NCBI GenBank assembly: GCA_051362555.1
Contig: CM120640.1
Location: 25,468,225-25,532,224, forward strand
DNA from: Lingula anatina
Taxonomy: Eukaryota > Animalia > Brachiopoda
DNA length: 64,000 bases
Reading direction: 5' to 3'
This document shows, one piece after another, positions 1 through 64,000 of this stretch; positions within the stretch are counted from its first letter, which is position 1, and each line of letters starts with the position of its first letter. The notes below the pieces were generated by a model that was not told where the DNA came from, did not search any database, and saw only the letters and a program-made list of their open reading frames with translations. Both the position numbers and the translations under genes were made by a program.

Positions 1-1511
1 TCTCTGCCATGTTGGCCTATAGGCTAACAAGTATGCGACATCTCTTCTGTTGCATTAAAAAGAGCGAAACCTTAAAAAATGACAAACAATTAGGGTGAAT
101 ATGCGTTGAAATCGTCAAAATGCAGAGGCCGTGTTCCTCAGAGGTGAACGTTTGGTGTCGAGGACGGTCGATTGGAAGAACATGTCATTTAATGAATATC
201 AATTTGTACGTGTTATTTGGCAAACAGAGATGAAATAATTTGATAGAAGTTTTGTTTTCTCTATAGCAAAGCGTTAAGGAATGAAAAGGTGTTTTTTTCC
301 TTATTCTCTTTACTAAATAAAAAATGACGGTTTATAAATCAAAGATATGTGAAAGAGTGAGACAGTAAAATGCCCCATTTTATATGCAATTTTTTGAATA
401 AGTACTATTTTTTCATTCAGATTAAAGCCCCTCTTGCGTTCATATTCCAGTTGTATCCTTTAATTTTTTATTTTTTTTTAAATTTTAATGAAAATATGTT
501 CCACCACAAGTAACTACCAACAAATGGATTGGTGGCAAACAAAATGCAAACCCAAAACAAGTTCCGTGATATGATTATATTATTTCTGACTTATTTTAGG
601 GGGCTCGTACGTGTCCCTCCGTAAATATCTCCCAAACCCTGAGTAGAGTTCAGTTTTTGAGTATGCCTGGCATTCTTCTATGCGTTATCGATTTCATCTA
701 ACCATAAAGCAATACTGTAACAAATCACATTGCATAAGTTATACATCACGTAAAAAGGGGCGAATTGCTATTTCATTTTGTTGTTCATTTCTTATTAAAC
801 TGGTCGATTTGCATATGTGGGCGGTAATCCTGTCCTAAGGGTGTGGTCATCACTTGACCACTGTATAGCTGGATGCAATCGGCACTTTAGATATTATCGT
901 GGCGTGGGAACCAGCCACAGGTATTTACTGACCACAAGGAATAGCCCACAGAAATGGTCTTTAATTCGCCTAAATGCTATCTTTAAATGGTTGTCCAATT
1001 GTTAGCAACGCCCTTTCGATTCAAAGCAATTGTATGGTGATTGCTAGATACGAATCTCGTTTTTAACCAGATCATTGCACTGGCTGATGAAATTATGGAG
1101 ACTATTAAACATTTAGAATACGCAACAGTAAACAAGGAATAGCCTTTCGAACTTTTGATACCCGAGGGCCTTGGGATAAACTGAAATTACGCTAAACACA
1201 ATGTCGCCGTCAGGTTCAATGTGCCGTACTGTGAAAGGAGTGAGCTTTAGAAATACTGAACACGACTGACGCCGGTCCTCAGATGAGATCCTCAGTGAAT
1301 CTCCCCACATAATAAGGAGCACCTGTCATTTAATATCAGTGTGCTCCAAGATTATCTTTTTTATTTTTCAAAATTAGAGGAAATGCATTTTGACCAAATG
1401 CGCACCCATTACCAAATTTTTTTGTGATGTCTCATTTTTCTATATAGTATATCAAATATAAGTGCTATACTGAAAAAAGTCTCTGACTTTGAAATGGCCC
1501 CAAAAGGACAA

Positions 1512-1512
<1 letters not shown>

Positions 1513-1562
<50 letters not shown>
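1513..1562. repeat. Compound (CT)n(CA)n microsatellite
   Basis: Seen directly in the sequence. Confidence 0.95.
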
Positions 1563-1566
<4 letters not shown>

Positions 1567-2132
1567 AGAAAAACTGAAAAAATAATGCGATATACTGCTA
1601 GCTCTGAGGTTAAGCTGTCATTGCGTGAGCATACTCTAAACTGTTGTTGTGAAAAAAAAGGACCGATAGAATCAACAGCTTCTGTTTATTTCAATAAAGA
1701 CCTATCGACCTAATCAATTTAAATAAAAGGTTGATAACAACAGCGGTCCATGAGCTAAGATGAAAGTATAATATCCTGTTTTCGAAGTTTATTGCACTTA
1801 AACAGCCTTGTTCTTCTAGATATTAAAATATGCGAACGGAAAACAGTAAAGCTTTCTTGCAGGCCACGAGATAGTAAATTTGAGAACGATTATTTAAAAT
1901 TTTATCATCGGAAACTAACTGCAGGATGTAAAAAAAAACATGTGAAACTAAGCTCGCTCAATGTCACCTATATGTAAAATCGATAAGAGATATATCTGAA
2001 TGCAGAAGATATATTTCTACAGTGTCATTTGCCAGCAAATATACCTCGAGATGCCTCCAGGACAAGTGAGAAATCCGGTGAACAGGGGTGTCTTGAATTT
2101 CAACTACAGTACCTGTTATGTATTAATCTGGA

Positions 2133-2177
2133 CCCCCCCCCCCCCCCCCCCCCACCCACACACACACACACACACAC
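2133..2177. repeat. Poly-C run plus (CA)n
   Basis: About 21 C followed by CA repeats. Confidence 0.9.
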
Positions 2178-5100
2178 CCGAGCTACAATTTTATTGCATA
2201 AAGTGCCATAAAAGTAGTAGAAAATTGGATCAAATTTTATCAGCAAGTCAAACGTCTCTCTTTCCTACATTAAGGGTAGTTTTAAGAGAAATTTAAAAAT
2301 ATTTTTATCCAAAGAATACTGAGGCTAATTTGTCTTCTTTTATTTTTGCTTTTATTCCTTTGAATTCGTAATTGATCTAATTTTTGTTGTTGTTGTTGTT
2401 TTTATCGTTGTTTTTTTTCGGCAATAATATCTGTAAACAGCGCTGAGAGGTTTAGTTAGAATACTTCAGCGACCTAAGCAAAAAGTGCATCAAATCTGAT
2501 GGATAAACCCACGTAACACCTTTGAAATTTCCATTCAGATATCAACGTGATTCCCCTCCTAAATTTTGTACTATGAGGCGATAAGATTTGATTACATGAT
2601 CACATCACCGGTTTATCTGTTATTTATTCAACGCTTTAGCAATAAATACAGGCACACGCAAGGTTGGCAGAACTCAAATATATTTGTTAGCATGATTTTG
2701 ACTTTTTCGGTACATCGCAGTTCGAGAGTGGGGTTATGCATGACTTTTTTGGTAGATAAAGAAAACGACATCAACAATGTCATCAGTTAAAACTTGGTAT
2801 AAAGCCATATACAAAGAAAAATATCACCACTGTAAGTAAGGATCTGACAAGAAAAATGTTGAATCTTTGATTAAAAAGGAATAAGTGGAATGTGAAAGAA
2901 ATTTAGATCACTTCTAAGATCCTTCAATAAAATCATTTTCATAATTGTTTGACAGCATTATGCAGTAGATGGATATATGTAGTTGCAAGTGCGCCTTAAC
3001 GCTGTACATGTAAACGTCTGTACTTCATTGTCGTAATCAATAAATCATTGCAAGGTTGTGCAATGTACAAAATAGAGTTCTATACACAAAATACAATACA
3101 ACACTAATTTGAAATAGCCCAGGCTTGTATTTTGATAAGTTGAAACATTCAACACACGCACGCACGTGCACACACACACGTGCGCGCGCGCGCCATATCA
3201 AACATGTAGGCCCTATTGATCAGTTTGTAGTAAGTATTTTAGACACGCAACATAAGAAATCTTATGCCTGTAAGATTAAAAATGACGACTTTCTGAGCAT
3301 TTGAAGCAATACACATTAAGAGATATATTTATTTTACATGGGAAAATGACCACAGGTGCACAATTTGTAAAGTATATCAGCAAATACCACTAATTTGCTA
3401 TCTTCCCCTTTTAAGTAACTGTATTTGGCTTATGTAAAAGAGATGAATCTTGCAGATCAGCGTGTTAAAATGATGAAATAACAAGCGTCAAATACAGTGA
3501 TATCCGAAATAAAAAGAATTCTAACACAGGAAGAATAACTGTACGTCGGAACGGAAATCCCCCTCAAAAAAAAAAAAAAAAAATTATACCTCCTTCTTTA
3601 ACATTAAACTACTTCCAAAAAAAAAAAAAAAAAAAAAAAAAAAATCGAAAGATGATGATAAGAAATCATATCATAACTTAACGAGTTTATATAGATTTTT
3701 TTTTCTTTTGCTACAGAGAGCCACGCGAAACGCGATATATGGAAATTTTATACTGAATGAAGAACGCTATGGACAAGTACAACGTTTATAAAAAATCAAA
3801 ACCTTTTATTCTATGAGATGATTTAATTGTATCTTATTTCATTGTGCCTGCTTACCCAACAAGTTATAAGTGCATGAATGACAACGATAATGTCTCGTCA
3901 GTGCTGATTTTACCCACATATTGTCTAAAACACACAAACGCATTGGAACATAACCAAATTGAATCACGATAAAAATATACTTTAAATACTCTCGGCGAAA
4001 CCTTCTCCAATTTTATTCAACATTTTAGGTATTTGTTGGAATGTACTTTTCTCGCCAGCGTTTCAGTTAAAAGCTTGATTCTGTCCTATTGATGAGACCG
4101 ATGAACTAATTTAGAAATGTTATATAATGTAAATAACTACCGGAATCAAATGACGTTGATAAGAAACCGCGATCGTAATTAGTTGATTTACCTATATCCT
4201 TCTTTGTCACCGTTGTTAGTATGCAGCTGCCCGGTGACAAAGTAGACGATTGCCATGCTTGTATGGCGCTGATTGCGACGATTTCGTATTAGCGGGCATT
4301 AAACATTATTATTCTCTACTTGTAGAGACTGTGTGTAACAAGATATCTGAAGATTTGCAGAATTGCCATCTTACCGGAGTATTTAACTCTTGTTCAAGTA
4401 ATCGTTACCGGGGATCGCTAGATGCTGACAAAAGCGATTAGTTTACGATTACCAGTTATAAAGCCAACAAAAAAGAAAATGCCGAAAAGCTGTTTTCCCC
4501 GAGTTCAACGGGCTCCACAGTCGCACAGGAATTTCAAATACCTTGATAAATTTGTCGAATAGCTGCGCAATTTGCTGCTATCGAGTGGTTGTCTTTGTAA
4601 TCTTAGACATGTTTTCTCTCACTTGACTGCCTACACAATGCCATTAGAATCCTATCAGATAAATCGAGCGGAGACTGTCAAGCCAGCCAATAGCCCTTGA
4701 ACACTGAGTGATTTCACGATAGCAGAATTTAATGGTGAAGCACTTCAAGATAACTTTTTTAATGAATTGCTCGTAGTCTTGTGTCAGATTTACCCTAGGA
4801 TAACGATTTGGCATTTGACGTAAACAACGCGCTTAAAATACCACAAGATGGTGGATCCACGTCCACATTGATATATTTTCATTTTATTCGCGGTGAAAGG
4901 CGATGACATGTCAAAAACCAAATTGCGTCTTCCCATAAATTTTTAGATATTGCATCATGATTTGATCTTCCTTTTGCAAACTAAGCTACCATGTTGATAA
5001 GATTCTTCTGAAATTAAACGTGAACGAATCAACAGAAAATTAAGTGAATTTAAAATATTGGCAAGAAATTGAAATGCTACAGTGAAAAGGTACTAGGGGT

Positions 5101-5709
5101 TTTTGCAATATCTACAAGTGTTTGTTTTCATGTTCTTATTTTTGAAAATTTTGGATGACTGCAGTTCTATTCCATCTAAGATGGGAGTTTAAGTAAAAAT
5201 TCTTTGGCGCTAAAGTATATTGTGCGTATGTGTAGGATTTCAGATAATCTGTATCAAAAAGTTATGTGCAAAATATCAATTACCTCATAGGAATGACTAG
5301 ATAATACAATTCTCACTAATCTCTGGTCTCTACAAATCACTATGTGATACTATGATAAGTTTACTTTTACTTAATGTAAAAGGTTTTAGAATTAGTGAGC
5401 TATTCACAATTTTTTACTAACATAGCTTGCAAAACTACCTGTAGATGCTAAATGAATATAACATAACTGTATGGATATTTCAGCCCAGAGAATCTCGAAA
5501 AAAAAGTACTTTACTGTTATGGAAACCTTTACACTATTTCGAAAAATAAAAAAAAAAAAATGTAAAAACACGCACACGTATGTGAAAATGCTAATTAGAC
5601 CAGTAGCTGACATGTCATAAAGCGAACAAAATTCCTAATCTGAGAAAGAGATAGAGAGTTGGGTTGTCAACACAAAATAAGAACAACAATTGGATGTCTT
5701 ACAATTCAA

Positions 5710-5715
5710 TTTATT
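5710..5715 (-). promoter_or_regulatory. Probable Hmx polyadenylation signal AATAAA
   Basis: AATAAA about 830 nt after the stop, preceded by U-rich/UGUA sequence (TGTACATA at 5775-5782) and followed by GT-rich sequence. Confidence 0.5.
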
Positions 5716-6548
5716 TCACATACAAAGAAATAGAAAAAACATGAACATTTACAAAAATAACTTATCTTAGTTTATATGTACAGATTGGATTCCATAGCGT
5801 ACGGAGATAACGACAGCTTGCCCGCAAGCCTTTTAGTAAACGAATATCAATCTTCGATAAAAGGCCGTCCATGCCCTTGCTTTGATTTTTGCTTTTTTAA
5901 ACATTCTTCGTTCGTGTGAATTCTTCTTTCAGTTCCTTTTTTTTCTGTCAGCAACTACAATTTCATGTCGAACAATATCGCAAAAGACACAAGCTATGTA
6001 ACAGAGACGAAACACCGATGGTTTCAAGAAAATACACAAATACAAATTTAAAAGAGTATTTTGTCATTGAAAAAAGTAAATCACTAAATTGTACTTCATT
6101 ATTAACATTTTAAAGAAATGCGTTTTTCATCTTACAGGCAAGTACACTTGCACAATAACCTATATAAAATTAATTCCCGATTCTTCGACTTATATAAGAT
6201 AGTCCAAAGCATCAACACAAACTGCCGTCATAAAATGGCAAGCGACAAGTGATTGTACATGCCAAGAGAAAAGTGAATAGTCTGGTTTGGATCATAACCG
6301 CTTTTGAACAATCGCACAGTTACGTTCAGTTGCCAGTCTCAGAAATATGTTGTCTCAAACACAGTTAATTGAACAAGGCTTCCGATGAGGGTGAAGATAT
6401 ATATAAACGCCAGGTCTTTTAATGAGTTGCCAATTTCCCCCATTGTTCGGGTAATGAACTGCCAAGAAAACTTCACCATAATGTAATTGTTATTTGATAA
6501 GCCAGATCGTATCGCGTTTTCGGCGTGGCAGGCAAGTTGGTTGACACC

Positions 6549-7301
<753 letters not shown>

Positions 7302-8073
7302 TTAATAAATCGAAAACGAATAAATACAAGTGAAATAATAAACATTAATTAAATACTTATTTTATTTTAGGCCATCAATTTACATGTTATCATGTAAAAT
7401 GTTGTAGGATAGGGAAGATTTGTTCCACCTTAATAATATTTTGCAATATGGCAACTCAGTGTTTTGGTTTGATAAGTTTTCATCAATTAAGTATTCTATA
7501 AAGATGCCAGAAAAATCAGATAATATCAAGATAGATAAGTTGAATGATATTTAAGACGACAATTTTGATGAAACGTTCTTTTGTTTTGATTTTGTATTGA
7601 TTTTGTTTCTTTGAATTGTACCCAACATTTTTTGGGGGTATGATAATTGAAATAATATTTTCAAGCTCACTGTGAACATTTTTATATCAATTTCTATTTT
7701 GTCGAGTGTGGGAACACCCTTAAAAGAAATATTCGTTTACATTTTGGTGTCTGTAGGATATTACGGAAGGGAAAGGTGTTGTCATTTAATTTTCAAATTA
7801 CAATTAAATTAACATAAAATATATTAATACAACAAATTGTTAGTTAAATTTGAACAATGTTTAATTAATTCACTTTACTGACACTAAGACCTGTGGTAAA
7901 GAATGTTTCGTATATTATTTGACATAACCACAATTTTTTAAAATTGCATGTTCAAGATCTCTCAAATAATAATGAAGGTGCAATATATCAAATATTAGAG
8001 AAAATCCTCATACTTAAATAATTAAAAAAAACAAGATAAATATTTTTTTAAAATGTAAAAAGATATAACTTAC

Positions 8074-8353
8074 TTTCCAGCGGGAGATGAAGGAACGGCG
8101 CGTGGTAGGGCCAAGGGTACCAACTCGGGTGTTTGCCGACCAGGCCGCGCTCGAGCAAATGAGAAAACGTGGGATGAAATAACGGAGTTGGATGCACTGG
8201 CTCCGGTTTACTAGGAGAGGAATCGGCAGCGTTGTCGCCCTTCTCCGCCTCTGATGCCCGTGTTTGTTGTCTCTCCTTTTCTCCATCAGGTCTACTGAGG
8301 ATGCTGCTGATAGAGAACGACTTGGCTCCCGCTCCCCTCTCTTGTTCCGTCAT
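8074..8353 (-). CDS. Hmx: Hmx/NK5 homeobox gene, exon 1
   Basis: ATG at 8353; eh1/Groucho motif SFSISSILS; WYPW motif; donor A|GTAAGT at 8073. Joined CDS is 280+728=1008 nt, 335 aa. Confidence 0.9.
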
Positions 8354-8479
8354 GTTGAGTGGTCCAGTAGGTAATGTTTGTAAATTGTTGACTACAAGCC
8401 TTATTAATTTGCCGAGTGCTGCGCAGCGTTCTCACGCAAGTATAGTGTAGGGTCTGGTGTCGGACGTGGGTGCGGCGGT

Positions 8480-8730
8480 GTATTTTAAAACTCAGGTGGC
8501 AGAGACAGCTTAACCGTGATGGCGCCGATCACAGGGAGCGATAATAACTACAAGAGAAAAGAGTAGCAGAGAAGTTAAATGGATGACAAATGGACTGCAT
8601 TCGCGATTGGTCGAGGACAATACATAATAGGATTAGAAGCACACAAGCCAAGGAGCCAGGTCCACCCCGCCAATCACGGACAGAATAGCGAAGAAAGAGC
8701 TGATTGGCGGACGGCACAACGACCAATTAG
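8480..8730 (-). promoter_or_regulatory. Hmx proximal promoter: TATA-like element and CCAAT box cluster
   Basis: TTTAAAATA on the minus strand at about 8481-8489, 130 nt upstream of the ATG. CCAAT/ATTGG at 8606, 8670, 8703 and 8723; GC box CCCCGCC at about 8665. Confidence 0.5.
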
Positions 8731-11700
8731 ATCCACGACTGTTGACATTTTTGTGTCAGCAGCTTGTCAGATTTGTTCGGTGAACAGTAGTAATTGAACA
8801 ATTATTAATCAGCTGTCTTCTCGCTAATGGGTTTGCTTTTCAACTTTTTTAACGGAAAAGATACCCTGAACGCAAAATGACATCTCCTGCCATAAGCTTC
8901 CGGCAAGTTGCATTAATTCACCTTGACTCAGGTGCCACGAAGAACTAAAAACTTGCATCAGCATCGTGACCGTAGACGCTTCCATTAAATGATGGTAAAA
9001 AGAAGACATAAAAAGAGTTCGCGTTGCGTGTGATTGCATTTGAATTGCTCTAAATTTTCTCTTTTCTGTACACGAAACCATCGAACAAGTGAACGAGTCG
9101 TCGGCAATTTGTCAGCTCTTACTAGAACATGTTATTGTTCGGTGGAAAAGTCAGTGATTGCGAAGAGGGATTAAGGACTTTCATGCACAATAGCTTGTCA
9201 ATGGGTGAAACTAGGGGTTCTATCAGAGTTAAATGGTCTTAAAGCAGCAGTCAACTATTCAAGAAGAAAAATCACCGGCAATCCAATCCACACTATTGAA
9301 AAGAAAGAGAGCTGCATGAAAGAACTCTTGCCGTTTAAGTACCCTTTCCCATTTAACGACAATACCTGAACAGAAACATCACCTCCGGACAATCTGCGAC
9401 AAATAGCAAGTAAATGGTGATTAAATGTTCTTTAATACCGCTTGCCATTACAGATGGGTAATTGAGTGAGACAATGGGCGGGTATGGTGATCAGATCAGA
9501 CGGGTTTTGTTGTAATTTTCTTCTTGATTGAATCAGCGATCACTATCGACGCTCTTGTCGTGTCACTTGCAGACCTACTCACTCGGAACCAGTTTTTAGA
9601 AGCAATTAATTAACGGTTCTTCCAAGAGCTCTTTTCTCCATTATCTCCGGAAAATGTTCCTTACCCCTAGGCACGCCATCATTAGATCGCTTTTGTCATT
9701 TTGCTAATGATGTTCCCGTGGGCGCGAAAGCTTGCTCAAACACAGGAGATTGGTTGAAAATTGGAAAGCAAGCTTCTCACAAGTTGCACGGTTGCGCTAA
9801 AGTGGCATCATTAAAAATTGGCGAAATGAAAACGTTGCATGCTGCATACTTTGGGGCACGGCCTGGGGGAAGCCTCAGCCATATGCTCAGAAATAGAAGA
9901 CCTTTCACGACAAAACCTATGAAAAAACGGTCTCATTATTTTCTTCAGTAATGAGGAAAAACAAATCAAGTCAAGTGATCACGCTTTCAACGTTCAATTA
10001 TTTCCTATTGCGCCGTAAAATTGGAAATCTTCAGTTTTCACAGTCAATAGAAATGAAGACAATATGAATGAGGTATAACCTTAATCAGTTCGATAAAATT
10101 GCATTTGAAGGCTGGTGGGCCACAACGGAGCCATTAGGGGAAGAAACCAAGAAACTCTTTATGATTCGTAATTTGCTTGGCACTGGATGAAAATTTGCCA
10201 ATCGAACAAAATTACGCTTAAAATTTTCATTTCACTCACTAAATAGGCCCGCGGAGTTGCGGCTTGATGAAATGCATTCCCTAGTGGGCGGGGCAATACC
10301 AGGCTAGACAACGAAATTTGGAAGGCTGCCCCTCTCTGCTGGATCACTCACGTCCGCGGGGACCATTTCGCAAAAACGTACCGAAAAGAACAAACTAGAA
10401 GCACAATTAGCCTGACTAATTCAGTCAAAATTGGAATGTTGTGTGTTGAACAGATCTTTTATGTAGTCGTTATCAGGTTATAAGTGGTCATTAGTAGGGT
10501 GTCGGTACGGCAGATTATCAGGCCGATCTATCCATCTTCGCGGGCGTGCGGACGACGTGCGGGTCCAAAGGGAGTGCTTCTTAGAAAACCTATTCCAAAA
10601 TAGAGTGTCGTGACAGGGAAATATGTAGGTTTTCTGTCGCCGTTTCGATTTCAGTGCCATTGATTAGAATTATGTTTTAGTTATTTCAATAAAATATAGT
10701 CCCAATAGAAATGATACCTTCATTGTGACTATTAACCGTTTGAAAGTTTTTTGTTTGTTTGTTTGAAAGATTGCAAAATCTGCAAATATCGTTTTTCTAT
10801 TCTTTCAAAAGCCACGAACAGGAAAACGAAGGCCGCTTTTCTCAGACTAATTCGATATATATTCCTAGGACAAACCTGGCATTTGATTCCCCTCAGCTTG
10901 ATGTTACCTTTTTAATTAATTATAAAAAAATAATGTTGATTCTTTTTTGTTTAGTGAGGTACCCCAACAACCCCCAAAGCATTCTTAAAGACTTCAACAT
11001 TTCTCTTTGAGAAGTTAATTAACCGATGTTCTATTCAAAGTAAACAAAACTGCTATCCAGTTGTATTGATAACGATGGAAAAAAATAACACTAAAAGGAT
11101 CATATTGAACAATTTGCTTAAGATCGTTCAAATTGTAGATACTCTTTTCAATAGATTGATAAATCAACAAAATGCGAGTCTATTGTGTTAGATTTTTCAT
11201 GTTTGATGACGTGAGCGATTTATTCTGTTTTAACCATATAAATCTAGAGAGATCAATAGTCATCTTGACATTGTAATACATACTATAACATTTTATTGAA
11301 AGGAGAAATGGCACTAATGGCGCCCTGCGTTTTTCTTTTTCTATCGGGTGAATGGAGAGCATCGCCAAAATGAATAATCACATGTATGTAGCGACAGAAA
11401 AAAGGTTATTCAAAGATAATCATGAAATGATTGCGTGCTAAAAATCATGCTCAGATGTTTTATTTAAGGCATGAATGTAGCTAACATCTTTAAATGACGA
11501 TAAACAAACAAGCGCATAAAATGGTGAAGGAAAACCACCTGTGCAAATTGCCGCTAGACAAAATGTTAAAAGGAAAAGATCAGTAATATCTGCAGATAAA
11601 TATGACTGCAACCTACAAATCTGCAATAATTTGATTACATGGTTGATAACAAAGAAGAAAAAAGAAAGAAAAAAGGAGAAAAGTAATGTCAATCAACATC

Positions 11701-14700
11701 ACCTTATTTATCAGATAAGATCCTGAGATCCTGCCTCCTTGTTCTGCAAATCAACGTCTTATTAAACGGAAGCTGATGTCAAATTTAATATACAACGCTT
11801 GATGTCACTTGCATTAAAACAATACAGGTGATCATATTTTCTTTTAAAGAATTATGGTTCTTTCAAGCCAGAAAGATTAAAACGGGCGTTTTAATATATA
11901 GGATAACATCGTTTAAAAAAGGGTCAGTGACAGAACGTAAACGGATGAATATAAAAGCAATATCCTTTGCTTGGATGTAGCACACTCAGTTTATCCTTAA
12001 ATGAAATATTGACGATCAAATAAAGTTGAATTAAATGTCATTTTGATAATTTCATCTTAAAGGTTTGTTTCCATCGGTGTCATTTTACATTCAAGTTTGC
12101 TGATTTATGATTTATGAATTTTATTCATAGTGTAAGAGTGATAAGTTTAACATGATATCTGTAAAATAAATCTGCTTAAGTGTTTTATTGACAAATATTA
12201 GTTCTAATTGGGATCTTGTCTACACAGTAAGTTAAATGATAGCACTCTCTAATTTTTCTATTGAAAAGTACTTTTTTACAGGCAAAAAAGGAAATGTTTG
12301 TTACAAAATCATGTTTTTCTTCGGGAGTAACTTCACAAAAATAGTCTCTTTCATAACAGGATAGCGCACTTGGCGTCAGGTCACAACATTTTAGGCCTAC
12401 TTTCGCATAAATACTAATAACTTAAATCCTCTTGATCCAGATTATGATCGAGATTGGCTCTATTTTTACGGGGAATATGGACATCGGTATGGAAGTATGG
12501 AACGCAGCACCACGGGCACGATTCGAACGGTTATCTGCACGCAAGTAATCGAGCAAGAAAAATTGAAATTGCATCCCAGCCATCCGATAGTCGGTTCGAT
12601 CTTTACAATCAACTTTTAACCGTATTCAGTTAAGATCCGAAATAGCGCGGAAATCGGCGAACGCAAGGATGTTAATTAAAATGGTAATTCTGTCCCTTTC
12701 GGCGGAGTTATGCTGTCAGATTGATGTAGAACAAGAGTGTAATCATTAGAAAATGACAATCAGCGAATGGCAGATAACTAATAGGTCTCTAATCGCGGTC
12801 TTTCTCGTTATTTCATTCCTTCAAGCGGTAAGTCGAGAACAATAGAAACAATCCCTATAACACAGAATATTTCTTCGCCATTTAAGTTCTTTTTCATAAT
12901 GAATATGTGAAAATTACATCTCAGTCGTTTCAGTTTTGCTTTTTAAATATAAAGAAAAAGGACTGTATGGAATTTGAAAAGGTGAAAAGTGAGTGAGGCA
13001 AAGCTTTCTCATTTTATTCGCTAGATAGTCTACACATATGGAAAGGTCAGATATTTATGAGATCTACCACCTAAAAATTCTAAAGGACAATTCATATAGA
13101 CATGTATATATATAAATATATCAGACACGTCTTGGCAATTATAAAAATGGCGATGAAATGGACTTGATTTGTTAAGAAATGTTTTAGCTTAAGGGCTGTT
13201 ATTCTTTATATAAATTGTTTTCTATTTTTTTCTTTTTTTATATGGATATGGATTGCCAGTTTACCTTTGAAAAATAAATGAAGTGTAAAAAAGAAGTACA
13301 GGCAATATTCACTATTGTATGATGAGAAAACTCGAGTTGATTAAAATTAAGAAGATTATGCAACTATACATGGATATTGATATGCATTATCATATTGTTG
13401 TTTGAATAAATTATCAACCGTATGTTAAAAAGACAATTAACCATCATCTATTCCCTAATTATGACACTATATTTCCGTTATTTTGCATATTCTGTGCCCG
13501 GTAATACTATAACGTATCATTATAGGAATAATCAAAGAGCATTTCCGACGTGAACGTTGCGCACGTCCTATTAATTCAAGAGCATTAACTTTCATACATT
13601 GATGTTTTGGACACAATTAATTGTAAATGACCATGAGACGGGACTGATTTTTGACATTCTCTTTTGTTGCTCTGTGTTTCTTTTGCTTTCTCTGAATAAC
13701 AATTTTATTTTGAGATTGGGTGAAATTATCTTTTCGATACTAATAGAGTCTTGCTGCCTTTACTTTTCAAAAGAAAACAAATATTTAGCACGGAATAACA
13801 TAATGTTATTATATAATTTCGTTATTTATCCTAAGCACTGTCAATTTTTTTTCCAGTGTACCAGTTTTTTATTACCTGTAAGAGCTAGAGAAATAAATAG
13901 TCAAATATATCATAAACATTTATTCATCAGTTGCTTAATGAAAAGCAGAGTATGAAACATACCAAATTAGATCTCAACAAATTCGTATGATATCCTTCCG
14001 CATTGAAGGAGATTTGCTGGTTTATACATATAGATATAAGAATTTTAATGATGTATCGAACAGTCTTCACATTAGTGTCTACGCAACTGACATTTGCCTC
14101 AATTCAGTCATATTTAAGTGTCACGAACACTTGCACGTGAAACGATGTTGGAGAAATCGAGTATTTGCTAAGGCGTGCGTATCTTTTCATATACTTTAAT
14201 TTGCCATGCACGGTTTTGTTTTTTCTCTCCGCGTTTTTTTTTAGTTTTCAATTTGCTAAAGTCTATGGTATGCTTTAATATCGAAATGTCTTGTAATATC
14301 TGTTAAGTATCGATTTTTGTACACCTTTTTTACCTGCGTATACAATATCCTTCGTTTGAAATCAAATGATAAAACTAAGCGATTTAATTGAGATGATTGC
14401 TAGTGAGATGAAAATTTGATCTAGTGTAGCATGACTGAATCTTGAGATGTTTGTCTGCAAATCGTCAGGCATTTTCAGTTCTCGTTCACAAATTATCGCC
14501 TATTGTATTACCTCAGAGAACAAATCAAAGCGGTTTGCTTGCAATTTGAGTTCCCATCTGGAGTTTTCAGCAGGCTATCTAAGAGTGCCGCTGAGAGAGC
14601 TGTGCGCAGCTATTATGGGGCACCCGCACTATGATTGATTGGAAACTTGAGACATCATTTAACAGTGTTTTGCTAATGAGTTCGTTCAACGTTGCCGATC

Positions 14701-17700
14701 AATCTAGGTAGAGAAAAAACTCAAAAATCCCAGTTTCCCCTCTCCATGTGTCAATTCTGAATATAGATACATTAGGGCAAAACGCATAATGCGCCAAGCA
14801 ATCGTTCTCTTCAAGCTCGCCGCGTGAAGCTAAATTCGAAGATGATGACTTTTGTGGAGAGGACAACAACGGCGCTGTCAATCGCCACTTTCTGATACTT
14901 AACGTTTCAAATATCCACTCTTATGCTACTTGAAAAATTGGGGACCTTGTCCTTGCTCCGAATCTGCATCAAGATGTACTTTACGGTGTATTTTATGTTA
15001 GCCATAGAAACAAACAAAAAAAATGTCACATAAAAATTGATCCAGTAAGTAGTTGGTGAGGAGAAGAGAAGGTTGGTTGCGGTGTCACCGACTTAGGTGT
15101 GTTTACTGCAAGTTAAATTCGCAAGTAAGAACATTACACAGCTCCAAGAGCTGAACACATCTTCAACTTTAAGCGTCTTTGACCACCGCTGTTCGCGCTT
15201 GGAATTTCTGGGATTATACTTGAAGTCGCATCATCTCTGATTGATCTGCGACTGACAGATGATATGGTTGCTAGCTTGTACAGACGGACCACATGCCAAG
15301 CGGGAGAGATAATTAGATGAAATATTAAATGTTTCACTTAATTTTTTTCGAAAAATCGTTAAGCTTTAGCGGTCCTCCAAAGAGGAAGACATTAAGATCT
15401 CGGCATGGCACCGCCAGCAGCAAATGCTCTTAAGGCAAGAAAAGTAAAGCTGGCGTCTAATCAAAGCTTAACTGAGGAAAGTACCTTCTTACTTGTTTCC
15501 TTACGATTACTCAAGCAAATAAAACATCTCAGTTAAAATTGATGGCACGTTTATCGTTCACCAAGATCGAAAAAAAAAGCATGGAATAACTTATAGATTT
15601 TTTTAACGTATCATTATGTGGTTATTAGATTAGTTGCTTGTGGACCAACATTTATCATGAGATGTTGCAATTAATTTTCGTAGAAAGATAAACACTACCG
15701 TTGAAAATAAAGAAATCTAATTTGCTCTACACCACTCACTGTAGTCTCTATGTCAAGGATACCAGAAATTAGTTGCAGTTGAGTGTATTTTTTCTTTTTT
15801 CTAGACAGCAACTACCACGCAATGCTCTTTTACCAATTGTTCGTCAGATGGTGAATGCCGCTCCCGTGAGAGATCATTAGAAATCTTATCAAAGAAACGG
15901 GGTAGACCAGGGGAAAGCCGTGCACATGAATCCCTCTGCTGCAGATCATTTCCACCACCTTAATAGGCAATTTAACGATACTTTTTGATGCTTACAAAGC
16001 AATTATATTCAATTACAAGCTGTTTTGGAGATGGCGATGACAAATAAGTTGATAATCTGCGCGTGAGGCAGGAGAAGCCTTGCAGATTTAACTTACTTGT
16101 AGGTGAGCATGTTCTCCTGGTTATTAAAAGAATTTTGATATGCATTATTCGTATATTCGCAAGTCGAAATCACATACACTGCAAAAGAGACAAAGAAACT
16201 GTCAGAAACTTGATGTTGCGCAGTCCCAACGGTGAACATTCCCAAGAATATGATTCCCAAGAATGAAAAAGTTTTGTAATTCTGAAATATGTTTCTCAAC
16301 AGCAGGTGGTCGTGATTCTTTAATGATTCAATTCGACTGCTCTGATAAGTGCTATACTTTTGATTCTTTACTGTTTCATCTCAAAATTGGAATATATGCA
16401 TATTTGGATATATCAAACTAAAAATGTATATTGTTATCAACCTTTCTAGAAAGAATTCATTTGGCGGCCCCTGTTTTGTTCGTCTCTGCGTTTCTCAAGG
16501 GTACTGTCGTCGTAAGCATTCAGCCGGCATTGAAGACAACTTATACCGACACTCACTCACGGCAAAGGCGGTTGTAGCCGATAATTGGACAAATTTCCCT
16601 GCGTTCAGAATCATTAATTTTGAGCATAAAATTACATCCGGGAGTCTGTTTTCTAGGTGTTTAGGCCGTGGGTGCTTTGTCGCGAGGAATAGAAGCATCT
16701 CTAAACGAGGGATTGATACGGCTAGTGACGGCCCTGAGTTGGGCCGTAAAACGCGGGGTGACGAGCATTACCCTTGCTCATGGAGGCGGAATGAGCCGAT
16801 TGTCGCACCGAGAAGAGACAATGTTGTCGCGGAAGGTAAAATTGTGGCCGTCTGCTGCGCGGCGCCATGGACCATATTAAGGTTGGATGTGCGACAAGTG
16901 GGGCCTGATACGCCAAATCTGCTCGCATTATTCCGCTATCTAAATTTCCACACTATTACATATCGTGTCTACGGCACAACCATTTCACAAATTAATTCCC
17001 ATTATGAGATTATTGTGACGACCATTTAGATCGCCAGAGAAAAGAATGCTTGTTTATCTAAGCTTGTAAGTTATGTTAAATTGAATGGCTTAGACCACTA
17101 ATTTTGAAAACAATGTTCATCTACCCATTTCTAAATGTGTCTCTTCGTCAATTTAGTCGAAAGTGTTTATTCCAAGAGAGTCACGATACTGCTGAATCCG
17201 AGGTGAAACAAATACAGGGGATTGCAGTTCAGCTCCCAGCTTTCCCCAGGCTATAATTCTGGGTCTTGATTATAAGATTGTGAGCAGTTTTGTAAAGCAG
17301 AATCCAATAATATTGTCTATTAAATATCAAACTACGAATGCTCCTAGTTTCGAATTTCTTCCTGCAAAACATTCACATCTTATTAGACTTTATCGAGAAA
17401 GATGAGTTTCGTTTTATAATTTCCGACCTTATGTACGTCAATAATTAAGCCGCAACTAAACCGCTGTACCAAGTTGTCAGTTGAAGTTAGTGCAAGTGAT
17501 TAGAAAAATCATCAAATCACCAACCTTCACTAGCATGTGGACCTGAAGAGAAATGGATTTAATGCGTTCAATGTTGATACGACGTGATTGTTCTGAAATG
17601 CATACCTAATATTAATAAGACTCAGTGATTCCAAAATGCGTAAAAAAAGGGCAAAATTAAAAAATCTTACGAATGAGGCATTTTGTGGATGTCTTTTGAA

Positions 17701-18690
17701 TTTTAAGGACGTGCAGTGCATAGAACACTCTATTCTAGCCGCCCGGGTTGCTCTGAAGAACACTCTACCTAATTATTACTACACCTCATTGTGTTCGTCT
17801 GATTGGTAAAGCATTTATATTGTTAATACAGCTGATTATTTTGGATATTAAATACCTTTTGGTGGCTTTGTCACTTATCAAATATATTTTGCAGCTTTGT
17901 GTGAAAACATTTATTGTATCATTTCACTTCACGCCACTTAGGTTTAATGTGGATAAGTGGGTCTTCTTTAGATATCTGATTCTTTGAAAACTCAAGAGAT
18001 ATCGAGGGGTTTTCATGTCCGTGTGAATACTTCGAGGAGCACACTCAAGAAATAAGCGCTAAAATGCTTCCCTGCTGCGACCGAGCCTGTCAGCATCATG
18101 TAAATGCATTGCGAAGAAAGAACCTCATCAAGTGCTGCAGCGATTTAATGATACGAGCAGCACTTGGACGAAGGAGCGCTCGCTCGAGTCACGTGCCCCT
18201 ACAAAGCGCTCGTGCAGCGTCGCGTACAGTTGATCAGATAGGGATGTGTGACACTGCCATCTGACTTCAGATCGTCGCTAATGAGGGGCGGGGCGCTATA
18301 GGGGGCCGCACGCTATCGAACAGACGAAAACAACGGAGAGACTATCCAGCGTTCAAGAAAAGAATATCACATTAAAAGAAAACCACTTAACACAGACAAA
18401 AATACGAGGCTGCCATTGTTAATGAGAACAGAAATCATTTGCGTTTAAAAGTCCTTCTCGGATCTGCTAGTCCCACTAATTGAGTGTGACTTAATGAATT
18501 TGGTGGCGAAATGAAGTGTTACCGTAGACAATTGCACGTCGCATTATAGGAAAAGCTGCACGCTACAAAATTTATACAGCGAATACCTACAAAAGAATAA
18601 AAGAGAAATGCGTAAATGTTTTTTGGTGTTATAATTTGATGTTTCAGAAAAAGAATAAGAAATCAAAAGTCGGGAGAACTATTTTCTGAG

Positions 18691-18745
18691 AAACAAACAA
18701 ACAAACAAACAAAACAAGCAAGCAAGCAAGCAAATAAACAAAACA
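18691..18745. repeat. (AAAC)n(AAGC)n tetranucleotide microsatellite
   Basis: Seen directly in the sequence. Confidence 0.85.
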
Positions 18746-21136
18746 ATGATGTTAATTTCCAAATATGTATCTGATGAAATTTATAAACATTCCTGTTTAG
18801 AAGTTAGTTTGTGAACTTCAGAAGATACCCATATTATAGACGCAAGCTAACTAGTGAAATACAGGTATTGGTAAAATATTAAAAACAAATTCGTAGATGA
18901 CGCGTTTTGCAAACCGAACTTATTGAACAGAATTCCTTTTACAAAGATAACATGAAAATCAATTAATTTACGATTTGTTTTTTTACACAAATTTTGAACT
19001 TGAATCAATTTCATGTCATAAATCATACGAACACAAACATGCCCAGAGTGTTTGCCATTTCTTTTGCTCGTTCAGTGTCAGTTAGGCAGATCAATATTGT
19101 AACTAAGTAAATCAAAACTACCTTAGTTTAGGAATTTGCCACAAATAGTATACTGATGACAAACCGCACTTTGTGAGAGTACATTTCCAACGTAGTTTCC
19201 TAAGGGTTTCCAACAGTTACCAAACAATAGCAGATTTAACAATATTTTACGTCAAAATGACATTGATTCCTTTTCCTATTTGGTATGTTTAACATATGAT
19301 TGCTTAGACTAAATGGATTTGTAATGGAACCAAGTTTTAGATTTTTTAAATTTGTCTCTTAATTCCAGCGAAGAAATGGGATCACTATACAATTTTGAAC
19401 ATGAAACATTTTATTCTGTGTTACAATGGAACGTGTGTCTTAAGCTAACATTTCTTGTGTCAACTTAAGAAACAAACCCTGCTCTTATACAGTATGTACG
19501 TGCAAAACAAATGTTTCATTTCTACGGATTTATTTCTCGAGAAAACAATCCATCGCTCTAGTGATACACAGAGACGGACATACTGTTGTAAAACGAATTC
19601 TACGAATGGTTTCATTTGAATAACACTTAATGCAATCTTCCTTTTTACGAATAAGAACAGTAAATTTGCACTCAGTCCAGCCACGGCCGTCTCTTATTAC
19701 ATGCAATAAAATTGTGGTCGCATGCCCTAATTATATTAATGCTGAATGCTTAAATTCCTCTTAAAAATCGGAAAACGTTTTCTCTGTTTTTTTCAGACTT
19801 TCGGTCTTTTCCTCAATTATTTTAAAGACCTGAACATATTTTCAAATATGAATAAATTACTGTCATGGAAAAAAATTATGAGAAGGGTCTAAGAAAAGTA
19901 TGAGTCTGGGATCAATCTGTGCATGGAGTCATTGCATTAAAAAATCTTATCAACAATTCTTTAGACAAATAGTTCAAAATAAAAAAAAAGTTTACCATTT
20001 TACGCATTTACAATGATTGACTCAAAATAGGATAACCATTTGAAATAACCAAATGAAACCATTCCCTGACTGTTTATGTGTTGTCTGTTTCGGAGCATGA
20101 TCTTGACTCTGTCTTAACCTACTGAAAATAGTCTGCATTGGCAGTTGGTTTCATTAAATTCTGAACGTCTGGACAATTCGATATAGTCTTATATATGAAC
20201 ATTGTCTAATCGTTGACTTAGATTTAAAAAATATAGCCGTTCATCCCTTAAACTAAAAATATACACACCCTAAGTAGGTATACCCAATTTAACGCATTCT
20301 TGCAATTTCTGCTAAGATAATGCAGGAGGGCCGATTAGACGCCCAAATTGTGTCAAACAACTATGATAACCAAATGATTTGCAGGGAGAAAGTTTAATAT
20401 TGGTCGAACCATGCGGGTGGAATTCAAAATGCTTGCAATACACATTTTCATTGATGGAACTTTCTAAGGTTTAAAAAAACTGGGGTGTAATCAATCAGAG
20501 AAGGAAAGGGTTTAGCTGTAGTAGACAAAAGGTCGAGAGGTTTATCTCCAATTCTTTTTCATAATTATCTAAAGTCAAAATTTTTGTTCATTTTTAATGA
20601 AATTGGAGGTAAAAAGAATTGAGCCAAACATGTTGCTCAAAACCGCTTTCGTCGCGCTCTCTTTCTGACCCAGCGGCTTCCATCATTGTTATTTAGACAT
20701 CACGGGGTCGAATACATACAGAGAAGCGCAACAACATGGTCTTTAAGAAATGCAAATAATCAAATCACGGCGTTTTTGCCGATGTTTAAGTAAGGTTGGT
20801 CCTTGATGGCTAAATAACAGGAACAGGAAGAAACATGACGAATGCTGGGAATAGATATGAGGTTTTACATGTAAAAAAACGCAGCTTACCTTGTATTTTC
20901 TGTTGCGACTTGGTGTCTGCTGAGTGATGCTTTACTGCAGTCTCGAGTTCATTAAACCAGAAATACTAGCAGCAGAAGCATCGCATTCATGGAGTCTCAA
21001 CAGCTGCACTCTACAATTGTACGCAGCACAGACTTAACTCGGACGTTTTATGTTTGCGACGGAAACTTTTTTTAGATACTTTTTTTATTGCTTATGAATA
21101 GATTTACTTTTGTTTTAATTACATTTTGGAATATAG

Positions 21137-21141
21137 TTTTT

Positions 21142-21200
<59 letters not shown>
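21137..21200. repeat. Poly-T plus (TG)n microsatellite
   Basis: Seen directly in the sequence. Confidence 0.95.
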
Positions 21201-21201
<1 letters not shown>

Positions 21202-22135
21202 TATTTTTATTGCGTTGCCTAATGCAGTTCTTATAGATAACGACGGTTATACATGTATAACAAAATAAAATAACTCTGATACTTGGATCATTTTTTCTCG
21301 AAGACCAAGATGACCTTTAAGCGAATCAGTTGGCAAAATAAACAGCAAATGATAGGTTTTCGTTCGAGATCAACTTTATAAAAAATGATAAAAAATAAAC
21401 TTATAAAAGATCAACGACTTTTTTCTTCTCGACATCTCTCTATTCCTGTGCAAGTAGCATTAGCCCCGCGATTCTGATTGGCTAGAAGCGTAGGGACAAC
21501 TGCTTGCGACGTCTTCTTTATTCCGTGTTAGGGGAAGTTCCAAATAAGAACTCGTATTTGTAGAATTATTCTTTTTCATTGATCGCCCCCCCCCCTCCCC
21601 CAAAGGCAAATTTTTGTTTTAAATCATGTCATCCATACATACAACAGGTTTGCGATATATATTTTGTTTCTGCACATTTCAGTAAGACCCACTTTAAAAA
21701 TGAGTACAAAGCCCAAATATGAAGAGAAAGGTGATATTATGACAAAGCTTTAAAAAAAAAAAAAAAACAGTAACACTTGTACATGTAGCAGTAACTGTTA
21801 CATTTTCTATTTGTTAAAATTAAATCAATTAATTTGCAACTTAAATTTATTCCAATATTGACAATTTCTGTCAAAGGGAAATCCGATTTCGTTAAATAAT
21901 TGCCATTTGTGAACAGATGACAAAACATAAATATGAAGAAAACAGCATTGGCTGACTTGAGAAGGTCAACACAACAAGTATGATTGCTACAGATGAGCCT
22001 TGCTTGGTGCACTCACAGTCTGATCGCACCCACCGCAATTCAAAAACTTTCACATTGCAGTGCTGTTTTAAAAGGGCCAGATACACATTGATCGTTACAA
22101 GTCGAAACCGTTTAGGTTTTTGAAATCATCGACTA

Positions 22136-22190
22136 TCTCTCTCTCTCTCTCTCTCTCTCCACTCCCCCCCCCCCCCCCCACACACACACA
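22136..22190. repeat. (CT)n, poly-C, (CA)n compound repeat
   Basis: Seen directly in the sequence. Confidence 0.9.
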
Positions 22191-25100
22191 ACATATACTC
22201 ACACTTATACTCCAAACCATCACCACATAACAGTAGCAGTGCTGCAGGCATTCGATCCATCAATACAAGCCTGCTCATCCAACTGAAAGTATCTATCTCA
22301 TTTCTTTGATTACAACATCCATTAACTTGGCCGTTTGGTTCAATTTGCAAAAGATTTGTCACTCAATGCGGTATAATGATAGCAAATGGGGACCTCTCAA
22401 AGTGTAATTTTGACTTACAATATTTTGTTAGGCCCTAAAAGACTGGCAGGAAATGAGAAGAGATAAAAATTCCCCGAGGATACGATCCATTTAGACGAGT
22501 ACGGAGCTTCAGTAAATCAAGATCAAAGTAGTGATTAAACTGAGAATTAAAGACAAGGATGTATCATTCGGCGTACTTAGTAGCGGAAAACGAATTCGAT
22601 TTGATGTTCATATACAGTAAAGGTGTTTTAGTTCACAGAGAACAATTCGACAGATAGATTGCATTTCAACGTAATATTTATTAGTGGGTTGTGCGTGCTT
22701 ATGTAGAGGAAAGTTACAGGAAACGAGAAGAACTTTATTTTCCTTTGAATGAAAACGTTTTTGAAAATTTCGGATGATTAACAAGACCTTTCACTAAAAG
22801 ATCAAAGAAGAAACGTATAAGAAACAAACCTTTTAAGAGAGTCAGCAAATTCACATTCACACTAATTAACAAATATCATTCTGTAATTTTGAGTGCTAAC
22901 AACAATTAACATTTCAAACTGAGAACAGGATTTTGAAAAAGGAATTGGGATCACGAGAGAGAAGCCTCTTGTTTATCGTCTATTGATCAATAACAGTTGT
23001 AAGACAAATAAATTTTCTTGACACAAATTATGAATCATTGACAAATAATTTAGGTATTAATTTTCCATCACTTTCAGCTCAGTTCGGAAAGGAAGTATGT
23101 GGTTCAAACCACAATAATTTCTCTTCTTCCGATTGTTTCGTTTTCCTTTATATTACTGCGTCTTGAAATCTGTTGCCAATGCGGGTACTGTGAGCGATAT
23201 ACAATTCATATGAACTTCATCAAATGTTTTTTTAAGTAGACAAAATCAATGTATATTTATGATATTTGTAGAGAATAATATTTTACGTATATAATATTAT
23301 CTGTTTCACATATTTTTAATCTGTTTGTGTTTGGGAAGACTGGTAATAGTAAGCACTGATTTATAAATGGTTTACAAAATGCAAACGATAATTTTAAATA
23401 CTCTGAAAATATCGAAAACCATAATTCGCTCTTTAAAGTGAATACCTACTCCGCAACAATGTCGCCTGTTCTTGCGTACATGCCGGGTAATTGAAGTTTA
23501 TGGTTAAAATATACAAAATCTAATTTATAAAGGTATTATATGTAACTACATCGATCCATAAGCCCTGAAAATGACTTCCTTTGGAAATCTACCCACCATA
23601 AGATTGGCAAACAGTGAACTATAAAGACTGCTTTTACTACATCAAAAGATGCCGAGACAAGAGCTAGAATTCAAACTCTTTCAGTCGTGCGCCATTTCTT
23701 TTCAACAAAACGAATCAAATGAAATGGGAATCAAAGCGGAGAGGTTGGAGGGAATGGGTGAATATCCGTGTGGATACTCACGTTTGCCTCTCGGATGTAA
23801 GGCTTTTTAACACATGATATTAATACCCATTGTAGATTAAGTCCGCCCACTGTTAGACTGCTACAGTATCTTCGGCTCTTTTGTACGATTTACCTTAGAT
23901 ATTAGTAAATAAAAACACATAAATCTTTGATTTCTGATATTCTTAAGGCTCGAGTCTTATATCCGGTTGAGCAACTTTCAGACAAGTGAAGTGAAAATAT
24001 TTGAGGAGAGGCCGTTTGATAAATATCAAGCAGTACAGTGCACAATGCAGCACCAATCAGACTATCGAACCTATTTTCTTTCGTTAATTTTCAAACAGAA
24101 AGCCAAATCAATGGAGGTAATTAATTCTTATACCTCTTGTATTCATGGGGAATTTTGTCTTAGTAATCCGACAACATCATGAAACGGACCAAATCAATGG
24201 AACCGTTTAAAAGATCAAAGTAGGCATCAATTATTAATCGGTAAGTTACAAGTGAATCCTCGGCCCGATATCCGGCACTAGTTAACGCGGCCAGGTATGC
24301 CAGGTATGTTAGCCGTCCCACATACCAGATATTTGATCTGAGTCAGTGCAAGTGATGGACTCATTGTTTGATATTTTTCCACTCCAAATCAACAGCTTTG
24401 TTACCAGTGAAACCGGCGCATTTGCAATTTCACCCCACGTGGGTCTAAAGCCCGTCGATAAATAATAAGCAAGTTGAGCAACTGTAATAGGAACTCATTC
24501 GATTATAAAGAGCCTCAAATACACCACAATCAAAGACATCAAAGGGGCCGCCGAGTTTCTGTGTTGTGGTTTAAAATGACGAGGTTGTTTCTTTTGCTTA
24601 TTTCTTCTATTTGTGAATTAATTGAGCGTGCATTCTGACTATAAATATTAATGATCGGGTATTTGAGAAGTTTGTAAACACCCTTTCAGCATATGTTATA
24701 GTCATCAGTCTACCAGCAGGCTGAGGGCCGGGGTTAAACCCATCTGCACCTGCCTGACTCGCTTCACAGAATACAAAACCAATGCATAAATTAATTTCTT
24801 CCCCAGACTTAAAGTTATCTTTGAAACTTTCCATTCACGCAGTACAATGCGGCGTAATTTACAATCCATCTCTAGAATTAATCGTAGCATAAACCCCAGT
24901 CATTCTGTTCACAGAGACAACCCTAATCGAAACCCTTCTCAACCCAATGGGCGTGAGAGTGCTTTGATCAGTAATTTTTCATTTAATTATCATCATTTTC
25001 CAGCAGATTTCACTAATTGTAAAAAGGATGTTTCGATTGTGTATCTTAATCAAAACGCTTCAGCTCTGTTCTGCAATTATCTGCAGCCTTCAACTCCGTG

Positions 25101-26496
25101 ATTGCTCTGAGATGACGATTTATTTCACTCAATTACGGCGCGTGTGCAGAAAAGTAGGGCCCAGCATTCAATCATTCGGATTAAATGCTATGAGAATCTT
25201 TGTAAATATCTATTACAATCTATCTATCAGTGTAATACTGCTCCATTAGCCGCCAGTGTTGCAGCCGCATTAAGATCTTGTTCAAGCTTATTTGCACCTG
25301 CGATCAGACCTTTGAAAATCGAACATGACAATTATAGATAATGACAATGTTTAACGACATTACTGTGTCTGATAGCGCTAATGCCGTCCCCAATACGCCG
25401 TAGAAAGATAGCCAAGCCGACTTATTAATTAAAATGTGAAGTAGAAGTTTCCCTGATACGAATGAGGAACAAGGACAACTGCTTGAAAATACAAGTAAAT
25501 ATGGGTTATAGATCCAATTCTGTTTAATATTTATGGTATCATTCAATCATAACCAAATGTAACAGCATAAGTTCACGATCAGGAAAATGAACAAGAACAA
25601 TAGCTGCAAACCTTTCAACTGATACAGACAATGTTTTAATTTTTTGCTGGTGACTAGATAATGTTAATAACTTGGTAGCACCTCACTTGAGCATGCGCAA
25701 ATTGGCAAGTTGCGGCCTTATTCAATTTGACCCGACTGAAATATGAGGTATGCGTCATTCGTGCTCGTTAATGTGTTTGCTATAACTAATATTACATTAA
25801 AGCACTAGGGCGCTAGAACAGAAAAAAAGAGTCATATTTGTCATATCCTATCAACAAAATACCTAATGTTACTATAAACGTTTCATAAAAATAAATCTCA
25901 AACTGTACAATCGGTCATCACTTAGTGACGCCCTGATGTCATGGCAAGCTCTCCTTATAATATCTGGCATAGCAATCTAAAAAAAGTGTTACAAAAGTTT
26001 CATTTGATGAACAAATAAATACATACATCTTATAATCTTAAAGATTCACCTAGCTGGTTTGACTCTCAAACTTAAACACCGTTTACAATGCCCAACGACC
26101 CCAGGGAAACAGAAATATTTGAGGTACTGGAGGTGAACTGAAGAAGGGAAATACTCATTTGATATTTTGGTAATATTTCCCTTTTTTGACAATTTCACCT
26201 CAAAAGGACATATCACATTTTAATCTATTGAAAATAATGCAGACAAACCGATTTTCTCAATAAGTTTAAAGTTCGAGACGATCTGCTTCTTTCTCTCTCT
26301 CGCTCTGTGATCTCAAATTGCAATTGTTTTTTTTTTTTCAACTAAATCAGAAAAAAATACATTCAAATGCGATATATGTAAATCATGTTTTACTTATGAA
26401 GTAAAATACTCGCTTAATTTTGCGAGAGAGAAAAAAAATCGCCTCCTCCTTCTTTAACATGCAGTCTAAGAAAGTTCCATTATATAACAGTGAGTC

Positions 26497-27243
<747 letters not shown>

Positions 27244-29171
27244 TTATTCAAAAAGAACATTTATACCTAAACAAAGTAATCAAGACTTCATTATTAAGAT
27301 CTGCCAAATGCCAATGACCCCACTTACACATAAAAGCAAATGTGATCTCTTCACTTTGTCTTTAACTTTTTAACTGTTTATAAGAAAGAGACTGATTTAC
27401 CCGCACGCCTTCATTTGAACAGTTATTACTGCTTTTAATTGTGTAGGTGTTCAAACGATCAATCGTCAAAACATATCGGGTTTCCTCGCCCTTTGAACAG
27501 GCTATTGAACACCTGAATCTGGTATTGAATGCACTACATTTTAGAAATGTATCTGTAATTACAAAAAAGTCTTTGAAATCGGTTGTCATTGATCAAAAAT
27601 TCCAATACTCTCTTTTTACTTTGAGGTTGAAGAAAGCCTCTTTTATCGTCGTCGTCGTAATAGACTGCCCAATGAACCTAAAACAGGACAGCCAAATAAC
27701 AAGTAATAATTGTCCCAAGAAGTAAAATGAAAAAAAAAACGTTCTGTGTTTATATCTGAATAAGTATGTGATTGTTTATTTGATTTTAAAATTAATATAA
27801 TTATCTTTGATTCTTTTATTTTCTAATTTTCTGACTCGGCGATAAATAATAGATAAATCTAAAATTGCCATGCATATAAATAACAAGAAATGCTAACAGA
27901 GAAAAACGACGACCATCTTATCGTTACAACTGCACTCGTGTCGGCTGCAGAATAACAACTCTTTGAACAGGTAGTTTCCAGACTGAATGTACTTAAAACA
28001 TCAGACATCGTCACATGTGATGAATCCGCGCCCCACAAAAACAACACTGGGCCAAATTTGGATTAAATAAACGACAACAAATCGCTTTGGTGTGAGACGG
28101 AGCTAACGTCAGCTGTAATTGGGGAGGAAAAGAGTGCGCCTGTATGTTCAATGTAACAAAATTATTTCTCACAATACTTTAAAATTATGGAAAAATAAAT
28201 CTTCTTTTTTTCTCTGTTTTTAATTACCAAGTACATGTTTATAAACGCTGCGGCAATTGGGCAGTGTAAAGGCTACCAGCAGGGGAATCGGAGGAAAACA
28301 AGAGCAAATTAACCACATACTTTCAAGGCCTGCCGGTCACGACTGCAGAAAGTTTGAAGTTTCAACAGTACCACTTATCAAAATAAATCTGCACCAAAAT
28401 CTGAGCCTTCTTTGCCCTCCCGAAACCCTGATACAGCAATTCAAGACAAGTGGCAACGTAAAAATAGCGAGGTTACAACACAGAGACGACACTGGTGCAA
28501 CGGCGTGGAACCCTGTTCAACTGCGAGCATATTTCCAGAACAGGTGTCAACCAATAAAGACCTCGCTATCTTGCTGTGTAAAGGGCATGGTGCCTATTCG
28601 TGCAATGTTTTCCATAAAGATACATCGAGCGGAGACATGTAACGTCACTCGTGGTGGTTATTTCATATTTCATTTTTACGGTCTAGGTTAAACGGCTCGT
28701 TATCTTGAAAGCTTTCTATATTCGTTTTTGTTTATTTCTAATAATTTCTGTAAACTCTAACTCTTTCTCACCATAGACGAGGGCATAACCCTGAAATACT
28801 GCCTCAATTCATACCATGTGAGCAGGTTCGAAAGTAGAATTTGTGCCAATGTGAAAAATGCCATTGCGCACATCTTTGACAATTGAAAGAGAAAGGGAAA
28901 ATGAGCAGCTTGATTTTTTTCGTAATTCCTATTAATGCCTGCATAGTTATTTTAAATAAAAATATTTTTTACCATTTCTGTTTTTTGGATTAGCGAAGAT
29001 TATAGCTTAAAATCGTAAGAATTTGGTTGGATTTATATTTTAAGGAAGAGAAAAGTTAGTCGTCAAAGTAACATCACAATGTTGCAATCCCTCATAAAAC
29101 TATGATCATGAAATATTAGAACTTTTTAATAAATTGTGCAATGTTTTTTCATATTTGGTCATATTATTCTC

Positions 29172-29552
29172 AGGGCTTTTTGTGCAAAGTTATTTAATTA
29201 TATATTTGTATGTTTTTCTTCTTTTCCCATATTTCAAACCCTATGAAGCTACCTAGTTATTATGTTTCTCAATAGATATTCGCTTGTTTTTATAATAATT
29301 TTTGGGCCAGAATATTGCTCGTCAAGAAAATGCTATGACATATATTAATTAAGCAATGTTTTTTATATTTAGACAAATCATTATGAAGCCTTTTTGAACC
29401 AAGTTATTTGATTATACAGGCTCTTTCTGTATGATTTTTCTTCTTTTTCTCATATTTCAACATTTGACCCTACTTCGTTATTACATGTCCAACTTAATAT
29501 TTTTGATCATGTATAAGTCGGTATATGGCTCGCCAAGAAAATGAAATTACAT
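29172..29552. repeat. Degenerate tandem duplication (about 215 bp period, two copies) in the NK1-A intron
   Basis: Shared blocks occur twice in the same order: caa(a)gttattt(a/g)attata, tttt(c)tctttt..catatttcaa and gctcg(t/c)caagaaaatg, at about 29172-29343 and 29385-29552. Confidence 0.65.
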
Positions 29553-29952
29553 AAGGATAAAAATATAAAAACAAATCTTTAGGCAAGCTGTAAATTTGCA
29601 CTGACTCAGGCACATTATTTCGTCCCAGTAACAAATCAACAAAATACAAAGTAGAAATCTAGGGTCAATTGCATACCAAAGGTCGATGGTAAAACCACTA
29701 TGAATTGGGACTTGCTTAATAGATATTTTCTTTTCCTCAATTTCAGTTTTGATACACTTAAAAAGATCGGCTTAAGGTAAGAAAACACATCGTGTGTATT
29801 ATTATTGTTTTAATCCAACACCTGTTCCGCCATTACCTCTGGAGCAGAAGTAATATTTTCGCACTCCCCGGGGCCGGGGGATCCATTACTACCCCCTAAG
29901 GATTGGTGGAGCGTGAGAAATTGATATGAGAATTTACCATCTACAGTGATCT

Positions 29953-31693
29953 AAATTCTATAAACTAATTAAGTGCATGTATAATAACACCAGACTAGGT
30001 GTATCTATAGGTGAACAGTATACAACCCCATTCAAGTCAAGAATAGGCATCCGGCAAGGGGACAATTTGAGTCCAATACTCTTTAACATATTTATCGATG
30101 ACCTAAAACATGATCTCAGCGAATGCTATAACCCAGGAAATGTTGCTGGACTGAGTCATATCCTCTATGCTGATGATCTTATCCTCCTATCAACATCAAA
30201 AGACGGTCTACAGCACTTGCTGCATAAACTCGAAAGGTACTGCTTAAAATGGAAATTACATGTAAATGAAAACAAATCAAAAGTTGTTGTCTTCAACAAG
30301 TCTGGTAAAGTGGATAAAAATACAAAGTTCTTTATAAATGCCAACCCGATCGAGACTGTGAAAGAATACACTTACCTTGGTATCACCTTTGCTAACACTG
30401 GGTCAATGAAAAAAGCAATAGTAAATCTAAAATTAAAAGCAATGAAAGCAATGTTCTCATTGAAAGGTGCACTTTCGTCACAAAACTTATCCTCACCTCT
30501 CCTATATTTAAAACTGTTTGACAAAGTGGTAAGGCCAATACTCCTCTATGGCTGTGAAGTTTGGGCCCAAGAAATATTCAAAGAAAAGAAGATGACCCTG
30601 AACAAAATTAACCAAATGCCTTTTGAGCAAGCACATTTGAGAATGTGCAAATGGGCACTGGGTTTGAGTAAACACGCCAGCAACAATGCCAGTCGCGCAG
30701 AGCTCGGTCGTTATCCTTTATATTCTAATATTGTTAAACAGGTACAACGATACTGCCAAAGATTTGGAAATCTACCAAATAACAGAATAGTTAAACTCAC
30801 CCATGATGCAGAACTGACAATAGGGGAAAAAGGTTGGCCAGGAGCGATTAATACTATGTTAACGACTTGGAATCTTCACAGTGAAAATGTCCCAGGGGTT
30901 CAGCAAATCCAAACACATTGCAATACTGAGGAAAAAATCAATGCTAAAATTGAAAAAATGTTCTGGGAAGAGTTAACTGATCCTCAAAGCACCAAGTTAA
31001 AAACTTATAGTCTGATAAAAAAGTCCTACAAAATTGAAAAGTACCTGCTAACTAATGCCCCTCAGTCATTAAAAAGGGAAGTGGCTAAAATTAGAGTCAG
31101 TGATCATATTCTGGAAATGGAAAGAGGACGCTACACCAGACCTAAAACACCACGCGAGGAACGATTCTGTCCCCACTGTCCTGCAATCGAGGACGAAGTG
31201 CACTTCCTACTAGAATGTAGACACCATGTAAAAGAGAGGGAGGGCATGTTAAAACAATTCCCTAAATGTGACATGCATCACCTAGCAAGCAGTGACGAGA
31301 AGGTTAAAATCATACTAAGCCCAGAAAATGAGAAAGAATTGTACGCTGTTGGTAAATACATTCAGAGGGCAATTTCCAAAAGAAATGAGCATCTGCCACA
31401 CTGAAGTAGCCTCATCCTGCTATATATTATATGAACCATAAGTATGGCACATTAGATACATATAGCTATAAGCCTATCAAAGAAAATGTGTGTTCCCTCA
31501 GTGTATTGAACTATTTACAATTGTAATAAGTATTTTAAACAACGTATACACTGTAATTAATAATCTTAAACACTGTATTAGTAGTAATCCATAGTGATGT
31601 ATAACTTTTATTTATTTATATATTTGTAGTATAGAGGGCTAACAAATGTAACTGCCACATTTAATGCTCGAATAAATTATTATTATTATTATT
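29953..31693 (+). mobile_element. 5'-truncated non-LTR retrotransposon (RTEX/L2-like LINE), antisense inside the NK1-A intron
   Basis: Uninterrupted frame from about 29953 (KFYKLIKCMY) to 31404. RT motifs GIRQGDNLSPILFNIF, LYADD and YTYLG; also RPILLYGCEVW, RAELGRYPL and a C-terminal CPHC..EDEVHFLLEC zinc finger. The 3' UTR ends in AATAAA (31671) plus a (TTA)n tail. Clade assignment is by motif recall. Confidence 0.92.
29977..31404 (+). CDS. LINE ORF2 fragment: reverse transcriptase C-terminal half plus zinc finger
   Basis: 475-aa ORF with the YADD catalytic motif. It lacks the endonuclease and the N-terminal RT, so it is non-autonomous. Confidence 0.85.
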   Translation: MYNNTRLGVSIGEQYTTPFKSRIGIRQGDNLSPILFNIFIDDLKHDLSECYNPGNVAGLSHILYADDLILLSTSKDGLQHLLHKLERYCLKWKLHVNENKSKVVVFNKSGKVDKNTKFFINANPIETVKEYTYLGITFANTGSMKKAIVNLKLKAMKAMFSLKGALSSQNLSSPLLYLKLFDKVVRPILLYGCEVWAQEIFKEKKMTLNKINQMPFEQAHLRMCKWALGLSKHASNNASRAELGRYPLYSNIVKQVQRYCQRFGNLPNNRIVKLTHDAELTIGEKGWPGAINTMLTTWNLHSENVPGVQQIQTHCNTEEKINAKIEKMFWEELTDPQSTKLKTYSLIKKSYKIEKYLLTNAPQSLKREVAKIRVSDHILEMERGRYTRPKTPREERFCPHCPAIEDEVHFLLECRHHVKEREGMLKQFPKCDMHHLASSDEKVKIILSPENEKELYAVGKYIQRAISKRNEHLPH

Positions 31694-32359
31694 AAAGGAA
31701 ACGAGTTAACGCCGAGTTGAAAGATTACACTAGTCTTATATAAAAGTGCTACTAGAATCCTGGCAAGAAAATCGTATTCATCTTTCATAGCAACGACGAG
31801 AATGTGATAACGATCTATTCATAAATCGATTGCAAAATATAGTGCAATGTTAGGAAAATAAGGATAACTGATGATTAAAATATAATTTATGAGATATACC
31901 CTTAATGTTGTTTCCTTGTGTTAATATTATCAAGGCAGATTCGTAGCACTTCGAGGATTTACTAAGCATTTTGCAAATACTATATTTTATCGTATTTTTA
32001 TAATAGTAAAGACATTTTTCAAATTAACAAAGATTTACCACCGTACATAGTAAATAAATTGTGACATACATCCATTATTTTATTTACAGTCCCTCTTGGG
32101 GAAATAAGACAAATTTTTACTTAATATATCACCATTTTCCACTGGTGATGGTCGGTTATTTTAACTTCATAAATATTGTGTCAAAATAATCGCCTTTTTA
32201 GTATTTCAATTACAAGGAAAAATTAAAATAAAATGACAACTAAAGCAGCCCAGCAATATCTGAACATTAAGGCGAAGAAATAAATATCACTTCCTATCGC
32301 TGACGTCCATAATTTCACTGAGCGATATAATACCTATGTATTCTATAAAATCTACTCAC

Positions 32360-32672
32360 CACAACTTGAACTACCGGCCGGGCTGGTGGGAGGCTCCGAC
32401 CCCAGCTTCTCCTCTTTACCCCACGGGTGCCACACGCGAGAGATGGGGCTCGTAGAGCCGGTGAATTTCCTCGGGTCGAGGATGTCTTGTACGAAGAAAG
32501 GCGTATGTTTCGCCATCGTGAGGCCGGGGCTGATGGAGGTGTGGCTCCCACTAGATACTGAGGCTGGAGAGAGCGCAGGAGAACTGTCCGGTGTTAGCGC
32601 CTGGCCATAGTGCTGCTGCCGTGTTACACTGGACATCTGACCTTGGTCAGTCGTTGCTCGTGGCCTGTCCAT
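32360..32672 (-). CDS. Nkx1: NK1/slouch paralogue A, exon 1
   Basis: ATG at 32672; NK1-type eh1 region TPFFVQDILDPRKF; VWHPW motif; donor G|GTGAGT at 32359. Joined CDS is 313+698=1011 nt, 336 aa; intron about 5.2 kb. Confidence 0.88.
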
Positions 32673-35085
32673 CCTAATGACAATAACAACGGCAGTTGAC
32701 AGGTAAACTGATTGGGCAATTAGAGTAGCTTTCTTCGATGTTATCTGTGTTCGTCTGCCTACTCTGTGACTGAGACCGTCCAGCGAATGAACCCTTTCTG
32801 CCTAATGGTACGCCGCTATTGATTGCGGACTATGCTTCTAATTGGTTGCGAATTAATTGATAGTTTTGACTGGCAGCGGGCGTTGGGTAGAGAAAACATG
32901 AAAAGAGCCGAAATGTAAAGCCTGTGGATCTTAAATAATTGGGTTTTAACCGATTGCCATACAAAAACACACAAACAGGCTATTTACTGTTTGTAACAGT
33001 GAATAGAAACGGTGCGAGTGTCTTAAGAAACAAGCGCGCAACATTGTTTGTTGTCTTTTGGTTGGTTGCGCATTCCTAAAAGACTTAAGCTAGGGGTGGA
33101 ACTTTCACCGCAATCTAATTTGAGCGAAGAGGCGGAAAATTAAGATCGCCCCATGTTCACAAAACGTAACTTATCCCTAGTTACACATTTAAAGCAACAT
33201 TTAACATTTTAGGTTGAAAATGACGGCGAAGAAATTGTTTTACATTTTTGAACAGCCAGACTAAAGAAAACAATAAAACGGGTGTGGGGGAATCCTCACG
33301 TCATTCTTACTGTGCATCTTGATTGACCCGCCTACCTATTTGGGAAATCATTCAAGGTTCTTAACGAAACACCACCCTTTTTATACCCTTGATTGATGCA
33401 GCGTGGCAATAAAGGGTAATTGTCAGCCCCTATTTGTAACTCTGGTGTGCCAATTTCGGCTAAATTCAACTCATTGAAATTTTGATCGGCATTTTCTTTT
33501 CCACAACGCGGCAATCAGCCTGAAATAGGACAGTAACTATATCCACTTAATTCGACAAAAGAAACCAATTTAGAAAATTACGGGCGCGTAAAGAGAGAGA
33601 TAACGCACGTCTTATCTGGTAGAATCGACACCGAGGTTTACACGAAGAAGCTGCTGTGAGGTGCTCACCTAGGAGATTTTTTTACCAACCACATCGACAA
33701 AAAACAATAAAAAAACTGCACAGGATTCCAAATTTATAGAGTTCAGATTGAATGACAATTGTCTCGTTTATCTTGTATATCTTGGTCAGATTGTCATCCA
33801 GCTGTTAGTGATGTCTTGATCAGTAATGGTGGTTAGAGTCAGAACTCCCCATCGGCTTGGAAAAGAGGGATATGTCTGGATGGAATGTAGCATAAGGTCA
33901 ATCAAATTTGCCATAGGGTTGAATCAATGGGACTTGTGAATTATCGTTATGTTCTTCCTAATGCCTCGAGGTAGACTTAACACGCGACAATTCTGAAACA
34001 TCTTTAGTGAAATTTACTAATCGATATGTAAGCTTGTTAGTGGCAATTTCTCGAAATTAAAAGCGTGTTATCAATTTTCCCCGATTCCCAGTTGTCTCCC
34101 GCCGATGTATGTTTTATCGAGATTTACATGAACCATTGCTTCCTTTTAAACCAGCCACTTTTTAATTTGAGTAAATTAGGGAGATAGCAAAAGCTCATTG
34201 AGCGCTCAGATCACTTCAGTTGCACCAACTCATTTGTTCGCGTGGGGTAATCACACTAAAACGACTTCATCTTTGCTCCTCTTGGCCGATCAATTACCAG
34301 ATAATAATTCCGAGAGAAAGGCAAAGATACTCGGGATATTAATGTGATTCTGTAAATATTATAGAGTAAGTAAGAGTTAGCAGAGAGAAAGAAATGCTTT
34401 TAGCCACCATTGGGAAGCCATTGTCCTGTCAGCTCTGTGATGCTCTCCTGGGAACGTCCAGCTTACTTTGATAATTCCCCCGATGTCAAGGGATAAGGAC
34501 AAGTCTCAAAGCTTCCAGTAAACTTATCATAGAATGTAAATTTGCTCAGAAATTAATGAAGTAGATTAGTTGATCCTATTTCTAACACGGTCCCATATAA
34601 GTTGCTGAGGAGCGAAGAATGGGTGCTTTTACTGCCAAGTCGATGTGGACATTATCTGCATAATGGCCGATGGATTTTGAATGACGTGCTGTTATAACTA
34701 CATAATTACTGCAATTAATTTACGAAGATAAATAGACAATTTTCTGTTATTCATCAGGGGGCTGGTAGTGACTGGAAGATTGAGTTAAATATCAATCAAA
34801 CAGAATAGTCTGAGAAGGCGACGATCATGTCACATATGGAGAGCTATTTTTTCTTTCTGCTACATGTACTTTTCCTCTGGTCTACATAACTACTGTATAT
34901 CTATAAATGATTTTGAAAATGTAAACTGAACATAAAAATAGGATAAAATGAAACACGAAAAAAATTTAAAGCATATCTTACTAGTATCTCTTTGTTTTTA
35001 AGCGAAGATTAGTCAATATTTCTTACCAAACACTGAATATTTTTTTGTTTGCGGAACACAATGCCATTGGTTATTTTTAAAAAAG

Positions 35086-35087
<2 letters not shown>

Positions 35088-35138
<51 letters not shown>
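35088..35138. repeat. (TAA)n microsatellite
   Basis: Seen directly in the sequence. Confidence 0.95.
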
Positions 35139-35140
<2 letters not shown>

Positions 35141-38100
35141 GTTTCGCATATCCAAATTGTTTTATTTATTTATTTATTTGGATTTTAAACGATCAGTTTA
35201 TGGTTCATGCACATATTGGAGCAGGGAGAAGCTCGGTGTGTAGCAACAGCTGCTGTGGATCAAAACTAGTCGAAACATAAACCGGAGGCGATGAGATCAA
35301 CAAGGATACATAACATGGATAAAAGGCTAATTAAGGGAATATGTAAGTGTTTTATTGGCCCATTTAACAAGACTGCTCCTTAGTTTAGTGTTAATTGGCC
35401 CCATCTGTCTATCTATACTTGCAACAAAGAAACAAGGACGGGTGAGGTGTTACTGGCTTGGAGTGCTGTACGCGTGGTTCGTGCTTATTTTCACCTATTA
35501 CTTTGCACCCGAGCCCGAAGATTGATATCGTTCCTTATTCTTTTAATTCGAACAATTAATTCAACAGAATGGTATCTGTTGGTCCCGCTGTTTAGTTGAT
35601 GAGGTGTGCGCAATTTGAGAGTCTGCCCCAACCCCAACTTCACTTTGAATTAGACACTCGACCTGTAGATGAGCGGTAACATATTTTCACTGTCATGGAG
35701 AGAAGGGCAAAATTAGCTCACAACAAATTAAAAACAACATGACCATTTTACTTTGTAAATCTTCCAGCAACCCTCATCGACTGCGCTATGAACTAGATTG
35801 AAAACGTTGGAGCGACGATTTGAAAAAAAATTAGGCGCCACCAAGAGCGAGTAACAAAAAAATAATGAAATGCATTACTGTACTGCACGAGGACAAAGTC
35901 AGAAATCTAACGCCGTGACTTCTATTTGGAGACGGTCCACTTGCTCCTGGTCACCCGGTGTTGCTGTCATATTGCAGTAATTAGTATTGCTCCGTCGCAA
36001 GAATAAACAAACAAGGCGTGCAGAGATCCAGAGCCATACAGAGTTGCTGAAAGATGACAAGAGCAAGCGGAACGAACGGTTCCCGTGCAACGACCGACTC
36101 TGATAGATGGAGGGGTTTAATGTTACAAATTGCGTCCTCATTATTCTTGTGTAAATATCCAACGGAATGAGAATGAGGGGAGAAATTGAGCTATTTTGAC
36201 GATTAATACATTCCGTCAGCCGACACCCAGACTGAAGAAGGCCAGAGAAATAATCTTTCATTTAAAGATGTTTGTATACTCATGCTGCGGAATACAAGTA
36301 GGGGATTCCTGCCTGGCAAATTCAGAAGTGTCAATTTTAGGGAAAATTAGATAGGTGGCAAATTTCACATGTTACCGACTTGACTGTCGCTATTGTCCGG
36401 GCATATTACCTGCCGAATACAAATTAAAAGCTCATAATGTCTCGATTTCCAGTATTTCAAACGCGCGGGAGTAGGGTAACAGGAATCAATAATGAAAGAC
36501 AAGCAGTTATTTCATGCAATCTCGGTTTGAGGGGGAAAACGACACGATCTAGCGATCGCATCGATTTTCTATACCCCTCAGTAGGCAAGGTGAGTGAATA
36601 GCGAAGCCTTTTAGGAGATAATTACAACATGTCTCCTTCTCCATACTTTGGAAACCAATAAACAAACCGAGGTGTAAACTTTCAATCTTCAGGACAAACG
36701 ACACTTCTGTAAATAAAGTAAAAAAATTACCCGATTGTTGAGGTGGGCGAACGTAAAAGAATTTGACAGCAACAGATTTTTTTGGCATTTGCAGAGAACA
36801 AGTAAAATAATTTTTTGCATTGTCCAAATTAACAATAAGCCACATAATTGATCGAAAATCAAACATTATTACTCAAAACTTGGCATTTTACTCCAACTAA
36901 CTGCTAACGCATGGCAAACGAGAAGCAATGACATATTTTAGATCTTTTCCAAACAGAAAAAAAAAACATGAGAAATAAAGAAAAACATTGTAATAAAAGT
37001 ATTGTTTCAATATTTTTGAAAATATAAAGAGTAAGTCCTCTCCCTATTCCATTTTTTCTTTTGATTTTCCTGTCAATATATGGCAGACTGAAAGACGGAC
37101 ACACAGACAAAGAAAAAGGAAATACTAAATTTCCTCCACAAGTTGGCGGAGGTAATAGGTATCGAAGCCCAGTCTATACTAATTTCTTTGCAACTTGATG
37201 AAGAGTTATTTTGAATTTTTTTCTTTTCCCTTCCAGACCATAACATAGCAAAGGAGTCAAATTTATCGAGTCGAGCCCTTTGGTCCTCGGGTTAGTTTCA
37301 ACTTCTATTGGCTCAAACACTTGCGTTAATCGCAGCTTTTAGACGTGTACAAGAAGTGAAAAAACCTACATATATAGAAAAAAATATAACCAAAAGGAAA
37401 ATAAATAAATAAATAGATAGATAAATCATTAATGCAATGTACCTCAAATCGATATTCGCCTTACTCTCTCATAAATATCATTTTTCTTTTAATGTTTGTG
37501 ATTGTTACAGATCTTTTGTACCAATATAGCCTAATTGTTTGGTCGCTCGCAGTCTCTGCACACTAATGGGTTGTTAGATTAGTCCACCAGTGACAGAGTG
37601 CCACTGTTTCATGTGAAATGCTCCGTGAAAATAATGAGGCATTGAACGTGAGACTATCTGCGTCCTGTTTGTCAATTTTCTTTTAAAAAGCAAGCGTTTG
37701 TCGTGTGTTTTAGCGTCTGACACTTAACACGATTTCATTACCCAATCAGAGAGCGTCCACGCGTTGGTTGCGGCATTGCTTTGTGATATTTGAAGCTGCC
37801 AGTAACAATTTGTCTGACATTGTACTTTGCCAAAATATTGGACAAAAATGGTTACATTCCTTGAGTTTATATTTATACTTTGATTGTGCTCGCTTTCTTA
37901 ACTTAATTACTTGTTGTTGTAGGAATGTTGATAAAAGCCAGTGAAATATTTAGAAATTACCCACTTGGTTTGGGCTTAAGCTTTGTCCTCATATGCAATC
38001 AACTGAAGGTCTTTGTCCAAGTGAAGCCTAGTCAAAACTGGCAGAAAATTTATAAAGAACTTCAAAGAGTTGAAATAATTTAGTTTGCCCACAAGCAAAG

Positions 38101-39645
38101 AACGAACAACAATGCCAGAGGTCGAAAAAACATAATAAGGCGTGAACCCCATTCATGTACACCCCATTTTCACCGGCACGCTACTCATTGTCAACAAACA
38201 CAAGTTCTCTAAGCAGATATAAGATCACTTTAACATGTGTAGGGATGGCAAAATGCTTATCGATATTCAGCTGCCAATCTAATGAATATTTACGGCACGA
38301 TATTTTTTCTCTGGTCTTCCGTCATGAGTGGAAGGAAAAAGTTGGATAAACTTATGCGTAGTTCAACCATTTTCAATAATGCAATGTCCATTCATTTGAA
38401 ATCACACCTGTCAGTACTTACTTGATAACCTTTGTCGTCGTGATTAGAAATTAATTAACAAAGTAATGGTTTGTCTTCAGTGTTTAAAGCGACAACGATA
38501 CATCTATTGTTTTCCAAATTAACCATAAGACATCAAAGAAAGTGATTTCCCATACGATCGAAACTTGTGTTGCATTTGGAAAATGGTAACCTGCCCAAAA
38601 ACGCCACCCCAAACTGCGCGCTCAGCAGACGTGCGCCTTCACCCACTGCTTATTCAAACAACACGAATTGCAACTGAGGCCTTTTCCCCTTTCTTGTCTG
38701 CTCTGAACTCCGACAAATTGGCCTAGGATTTTTCTGTGCCTCAACACGTCTTGGTAATGATGCCCGGGCCAACTACGGGGCAAAGGAGAGAGTCAATAAC
38801 AACTTTGATCCAATGTAACGCACTCCTCGCTCGTTAGGAGCCAACCTTGTTCGAGTTAACGTAAATGTGCTAGCGTTTAATTTGACATCAAACAATTTGT
38901 AAAACAACATGGAAAGCCAGCGTGCGGTAAATCACCTTTTTGATGTCGGTGTTATTTTTGCATTGCTGCTACATTCCTATTTCTCACCAATGACAAAAAA
39001 TACGAATGGTCGTAACATTCACGTGAAATTTATTTCACTTTTTGGCAGACTTGGGATGCTGTTCAGTATTCTGATACACAACTTTTTTAGCACCAAGCTG
39101 GAGAAATTGACCATGGTAAATATGCAGTTATACTGATAGGTTAAAGCCACAACAGCCATGAACTACTATTGTTACTGCATACAACACAAACCAGTGTGGA
39201 CACGAGTCAGTAAAAATGGCGCTGTTTACTAAAATAATAATAACAACAAAATAAGTTATGAAGAAGTTGTGTGCATCAAATTGACTGTACAATATTTACA
39301 AAATAAACCTTCTTCTCTAGCAGACGGTGCACATTGTAAACCTTCCCTTTCAAATGCAGTATTTGCATAAGCGGGTCGGTGGAAAATTGGAAACAAAGTC
39401 CCTACCTTTCACCGTAATAGGTCTGTCCGGAAATTTATAACCATCAATAATTATTTTGTCATAATTCATAAGTGATAATCCGAAAGTAAATTACGACAAA
39501 AGTTGTTTTCGTATTCGGTAGAATAGCCCTCACCTGTTCTGCGCGGCCCCTTTTTTCAGTAGAGTAATACTACAACAAAAAAATTCAGTCAAATTCCAGA
39601 TCAACTGAAATCCAATCTACATGTATAAAGTTTTTTTTTTCTTTT

Positions 39646-40308
<663 letters not shown>

Positions 40309-42962
40309 TTACTAATCTTCAAAAAAAAAAAAAAAAAAAAAAAAAATCCAACAAAATGTTTTTTTTTGTTTCCATAGACAGAAAAGGTCTTTATTTCTCT
40401 GGAACAATCGAAATATCTCAACTTAAAGTAAGTATCACTCGATTTAAGGCTGAAAGATATAAGAATAAAATGTTCTTCATAACCATCACATATTGCGCTT
40501 TTATTTATTTTTTTTTTTAGTCTACCGGTAAACAAGGAAATAACTTTGCTTAAAAGCAATCTTTTCATCATTCCATCATCGTATGTCTTTTTCAAGACTG
40601 TAACAGAAATTATAAAGCTATTTTCCGCACTGAAGAAGGAACATGAGAACGCCTTGGTTTTATGAACTTAAGCTGTTGTGTTTGGTGCGTGAAAGTAATT
40701 ATAAATCCTAAGCGTAAAATTGAAGAAATCGTCAGCGAAAAATCTAATATTATCGGGGTGTTAGAAGTAAAGTTAATCAAAAGGCCGCTGTCGTTTACGC
40801 TCGGTGGAGATACATTGACAATTATTGTGGATCATCTCCTCTTTAAGATCTTTTTACTATATGTAATCGGTGCCTCTTCTCTGATGCTTCTGTGCTGTCG
40901 ATTGAAATTTAATATTCAATTGCAGAATTATTTGACCCACCATTCAATTCCCTGTGATCACAAGTGCAGAAAATAGAACTAAAGTGACGACGGATTACAA
41001 ATTGATGTTTTTTTTTCTTGACAGAATGATCCACTCAGATTACACAGCACGATGATCGCCGTGTTCATCGTGGCTCATTTCACAAATAAACGCCTTTACC
41101 GGCAGCGCGACAGACAAGATTTGGAATGGCTAGGGAATAAAATGTGAACACGACTATCAATAATTTCACACTTATAATAAAATGCAACTTTCGTAGAAGA
41201 TTAAGAAGTAAATATAATTTTTTGTCTAAGACAATAAAAGAATCTGAGTGCGTCGGGAAAGGGCTCCCTGAGAAGCCGTGTTGATTCCTCCGCTGCGGTT
41301 GTTATCTAAATACGACTGGTATTAAAATGTGCTCTTACTATAACAAGAAAAAAATTAACTTACATAAAAATCCACCTAATACACCATTAAGACATTTTCC
41401 TTAGTTTATTTAGCAATTTATAATGGACCTGTACGACAATCATTACCCGAAATTGTTTCCTGTTGTCTATTTCCAGATTTCAATCGCTAGTAAAAGGGAT
41501 ACTCAAAGCATTACCGCCAATGTTTGATGTGTTTCTGGTGCAGAAAATGTGGCTTCATAAAGACAAAAGCAGGGCTCAAAATACTATTAGTACTTTCTAA
41601 TAGACCATAATGGTCGAGAATATCAGTAAGCATGCAGGTTTTAATTAATCAGCTCGGATTAAAGGGGTATATGCTGTGAACAAATGGCACCCTCGTTGAC
41701 CTATGTCGTTTGCCATTATACAGATTTCCCATACAAGGCAAGCTGTGATATAAAGAACCCCGATCGTTTAATCATACTTTCCGACTTAAAATATTATAAC
41801 TGTAAAATGATTGAATTTTTAATTTTTAAAATTTTTTTTGTGTTAATCTTCTAATTGAACTTGAAACTTAACCAATTTATTTTAATTTGTTATGTAACTT
41901 TTTAAAGAATTCATTATCTATTTATTCATTCATCTAATTTATTTGGTTTGTCTACCTTACATTCCTTTTGTACTCAATACTTACATTTTCAACAAAGCTG
42001 ATTTGAATAATCTTGTCCATCAATGTCCTTTATTAACGACTCTAATAATAATATTCCAAAAATAAAATCAAGTTGATTTTTAATCTATTAAAGTTGACAA
42101 ATGCAGCAAATTTAGATGCAGAAGGAATTTTACCTTGCAAAATCAGATAAACGTTTGATACAAAAAGCCGTCACAGGAGAGCGGTTTTATGATTTTTCTT
42201 TCAGAACATTTCGTAATCATAATATTTTACTGAGAACAAAATTTAATAATGTAGCCATGGATATTTTTATATAATCCAGTCATCGAGAAAAAAACCAATT
42301 TATATGAATACAATGACCTTGTTATCACTTGCAGTAGTGTTAAATCAATTTAACATTCGTATATAGTTTAAATATAATATCGAGGGAGGAAATGTGTATT
42401 CATATATGGTACCGTAACATATATGTATTATAGATGTACAATAGATATTACTAATAACATGAATAATTTGCAACTATTCTTATTGCTTTTATATTTGAAT
42501 ATTATTAATTCATATAAATAATTAACGTCTATTAGGATTGTTTGTTTATGCAACAAATCACAATTCTAAACAAATATAGTTTTCTTTATTTCGATTGTTC
42601 AATTTGAAACCGTATAAATTGGAATGACGGAATAGCATAAAATATCATGCATATTTCAAAACATATTCAAAATAACCACGACGTAAAAATCCACAAGACA
42701 ATCATTTCTGAGTATTTCTAAACAATCAAATCATCATACGTATCAAATCATTTCCAAAATAACATGCATGTTGTTTATGAATTATATATTTGCTCTTTAA
42801 GTCAGTGAGCAGAAGATCAAAAGCCTCTAATCGTAACATGTTTCTATATTTTGTGAGGTTTGAATAGAACATTGGTCCCATGCGTCGATCGCTTGTTAGT
42901 GTAGTGCTTTGTGGATACGACTCTAGCCATTGATTTCCTATACAGAGCAAAAGGTCCCTTAC

Positions 42963-43401
42963 CTTCGTTTTCTATTCCTGGTACCGCGTCAACTTTAGCC
43001 ATGCTATCTACTTCTTCTTGCACCTTTTGAGAGGTCTGACAGGAGCTGTCAGGATCCCCAACCTCTCCCCCCGAAGACGCTGCTACTTTCCCTGCCCACG
43101 GATGCCAGACTGGTAGTTTTTTAGTAACGGGTGCCCCTGTAAATTTGGCAGGGTCCAGAATGTCATTAACAGAAAACGATGTGGCTCGCGTAGCTGGAGC
43201 TCGGTCGGGGGACTGAGACCCAGGGGAACCGGCAGGCGAATGATCTGGCGAAGCCTGGGAGTAAGAACTTCGACTTTGTTCGTCCTCACTGTCCATTGAG
43301 TCTCTATCGAATTCAGAGGTACAAGAATTCATCCAACGAGCTGGGCCTACGCCCGGGCACTCCTGAGGTCTGTGTAAAGGCAACTCTGCTAGTATGGACA
43401 T
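42963..43401 (-). CDS. Nkx1: NK1/slouch paralogue B, exon 1
   Basis: ATG at 43401; eh1 TSFSVNDILDPAKF; VWHPW motif; donor G|GTAAGG at 42962. Joined CDS is 439+608=1047 nt, 348 aa. Confidence 0.9.
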
Positions 43402-43430
43402 TCTAGGTCCACACCAAAATATTTTTATAT

Positions 43431-43563
43431 CACTTAAATTTCGTCACAGGTCAGCCGTCTCACACTACGTTAACTCGCTTTCAAGTAAAGCCACTCCGTT
43501 TGGACACAAGTATTAATATCTCACTTAAAGGCGCATGCGCAGTGTGCTTTTAGGAACGACTTA
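43431..43563 (-). promoter_or_regulatory. NK1-B proximal promoter with NRF1-like palindrome and NK-type sites
   Basis: GCGCATGCGC at 43531-43540; CACTTAA (TTAAGTG) at 43431 and 43522, directly upstream of the ATG. Confidence 0.35.
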
Positions 43564-46031
43564 ATGATATCGCGTTTACTTAATTGCTGTTTGAGAGTGA
43601 TTATTTTCATTGAGCGTTCCTAATTGGCTATCAATTTTGTTGATAGCTTTAACATCTACAAACAGAGAACTTGAGAGCCCGTGTTGCAAAACAATGAGGC
43701 AAAGAAGATGAAACCGTAGACTAATTGCCCTGAATAGCTTTCTAACTAATTCTGTCATTACAAGCGACACGAAACGAGAGGTAATGCGCGCGGGTTGCAG
43801 TTTCCTCGTAGATTAGAGGAAAGCCACGCTAAAACAACACAGAACGGGATAAAGAAGTAAATCCATGTTAATAGTTGCTGAGTGATGCCAGGAAAAGCTG
43901 CCGGATTAAAACGTACAGCAAACTGCAGTCTCGGCTGCTTGTAACTTGGAAGTGTTCAAGAGCCGAACAACCTCTGGGTTTGCCGAAGACAATCTTCCAG
44001 CGCGGCATGAGATTGCTTGAGATAATGAAACCTTATCTTTCTCCCATCAAACTCTCTTAATGACCCGGGGATGTGTTCCTGAGAACCGTAGCCCCCCGTG
44101 TTAATGAGCTTTTATTATCCTCCCTAGTTAGGCTCCCGTGATTAGCGGTAGATAAAGCCCTCAAACACTCATTAACACCCTATAGCTATTCAATTAAAAC
44201 GATGTTATCGTTCTCCTACAACCTGAGAGACCTGACCGATTCCCCTGTGTTACCAACAACGTGCTACCAACAACGGTTCATCAGAAACAAAAAACAAATT
44301 ATGTAAAGCAATGGAATTATCTGCCCTTTTAACACGGCTGCACCTATTAACTGTTTAATTATTTCGATCCGGCTAGGGCTTGCCTGGCAGTCTCATGTCG
44401 CTTTTATTTATAAATAACACTCCCAATAAAAGTATAATTCTTTGCAATGGATATTTTGTCAAACTTTGTTCAAGCGTTTTCAAAAGAACACATGTTACGC
44501 GTAGAAAGCATAGGACTTATTTTGGTTGTAAATCTACGTCTTATAAATCGCCAGGGTCTTGCCGAAGGTGTATCTAAACAGTCGTGTTTGTGTTCTTCTT
44601 ATCGGTAAATGTTAACTCCCATTTAGAAAGCGTCAGTTTCTAATTTCTCTAGCAATCAAAAAGCCGATTTAACGAACTTTCCCGCTTTATATCCTTTATA
44701 CCTCTATTAACCAACAGTAATTGGAGTTCTGATCACTTTTTTCGGCGGTTTTCGGGTTTTAATGATTGCCCTTCTCGTTATCTTTCCCCTTCCGAGCTAT
44801 AATATCCTAGTGGTTAAAGAGTCAAGCGGATGGAATTACGGCATAAACAAATGTTTCCAATTCCTAGTTTGATTGTTTACTGTGAGAGCGCGGAACGCAC
44901 ATCGTGCCCCCAACACGGCAACCGTGATGAATGTAAATTTTCTTATGGCTCATCAGGAAGCTCATAAAATCTTGCAAAGTGCCATTCGTGATATTTACAG
45001 GAATTATTTGTAACATTTCTTTGGCACTTATCTGATAAGAAATTTAACCTAAAATATAATCTTAAAACCCCATGACAGAACATACATGCACTTAAAACGT
45101 GAAGCTTTAAATAATGATTGAAAAACTAATCACCAAGAAATGGTGTCCACAATTCTGCTTTTTTGCCTGTTCATTTTTATTTCTCATGGCAGAGAAAGAC
45201 GCCCAACCGTACTTACATCTCTATCCACTGTAGATGTCCATAGGGCCCCTCAAGCTTGAAAATAGTTCACATATCATGTTGAATTGAACGTTTTTGCCAT
45301 CTGGGATTATTTCTGCGTGAAACAGAGATAGCACTTCACTACCGGAAAGAGTTTCATAAGATTGAGCAATAAATAAGGATTCTTTCAGATTTTAAGCACT
45401 GCTGGGAAATATTCCAATATTCTGAAAGAAAGTACGGTTAATGGTAACTTTGCGACCAATATATATAGCCGTCTTTCATGTTTTTTTCTTGAAAATAGTT
45501 GGCTGCGTATATTAAAGAAAAAATATTTCAAAAACAAAACAAGACTACTTGTTCTACCTTTATTAACAACTGAACAAAATGTCTTTAAGTTGCAAACCGT
45601 ATTGAATTTACATGTTTAAAAGTTAGATTGAATTTTCTGCTAACATTCAGTTTTTGCCGAAACCTTTAAGACCGCATCCAGGGTATTGGATGTTTTTCTA
45701 CCCACGAAGTGTGTATATTCGCGAAGGGAGATTTTGGGCTGAGTAATCAGGTATTGAAAATGACGGACCCGGAGCAATTCAGCAAATTTTTCACGCTGTT
45801 CACACTTTAATGAGGCCTTTGCCTACATTTGATGCAAATCAAGGTGCTGTTATTTTAACAATGGGTTAGCTTGTAATCATTACCTTCATACTTGATATTT
45901 GCTTTGAAATCGAGCGGCTCTTTAAGTAAAATACCAATTTAATTTGTCTTACAAATTAGAACCATAGCTACCCATTGCTTTGGCTTGTAAGTTTGCAGTA
46001 AAGGTGAAAGTAGCAAACTGCTCGCGACACC

Positions 46032-46044
46032 GTTGCTAGGCAAC
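46032..46044. promoter_or_regulatory. RFX X-box-like motif GTTGCTAGGCAAC
   Basis: Near-perfect palindromic X-box, 2.6 kb upstream of NK1-B. Confidence 0.4.
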
Positions 46045-49000
46045 TAGACTGAATTTACATAGAGGTGTTTTGCTATAGTTTGGAGAAGCGACGTAGAATT
46101 ATCCACCGTCTTGCAAGCGGTTAGACCCTGCAAGACGGGGAAATATTTTGGCAATTCCGTTGATAAATTAAACTATCGACCGACATTTAAAAGCAGGGCG
46201 CACTAGTCGTTGGCATTTCCCTGTCGATTAGGAGGGTTTGAGTGCACCTGATTTCGGGCGATTGGTCTCTAATTATTGTTAATTAGTATGTTAAGTATGC
46301 TCTGATCTCTTTGCGCTTTAGTGTTTTGGACCACACACTGTCCATCAATATCAAATAGAACGGAAGCATCTTCATCTCGGCGCATCTGTTCCACGGCAGT
46401 GGATCGTTGGGAAACCAGCTACCTATCAACGCCGCGACCATGTGAGCGTTCTTCAAAGACATACCATCCCGTGCTATACGCTAGAAATTAATTAATCATA
46501 TAAATAATCATTTGCACAGAGTTCTTCTGACAGCAGGTGCTTACATACTTACGATATCATAAGCTGTTTCCATCCCCGAAACACGCAGTTAACAAAAACG
46601 TTATATTTTGCTATAGAGGCTTATTTTTCTCTAATACCTATTTATAATGGAACTAGCTTTCTGAAGGGGAATTTCTACTGGTGGAAAAAAAGGAACAGAA
46701 AAAATTCAAATAACCATAAGTCCTTCAGTGCATTTTTTCTGGTGATGCGCTAGTCTTCACTGAAAGGTTTATAGGTATTTAATTCGCATTTAAACGATGT
46801 TTATTTAAACTTTGAAGCGAGCCCTCTGTGACCATATTCCGGCATCAACATATCTGGAAAACTCATTCCGAGATCGATTGATTGTTTTGAAAAGTCTCGG
46901 CAAACGAGTGCGGCTCAAAAACGCTACGCCAAAAACGCTACCCGATCAATCAAGCGCGTGTCAAGACAATGAAGTCCTCATCAGTCTTTACAAGGACAAA
47001 TGAACACTGACCACCGCTCAACTCTGGACAATCAACGATCTTGGACAAATGTAAAGCTGTCACTGAGAAATGTTAATAGACCTTTCAGTCTCTGAATGTT
47101 TCTGTTGAAAGTATGTGGCGGTTGTGAACTCATTGACTCTATGATGGAAATCGGGATCGATGCAAGGTGACATACGCAAATAGACGCCATCCAATTTATT
47201 TTCAATAAAAGCGTTTTTCGTCGTTTCCGAAATTTTCTTTTACTCTTTCACGCGAAAAGTGAGCATTTAGTGTGCCCCAACTTGAATTTCGATCAGTTCC
47301 CGATCTTTAAATGTGTCTGTCAACAGTTTGCACTTGTTGATTGGGTGCGTCGCGGGGAAATTGTTTGAAGTGCCGTTTTATGAAGACGATGAAAACGATG
47401 ACACCCGCACCCTGTCCATCAATTGTCAAAGCTGCCCTCAGTAGAAGGAACCCCAATTGAACCCAATTCGAGCGGCAAACACACGGGTAAATATTACTTT
47501 CTGCTTCACCTGTGTTAATAACATTTACTTCTTTTCTCCTTTTTGCTTGCTAGCTCCGGAAGATACCTTGGTCCCCGCATTTTTTTCTGCGGGGCTTTTG
47601 ATCACATAACACTAATTTGATTTTTTTATCAAATGAAATTAACAGAGGCACATTGAACCACTTGTCAAGACTAGGTCGGTTGTCAACAGCTACTGCCGAA
47701 AACGCATTTACATCGACCAACAAAGCCTGCGTTATTTCCTCTTTTTTATTTCTATGGGCTATTATTTGTTGTGTATTTTCTTCACAGTTATGGCTGTTTT
47801 CGATAAGTTTGTGATTTGAATTTATAAAATCAAAGTCGAGCAAAGGCCAAATCCACGCGCAACTTCTTGACATAAGTGACCAATAAACAAGCGACCCTAA
47901 TGTCACGTGTCGCTCCCTTTGAAGTCGGAACCCGCCGCCTTCCATCTGGCCTATCTCTGCCATGCATCTTGGGCACATTCAATGCTCTTATTTGTTGGAA
48001 CATGGCATCCTTTGACAGTCAGTTTTCGGAGTTTCGCCTTCATTATGACGGCAGCAATAAACAGCTTATCAGTTTAAGCAACTCCTGGTTAGCCCATTCA
48101 AGTCTATTAAAGCTATTAGTTCGGATCGAGGCCCAACAAAGAGCTACCTAATGAAAAAAGCTATATTCAATCTAAATGTAAAATTTGTTGATAAAAGCGG
48201 AAGAATGTCAACTGGCAATAGAACCTAACACACCCCTATAGTCGGAGACGCCTTTGTAATTGAATCAATGGCAATTTAATTATTGTGTTATTACAGATGA
48301 TTTCATACTTTTATTGGGCAACAAATAGCGTCATTTAATGCGGAAAGGGTGTTTATTTACCAAAGGGTCTCGTCGATAAGGAACAAGCGCTTTCGGCAAA
48401 GCTTCGCGGGGTACGAGCATCGGATCACAATACGACACTGAATTGATTTCAATTTGCAGCGAATGCAGATATTAATCTCTATTTGTTAAGATACAACTTG
48501 ATCATCTGCGCCTACGATAAAAGCGAGGTATGCCAGCAATGTTTAAGGCTATCGAAGCCTATTGTTTTTGGTACTTTGTGTCAGATTAGGCGGTCCTTTG
48601 GCCGAGGCCGATAGCCATCGCTACTAATATTGTGCCAATAGAGTAACAAAGGCAGTGCCCTTTGGGAGGCACGGTGTGACGAGGCCCCGGCAGCTGCATG
48701 GCAGGCCGCGTAGCCAAGCTGCTCTTTTCAGTACCGATTATTTAAATTTGATAAAGAAAACCATTGAATTTTCGAGAAAAGAGCCTGCAAACTGCAAATT
48801 AATAATTTTGCACATTGAAAAGGCCGTTCATTTTCAATATTGGTGAGTTTTCACAGTGAATTACAAATGGAATTTCAAATTATTCAAATGTTTTGTATGA
48901 GTCATGAGTGGGAAAATAATTTTCATGTAGATAAAATGTTAAATGTTATAGTGTTTACGTAAACTATTCATTAAAACCCATATGTTACAGCGTTGTTAAT

Positions 49001-49460
49001 TTAACCTGCGTAAAACTACATCACTAATAAGTAACTAATCGCCTAGCCTCTCTATTTTAAAGAAAAATGAATTTAAAAAACGCGTTTATTGCTGCCTGTA
49101 ATAACTTTCCTCATTTTTTCCCATATATTGTAACATGTCTTTAAAATTACTTAAGATATAATTTTTGATAAATTCAATAAATAATCAAATGAATAAAATA
49201 GATTACAACGTAAATAGACACATGATAGATATAAGTGGCTAGATCAAAAAAATAAACATATACATACACACGTAAACATGAATTTGGTAAAGGAGTCGAT
49301 TCTCGAATTTACAGTTCATTAGTCAATCACTTTATATATTTCCCCTTTTTTTTGCTTGTTTCTGTTCTCTTTGTTTTTTTCACACACTTTAATAGTAGGG
49401 GCAATAATCTTGGATAAACTCTTCCTTATTATTCCCCAATCAGTAGCCTGTTTCAATTTC

Positions 49461-49462
<2 letters not shown>

Positions 49463-49530
<68 letters not shown>
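49463..49530. repeat. (TAT)n microsatellite
   Basis: Seen directly; it explains the poly-Tyr spurious ORF. Confidence 0.95.
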
Positions 49531-52500
49531 TAGCAGCATATATATTTCAATGTATTCAACGCGCATCATGCAAAATTTATTCTTTCAAACTATTAAGAAG
49601 TGAGGATAATTTTTCTTAGACGTCTCTCCTGAAGGTGACTATGTAACATTCAGGTTTGAGCACCAGTCTACAGGTGTCGCGTTATCAGCAACCGCCCAAA
49701 AGAAACTGAAGCACATCGGTTGAGTGCAGATCCTAGGGCTGTGCCTTGTAGGTACGGCATTTTATATAGATAGACTTGTTTTCTACTAGCCTTTCCTAAA
49801 GGAACTCTGCAAATCCCCGGAACACGCCGAGAATGCTACCGTTCCCCAGGTGTTTACGTTAATTAATCGATCATTTTCCGACACTGTCAACCTTTTGCAT
49901 TTTAAACAACGAACAACTGACGTTTAATTACCAAGCCATGTATCGTTTTTCGGTTTATTTGCTCGTGCTTTGAGTACCGATCATTTTCTGCTCATGAGCG
50001 AGACATACCTGGGAAAAAGGTATCCTAAAGTCCAATTTGTCAGAACTCACTGCGGCTTATCATTCGGCCCAGCAAAAAGGTGGCAAAGATCACATATTTT
50101 CAGCAAGCCTATTTAAAATAACACGTTGATAAATCATTTAGCTTCTGAAAGGGCAATTGTTTCCAATTATCACAAACTTTCCAAACTCGGAGTTGTCGAA
50201 TGGGGGAAGAACATGAACAGATGTATCGTATAAGGCACGGGCCAATCTTCCCCCAAATTACTCGTTGTTAGCATTCCCCCAGAGTTTAGAGAAGAAAAAA
50301 AAAAGACAAGAAGAGGTTTATCTGGTATACCAGTCAGTGGGAGGCCTAGGTGTCCATTATATCTGGTAACAACGCATAGGAAATGTATCGATCTGTTATA
50401 TCTACAAAAAACCAAATTGCTATGAGGATCATTCACAAGTAATTTGCACAACGTGACTTTACACAGGCGATTTAATATACATAATTTCCTCGATTTTTTT
50501 AATCAACACAAAAACGTATTTGTTTTTCCTTCCTTGTGTCGGGAGAGATAAGTTTTCTTTATAGATCTATAGGCGAATCACATACAATTCTCACATCAGA
50601 TAATACACTTTAGATATACAGTGTATGAATGACCTCGAAATTACTTCAATGGTGAATGAAGATCTTCAAATGTAAATGTCTATTAATATAAAGACTGTGT
50701 CAGAGAACCTATGAAATATGGTCAGATTAATGGCGAAGTGTGATATTGCCGGATCAGATGTCTGATTTCAGCTTCAATTTCTCACAAGCTGACTGTGTGA
50801 AAGTCGCAGCTCGAGGTGCAGTGCGTTACGTCCTCTGTTCCACTCCAAGAGACGCATTCGAGTCCTCATGTCACAACTGCCGCGCCACCTGTCACGATTT
50901 CGTCTCGCACATGCCATTGCACCGCACGGCCTGCCGTGAATTATTTTTCAATTATTTTAACGATTTGATATCGCATGTTTTATTGCCTCTGCTCACTGAA
51001 AAATTGTTTCTCCAGCACCGCTGCTGTTAAAATGATCAAGCTGGCAAATGACTGAAACCAATACTGCTTAGGTGGGATCCTTGCTGACAGTTCTTAGGCT
51101 AGTGTCCTGTAGGTCGTTTAAAGTCTTCAAATATTTTTAAAACTAAGTTTTTATTATTTCCACTTCATTCCCTCAACCACTTTTCATGTTCTGACACCTT
51201 CAATTACTTTTGGTAAACGCACAACTGCTAATAGCGTCAAATCATCACCCGTCGAGCTAGTGTGACGAATGAACAGCATTAGAGCAGTTATTTTCCTTCT
51301 GTTCTAAGCTAAAAAAGATGATTAGGCATTAAAATGATTAAACTAAACTGCAGTTATGGCTCTCAAGCAAACTTTCAGAAGAACATCTTAAAAGAAACAC
51401 ACAGCCCTGCTAAATGTATTTAATTGCCATGACGAATACGGACGTGAAAAAAATAAATGAAGTTATGCAGAAAACATACCACACATGCGCCTGCCAATGT
51501 ATGAAAAAAAACAAAACAAAACAAAACAAGCTGATTTTAAAACCATCGACTAGATAATAAAAATCCATATTAGCTTTATCAAAATTATCTGAGCACTTAT
51601 TCAAATTTACCTAAAATGATGTTGCATTTTTTTTCAATGTAAAAGCTGGTGTAACTGGCTGAAATTCACTCGTTTCATCATATTTGGGAGTTTGATATCT
51701 CTTTACTTTATACATTTCCTCTAGTCTGTTTGATTGACAGAACCATTTTGTTTTTCAATATTCTTTCAGTGTACCATGGCAGAACCAACCTAGTCCAATA
51801 TGCCTTTTCGTTCCACTTCAACACGAGACAAGAACCACAGGTTATTTCGGTAAATAGAGTCAATTTACATTTCCGTTTTGATTGCATAAAACCATATATT
51901 GCAGGACAATATATAATCAAGTTTTCACGTGCTTTGTTTTGCGTAATACCTGTTCGTTTGAATTTGATTGACCGTTTTCACTAGGTGTAATTTGAAATTA
52001 CTAGAACGAATCAATTGCTTTATCAATCAGTACGCTACTCTACATGTTATGCAGGGGTGTTACGCGCTGTTGCAGTAAATTATTTCTTATCTTTGTGGAA
52101 TCAGAAATTTAATTATCGTATACCTCCTGTTAATAACTTGAGCCGCGACATTTTTTGTTATTATTTTTTTACATTATATTCTTTTATATTTTTTGGAAAA
52201 GAATTTGAAAACTGGCATTTTTCTATGCATAAACATTTTTCTGTTTTTACTTAAAACGACGTGCTTTTATCGCTGTACAAAATCAAGGACATTTTTTAAA
52301 GCTTAATCTCGGCAAATGGTTTAGCACACAGTTGTGTCTCAATATTCCATTTAAATCTCTCCGCTTTCATTTATAAATTGGCTGGGCTGGTTTCACCTGT
52401 CGTCAAGTAAATAAATTCACTTGTTAAGCGTTGAATTACTGATTAAATCTCCTTTGAATATCTTACGTTCCCCAGTTAACAAAGAATCCTCTCGTTATCA

Positions 52501-55170
52501 GATGTAACTCATTTGAGCGCAAAATATGTTCATGTTTATAAATTTGAATAAAAAACTTTCGCACCTCGGTGTGTGTGCGAACAGAGATGAATATGTAGAA
52601 ATGTTAAAGTACGTGTGAGTATGGGATATTCATTTAATTTGTTTTGTTTTTGTCTGATATCTTTACTGCAATAAAATTATGGTGTTTCCTGAAGTACACC
52701 TTTTTGAGTTCAATGGTGATACGGGAAAATACAATATTTTCTTGTGCTTGCAAGTGGTTATTGCAACGATGATAAGATCTAACATTCAGTAATACAAAAT
52801 TGGTCTCGGTCACTGGAGGACATGGGACATAAAAAGAGCTAGTCTATTTTACGAACGAATCAATGGTTTTCTAACAGCTAAACGGCAAAAGAATTCGCCA
52901 AACATGAATTATTTAGAGGATTCAAGCAGATAATGAGAGTTAATTTGACAATTTTACAGCGCCTGTAATTTTTCTCGAAATGGCTGCCACTAATCTCTTT
53001 GGCTATAAACCTTAATAACTTAAACAATTAAAAAGCTACAGAAGTATTTTTACATCATTTTACAGAGGAAATCTTGAAGTTTTTAAGGATGCATAAATAT
53101 TAATATCTCTGATGTTGTCATGATGGGTCACAATTTTGCTAAAACTCCACCGACATCCAAGCTTGTCAGCGAGCTGTGTATTTGCTACTATGAATTTTTC
53201 CCACGTCAAACATCATCCAACATCAAACCGAACGCATGAATTTGAGTAAAAAAGGATGAAAAGTATAATTATGAAACGCAATATTATATTAAACTTTTTT
53301 TATACTATATCTGATTAACAGCTAAATTATTGTGACAGAACATTCTTGTATTTTAACTTGAATTGTTTTTGATAAACTTAAGAAAATGCTGTAAAGAATG
53401 GAGATGTACCTTTACAAGGTTGTCAGTAAAAAAATTGCAGAAGAATTTGAAACAAGATAAAAAATAGTTGTTGTTTTTTTTCACATAATCTATTGCATTT
53501 TCAATCTAATTTCCTTACATTTCTAACTATTTGGGAAGTTATCAGCACAAAAAGCGTGCTGCAGATATATTCCTGTTCAACATAAATTGTATTAGTAAAA
53601 TGTGATCGATCCCTGTACAAAATTCCCAATATCATATTCAAGTCTTAATTAATCTGGCATTAGACAATTACCATTGATCTGAGCATTACCACCTGGTCGA
53701 ATGAAGGTTAATGTTGTCTTTTTTTTCCAATTCCTGATAGAACAATCAAAGAATGCAAATGAATCCTAATCATTTTTCGTACGAACTCCCCATAAACAGC
53801 AGTACAAGATGCGGACATTTTCACAATTAGATCAATGTATTCGGTTGTAATGGTCGTCCAACGGACTGGACTCGACAGATGATAATATTACAATACCGAG
53901 GATCTGTTCATGTCTTTCATGTCTTTCATTAATCAAATCTGAAGTTTACTATGATTCACTTTGCCCTGCGTGCTGCACAATTTTTCGTATCCTAAATATG
54001 TTTTAGTTTTTTTATCATCATAAGCAATGGTTTGATTTCTTTGAATCGCTTCTACAGAAAAATGAAGGTAAAAGCTCAAAGAAATTTTACAAGACGAATC
54101 AATTATCACTTAAAAAGGAAGATATTAAAAACGGATAATATAGCAGAAATCTAGTTAAAATTTCATTTTCAATGACATCAAATAAGACATATTGAAGTGC
54201 TTCTAGTCGTAAAATTGGAAAGAAAATTTTTTGCCCACACATGTCGTTTTAGTGATGAGTCTCATAAACTGAAGTCATGATCGTCCTGAGTGCGATGACC
54301 TGTTAACTCATATTGTTGAAACGATAGTAAATGTGCAAGTGCATCTTAAATACATCAAAGTCCCCATCAGGCGAAGAACGTTATTTCTCATCTTTTAGCA
54401 TTTTTAAATAATGTAGATAATTAAGAAACTGTGGATAAATAAATAGTGCTTGAGAAAAATAAACTATACGTCGGGTAGAATGTTAGTACAATGTTTCTTG
54501 GACGAAAATCAGCCTTGTGCAAAGTGATAAACGTTACTGGGAAAATACAGCGTTTATAGGACGCCTGAATATATATATATATATATATATATCAGAAAAA
54601 GCTTCCTTTATTAATCTTTTTAATATTGAATTACCCAATTACTCATTCACTCTTTTCATTTTTTAAATATTATATTTTATTGGTGTTGAACATCTCTCTT
54701 CTTTTGAAATCTTGACATTACATGCAAGTTTGAAAATTTCAAAATAGTAGACAAAATGAGTAATTAATTCTGATTTTTAAAATTGCAAATTTCTCAAAAA
54801 CATCTAGAACTAAATAATTTACATTTTGCAAAGCAGATAAATATAATATTGTCTGAAATAACGTCATATATCCCGATCCACGAAAACGCCAAGTGATGTC
54901 AAGCTATTTGCCCTTGAACAAATTAACCTACGGATTGTGTTAGAGAAGCGAAGAATCAGGACGAACTAAATTCACCAAGCCACATCATAACGATAGCCCC
55001 TCACAAGTCTTCCACACAAATAATGTACCACAATGAACGATACGCGGAATTATAATGATATATAATTTCAATTTTTCATTTTCATTTCTTCGATAGTGAA
55101 TGGAGTTGAAGGTCCACTAAGTGTGACTGGGGGAAATAAAGAATATAAAACACATTCAGGTATATTATAC

Positions 55171-55176
55171 TTTAAT
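55171..55176 (-). promoter_or_regulatory. Candidate poly(A) signal ATTAAA for the radical SAM gene
   Basis: ATTAAA about 310 nt downstream of the SECIS, followed by TGTGTTTT and T-rich sequence. Confidence 0.4.
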
Positions 55177-55487
55177 TACCATATAAGTTTAACTTTATAA
55201 TCATAAACTCACTAAGACGTAGTATTTTTACTTGAACCATACGTAGATCGGTCAGTACTGTAATAAGATTTGCCTAGGAAGAATTGATCATTTCATTTTA
55301 CTATGATGCGTTTATGGGTTCTTAACAATGTCAAATATTGGCACAATTCAAAGCAATAAGTGTTATACCTGCATATTAAAAGAGAACTTTTAAAATATAA
55401 TAAACATGTAAATGAGATAAAAAGCACAACTCTGGAGTATAGAATCCATCATACAGTTTGTATACCGTAAGGGTCCAACGATGCCAG

Positions 55488-55565
55488 CCAGTGTTAGACT
55501 CACTTCATCAGCTGTACACCTGGAATTTTAGTGTACAGCATCATTACAGAAATCCCACAGACTGG
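55488..55565 (-). promoter_or_regulatory. Eukaryotic SECIS element (type I-like) in the radical SAM 3' UTR
   Basis: Minus strand reads ccagtctgtgGGATTTctgta-ATGAT-GCTGTACACT-AAAATTCCA-GGTGTACAGC-TGAT-gaagtGAGTCTaacactgg. It has the AUGAN/NGAN core, a perfect 9-bp helix II plus a U-G pair, an apical loop starting AAAA, helix I GGAUUU/GAGUCU and an outer CCAGU/ACUGG pair. Confidence 0.9.
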
Positions 55566-55810
55566 TATCAGAACCTATGTTCTCAGTCTCAAAGGAGAAC
55601 AAAGCCAGCAGCCTAGCATCTGCATTGAATACCTGCAAGTTTCCGCCCATCATGTCCGTGTCCTCTGACAGTGTAATTGCAATGTCATTTCTAATGAATA
55701 TGAGGTTTCCCCCTAGAGCACACATGAGTGCGCTGCAAAATTCTGGAAAATTGTGACTCTTTTGCTTTGCTTGAGCAGAATCGTTGGCTTGCAGTAATCT
55801 GGTGCAGATA

Positions 55811-55962
55811 TTAGACTGTTGTTCCCTGTCAGCTGGACCCCATCCCTGCTGAGCACCCATAACAGTGATTGTCAAACCAGATTCTGGAGCCTTTTAGTTC
55901 ACCGGTGGAATGGATGTCCCACACTGTTAGTGGAGTCGTTTTTCCGACTATTGGTTCTTTTT
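55811..55962 (-). CDS. arsS: Terminal Sec-containing exon of the radical SAM gene (absent from the ORF track)
   Basis: After aaaaCAG the frame reads (E)KEPIVGKTTPLTVWDIHSTGELKGSRIWFDNHCYGCSAGMGSS-TGA(55831-55829)-QGTTV-TAA(55813-55811). Confidence 0.88.
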
Positions 55963-58747
55963 CTGTTTTAAATTTAAAAATAAATTAATCACAGTTATTG
56001 TGCTGTATTGGCACATTTTTCTAAAATTATAATATTTCATACATTCCTAATGTTATAAAATGAAAAAAAAAAGAATGTATATATGTAAAGAAAAAAAATC
56101 TCATTTAATGTCAATTTTGGCAGAACTGACCTTTTGGCACAATTCCTAATTCAAGTTGCTGGTTGAAGTCACAGTCAAACAAATCTCCATTCCACTTGAC
56201 ATTCAGTGTATTTCTACACATTAAGTTGTCTATAGTTGCAATGTTGTAGTTCCTCACCAGCAAATCCATGTACTCTTGAAGCTCATTTCTGAAAAGTGAC
56301 ACTACCATATGACACCTGTGCAATAACAGAAAGATTGGGTTATCCCACACCTTATCATCTACAACAGACATATACATATATTTTAGCATCTTGTCTCTTT
56401 GACTTGAAAAAAAAACTACTCATAGATAATAATGCTTGCATAAAGCTAGAAACTATTTGTTTAACTTTCAAAATATCCATCCAATTAAATTAATGTATTG
56501 TTGGTATTCTTGGACTTAATAAATCTTATCAATTGGATGGGTACTCTATCTATCCTGGACAGTTCACCTTCTGTATAGGAAGTCCACAAATCTCTTGATT
56601 GGCATATTTGTCATTGTAAAGAGACTGGTGAATTCTATACCAAATGTATCCAACAATTCCTCCCTATATTTTTCTTCCAATTCAGACTGCTTTGGTGGAA
56701 GGAAAGCACCTGCACAAAAATAAGCCCTTTTTGTTAAAGGTACATGCGAACCAAGAATCGGTGAAGGATGGATTCCCACTTACACATGCAAACCACTTCT
56801 ACTAGTTTCTTATACGACTAAAATGAATTCGACATGCCAAAAGAAAAACTGAATAGATCACTCGATCAACAATAAAAGAGCTTTAAACTGCTCCTTCCTT
56901 TAAATTTTTGGTTGGAAATTTAACCGTCTTTCGTGACCTACTTTTCTGCCCCATTGACATACAGCATAGAATGCCAGCAGAAAAATCCATTCAAACATCA
57001 TTTTCCGGTAAAATTAAACAATGCCTTTTGGTAATTCCCTTAGTTATACTACTTGAAACTATATGCTGGCATTTGGTTGTTTTTTGTGACAATAATTCAG
57101 TTTAAAACAAAAGGTGCTGTATGTGGCAACAAAATGGTACATTATTCAAAATAAACGTAGCAAAATTACAAGTGAAATAAACTATGATGTCAGTGACAAT
57201 GTATAAGACTAATACAAACATACTATTACCAATACATGCAAAATTACCAATTTGAAAACACCGATTTTAATTTCAGTTTTAAAAACAGAAGTACAATGTT
57301 GTACCAACCTAGAGGATTATACACAAGGTCTAGCTTCAAATTGCTGCCTGGCTTGCCAAACCCCACCTGGTTCAGTGTCAGTAAAGCCTGGATACTTCTG
57401 TCAAACACACCTTTGCCTCTCTGCATGTTCACATTCTTGGCTGAATAACAGGGCAGGGAAGCAATGATGTGGACACCATTCTCTGCAAGAAACTCTGGCA
57501 AATCTTCTTGACCTATAGGAGAGAGATGAAAAAATGATAAAGCTTAGACTGAAAATAATGCTACCATCAATGCTTGTGATATCATAATCTACACTAAAAC
57601 AAACTTAATGCACTATGATCAACAATATTTATTCTCTATTGTCTTGTATGCTATTCACCATCCTAGTGTTATTGGACAGGTGTGATGTTCTACAGGGTGA
57701 CAGGCACCAAGGATAATTTTGATTAATATGAAGTATTTCCTTAATCTAGTTGACATTCCTTCAATGCACCATAATTTTTGAAAAACTGAGTAAAAGATGT
57801 TTGTGCACAAGAATTATCCCCACTGTAGTCAATAAAGAAGAATTATTTAGGAGGAGAGGGGCTGTGGCAATAAAAGGTTTCTCTCTCAGTCCACCAGTTT
57901 CGTGTTTGTTGACAGAAACAGAATATTTGGATCCCCATACAGTTCCCAAGGATGACAATGTGTAAAGTATTGCATGGGAAATGAAAACACAATCACGGTA
58001 CTGCAGTATACCACTGAATTACCTGGTTCCTGGAGGACTGTTAAGTTACACCTGTCAATGATCTCCCTGTCCAGTTTCCTCACACCTTTAACTAAGTGTC
58101 GGAACTCACTACACAACTCTGGTGCACCTCCTAACAGAAAAAAATGTTTAACTGACATGTAGTAATCAAAAACAATCAGGTTTTCTGTTTATGTCTCTGG
58201 AGCACTTCTAATGAAAAAAGAGCTAGATTTCAACACAATGACCTACAGGTAGAAAAAAAATGTAAGAATCTTTAAACTGACTTCCAAGTTAAAAATCTGG
58301 TGAAATTTCTGGTCTTGTGCAAAACATCAACCTTGCCATAAGATATGACCTGTAATTATGGTGTAACCATATTCAGCAACGCTTCTGAATCAGTTATATT
58401 CAACTTCTGATTCTCATACCTGTTATATCCACAGTGGTGACTGATGGGGAATGAGCCATGATATCCAAGCACTTGTCAGCTACTTCTCTGGTCATCATTT
58501 CCTTTCTTTTGGGAGACGATTCTACATGACAGTGGTTGCAGGCTTGGTTACAGTAGATTCCTATGTTCAACTGCATGATCTCTATTTCATCTTTCTTTAA
58601 ATCTCTTTCCACTTCAGTATCTACAAAGAGAATGCACATGTTTGCACATAGGATCATAATTTTAATCTTAAAAGAACAGATGAGATGTAATCATACATGT
58701 ATGTAGCAGTTTTAAGAAAATATTGAAACTGTAGACTGTAAATTTTG

Positions 58748-58789
<42 letters not shown>

Positions 58790-59466
58790 AACCCAGAACT
58801 CCATTACTGAGCTGTTGTTCCTGCCAGTACTCCAAAAAGCCAGGCACACCAAGCTGATCCAAAGCCCTTTGTCGTTTCTTCCTTTCATCCCTTGTCAGCT
58901 TTGCTTGGCCAAATTTCTTTAATTGTTCTGCTGTGATCTGGAACTGCTTGTCCTCCTGCATTTCCTTTAGAGTCTCTGGTATCAGAGAACCCTGGAAAGA
59001 AAAAAAATCACTTAACAAATACTGACAGATCTAAAATAAATGTTGGTCACAGCTTTTATTCCGTCAGATAAACTGGTACACACGCCCCCTCTTGGCATTA
59101 AGTAAAATACAGAAAAGTTGGTGATTATACTAGTACTGGTACGTTGGCAACAAGAAGAAAAAAAATCTGATTGCATTTAGCGAGAGTCCCCAGGGAGTTG
59201 GATCGCTATTTTCATTGGGAATTAACCCTATGACTGTTACTGTTCATTATGCACAGTACCTGCGTTCTTTCCTTCAAGCCTTGTAATCCTGTCCATGACG
59301 GGGGAGGACGATCTGGTCTCTTCAGCTTGTGTTGGTGAATGTTTACGTCAGTATTGTAATCTGGTAATTCTGGGGCCACATATTGCGGTTTGCCAACTTT
59401 ACTTGACAATGTTCTAAACAGGGACGCAGCTGGCATCAAGTGCCTTCGGTCCCTTATCCTGAACAT
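55811..59466 (-). CDS. arsS: ArsS-like radical SAM / Cys-rich (DUF3641-type) selenoprotein, 8 coding exons, about 456 aa, Sec at residue about 451
   Basis: Exons (minus): 59466-59260, 58991-58793, 58620-58420, 58130-58023, 57512-57309, 56709-56568, 56288-56131, 55962-55811. All introns are GT-AG with compatible phases; total 1371 nt. Motifs: QLNIGIYCNQACNHCHVESSP (CxxxCxxC), VDITGGAPEL, IIDRCNLTVL, IASLPCY..NV..QRG.GVF, LVYNPLGAFLPP, TNMPIKRF, LMCRNTL..W.G.LFDCDFNQQL and HCYGCSAGMGSS[TGA]QG. These match the ArsS/rSAM-SeCys family as recalled. The start ATG and the exon-2 donor are the least certain points. Confidence 0.9.
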
Positions 59467-59504
59467 GGTTAATGCCAACTCATGCTGTACCTGGAGTTAT
59501 AAAC

Positions 59505-59660
59505 GGTCTTGAACGTGTTACATGGTTTACAAAATCTTCCCAGGCGGACTTGAACGTGCTATATTATTTACACTTCCGTGTTATCTGGTTGGCCTAGATC
59601 CCGTGACGTTTCGCTGTGAAAGAACAGTCGATGCTCAGAGGTAACGGCTGACGTAAAATA
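59505..59660 (-). promoter_or_regulatory. TATA-less housekeeping-type promoter of the radical SAM gene
   Basis: ETS motif CGGAAGTG (59571-59578), CRE half-sites TGACGT (about 59604 and 59649), and local CpG enrichment just upstream of exon 1. Confidence 0.45.
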
Positions 59661-59965
59661 TGCCAACCGCAACCATAATTAGAGAGTTTTTGCAAACCTA
59701 GATTTACCAAAACACCTTCAATTTTCGTATCTGTAAGTGTCATAGTGTAACTGCCGAGACATTTACAATTTACCGATTTTGAACAAAGTTGGCATTTATT
59801 ACGGTCTTATTATAGGCCTACTAAAATTTAGGTCTACATATTGGCAGATAAATAAGTAGGTGAAGGTTAATCTAACACTAACGCCTTTCCAGACCAGTCA
59901 AAATGTATAACATAATAAGGTTATAAATTAGAATATAATAAAATTATTTTGTCCATTAGCGACAC

Positions 59966-60255
59966 CAGTGGCGGATTTAGAGGGGAGTGCTGATCCCCCC
60001 CCCCCTTTCGCGGTTTTTGAAAAAAAAAAAAAAAAACTTAGGCCTATATTCCCCTCTTAAAATGGGAAGTTTGACAAGCTGAATCATAGTTCTAAATCAC
60101 ACCAAATAGCACTGTTTGCCCTCCAAAACACCAAATATTTTCGGGGCCCTTGAGTGAGCCCCCCAACCCCACGCCAAGGGAGGGGGGGGGGCGAGGGTCG
60201 GACCCCCCTTCAGATAGTCCTGATAGTTGTGAACGGGGGCCTGGATCCGCCCCTG
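59966..60255. mobile_element. MITE (hAT-like termini), 290 bp, with 6-bp TSD
   Basis: Termini CAGTGGCGGATTTAG and CTGGATCCGCCCCTG form an imperfect TIR; the direct repeat CGACAC flanks it at 59960-59965 and 60256-60261. Confidence 0.85.
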
Positions 60256-60649
60256 CGACACGAAGCAGGGTACTTTGGCGATTTTACTGTTTAATGTGGC
60301 CAAATACTGTACAGTAACAATTAACGTTTGTTTGGAAATCGAAGCAGTCAGTATTTTCGAAATCTACTGTGCAGTCGTTGTCGAAATATTGAGATTTCTT
60401 TTTTTTTTTTTTTTGACTGAACCATGCATGCTCTGTCATAGTCATAATTGGAGCAGCCCAATGAGTTTTAAACAAGGAAATCACCACATACGTAATGCAG
60501 CAGTGCTTCAGACAAAGTAGTCAGTTAATTGTCACTGACACACCTGATTTTACATTTAGGCCTATCAATATTCTTATAGACTGGGTTCCCATACCCAGAT
60601 CGATATAACAGAATCGATCCTTCGCCAAGGAATTTCTCGCTAAATTGCT

Positions 60650-61701
60650 TTCAGCTTAAGCGGCTTAGATGTCTGGCACGCCTACTGAAGCTGCTAAACG
60701 ATACCATCTCGTGGACATCGCCCCATTTCATATGTATCCAGAACCTGTCTCAAAAGAACAATTTCTCGGAGCGCAATTCTTGCTATAATTTTGGTAATGT
60801 AAAGTGCCTGAATATGGCAAGCCGACTTGGAACATCTAGATAAGCTAAAAGAGTGTTTTTAAAATTGACATGCTGTTTTAGAACATAATTCTGAGATGTG
60901 TTAGTTAGTCTTGAGTCAAAGTAAACCCAAAGGAGCTTGACCCAAGGTTCTGGTTTTACCAATTTTCCATTGAAAGGTAATTGCTCGTTACTATGGTTGT
61001 CTGCTGTTTTGCCAATAAAAATAGCTTGGAATTATTCAGCTTCGCTTCCATATTAGAGGAGAACCAGTTTATAGCATTTTGTGGATCATATTCAAGTTTT
61101 AAAGGTATCGAAGTCTGGGTGTGCGACACTAAAGGTGTTATCGTCTGCGTACTATTGTAGAGGTTACAATTTTCAATGAGTGCAAGATATCATTTATGCA
61201 TATGTTGAACAGCAGAGGACCAATGATGGGACCTTGGGGAACACCTTTTTGTAAATATTCCCAACAGCTTAGTGTATCGCCGACTTTCACTCGCTGTTTT
61301 CTATTACTCAAGTAGCTATGCATTAGATATAAAGCATTTTTTGCCGAGACCATATGCCTCTAATTTGGCAAGTAGTAAAGTGTGTGGTATACTGTCGAGT
61401 GCCTTCGATAGGTCCATTAGAACAGCGCCAACATACTCGTTTTTGTCTAAACTCTGTTTCCAGTCCTCTACCATCTTTATAAAGAGTGTCTGACAGCTAT
61501 GGCCATGCCTAAGAAAAATGAGCTCAGTTGTTCCACCATAACCTTTTCGTATATATATTTTTGAAAAAACTGGGAGCACATTTACTGGCCTATATTTTTC
61601 CTTATCAAAAGTCTCCTTCTTTTTATGGATGGGTGTAACATCAGCCTTTTTTAAATCAGAAAAGAAACAGTTTTCGGTCGTGCCTCGATTGATACATTTG
61701 G
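60650..61701 (-). mobile_element. Decayed CR1/L2-group LINE reverse transcriptase fragment
   Basis: Frameshifted RT motifs: KKADVTPIHKK, YRPVNVLPVFSKI, AVLMDLSKALDSIPH, SYLSNRKQRVKV, GVPQGPIIGPLLFNI, YADD and VKLLWVYFDSRL. Left boundary approximate. Confidence 0.88.

Positions 61702-61703
<2 letters not shown>

Positions 61704-61746
<43 letters not shown>
61704..61746. repeat. (TAA)n microsatellite abutting the truncated end of the CR1-like LINE
   Basis: Seen directly in the sequence. Confidence 0.95.
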
Positions 61747-62617
61747 TTATTAAGATTGCAACCCAGTGGGTTGAAGTTGTACATAGTGTTAAGAAAATTG
61801 ACCAACAATTGAAGCAGCTGCTATTTTTACAATTTTTGGAGAAATGTTGTCATGTCCTGTGCTTTTCTTTGTATTGATTTTAGTTGTACGTAACATGTAG
61901 CCAGACAGTCGTCCACGCCACTGGTTTATTACTCAACTACAACGCTTTTCATACCCGTCTTACATATATGAAACATTTACATATTAAAAAGCTCTTATGT
62001 CGCTTTAAAATATCTACTTGGCCATTTTAATGAGGGCAAAATCTCCGCAGTGTCTCGCCTGGAGTTTTTCTCAACTTAGCAACCGTATCTTACGAGACAC
62101 CAGTTCTGTGACACAGCATTACGCTTTTACATATTTTTTTATGAGACAAGTTAGTAGTTAAAGAAAATTATCCGATGAAGCCTGATAAAAACAGCAAATA
62201 TTGTTTTCAAAACAATTTTATCATAAGTGTTGCTTACTGTGATAGTATGACGTGATTTGAAAAAAAAATCTGCGACAAAAATGTTTTCTTATATTGTGAT
62301 TTTTTTCGAGTTAGTTTTTCTTAGGCCCTCTACTTCAGCTTTCATTAATATATATAACTTCATTTCCAATTTTAGTGTTGCGGCTGAATTAAATCACAAT
62401 ACAATTTACATGATTTAAAGGAAGCAAAAGGAAACTACGTAAATCACTATTTATGACTTTAGATAACTATAACAGGGCAAAGCTAAAATAACAGAATTTG
62501 AAAGTAAAATGAAATATTGGATGTAAATAGATTTCAGGTTGTTGAATTTGTGGAGCAATGTAGATAATCATTTAAAAAAGATTCCAATGAACCTTAGGAC
62601 CAGTCCAGCTTCCGTAA

Positions 62618-62858
62618 AGCCTAGATTACATTTACACGGGCTTCGTGCGACGAAATTGTCCGTACGATTTTTTTTTCTGAAATCGTAAGGAGCTACGGGC
62701 TGCGCAGAGTATGTCTTCTTACATGGCCTTAAACCCGTACGATCCCGTGGTATTTTGCACGGCCACCGTCTACCTCCGCTCAGACGCCGTACGAAAAGGG
62801 TATTACGAGCAGTATACGTGCACCGTACGGGCATCGCATTTAAAATGTAATCTAGGCT
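62618..62858. mobile_element. PIF/Harbinger-type MITE, 241 bp
   Basis: Perfect 16-bp TIR AGCCTAGATTACATTT / AAATGTAATCTAGGCT; TAA target duplication on both sides; internal CCGTACG repeats. Confidence 0.88.
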
Positions 62859-63397
62859 TAAAAGACACCTTCAGACTCTTGAAACGCACCCACCTGGCAT
62901 ATCCTACCACGAGTTTCGGAGTCTAGTAAAATTCCACCTGTGCCACCAGCAAACAGACGCTATTTCAATGACACTGCTCACGTATGCCGAGGAGTGGCAA
63001 GCTGCCGACAGTTGTTTATAAATGACATCATTAAGAGTCTTTTTTTTTTTTTGCCATGGACGTTGGGAAAAATCTACAAAGCTTCAAATGTAGGCCAATG
63101 GGCACATAATTACATGTGTAGCACGTTGAAGTATTTCACACTAATGCTCTTAAGGAGGCAGCAGTAATTTTTTTCTTTTTTTTTACACAGGGGTAGTTCT
63201 ATATTCTTGTTATTCGCACATGTAAAACCATGTAATCACCGTTCAAGTGCATTATGTATAGTATACAGAAGGATTACTTACTTTAACAATGAGGACTTAT
63301 GTCCAGGTGTTGTATGTAGTCTGCGAATTGCGTGTTCACTCAATATATTGTATCAACCATCTTGCCTTCAAGTATTAACAGTTAACAACATGAATAT

Positions 63398-63632
63398 TAT
63401 ACTGAAAAAAACTCAATTGTTGAGCACCTTACTTATTTGTAATCCTGCTGACAGTTTCGTCTAGACCTCATCTGGAGTTGTTCACAACTGAAGGTTGTCA
63501 GTAATTTTTTGCCTCTCATATTGTTACTCACATCCTTCTTGTTGTTACTCTCGGGGCTGGAAGATAAAGAACTGTCAGCAGGATTACAAGTAAATAAGTT
63601 TCTTGTTCTTACCAATGAATATTTCTTCAGTA
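63398..63632. repeat. Diverged inverted repeat with a 20-bp perfect core
   Basis: TTGTAATCCTGCTGACAGTT (63437-63456) is mirrored by AACTGTCAGCAGGATTACAA (63570-63589). Weaker similarity extends outward to TATACTGAA/TTCAGTATA. Confidence 0.7.
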
Positions 63633-64000
63633 TAGATCCAGTGAAATTATTTTTTAATATGGATATTATTTAGTAGCCTTTGGACTTTTTTTAAAGTGCC
63701 TGCAAAATTTCCTGTCAAATTGCTCCGTTTAAGGGGGAGAGAGACATTTAAACATAAATTAGAGTCTCAGTCAACTCTTTTTATATTCAGACAAAAAAAG
63801 GTACAGGTCTTTGCACTTTTTATCAGTTAATAAGCAGCTTTATCCCTGTATCAATTTTTAATTCCACTTTTAGGGCCAATTCACAAATACTTTGCTAAGT
63901 TCAGCTTATTTTAGATTCAAGCTTACAAAGGAAAATGATGGCTGATACTAATACTTTTATACATTTATTGGTTGAATAAATTCATATCTCATCTCATCAT

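Follow-up and report, generated by a model that had tools for sequence, protein, structure and literature searches.

The window, a 64,000-nucleotide stretch of the Lingula anatina genome, carries on its minus strand a gene of eight exons with GT-AG introns (Table 1). The spliced frame measures 1371 nt, or 456 codons, and its only internal stop is a TGA at codon 451. The eight-exon structure, the CxxxCxxC motif and a last exon reading TGA-QGTTV-TAA agree with the original prediction for this DNA. RNA reads from four runs contain the splice joints of introns 3-7, and loose read ends at 58621-58623 match the 3' end of exon 2, i.e., across intron 2. The reads examined start downstream of exon 1; the support for intron 1 is the agreement with the RefSeq protein P0001. 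RNA cover runs unbroken from the last exon over the TGA and the selenocysteine insertion (SECIS) element to about 55205, roughly 300 nt past the SECIS, which places the element in the mRNA, as had been expected. Reads of three stranded runs lie on the strand expected of a minus-strand RNA, and expression was seen in three studies. The gene is AT-rich, as is the window, and is adjoined by three animal homeobox exons. Among the 72 window ORFs scanned, there were no arsenic genes, including no arsenic methyltransferase.

Table 1. Features of the Lingula ArsS gene in the window
Feature	Position	Strand	Remarks
Exon 1	59260..59466	-	ATG at 59466; Arg-rich, acid-poor N-terminus, then start of eukaryote-specific extension; agrees with RefSeq P0001
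Exon 2	58793..58991	-	Rest of eukaryote-specific helical N-terminal extension; no counterpart in bacterial rows of alignment A1
Exon 3	58420..58620	-	Radical SAM CxxxCxxC, C159/C163/C166 at 58552-58529; TIGR04167 2-60, PF04055; splice joint in reads
Exon 4	58023..58130	-	Radical SAM core; TIGR04167 62-96; joints in reads
Exon 5	57309..57512	-	Radical SAM core with conserved C260; TIGR04167 98-163; joints in reads
Exon 6	56568..56709	-	Start of DUF3641 (PF12345); profile matches and reads
Exon 7	56131..56288	-	C378-x9-G-x4-C393, first half of predicted twitch-type auxiliary Fe-S site
Exon 8, coding part	55811..55962	-	C440-x2-C443, Sec codon, 5-residue tail, TAA; joint 55962/56131 in reads
In-frame TGA, codon 451 (putative selenocysteine)	55829..55831	-	Column aligned with Cys of homologues
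Stop TAA	55811..55813	-	After Q-G-T-T-V tail
3' UTR	55205..55810	-	Approximate end taken from read cover; hexamers resembling poly(A) signals at 55232, 55199, 55176
SECIS element	55502..55553	-	Core 55544-55540; helix II 55539-55530 and 55520-55511; loop 55529-55521; 3' core 55510-55507

By its sequence, the Lingula gene is a member of the radical SAM family ArsS. P0001 (4 differences from the window protein in 450 residues) scored 409.8 bits against the ArsS model TIGR04167 (equivalog cut-off 300; model positions 2-298 of 303), and its second-best family reached 31 bits. Profile matches located both the radical SAM CxxxCxxC motif and the Cys-rich DUF3641 C-terminus in the Lingula protein. C159, C163, C166 and C378 occur in 47 of 47 alignment rows, C260 and C393 in 46; the spacings C378-x9-G-x4-C393 and C440-x2-C443 are also conserved. 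The twitch motif consists of C-x9-15-G-x4-C and further cysteines, and binds one auxiliary cluster; C378-x9-G-x4-C393 is a candidate for the first half of such a site. A PDB sequence search gave seven matches, with no ArsS structure among them. The predicted model of the starfish protein had SkfB, SuiB and BlsE as its best fold neighbors (Z 17.7-18.2, rmsd 3.5-5.6 A, 240-254 aligned); the predicted model leaves the tail unplaced, with a pLDDT of 51 in the last block.

The Lingula N-terminus includes a predicted presequence of about 30 aa. Presequences of mitochondrial matrix proteins are cleavable, basic and acid-poor, and their sequence is poorly conserved. In a crude composition test, presequence-like N-terminal composition was found in 27 of 29 animals, in none of 15 bacteria, and in about 8% of internal windows. 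Besides the presequence, the eukaryotic form is extended at its N-terminus by a conserved segment of about 100 residues. Lingula ArsS is thus likely, as judged from this composition, to be imported into mitochondria via its presequence.

In 120 unrelated loci, the codon-451 column held TGA in 107 and Cys in 13, and never TAA or TAG; a de-duplicated set of 100 stretches gave 87 and 13. The variation in the tail after the TGA is almost wholly silent. Gly stands at +2 in all 87 TGA stretches, with all four codons in use, and the codon entropy of the tail is 1.0-1.9 bits at third positions against 0-1.1 at positions 1-2. The frame of the TGA group ends in TAA (46 stretches) or TAG (40), with one cut off, and never in TGA; 6 of the 13 Cys loci have a frame that ends on TGA. 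Of 195 annotated proteins, 103 end at GSS. The Lingula RefSeq protein XP_013403753.1 ends there as well, the truncation that had been foreseen. Besides the window, only two animal-like loci, L076 and L081, display the codon itself. L076 reads TGA-QGTTV-TAG, has bivalves as best matches, and has an intron at the same place and in the same phase as intron 6 of Lingula.

The SECIS core AUGAU begins at 55544, 284 nt past the TGA on the same strand. It is followed by a helix II of 10 bp (9 Watson-Crick, 1 G-U), a 9-nt loop opening with AAAA, and a 3' UGAU. Folded alone, helix II gave a z of -4.6, and 0 of 200 shuffles were as good; the fold of 81 nt gave -1.85, with a weak helix I that is absent from the fold. 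Of the "textbook" SECIS described earlier at about 285 nt downstream, the core, helix II and loop stand, but helix I is weak. Rfam SECIS_1 matched 55502-55553 with 24.3 bits (E 0.056 across all 4227 families; gathering score 35), and an Rfam scan of the whole window at the gathering threshold listed nothing. A strict SECIS pattern, which matches 12 times in 128 kb (both window strands), or about 0.06 times per 600 nt, was present downstream of 34/99 TGA loci on the sense strand, versus 2/99 on the antisense strand and 0/13 Cys loci. The other 65 of the 99 TGA loci had no match within the 600 nt or less searched downstream, and an Rfam run on 20 of these pattern-negative loci together listed no SECIS even with E allowed to reach 10. 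In L076, a SECIS lies 1089 nt past the TGA (Rfam 19.2 bits when searched alone); none was found in the 278 nt present of L081. Among Lingula reads, the most divergent run showed a single change, located in the loop, within 55506-55544 versus 11 in 55587-55657 (40/183 read rows), which is suggestive of conservation of the SECIS region.

The alternation of UGA and Cys, the silent-site pattern of the tail, and the SECIS enrichment limited to TGA loci indicate that UGA-451 is very likely decoded as selenocysteine. The claim of a true selenoenzyme is in this way supported for its recoding part, by the 0/120 TAA/TAG count and the protein-level tail conservation. TIGR04167 (rSAM_SeCys) is ArsS, the arsenosugar biosynthesis radical SAM (seleno)protein, a bacterial Sec family catalogued in NCBIfam. 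The caution about family-level novelty in the original prediction was therefore well placed, and the recoding alone is of less interest than first supposed. That prediction contained neither the animal-wide distribution, nor the predicted mitochondrial presequence, nor the link to the origin of arsenosugars.

ArsS was found in bivalves, brachiopods, echinoderms, hemichordates, amphioxus, copepods and a sponge. A set of 29 named animal proteins divides into 21 whose annotated sequence, as judged at the protein level, ends at the Sec position, and 8 with Cys there; counting all that were seen, 34 named animal proteins stop there, and every Sec-type metazoan annotation seen is truncated. The animal proteins formed one clade in two quick trees, with SH-aLRT, the only support computed, at 98 and 97. 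The deep animal branches of the first tree approximate animal phylogeny, whereas the second places Sycon with Lingula and the copepods outside the rest. P0279, whose gene prefix is presumably ichthyosporean, falls outside the animal clade in the second tree. Lingula ArsS is 52-60% identical to algal copies, the nearest proteins of most TGA loci are algal or from MMETSP, and viral contigs yielded one bacterial-type Cys match. Among the best 120 matches in each of three lists, none bore the name of a vertebrate, tunicate, insect, nematode, cnidarian, gastropod or cephalopod; with most rows carrying no name and the number of candidates limited, this is not evidence of absence. Most of the named animal carriers are algae-eating suspension or deposit feeders.

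Taken as a whole, the locus probably encodes an expressed ArsS in which UGA-451 is read as Sec through a 3' UTR SECIS, and which is predicted to be mitochondrial and likely takes the first step towards arsenosugars by joining SAM's adenosyl group to dimethylarsenite. Sec would very probably be inserted by the SBP2/eEFSec route, and the protein would, with good likelihood, enter mitochondria through its presequence. C159/163/166 would almost certainly hold the SAM-cleaving [4Fe-4S] cluster, and C378/393/440/443 would likely hold a second cluster of twitch type. By analogy with the cyanobacterial enzyme, from which the ArsS chemistry is taken (PMC13598754, as excerpted), the substrate would fairly probably be DMAs(III) supplied by AS3MT of the same animal, and the product 5'-deoxy-5'-dimethylarsinoyl-adenosine (DDMAA). 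Left over once the cysteines are assigned to clusters, Sec451 is a candidate arsenic catcher: on a mobile tail, it might trap arsenic as an As-Se adduct, held for attack by the 5'-deoxyadenosyl radical, a proposal that falls a little short of probable. This step (step 5) rests on analogy, since the model leaves the tail unplaced. The tail cysteines of ArsL, the arsinothricin enzyme, bind As(III) (bioRxiv 2024.02.01.577332, in the part available). One thiol or selenol would be enough for DMAs(III), which has a single exchangeable site; ArsL uses arsenite and three tail cysteines.

An alternative that alters step 5 only, and whose probability overlaps that of the preferred reading, keeps the ArsS selenoenzyme but makes Sec451 an auxiliary Fe-S ligand, or the reductant of DMAs(V) to DMAs(III), rather than a substrate anchor. 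Sec451 stands 8 residues past C443, beside the predicted cluster, its place is left open by the predicted model, and C260 (46/47 rows) could itself serve as arsenic ligand or redox partner. On the other hand, the predicted twitch-type site would already be filled by four invariant cysteines. The ArsL tail cysteines, according to the ArsL preprint (bioRxiv 2024.02.01.577332), do not bind Fe-S and are needed for the As(III) step alone. We regard this alternative as rather doubtful, though deserving of serious weight.

It is unlikely, but conceivable, that the protein is a true selenoprotein whose animal substrate differs or consists of dietary organoarsenicals, so that it would not start arsenosugar synthesis. 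AS3MT is cytosolic, and the substrate would therefore have to cross into mitochondria. The Lingula locus lacks arsenic gene neighbors in the ORFs scanned, the eukaryotic form adds its conserved extension and presequence, the named carriers mostly eat algae, and the only characterized ArsS, going by the available part of PMC13598754, is the cyanobacterial enzyme. Against this, the full-model score is far over the equivalog cut-off, neither the tail nor any of the seven cluster cysteines has been lost, and the identity to algal copies is 52-60%. Moreover, the legend of an AS3MT tree includes Lingula anatina, Branchiostoma, Saccoglossus and Crassostrea (PMC5398495). The activity proposed for the animal ArsS is extrapolated from the cyanobacterial enzyme; no animal ArsS assay was found in the literature.

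It is very improbable that the UGA is a plain stop, giving the 450 aa of RefSeq, or is read as Cys or another residue, with a hairpin that arose by chance. The many annotations ending at GSS and the sub-threshold Rfam score would fit such a stop, but TAA and TAG are missing at this codon in all 120 loci, tail variation is almost wholly silent, and SECIS enrichment is confined to the sense strand of TGA loci, with a SECIS in a second animal-like locus. Sec is used by most metazoa, and RefSeq annotation has been noted to take a C-terminal Sec for a stop (PMC12822975, in the portion seen). That the gene comes from an algal or symbiont contaminant, or reached Lingula by a recent transfer, can practically be dismissed: the algal homologues are close and the deep branching of the animal clade differs between the trees, but the gene has seven introns, the AT-richness of its window, homeobox neighbors, expression in three studies, and a place in a supported clade from sponge to amphioxus.

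The main interest of the preferred reading may be the possible synthesis of arsenosugars by animals, not the recoding. Shellfish are rich in organoarsenicals, and their arsenosugars are usually viewed as coming from algae eaten or hosted. The many marine invertebrates that share this gene likely make the first arsenosugar building block themselves, beyond eating it in algae. We hold tentatively, as possible rather than probable, that those from sponge to amphioxus share a mitochondrial selenoenzyme, ancient and passed on by vertical descent, that forms the arsenosugar C-As bond with Sec as the arsenic-binding residue. If so, animals would partly make their own arsenosugars, as well as the arsenolipids and arsenobetaine thought to be derived from them, and selenium status would control arsenosugar flux. 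Selenium and arsenic metabolism would be linked at one active site, and the animal selenoproteome would gain a radical SAM enzyme. With an intact, expressed ArsS alongside AS3MT in these animals, arsenosugar synthesis by the animal becomes directly testable, and Lingula and starfish, with identical tails, offer a natural Sec/Cys pair for mechanistic work. The animal ArsS proteins that stop at the Sec position also flag a systematic annotation error. A literature search that left aside the oyster survey (Baclaocos 2019), Santesmasses 2020 and Gobler 2013 turned up nothing published on ArsS, or on any radical SAM selenoprotein, from animals.

To our knowledge, there is no radical SAM enzyme among TXNRD, SELENOK, SELENOS, SELENOO and SELENOI, and their folds are unrelated to that of Lingula ArsS. 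As is predicted for the latter, their Sec lies near the C-terminus and is misannotated as a stop (PMC12822975, same portion). The SPASM/twitch enzymes SkfB (6efn), SuiB (5v1s), BlsE (7vob), EpeE (8ai1), BtrN (4m7t) and MoaA share the fold of starfish model residues 160-479 (Z 14.8-18.2), but at 12-21% identity and with other substrates. ArsL, like ArsS, is a radical SAM enzyme that forms a C-As bond, and its C-terminal Cys tail is needed for the arsenic step; unlike ArsS, it transfers aminocarboxypropyl to arsenite, has an RCCLKC tail with three cysteines, belongs to a different family, and is described with no mention of Sec in the part of the preprint available (bioRxiv 2024.02.01.577332). 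UniRef calls the algal homologues of the Lingula protein "Fe-S oxidoreductase", and most TGA loci, as noted above, lie closest to proteins from algae or MMETSP; the algal "FeS-oxidoreductase" selenoprotein of PMC7539508 is therefore probably of the same family, a match by name. That source deals with algae and, in its accessible part, makes no connection to arsenic. Compared with bacterial ArsS, the Lingula gene is spliced, animal and nuclear, and has no arsM or transferase neighbors, whereas the bacterial cluster includes two downstream transferases. Its Sec would be inserted through a 3' UTR SECIS, whereas the bacterial SECIS is in-frame. Beyond the prototype from cyanobacteria, reportedly that of Cheng et al. 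2021, the Lingula protein carries about 140 extra N-terminal residues relative to bacterial ArsS, including the predicted presequence.

The Lingula gene is a real, expressed ArsS orthologue. In a profile search, exons 3-8 cover the ArsS family model TIGR04167 in order, and RefSeq protein XP_013403753.1 reaches 409.8, above the cut-off of 300. The spliced frame of 1371 nt is broken by a single internal stop, the TGA of codon 451; five more codons lead to the closing TAA. The predicted protein differs from the RefSeq protein of LOC106169016 at 4 of 450 residues; the latter ends at Ser450, just as the original prediction expected of standard annotation (an end at GSS). RNA reads from four runs of three studies carry the splice joints of introns 3-7, and loose read ends matching exon 2 back intron 2; intron 1 lies outside the stretch compared. 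Frame and joints agree with the eight exons first proposed, the last reading TGA, then QGTTV-TAA. RNA cover is unbroken across the TGA and the SECIS to ~55205, which places the SECIS inside the mRNA, and read orientation in the three stranded runs agrees with minus-strand RNA.

Exons of the ArsS gene and neighbouring features (window coordinates)
Feature	Position	Strand	Basis
exon 1	59466-59260	minus	splice-frame reconstruction, GT-AG intron
exon 2	58991-58793	minus	splice-frame reconstruction, GT-AG introns; loose read ends match
exon 3	58620-58420	minus	splice-frame reconstruction, GT-AG introns
exon 4	58130-58023	minus	splice-frame reconstruction, GT-AG introns
exon 5	57512-57309	minus	GT-AG introns; identical to RefSeq LOC106169016 of Lingula anatina
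exon 6	56709-56568	minus	splice-frame reconstruction, GT-AG introns
exon 7	56288-56131	minus	splice-frame reconstruction, GT-AG introns
exon 8	55962-55811	minus	splice-frame reconstruction, GT-AG intron
homeodomain exon	6552-7301	minus	Pfam
homeodomain exon	26500-27243	minus	Pfam
homeodomain exon	39649-40308	minus	Pfam
reverse transcriptase (RVT_1) retrotransposon fragment	29950-31401	plus	Pfam
reverse transcriptase (RVT_1) retrotransposon fragment	61319-61849	minus	Pfam

Some reads depart from the reference. In run X5, 10 reads diverge at 55809, directly after the TAA stop, and run on into other sequence whose end resembles a G+C-rich stretch at ~59960-59990; such reads may come from an allele with a transposon inserted between the stop and the SECIS. 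Run X7, the most divergent, shows a displaced joint at the intron 7 acceptor (55958-55962 / 56130; 13 reads), as would be expected from a small indel allele where exon 8 begins. Positions 56769-57092, within intron 5, are a dispersed repeat whose RNA stems from other loci; reads there are very deep on both strands, with many differences and loose ends. Pfam matched 5 of the 72 window ORFs, namely the three homeodomain exons and the two RVT_1 fragments of the table. From their motifs, we take one homeodomain to be NK5/Hmx-like and two, near-identical, to be NK1/Slouch-like, so that the exons adjoining the ArsS gene are presumably a piece of an NK homeobox cluster.

Metagenome contigs were searched with a pattern ending before the codon in question. 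Among the at least 120 loci listed, 107 have TGA and 13 have TGT/TGC; TAA or TAG, which the original prediction had held to speak against recoding, occurs in none. After de-duplication, the matches listed comprise 87 TGA and 13 Cys loci (n=100). The QG expected after the TGA is conserved in these 87: Gly in 87/87 (by all four codons), Gln in 83 and Thr in 83, with a tail of five residues in 72; the frame closes on TAA or TAG, never TGA. A strict SECIS pattern was scanned in those loci, 112 in all, that have 150 nt or more of downstream sequence (8 were dropped), and among these matches it was found on the sense strand of 34/99 TGA loci, the antisense strand of 2/99, and 0/13 Cys loci (27/80 and 0/13 de-duplicated). 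About two thirds of the 99 TGA loci lack a strict match, and Rfam SECIS matched none of 20 TGA loci searched together. The nearest proteins to most TGA loci listed are algal. Locus L076 is animal-like by sequence: its best matches are bivalve, intron 6 has the same position and phase as in Lingula, and TGA-QGTTV-TAG is followed by a SECIS 1089 nt downstream. L081, also animal-like, has the TGA, with no SECIS seen in the 278 nt available downstream. An IMG/VR contig (L121:232-306), probably host DNA, encodes a bacterial-type ArsS tail with Cys.

The "textbook" SECIS first described ~285 nt downstream holds in part: its core starts 284 nt downstream of codon 451 and helix II is stable (z -4.6), but helix I is weak, and the Rfam SECIS_1 match (24.3 bits, E 0.056, 4227 families) falls below the gathering score of 35. 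In the window as a whole, strict matches occur at a background rate of ~0.06 per 600 nt. Judged from sequence, Lingula ArsS almost certainly contains Sec.

Among 195 proteins listed, 103 come to an end right at the Sec position and 65 carry Cys there; one differs, and in 26, with partial or alternative ends, the motif is missing. In proteins alone the codon is not visible; RefSeq takes C-terminal Sec for a stop, according to an excerpt of PMC12822975. The 29 named full-length animal proteins listed (P0011, P0014 and P0091, without the motif, and P0002, a shorter B. belcheri duplicate, being left out) comprise 21 that stop there (brachiopod, annelid, nemertean, 10 bivalves, 3 amphioxus, 2 hemichordates, 2 copepods and a calcareous sponge) and 8 with Cys (echinoderms, 7/7, and Priapulus); the simplest reading is a Sec-to-Cys change in echinoderms and priapulids. 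Another thirteen named animal members of the clusters, Magallana gigas and Mytilus among them, likewise stop there, the codon again not being visible (2 partial members left out). The bivalves Potamilus (P0124) and Dreissena (P0012), which we take to be freshwater animals, keep the Sec-type gene, which is therefore not confined to the sea. Two quick trees each unite the animals in a single clade (SH-aLRT 98 and 97), with a deep branch order that depends on the tree; this supports an old single origin, not its source. Two EukProt proteins (P0182, P0187), presumably from choanoflagellate transcriptomes given their id style, sit with chlorarachniophyte algae (SH-aLRT 98 in both trees), and P0279 falls outside the animal clade; transfers among protists are possible.

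In the alignment, eukaryotic ArsS has an extra conserved N-terminal extension preceded by an unconserved leader of 25-60 residues. A crude composition test asks for a net charge of at least +2 and no more than one acidic residue among the first 25 residues; 27/29 animals, 0/15 bacteria and ~8% of internal windows show this. Such composition is typical of mitochondrial presequences, and mitochondrial targeting is predicted for animal ArsS.

The bacterial Sec form is already catalogued, in the name of TIGR04167 and in a table within the available part of PMC13188914. An algal "FeS-oxidoreductase" selenoprotein, listed in an excerpt of PMC7539508, probably belongs to the same family. Recoding in Lingula ArsS is a variant of a known family. 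"Radical" and "rSAM" are absent from the main texts of the metazoan survey PMC3473315 (B. floridae included), PMC3753652 and PMC13134290, and the accessible portions of PMC12159101, PMC8744743, PMC12693785, bioRxiv 2025.10.02.680026 and bioRxiv 2022.07.06.499078 contain nothing on the animal form. A literature search on animal radical SAM selenoproteins or animal ArsS found no report. An oyster selenoproteome (Baclaocos, 2019) reportedly has a radical SAM entry, and ArsS is said to be widespread in all three domains (Xue, 2019); we lean slightly towards an animal Sec form having been listed somewhere before. Of more value than the recoding are the gene's occurrence across animals, its predicted targeting to mitochondria and possible arsenosugar synthesis by marine invertebrates.

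Structure comparison of a model made for the Cys-bearing starfish homologue (mean pLDDT 78) gives matches to SPASM/twitch radical SAM enzymes; none of seven PDB sequence matches is an ArsS. C159/163/166, C378, C440 and C443 are invariant in 47/47 aligned rows, and C393 and C260 are each kept in 46/47. C159/163/166 would hold cluster one, and C378/393/440/443, which we take to be a twitch-type motif, a twitch-type second cluster; with both clusters so held, Sec451 would be left free on the tail, which has no fixed position in the model (last block pLDDT 51). ArsS adenosylates dimethylarsenite, DMAs(III), to 5'-deoxy-5'-dimethylarsinoyl-adenosine (DDMAA) in a redox-neutral radical reaction, as described in part of PMC13598754. 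The legend of an arsenic methyltransferase (AS3MT) tree, in an excerpt of PMC5398495, names Lingula, Branchiostoma, Saccoglossus and Crassostrea, so these animals could supply the DMAs(III) substrate themselves. That marine invertebrates produce their own arsenosugars is a possibility open to test. The Cys tail at the C-terminus of ArsL binds As(III), not Fe-S (bioRxiv 2024.02.01.577332, available portion). Sec451 is likewise C-terminal; arsenic binding is known for the ArsL tail, and by this analogy Sec451 may anchor arsenic.

What the first reader, a model, noticed from the sequence alone, without database searches (positions are those of the whole stretch)
55811..58620. Possible endogenous arsenosugar pathway in an animal (ArsS homologue linking Se and As chemistry)
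Established: cyanobacterial ArsS, working with the methyltransferase ArsM, transfers the 5'-deoxyadenosyl radical to dimethylarsenite, the committed step towards arsenosugars. Arsenosugars and arsenolipids in marine animals are usually attributed to diet. Seen: all recognisable ArsS blocks are intact here, in a gene with 7 spliceosomal introns flanked by animal homeobox genes, so it is not bacterial contamination. Inference: the animal may make adenosyl-arsenic compounds itself, using AS3MT as the ArsM equivalent. The C-terminal C-x2-C-x7-U cluster, with Cys in LMCR and DCDFNQ, could bind As(III) or an auxiliary Fe-S cluster.
Basis: partly seen in the sequence, partly recalled or inferred. Interest (0 to 1): 0.8.

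Follow-up and report, generated by a model that had tools for sequence, protein, structure and literature searches.

The report
Arsenosugar-forming selenoenzyme in marine invertebrates
A brachiopod has a spliced, expressed gene of the family whose cyanobacterial member starts arsenic-sugar synthesis, shared with many marine invertebrates and algae and predicted to carry selenocysteine and work in mitochondria, so these animals likely make some of the organoarsenic usually blamed on their diet.

Summary
The matching Lingula anatina record (446/450 identical) scores 410 bits on the ArsS equivalog TIGR04167 (cut-off 300). It is not a brachiopod oddity. Relatives occur in a sponge, priapulid, annelid, nemertean, molluscs, copepods, echinoderms, hemichordates, amphioxus, choanoflagellates and algae. 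Best reading (0.55): a mitochondrial Sec enzyme that adenosylates dimethylarsenite. Four invariant Cys fit a Twitch auxiliary cluster, leaving Sec451 for arsenic. Supporting: ArsS-ArsM fusions in 5 of 20 long homologues; AS3MT reported in Lingula. Against: only 45% identity to a cyanobacterial arsM-arsS enzyme, many arsS bacteria lack a detectable arsM, no animal assay. The scan noted bacterial and algal ArsS before on other DNA, but no animal copy. Ten paper searches found no account of animal ArsS.

The parts
59260..59466 (-). Exon 1 (ATG at 59466; residues 1-69): basic, acid-poor leader, then the start of the eukaryote-only extension
   Evidence: (joint of intron 1)
59374..59466 (-). Predicted mitochondrial presequence (about residues 1-31), with an R-x-L-S cleavage-like motif (motif recalled)
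   Evidence: first 20 residues net +4, one acidic; 29 of 30 animal homologues net +2 or more against 27% of control segments; no targeting predictor was run
58793..58991 (-). Exon 2 (residues 70-135): helical eukaryote-only extension
58420..58620 (-). Exon 3 (residues 136-202)
58529..58552 (-). Radical-SAM C-x3-C-x2-C motif (C159, C163, C166)
   Evidence: invariant in 112 of 112 aligned homologues
58023..58130 (-). Exon 4
57309..57512 (-). Exon 5
56568..56709 (-). Exon 6 (start of DUF3641)
56131..56288 (-). Exon 7
56171..56218 (-). C378-x9-G-x4-C393: first half of the SPASM/Twitch auxiliary-cluster motif
   Evidence: C378 in 112 of 112, C393 in 111 of 112; motif CX9-15GX4C in PMC6231123
55811..55962 (-). 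Exon 8, coding part, ending in TAA at 55813-55811
55829..55864 (-). C440-x2-C443-x7-U451 tail; TGA read as selenocysteine (inferred) at 55831-55829
   Evidence: Cys at this place in 8 of 31 named animal records, the other 23 end right before it; no change listed here in RNA reads, 4 rows not shown
55502..55553 (-). SECIS-like element in the 3' UTR (AUGA, 9-bp stem, AAA loop, UGA)
   Evidence: Rfam SECIS_1 24.3 bits, below the gathering score of 35, E 0.012 on 301 bases; fold z -3.35; only hit of a SECIS pattern in the 64-kb window, 1 of 2000 shuffles; covered by RNA reads
55200..55810 (-). 3' UTR, read depth ends at about 55.2 kb

Best explanation
This spliced, expressed nuclear gene encodes an ArsS-family radical-SAM protein that likely carries selenocysteine, is predicted to be imported into mitochondria, and likely joins the 5'-deoxyadenosyl group of SAM to dimethylarsenite, which would give the animal its own first step towards arsenosugars. 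Steps: (1) shown: splicing, expression, in-frame UGA, SECIS-like hairpin, family membership; (2) inferred: Sec insertion at codon 451; (3) predicted: mitochondrial import and removal of the leader; (4) inferred from the family: a [4Fe-4S] cluster on C159/C163/C166 cleaves SAM, and C378/C393/C440/C443 hold a Twitch-type auxiliary cluster; (5) inferred by analogy with the Cys tail of ArsL: the free C-terminal Sec451 captures As(III) and presents dimethylarsenite; (6) inferred: radical addition at arsenic gives 5'-deoxy-5'-dimethylarsinoyladenosine (DDMAA) in a redox-neutral cycle, as for cyanobacterial ArsS; (7) inferred, untested: the animal's AS3MT supplies dimethylarsenite and unknown enzymes turn DDMAA into arsenosugars or arsenolipids. 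The gene was inherited within animals from an early eukaryotic lineage shared with algae.
For: TIGR04167 equivalog 409.8 bits against cut-off 300; 11 of 11 proteins tested pass. ArsS makes DDMAA from DMA(III) without NADH (PMC13598754 passages). ArsM-type methyltransferase domains are fused to ArsS in 5 of 20 long homologues, in both orders, at 5 separate places on the tree. A cyanobacterial arsM-arsS locus enzyme is 45% identical over 309 columns with all seven motif Cys aligned. In 201 proteobacterial genomes an ArsM-like gene was found in 26 of 91 with arsS and 11 of 110 without (genomes not independent). AS3MT is listed for Lingula, Branchiostoma floridae, Saccoglossus, Crassostrea gigas and Ectocarpus (PMC5398495 section 11), all of which have this gene. 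Algae that make arsenosugars carry the same eukaryotic branch. The ArsL Cys tail binds arsenite and not an Fe-S cluster (bioRxiv 2024.02.01.577332 passages). Best fold matches include Twitch and SPASM radical-SAM enzymes. Leader statistics. Sec evidence.
Against: No animal or algal member has been assayed in anything I could read. The cyanobacterial enzyme lies far from the eukaryotic branch. Many arsS bacteria have no detectable arsM: 65 of 91 at E 1e-40 with one query; 23 of 50 at E 1e-15; 0 of 5 over the PRK11873 cut-off, including two complete chromosomes; ArsM-like within 4 kb in only 11 of 80 loci. The fused methyltransferase domains score under NCBIfam's ArsM cut-offs. PMC5398495 found no AS3MT in crustaceans, yet two copepods have this gene. 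AS3MT is cytosolic (recalled), so the substrate would have to cross into mitochondria. I could not test whether animals have the partner glycosyltransferases TIGR04282/TIGR04283, which sit beside 45 and 52 of 80 bacterial arsS genes. The SECIS scores below Rfam's gathering threshold, and one stem pair is broken in the more diverged RNA samples.
Confidence: 0.55

Rival explanations
1. The family's main job is not arsenic. In eukaryotes the enzyme adenosylates or modifies some other small mitochondrial substrate (for example a sulfur, selenium or phosphorus species), and the 'arsenosugar' name is carried over from one distant cyanobacterial member.
For: Most arsS bacteria sampled lack a detectable arsM. 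45% identity to the cyanobacterial enzyme. Strong conservation across phyla (58-67% between Lingula and other animals), a freshwater mussel copy, and a eukaryote-only extension could fit a housekeeping role.
Against: Repeated ArsS-ArsM fusions; enrichment of arsM with arsS; presence in arsenosugar-making algae; no vertebrate, insect, nematode or fungal name among the listed hits (top lists only, so not proof of absence). I recall that ArsS homologues of several bacterial phyla were active on DMA(III) in Cheng et al. 2021, which I could not read.
Confidence: 0.25
2. The enzyme does adenosylate dimethylarsenite, but as a stand-alone sink for DMA from seawater, food or microbes that protects mitochondria. 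It is not coupled to AS3MT and no arsenosugar pathway follows.
For: arsM-less arsS bacteria; copepods with the gene while crustaceans were reported without AS3MT; no downstream enzyme identified in animals; no ArsM fusion among eukaryote-type proteins of 789 aa or more (2 hits; weak test).
Against: AS3MT is present in Lingula and in three other animals with the gene; algal sister enzymes sit in organisms that finish the pathway.
Confidence: 0.17
3. The gene is contamination, a recent transfer from a bacterium or alga, or a dead copy with a premature TGA.
For: The family is mostly bacterial; TGA lies 6 codons before the stop; two choanoflagellate copies group with algae.
Against: Seven GT-AG introns, stranded RNA reads and joints; animals form one branch from sponge to amphioxus (86/88); Cys or a truncation at the same place across phyla; SECIS-like hairpin.
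Confidence: 0.03

Closest known systems
ArsS, arsenosugar biosynthesis radical SAM (seleno)protein (NCBIfam TIGR04167; Pfam PF04055 + PF12345 DUF3641); prototype from cyanobacteria (Cheng et al. 2021, seen only as cited in PMC12159101 and PMC13598754)
   Same: Passes the equivalog cut-off; same domain order; all seven motif Cys and the C-terminal Cys/Sec position; 45% identity to an arsM-arsS locus enzyme of Pseudanabaena.
   Different: Intron-containing nuclear gene with a eukaryotic SECIS; about 135 extra N-terminal residues (leader plus an extension found in 24 of 25 algal and choanoflagellate proteins and in none of 24 short or fused homologues or 1764 bacterial ORFs); no operon with arsM or the TIGR04282/TIGR04283 transferases; activity untested.
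Algal 'FeS oxidoreductase' selenoprotein family (FeSoxR in PMC7539508)
   Same: Probably this family: UniRef names several algal and animal members 'Fe-S oxidoreductase' and an Aureococcus member is in the set. The identity is inferred; the paper's supplement could not be read.
   Different: That paper gives no arsenic link and does not name it among the 19 families also reported in animals (passages).
ArsL (arsinothricin radical SAM enzyme)
   Same: Radical C-As bond formation; Cys-rich C-terminal tail that binds As(III).
   Different: Transfers the aminocarboxypropyl group, not adenosyl; different family and tail motif.
Twitch/SPASM radical-SAM enzymes (BtrN, SkfB, BlsE, EpeE, MoaA)
   Same: CX9-15GX4C followed by distal Cys; Foldseek best matches E 1e-9 to 1e-8.
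   Different: 12-17% identity, TM-scores about 0.4; other substrates; no solved ArsS-family structure was found.

Membership tests
ArsS (TIGR04167) | Score above the curated equivalog cut-off | tested here: met
   409.8 bits against 300, profile positions 2-298 of 303
ArsS (TIGR04167) | Radical_SAM core with C-x3-C-x2-C followed by DUF3641 | tested here: met
ArsS (TIGR04167) | C-terminal C-x2-C-x7-C/U tail | tested here: met
ArsS (TIGR04167) | Branches inside the ArsS family | tested here: met
   the eukaryotic branch lies among bacterial members when rooted on a cyanobacterial and a Bacteroidota member; no non-ArsS outgroup was used
ArsS (TIGR04167) | Makes DDMAA from SAM and DMA(III) | not testable with these tools
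   needs an assay
Arsenosugar pathway (ArsM + ArsS + transferases) | An arsenite methyltransferase in the same genome | tested here: inconclusive
   no genome is held for the window; AS3MT of Lingula anatina is listed in PMC5398495; not searched by me
Arsenosugar pathway (ArsM + ArsS + transferases) | TIGR04282/TIGR04283-type transferases or other downstream enzymes in the animal | not tested
   none in the window's scanned ORFs; no genome to search
Eukaryotic selenoprotein | In-frame UGA aligned with Cys in homologues | tested here: met
Eukaryotic selenoprotein | SECIS in the transcribed 3' UTR | tested here: met
   pattern, fold and RNA coverage; Rfam score under the gathering threshold
Eukaryotic selenoprotein | Sec found in the protein | not testable with these tools
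   needs 75Se labelling, ribosome profiling or mass spectrometry
Twitch-domain radical SAM enzymes | CX9-15GX4C plus distal Cys binding one auxiliary cluster | tested here: inconclusive
Mitochondrial matrix proteins | Cleavable basic presequence and import | tested here: inconclusive
   composition test only; no predictor or localisation data

The most novel reading that the evidence does not exclude
Most marine invertebrate phyla, from sponges to amphioxus and including farmed mussels, oysters, clams and scallops, run their own arsenoriboside synthesis through a mitochondrial selenium-dependent ArsS inherited from early eukaryotes and lost in vertebrates, so part of the arsenosugar, arsenolipid and possibly arsenobetaine load of shellfish is made by the animal and depends on its selenium supply.
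Probability: 0.4. Interest if true: 0.87.

Novelty: new variant of a known kind. Interest (0 to 1): 0.68.

Why it matters
Arsenosugars and arsenolipids in invertebrates are described as passed on from algae through the food chain (PMC10456119 passage). A conserved, expressed ArsS in bivalves, echinoderms, worms and amphioxus makes animal synthesis directly testable with one enzyme assay and one labelling experiment. It bears on where seafood organoarsenic comes from and on the marine arsenic cycle. It would also add a radical-SAM selenoenzyme to animal biochemistry and tie selenium status to arsenic handling in a single protein. The family label itself is not new: automatic UniRef names already call two bivalve copies 'Arsenosugar biosynthesis radical...'.

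Tried and rejected
Contamination, recent transfer and pseudogene: rejected. Plastid or cyanobacterial origin of the eukaryotic branch: not favoured by the trees but not rejected (AU p 0.08). Animals plus choanoflagellates as one clade: not in the best tree, not rejected (AU p 0.20), so inheritance from the last eukaryotic ancestor and old eukaryote-to-eukaryote transfer cannot be told apart. Rfam on 2.5 kb gave only chance hits; the SECIS appeared only on a 301-base stretch. I looked for compensatory changes in the SECIS among RNA samples: none; the two diverged samples show four changes (one G-U wobble, one broken pair, one loop base, one in helix I) and an unchanged core. Search for eukaryotic ArsS-AS3MT fusions of 789 aa or more: 2 hits, neither with a methyltransferase. 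No solved ArsS-family structure. The N-terminal extension has no named look-alike. No indexed RNA holder was listed; same-label raw-read runs were laid instead. The second structural look with VIA-align did not run. No whole genome is held, so AS3MT, the Sec machinery and downstream transferases could not be searched in this animal. Literature: ten searches listed no paper on ArsS or a radical-SAM selenoprotein in animals. PMC3473315 has no passage on it. Baclaocos et al. 2019, which I recall listing a radical-SAM selenoprotein in the Pacific oyster, and Cheng et al. 2021 are not held, and the supplement of PMC7539508 could not be read; these may bear on novelty. No complex prediction was run.

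Full report
Gene structure. The finding lies on the minus strand. Splice-site inspection gives eight coding exons: 59466-59260, 58991-58793, 58620-58420, 58130-58023, 57512-57309, 56709-56568, 56288-56131 and 55962-55811. They are separated by seven GT-AG introns of 168-599 nt, and the frame is open for 456 codons apart from one TGA at codon 451. Raw RNA reads from four same-label runs (three studies) cover the exons. The two stranded libraries put the RNA on the minus strand. Six of seven joints are listed at the predicted places; intron 2 is not listed and lies at a poly-A repeat that the tool skipped. The closest named protein is Lingula anatina LOC106169016 (P0001), which equals my model at 446 of 450 residues and stops just before the TGA. 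No whole genome is held for the window.

Surroundings. Three homeodomain ORFs lie at 6552-7301, 26500-27243 and 39649-40308, all on one side and at least 15 kb away; the other side shows only reverse-transcriptase fragments up to the window end (172 of 189 ORFs scanned). By their homeodomains they look like one Hmx and two NK1 genes (names recalled). GC content is even across the gene.

Family. Exons 3-8 match TIGR04167 in order. P0001 scores 409.8 bits against a cut-off of 300, and 11 of 11 proteins tested pass. It is 45% identical over 309 columns to the arsS product of a cyanobacterial arsM-arsS locus (Pseudanabaena plasmid). I used that as a stand-in because the assayed prototype could not be fetched. 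In 112 aligned homologues C159, C163, C166, C378, C440 and C443 are invariant and C393 is kept in 111.

Selenocysteine. Of 31 named animal records, 23 end exactly before the TGA position and 8 (seven echinoderms, one priapulid) have Cys there; of 21 algal and choanoflagellate records 4 end there and 17 have Cys. I did not check the codon behind those truncations. A hairpin 284 nt after the TGA has the SECIS core. It is the only hit of my pattern on either strand of the 64-kb window, and 1 of 2000 shuffled UTRs gave a hit. It folds at z -3.35 and matches Rfam SECIS_1 at 24.3 bits, under the gathering score of 35; a scan of 2.5 kb missed it. Reads cover it. No change is listed at the TGA or in the SECIS core (40 rows shown, 4 not), while two diverged samples carry four changes in the element, one of which breaks a stem pair.

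Distribution and origin. Named relatives come from a calcareous sponge, a priapulid, an annelid, a nemertean, many bivalves (oysters, mussels, clams, scallops, a freshwater mussel), two copepods, echinoderms, hemichordates and amphioxus, at about 57-67% identity. Others come from two choanoflagellates and from brown algae, cryptophytes, chlorarachniophytes, pelagophytes and a haptophyte; Atlas clusters add green algae. No vertebrate, insect, nematode, cnidarian or fungal name appears in the listed hits, but only top lists were seen. In the careful tree (46 rows picked from the 82, near-duplicates, one long-branched fused protein and most bacterial rows left out) eukaryotes form one branch at 100/98 and animals one branch at 86/88 with the sponge first; the choanoflagellates group with chlorarachniophytes. 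The quick trees agree. AU tests reject neither animals plus choanoflagellates (p 0.20) nor eukaryotes plus the cyanobacterial enzyme (p 0.08). So the gene is old in animals; its deeper route is open.

A profile of residues 33-128 built from 22 animals finds 24 of 25 algal and choanoflagellate proteins, none of 24 short or fused homologues and none of 1764 ORFs from 80 bacterial loci. In front of this extension sits a variable leader. In 29 of 30 animals the first 20 residues have net charge +2 or more, and in 30 of 30 at most one acidic residue, against 27% and 22% of control segments; an R-x-[FYL]-[SAT] motif (recalled as a processing site) occurs in 10 of 30 against 9%. The model of the Priapulus homologue (pLDDT 88, pTM 0.89) has a disordered leader, a folded helical extension and a disordered last eight residues. 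This points to mitochondrial import, where Fe-S assembly and several other eukaryotic radical-SAM enzymes are (own knowledge). No predictor was run.

Cysteine roles. C378-x9-G-x4-C393 fits the CX9-15GX4C motif of SPASM/Twitch domains, and BtrN binds one auxiliary cluster with four Cys (PMC6231123, passages). Foldseek's best matches are SPASM and Twitch enzymes at E 1e-9 to 1e-8 and TM about 0.4. I infer that C378, C393, C440 and C443 hold that cluster. The flexible Sec451 is then free to capture As(III), as the Cys tail of ArsL does (bioRxiv 2024.02.01.577332, passages).

Is it arsenic? For: ArsS converts DMA(III) to DDMAA without NADH (PMC13598754, passages). Five of 20 long homologues are ArsS fused to an ArsM-type methyltransferase, four C-terminal and one N-terminal, at five places on the tree; their methyltransferase scores are under the NCBIfam cut-offs. 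In 201 proteobacterial genomes an ArsM-like gene was found in 26 of 91 with arsS and 11 of 110 without (odds ratio 3.6; related genomes, one query each, handles assumed to be the same in both calls). AS3MT is listed for Lingula, amphioxus, Saccoglossus, Pacific oyster and Ectocarpus (PMC5398495, first part of section 11). Against: the same numbers show most arsS genomes without a detected arsM. Among the first 50 of 79 arsS loci, 23 genomes had no match at E 1e-15, and five of them, two complete, had nothing over the PRK11873 cut-off. Within 4 kb of 80 arsS genes the common neighbours are TVP38/reductase (58), TIGR04283 (52) and TIGR04282 (45), and ArsM-like only 11. PMC5398495 found no AS3MT in crustaceans, while two copepods have ArsS. 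Downstream enzymes in animals were not tested.

Literature. Ten full-text searches listed no paper on animal ArsS. PMC10456119 (passages) says arsenosugars and arsenolipids pass through the food chain into invertebrates; PMC7177459 (passages) treats synthesis as microbial. PMC9312934 (passage) lists TIGR04167 as a predicted prokaryotic selenoprotein. PMC7539508 (passages) lists an algal FeS oxidoreductase selenoprotein, probably this family, without arsenic and not among the families it names for animals; its supplement could not be read. PMC3473315 (passages) does not mention it. PMC5552862 and PMC12159101 were seen as passages. I recall that Baclaocos et al. 2019 listed a radical-SAM selenoprotein in oyster; I saw nothing of it, nor of Cheng et al. 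2021 beyond citations. UniRef already auto-names two bivalve copies as arsenosugar enzymes. Earlier notes of this scan cover bacterial and Ostreococcus ArsS, none an animal.

Verdict. The gene is a real member of the ArsS family and most likely a selenoprotein. It is a eukaryotic variant with a predicted mitochondrial leader, kept across most marine invertebrate phyla sampled. That it makes DDMAA in the animal as the start of an arsenosugar route is likely (0.55) but rests on homology. A non-arsenic role (0.25) and a stand-alone DMA sink (0.17) remain open. Novelty: new variant of a known kind. Interest 0.68.

Noticed in passing
window 6552-7301, 26500-27243, 39649-40308 (all minus strand): Three homeodomain ORFs in tandem orientation; by their homeodomains one Hmx/NK5-like and two near-identical NK1-like genes (names recalled), i.e. 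part of an NK homeobox cluster with a duplicated NK1.
   Followed up: partly
window 29950-31401 (+) and 61141-61849 (-): Reverse-transcriptase (RVT_1) ORF and fragments, probably non-LTR retroelement remains; one lies between the two NK1-like genes.
   Followed up: no
window 56770-57092 and 59164-59205: Transcribed repeats inside introns 5 and 1: many reads on both strands with loose ends, probably short interspersed elements.
   Followed up: no
window 55958-55962 / 56130: In the two more diverged RNA samples the exon 7-8 joint carries three extra bases, i.e. a one-codon length difference in the variable loop before the C-terminal tail.
   Followed up: no
P0049, P0095, P0135, P0139, P0140, P0141, P0143, P0124: All seven echinoderm records and Priapulus have Cys where other animals appear to have Sec: at least two Sec-Cys switches, and natural Cys versions that are easier to express.
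   Followed up: partly
P0273, P0330: ArsS fused to a flavin-reductase-like domain (P0273) or to a carboxymuconolactone decarboxylase/AhpD-like domain (P0330), hinting at a dedicated reduction step.
   Followed up: no
L087 (NC_012718.1) 5974-11287: arsS on a widespread Burkholderia glumae plasmid sits with a second radical SAM gene, a YiiX/YebB hydrolase and DUF547, with no arsM in the 13 kb shown.
   Followed up: no
P0120, P0187: The two choanoflagellate copies (Savillea, Diaphanoeca) group with chlorarachniophyte algae rather than animals (99/91), a possible alga-derived transfer; monophyly with animals is not rejected.
   Followed up: partly
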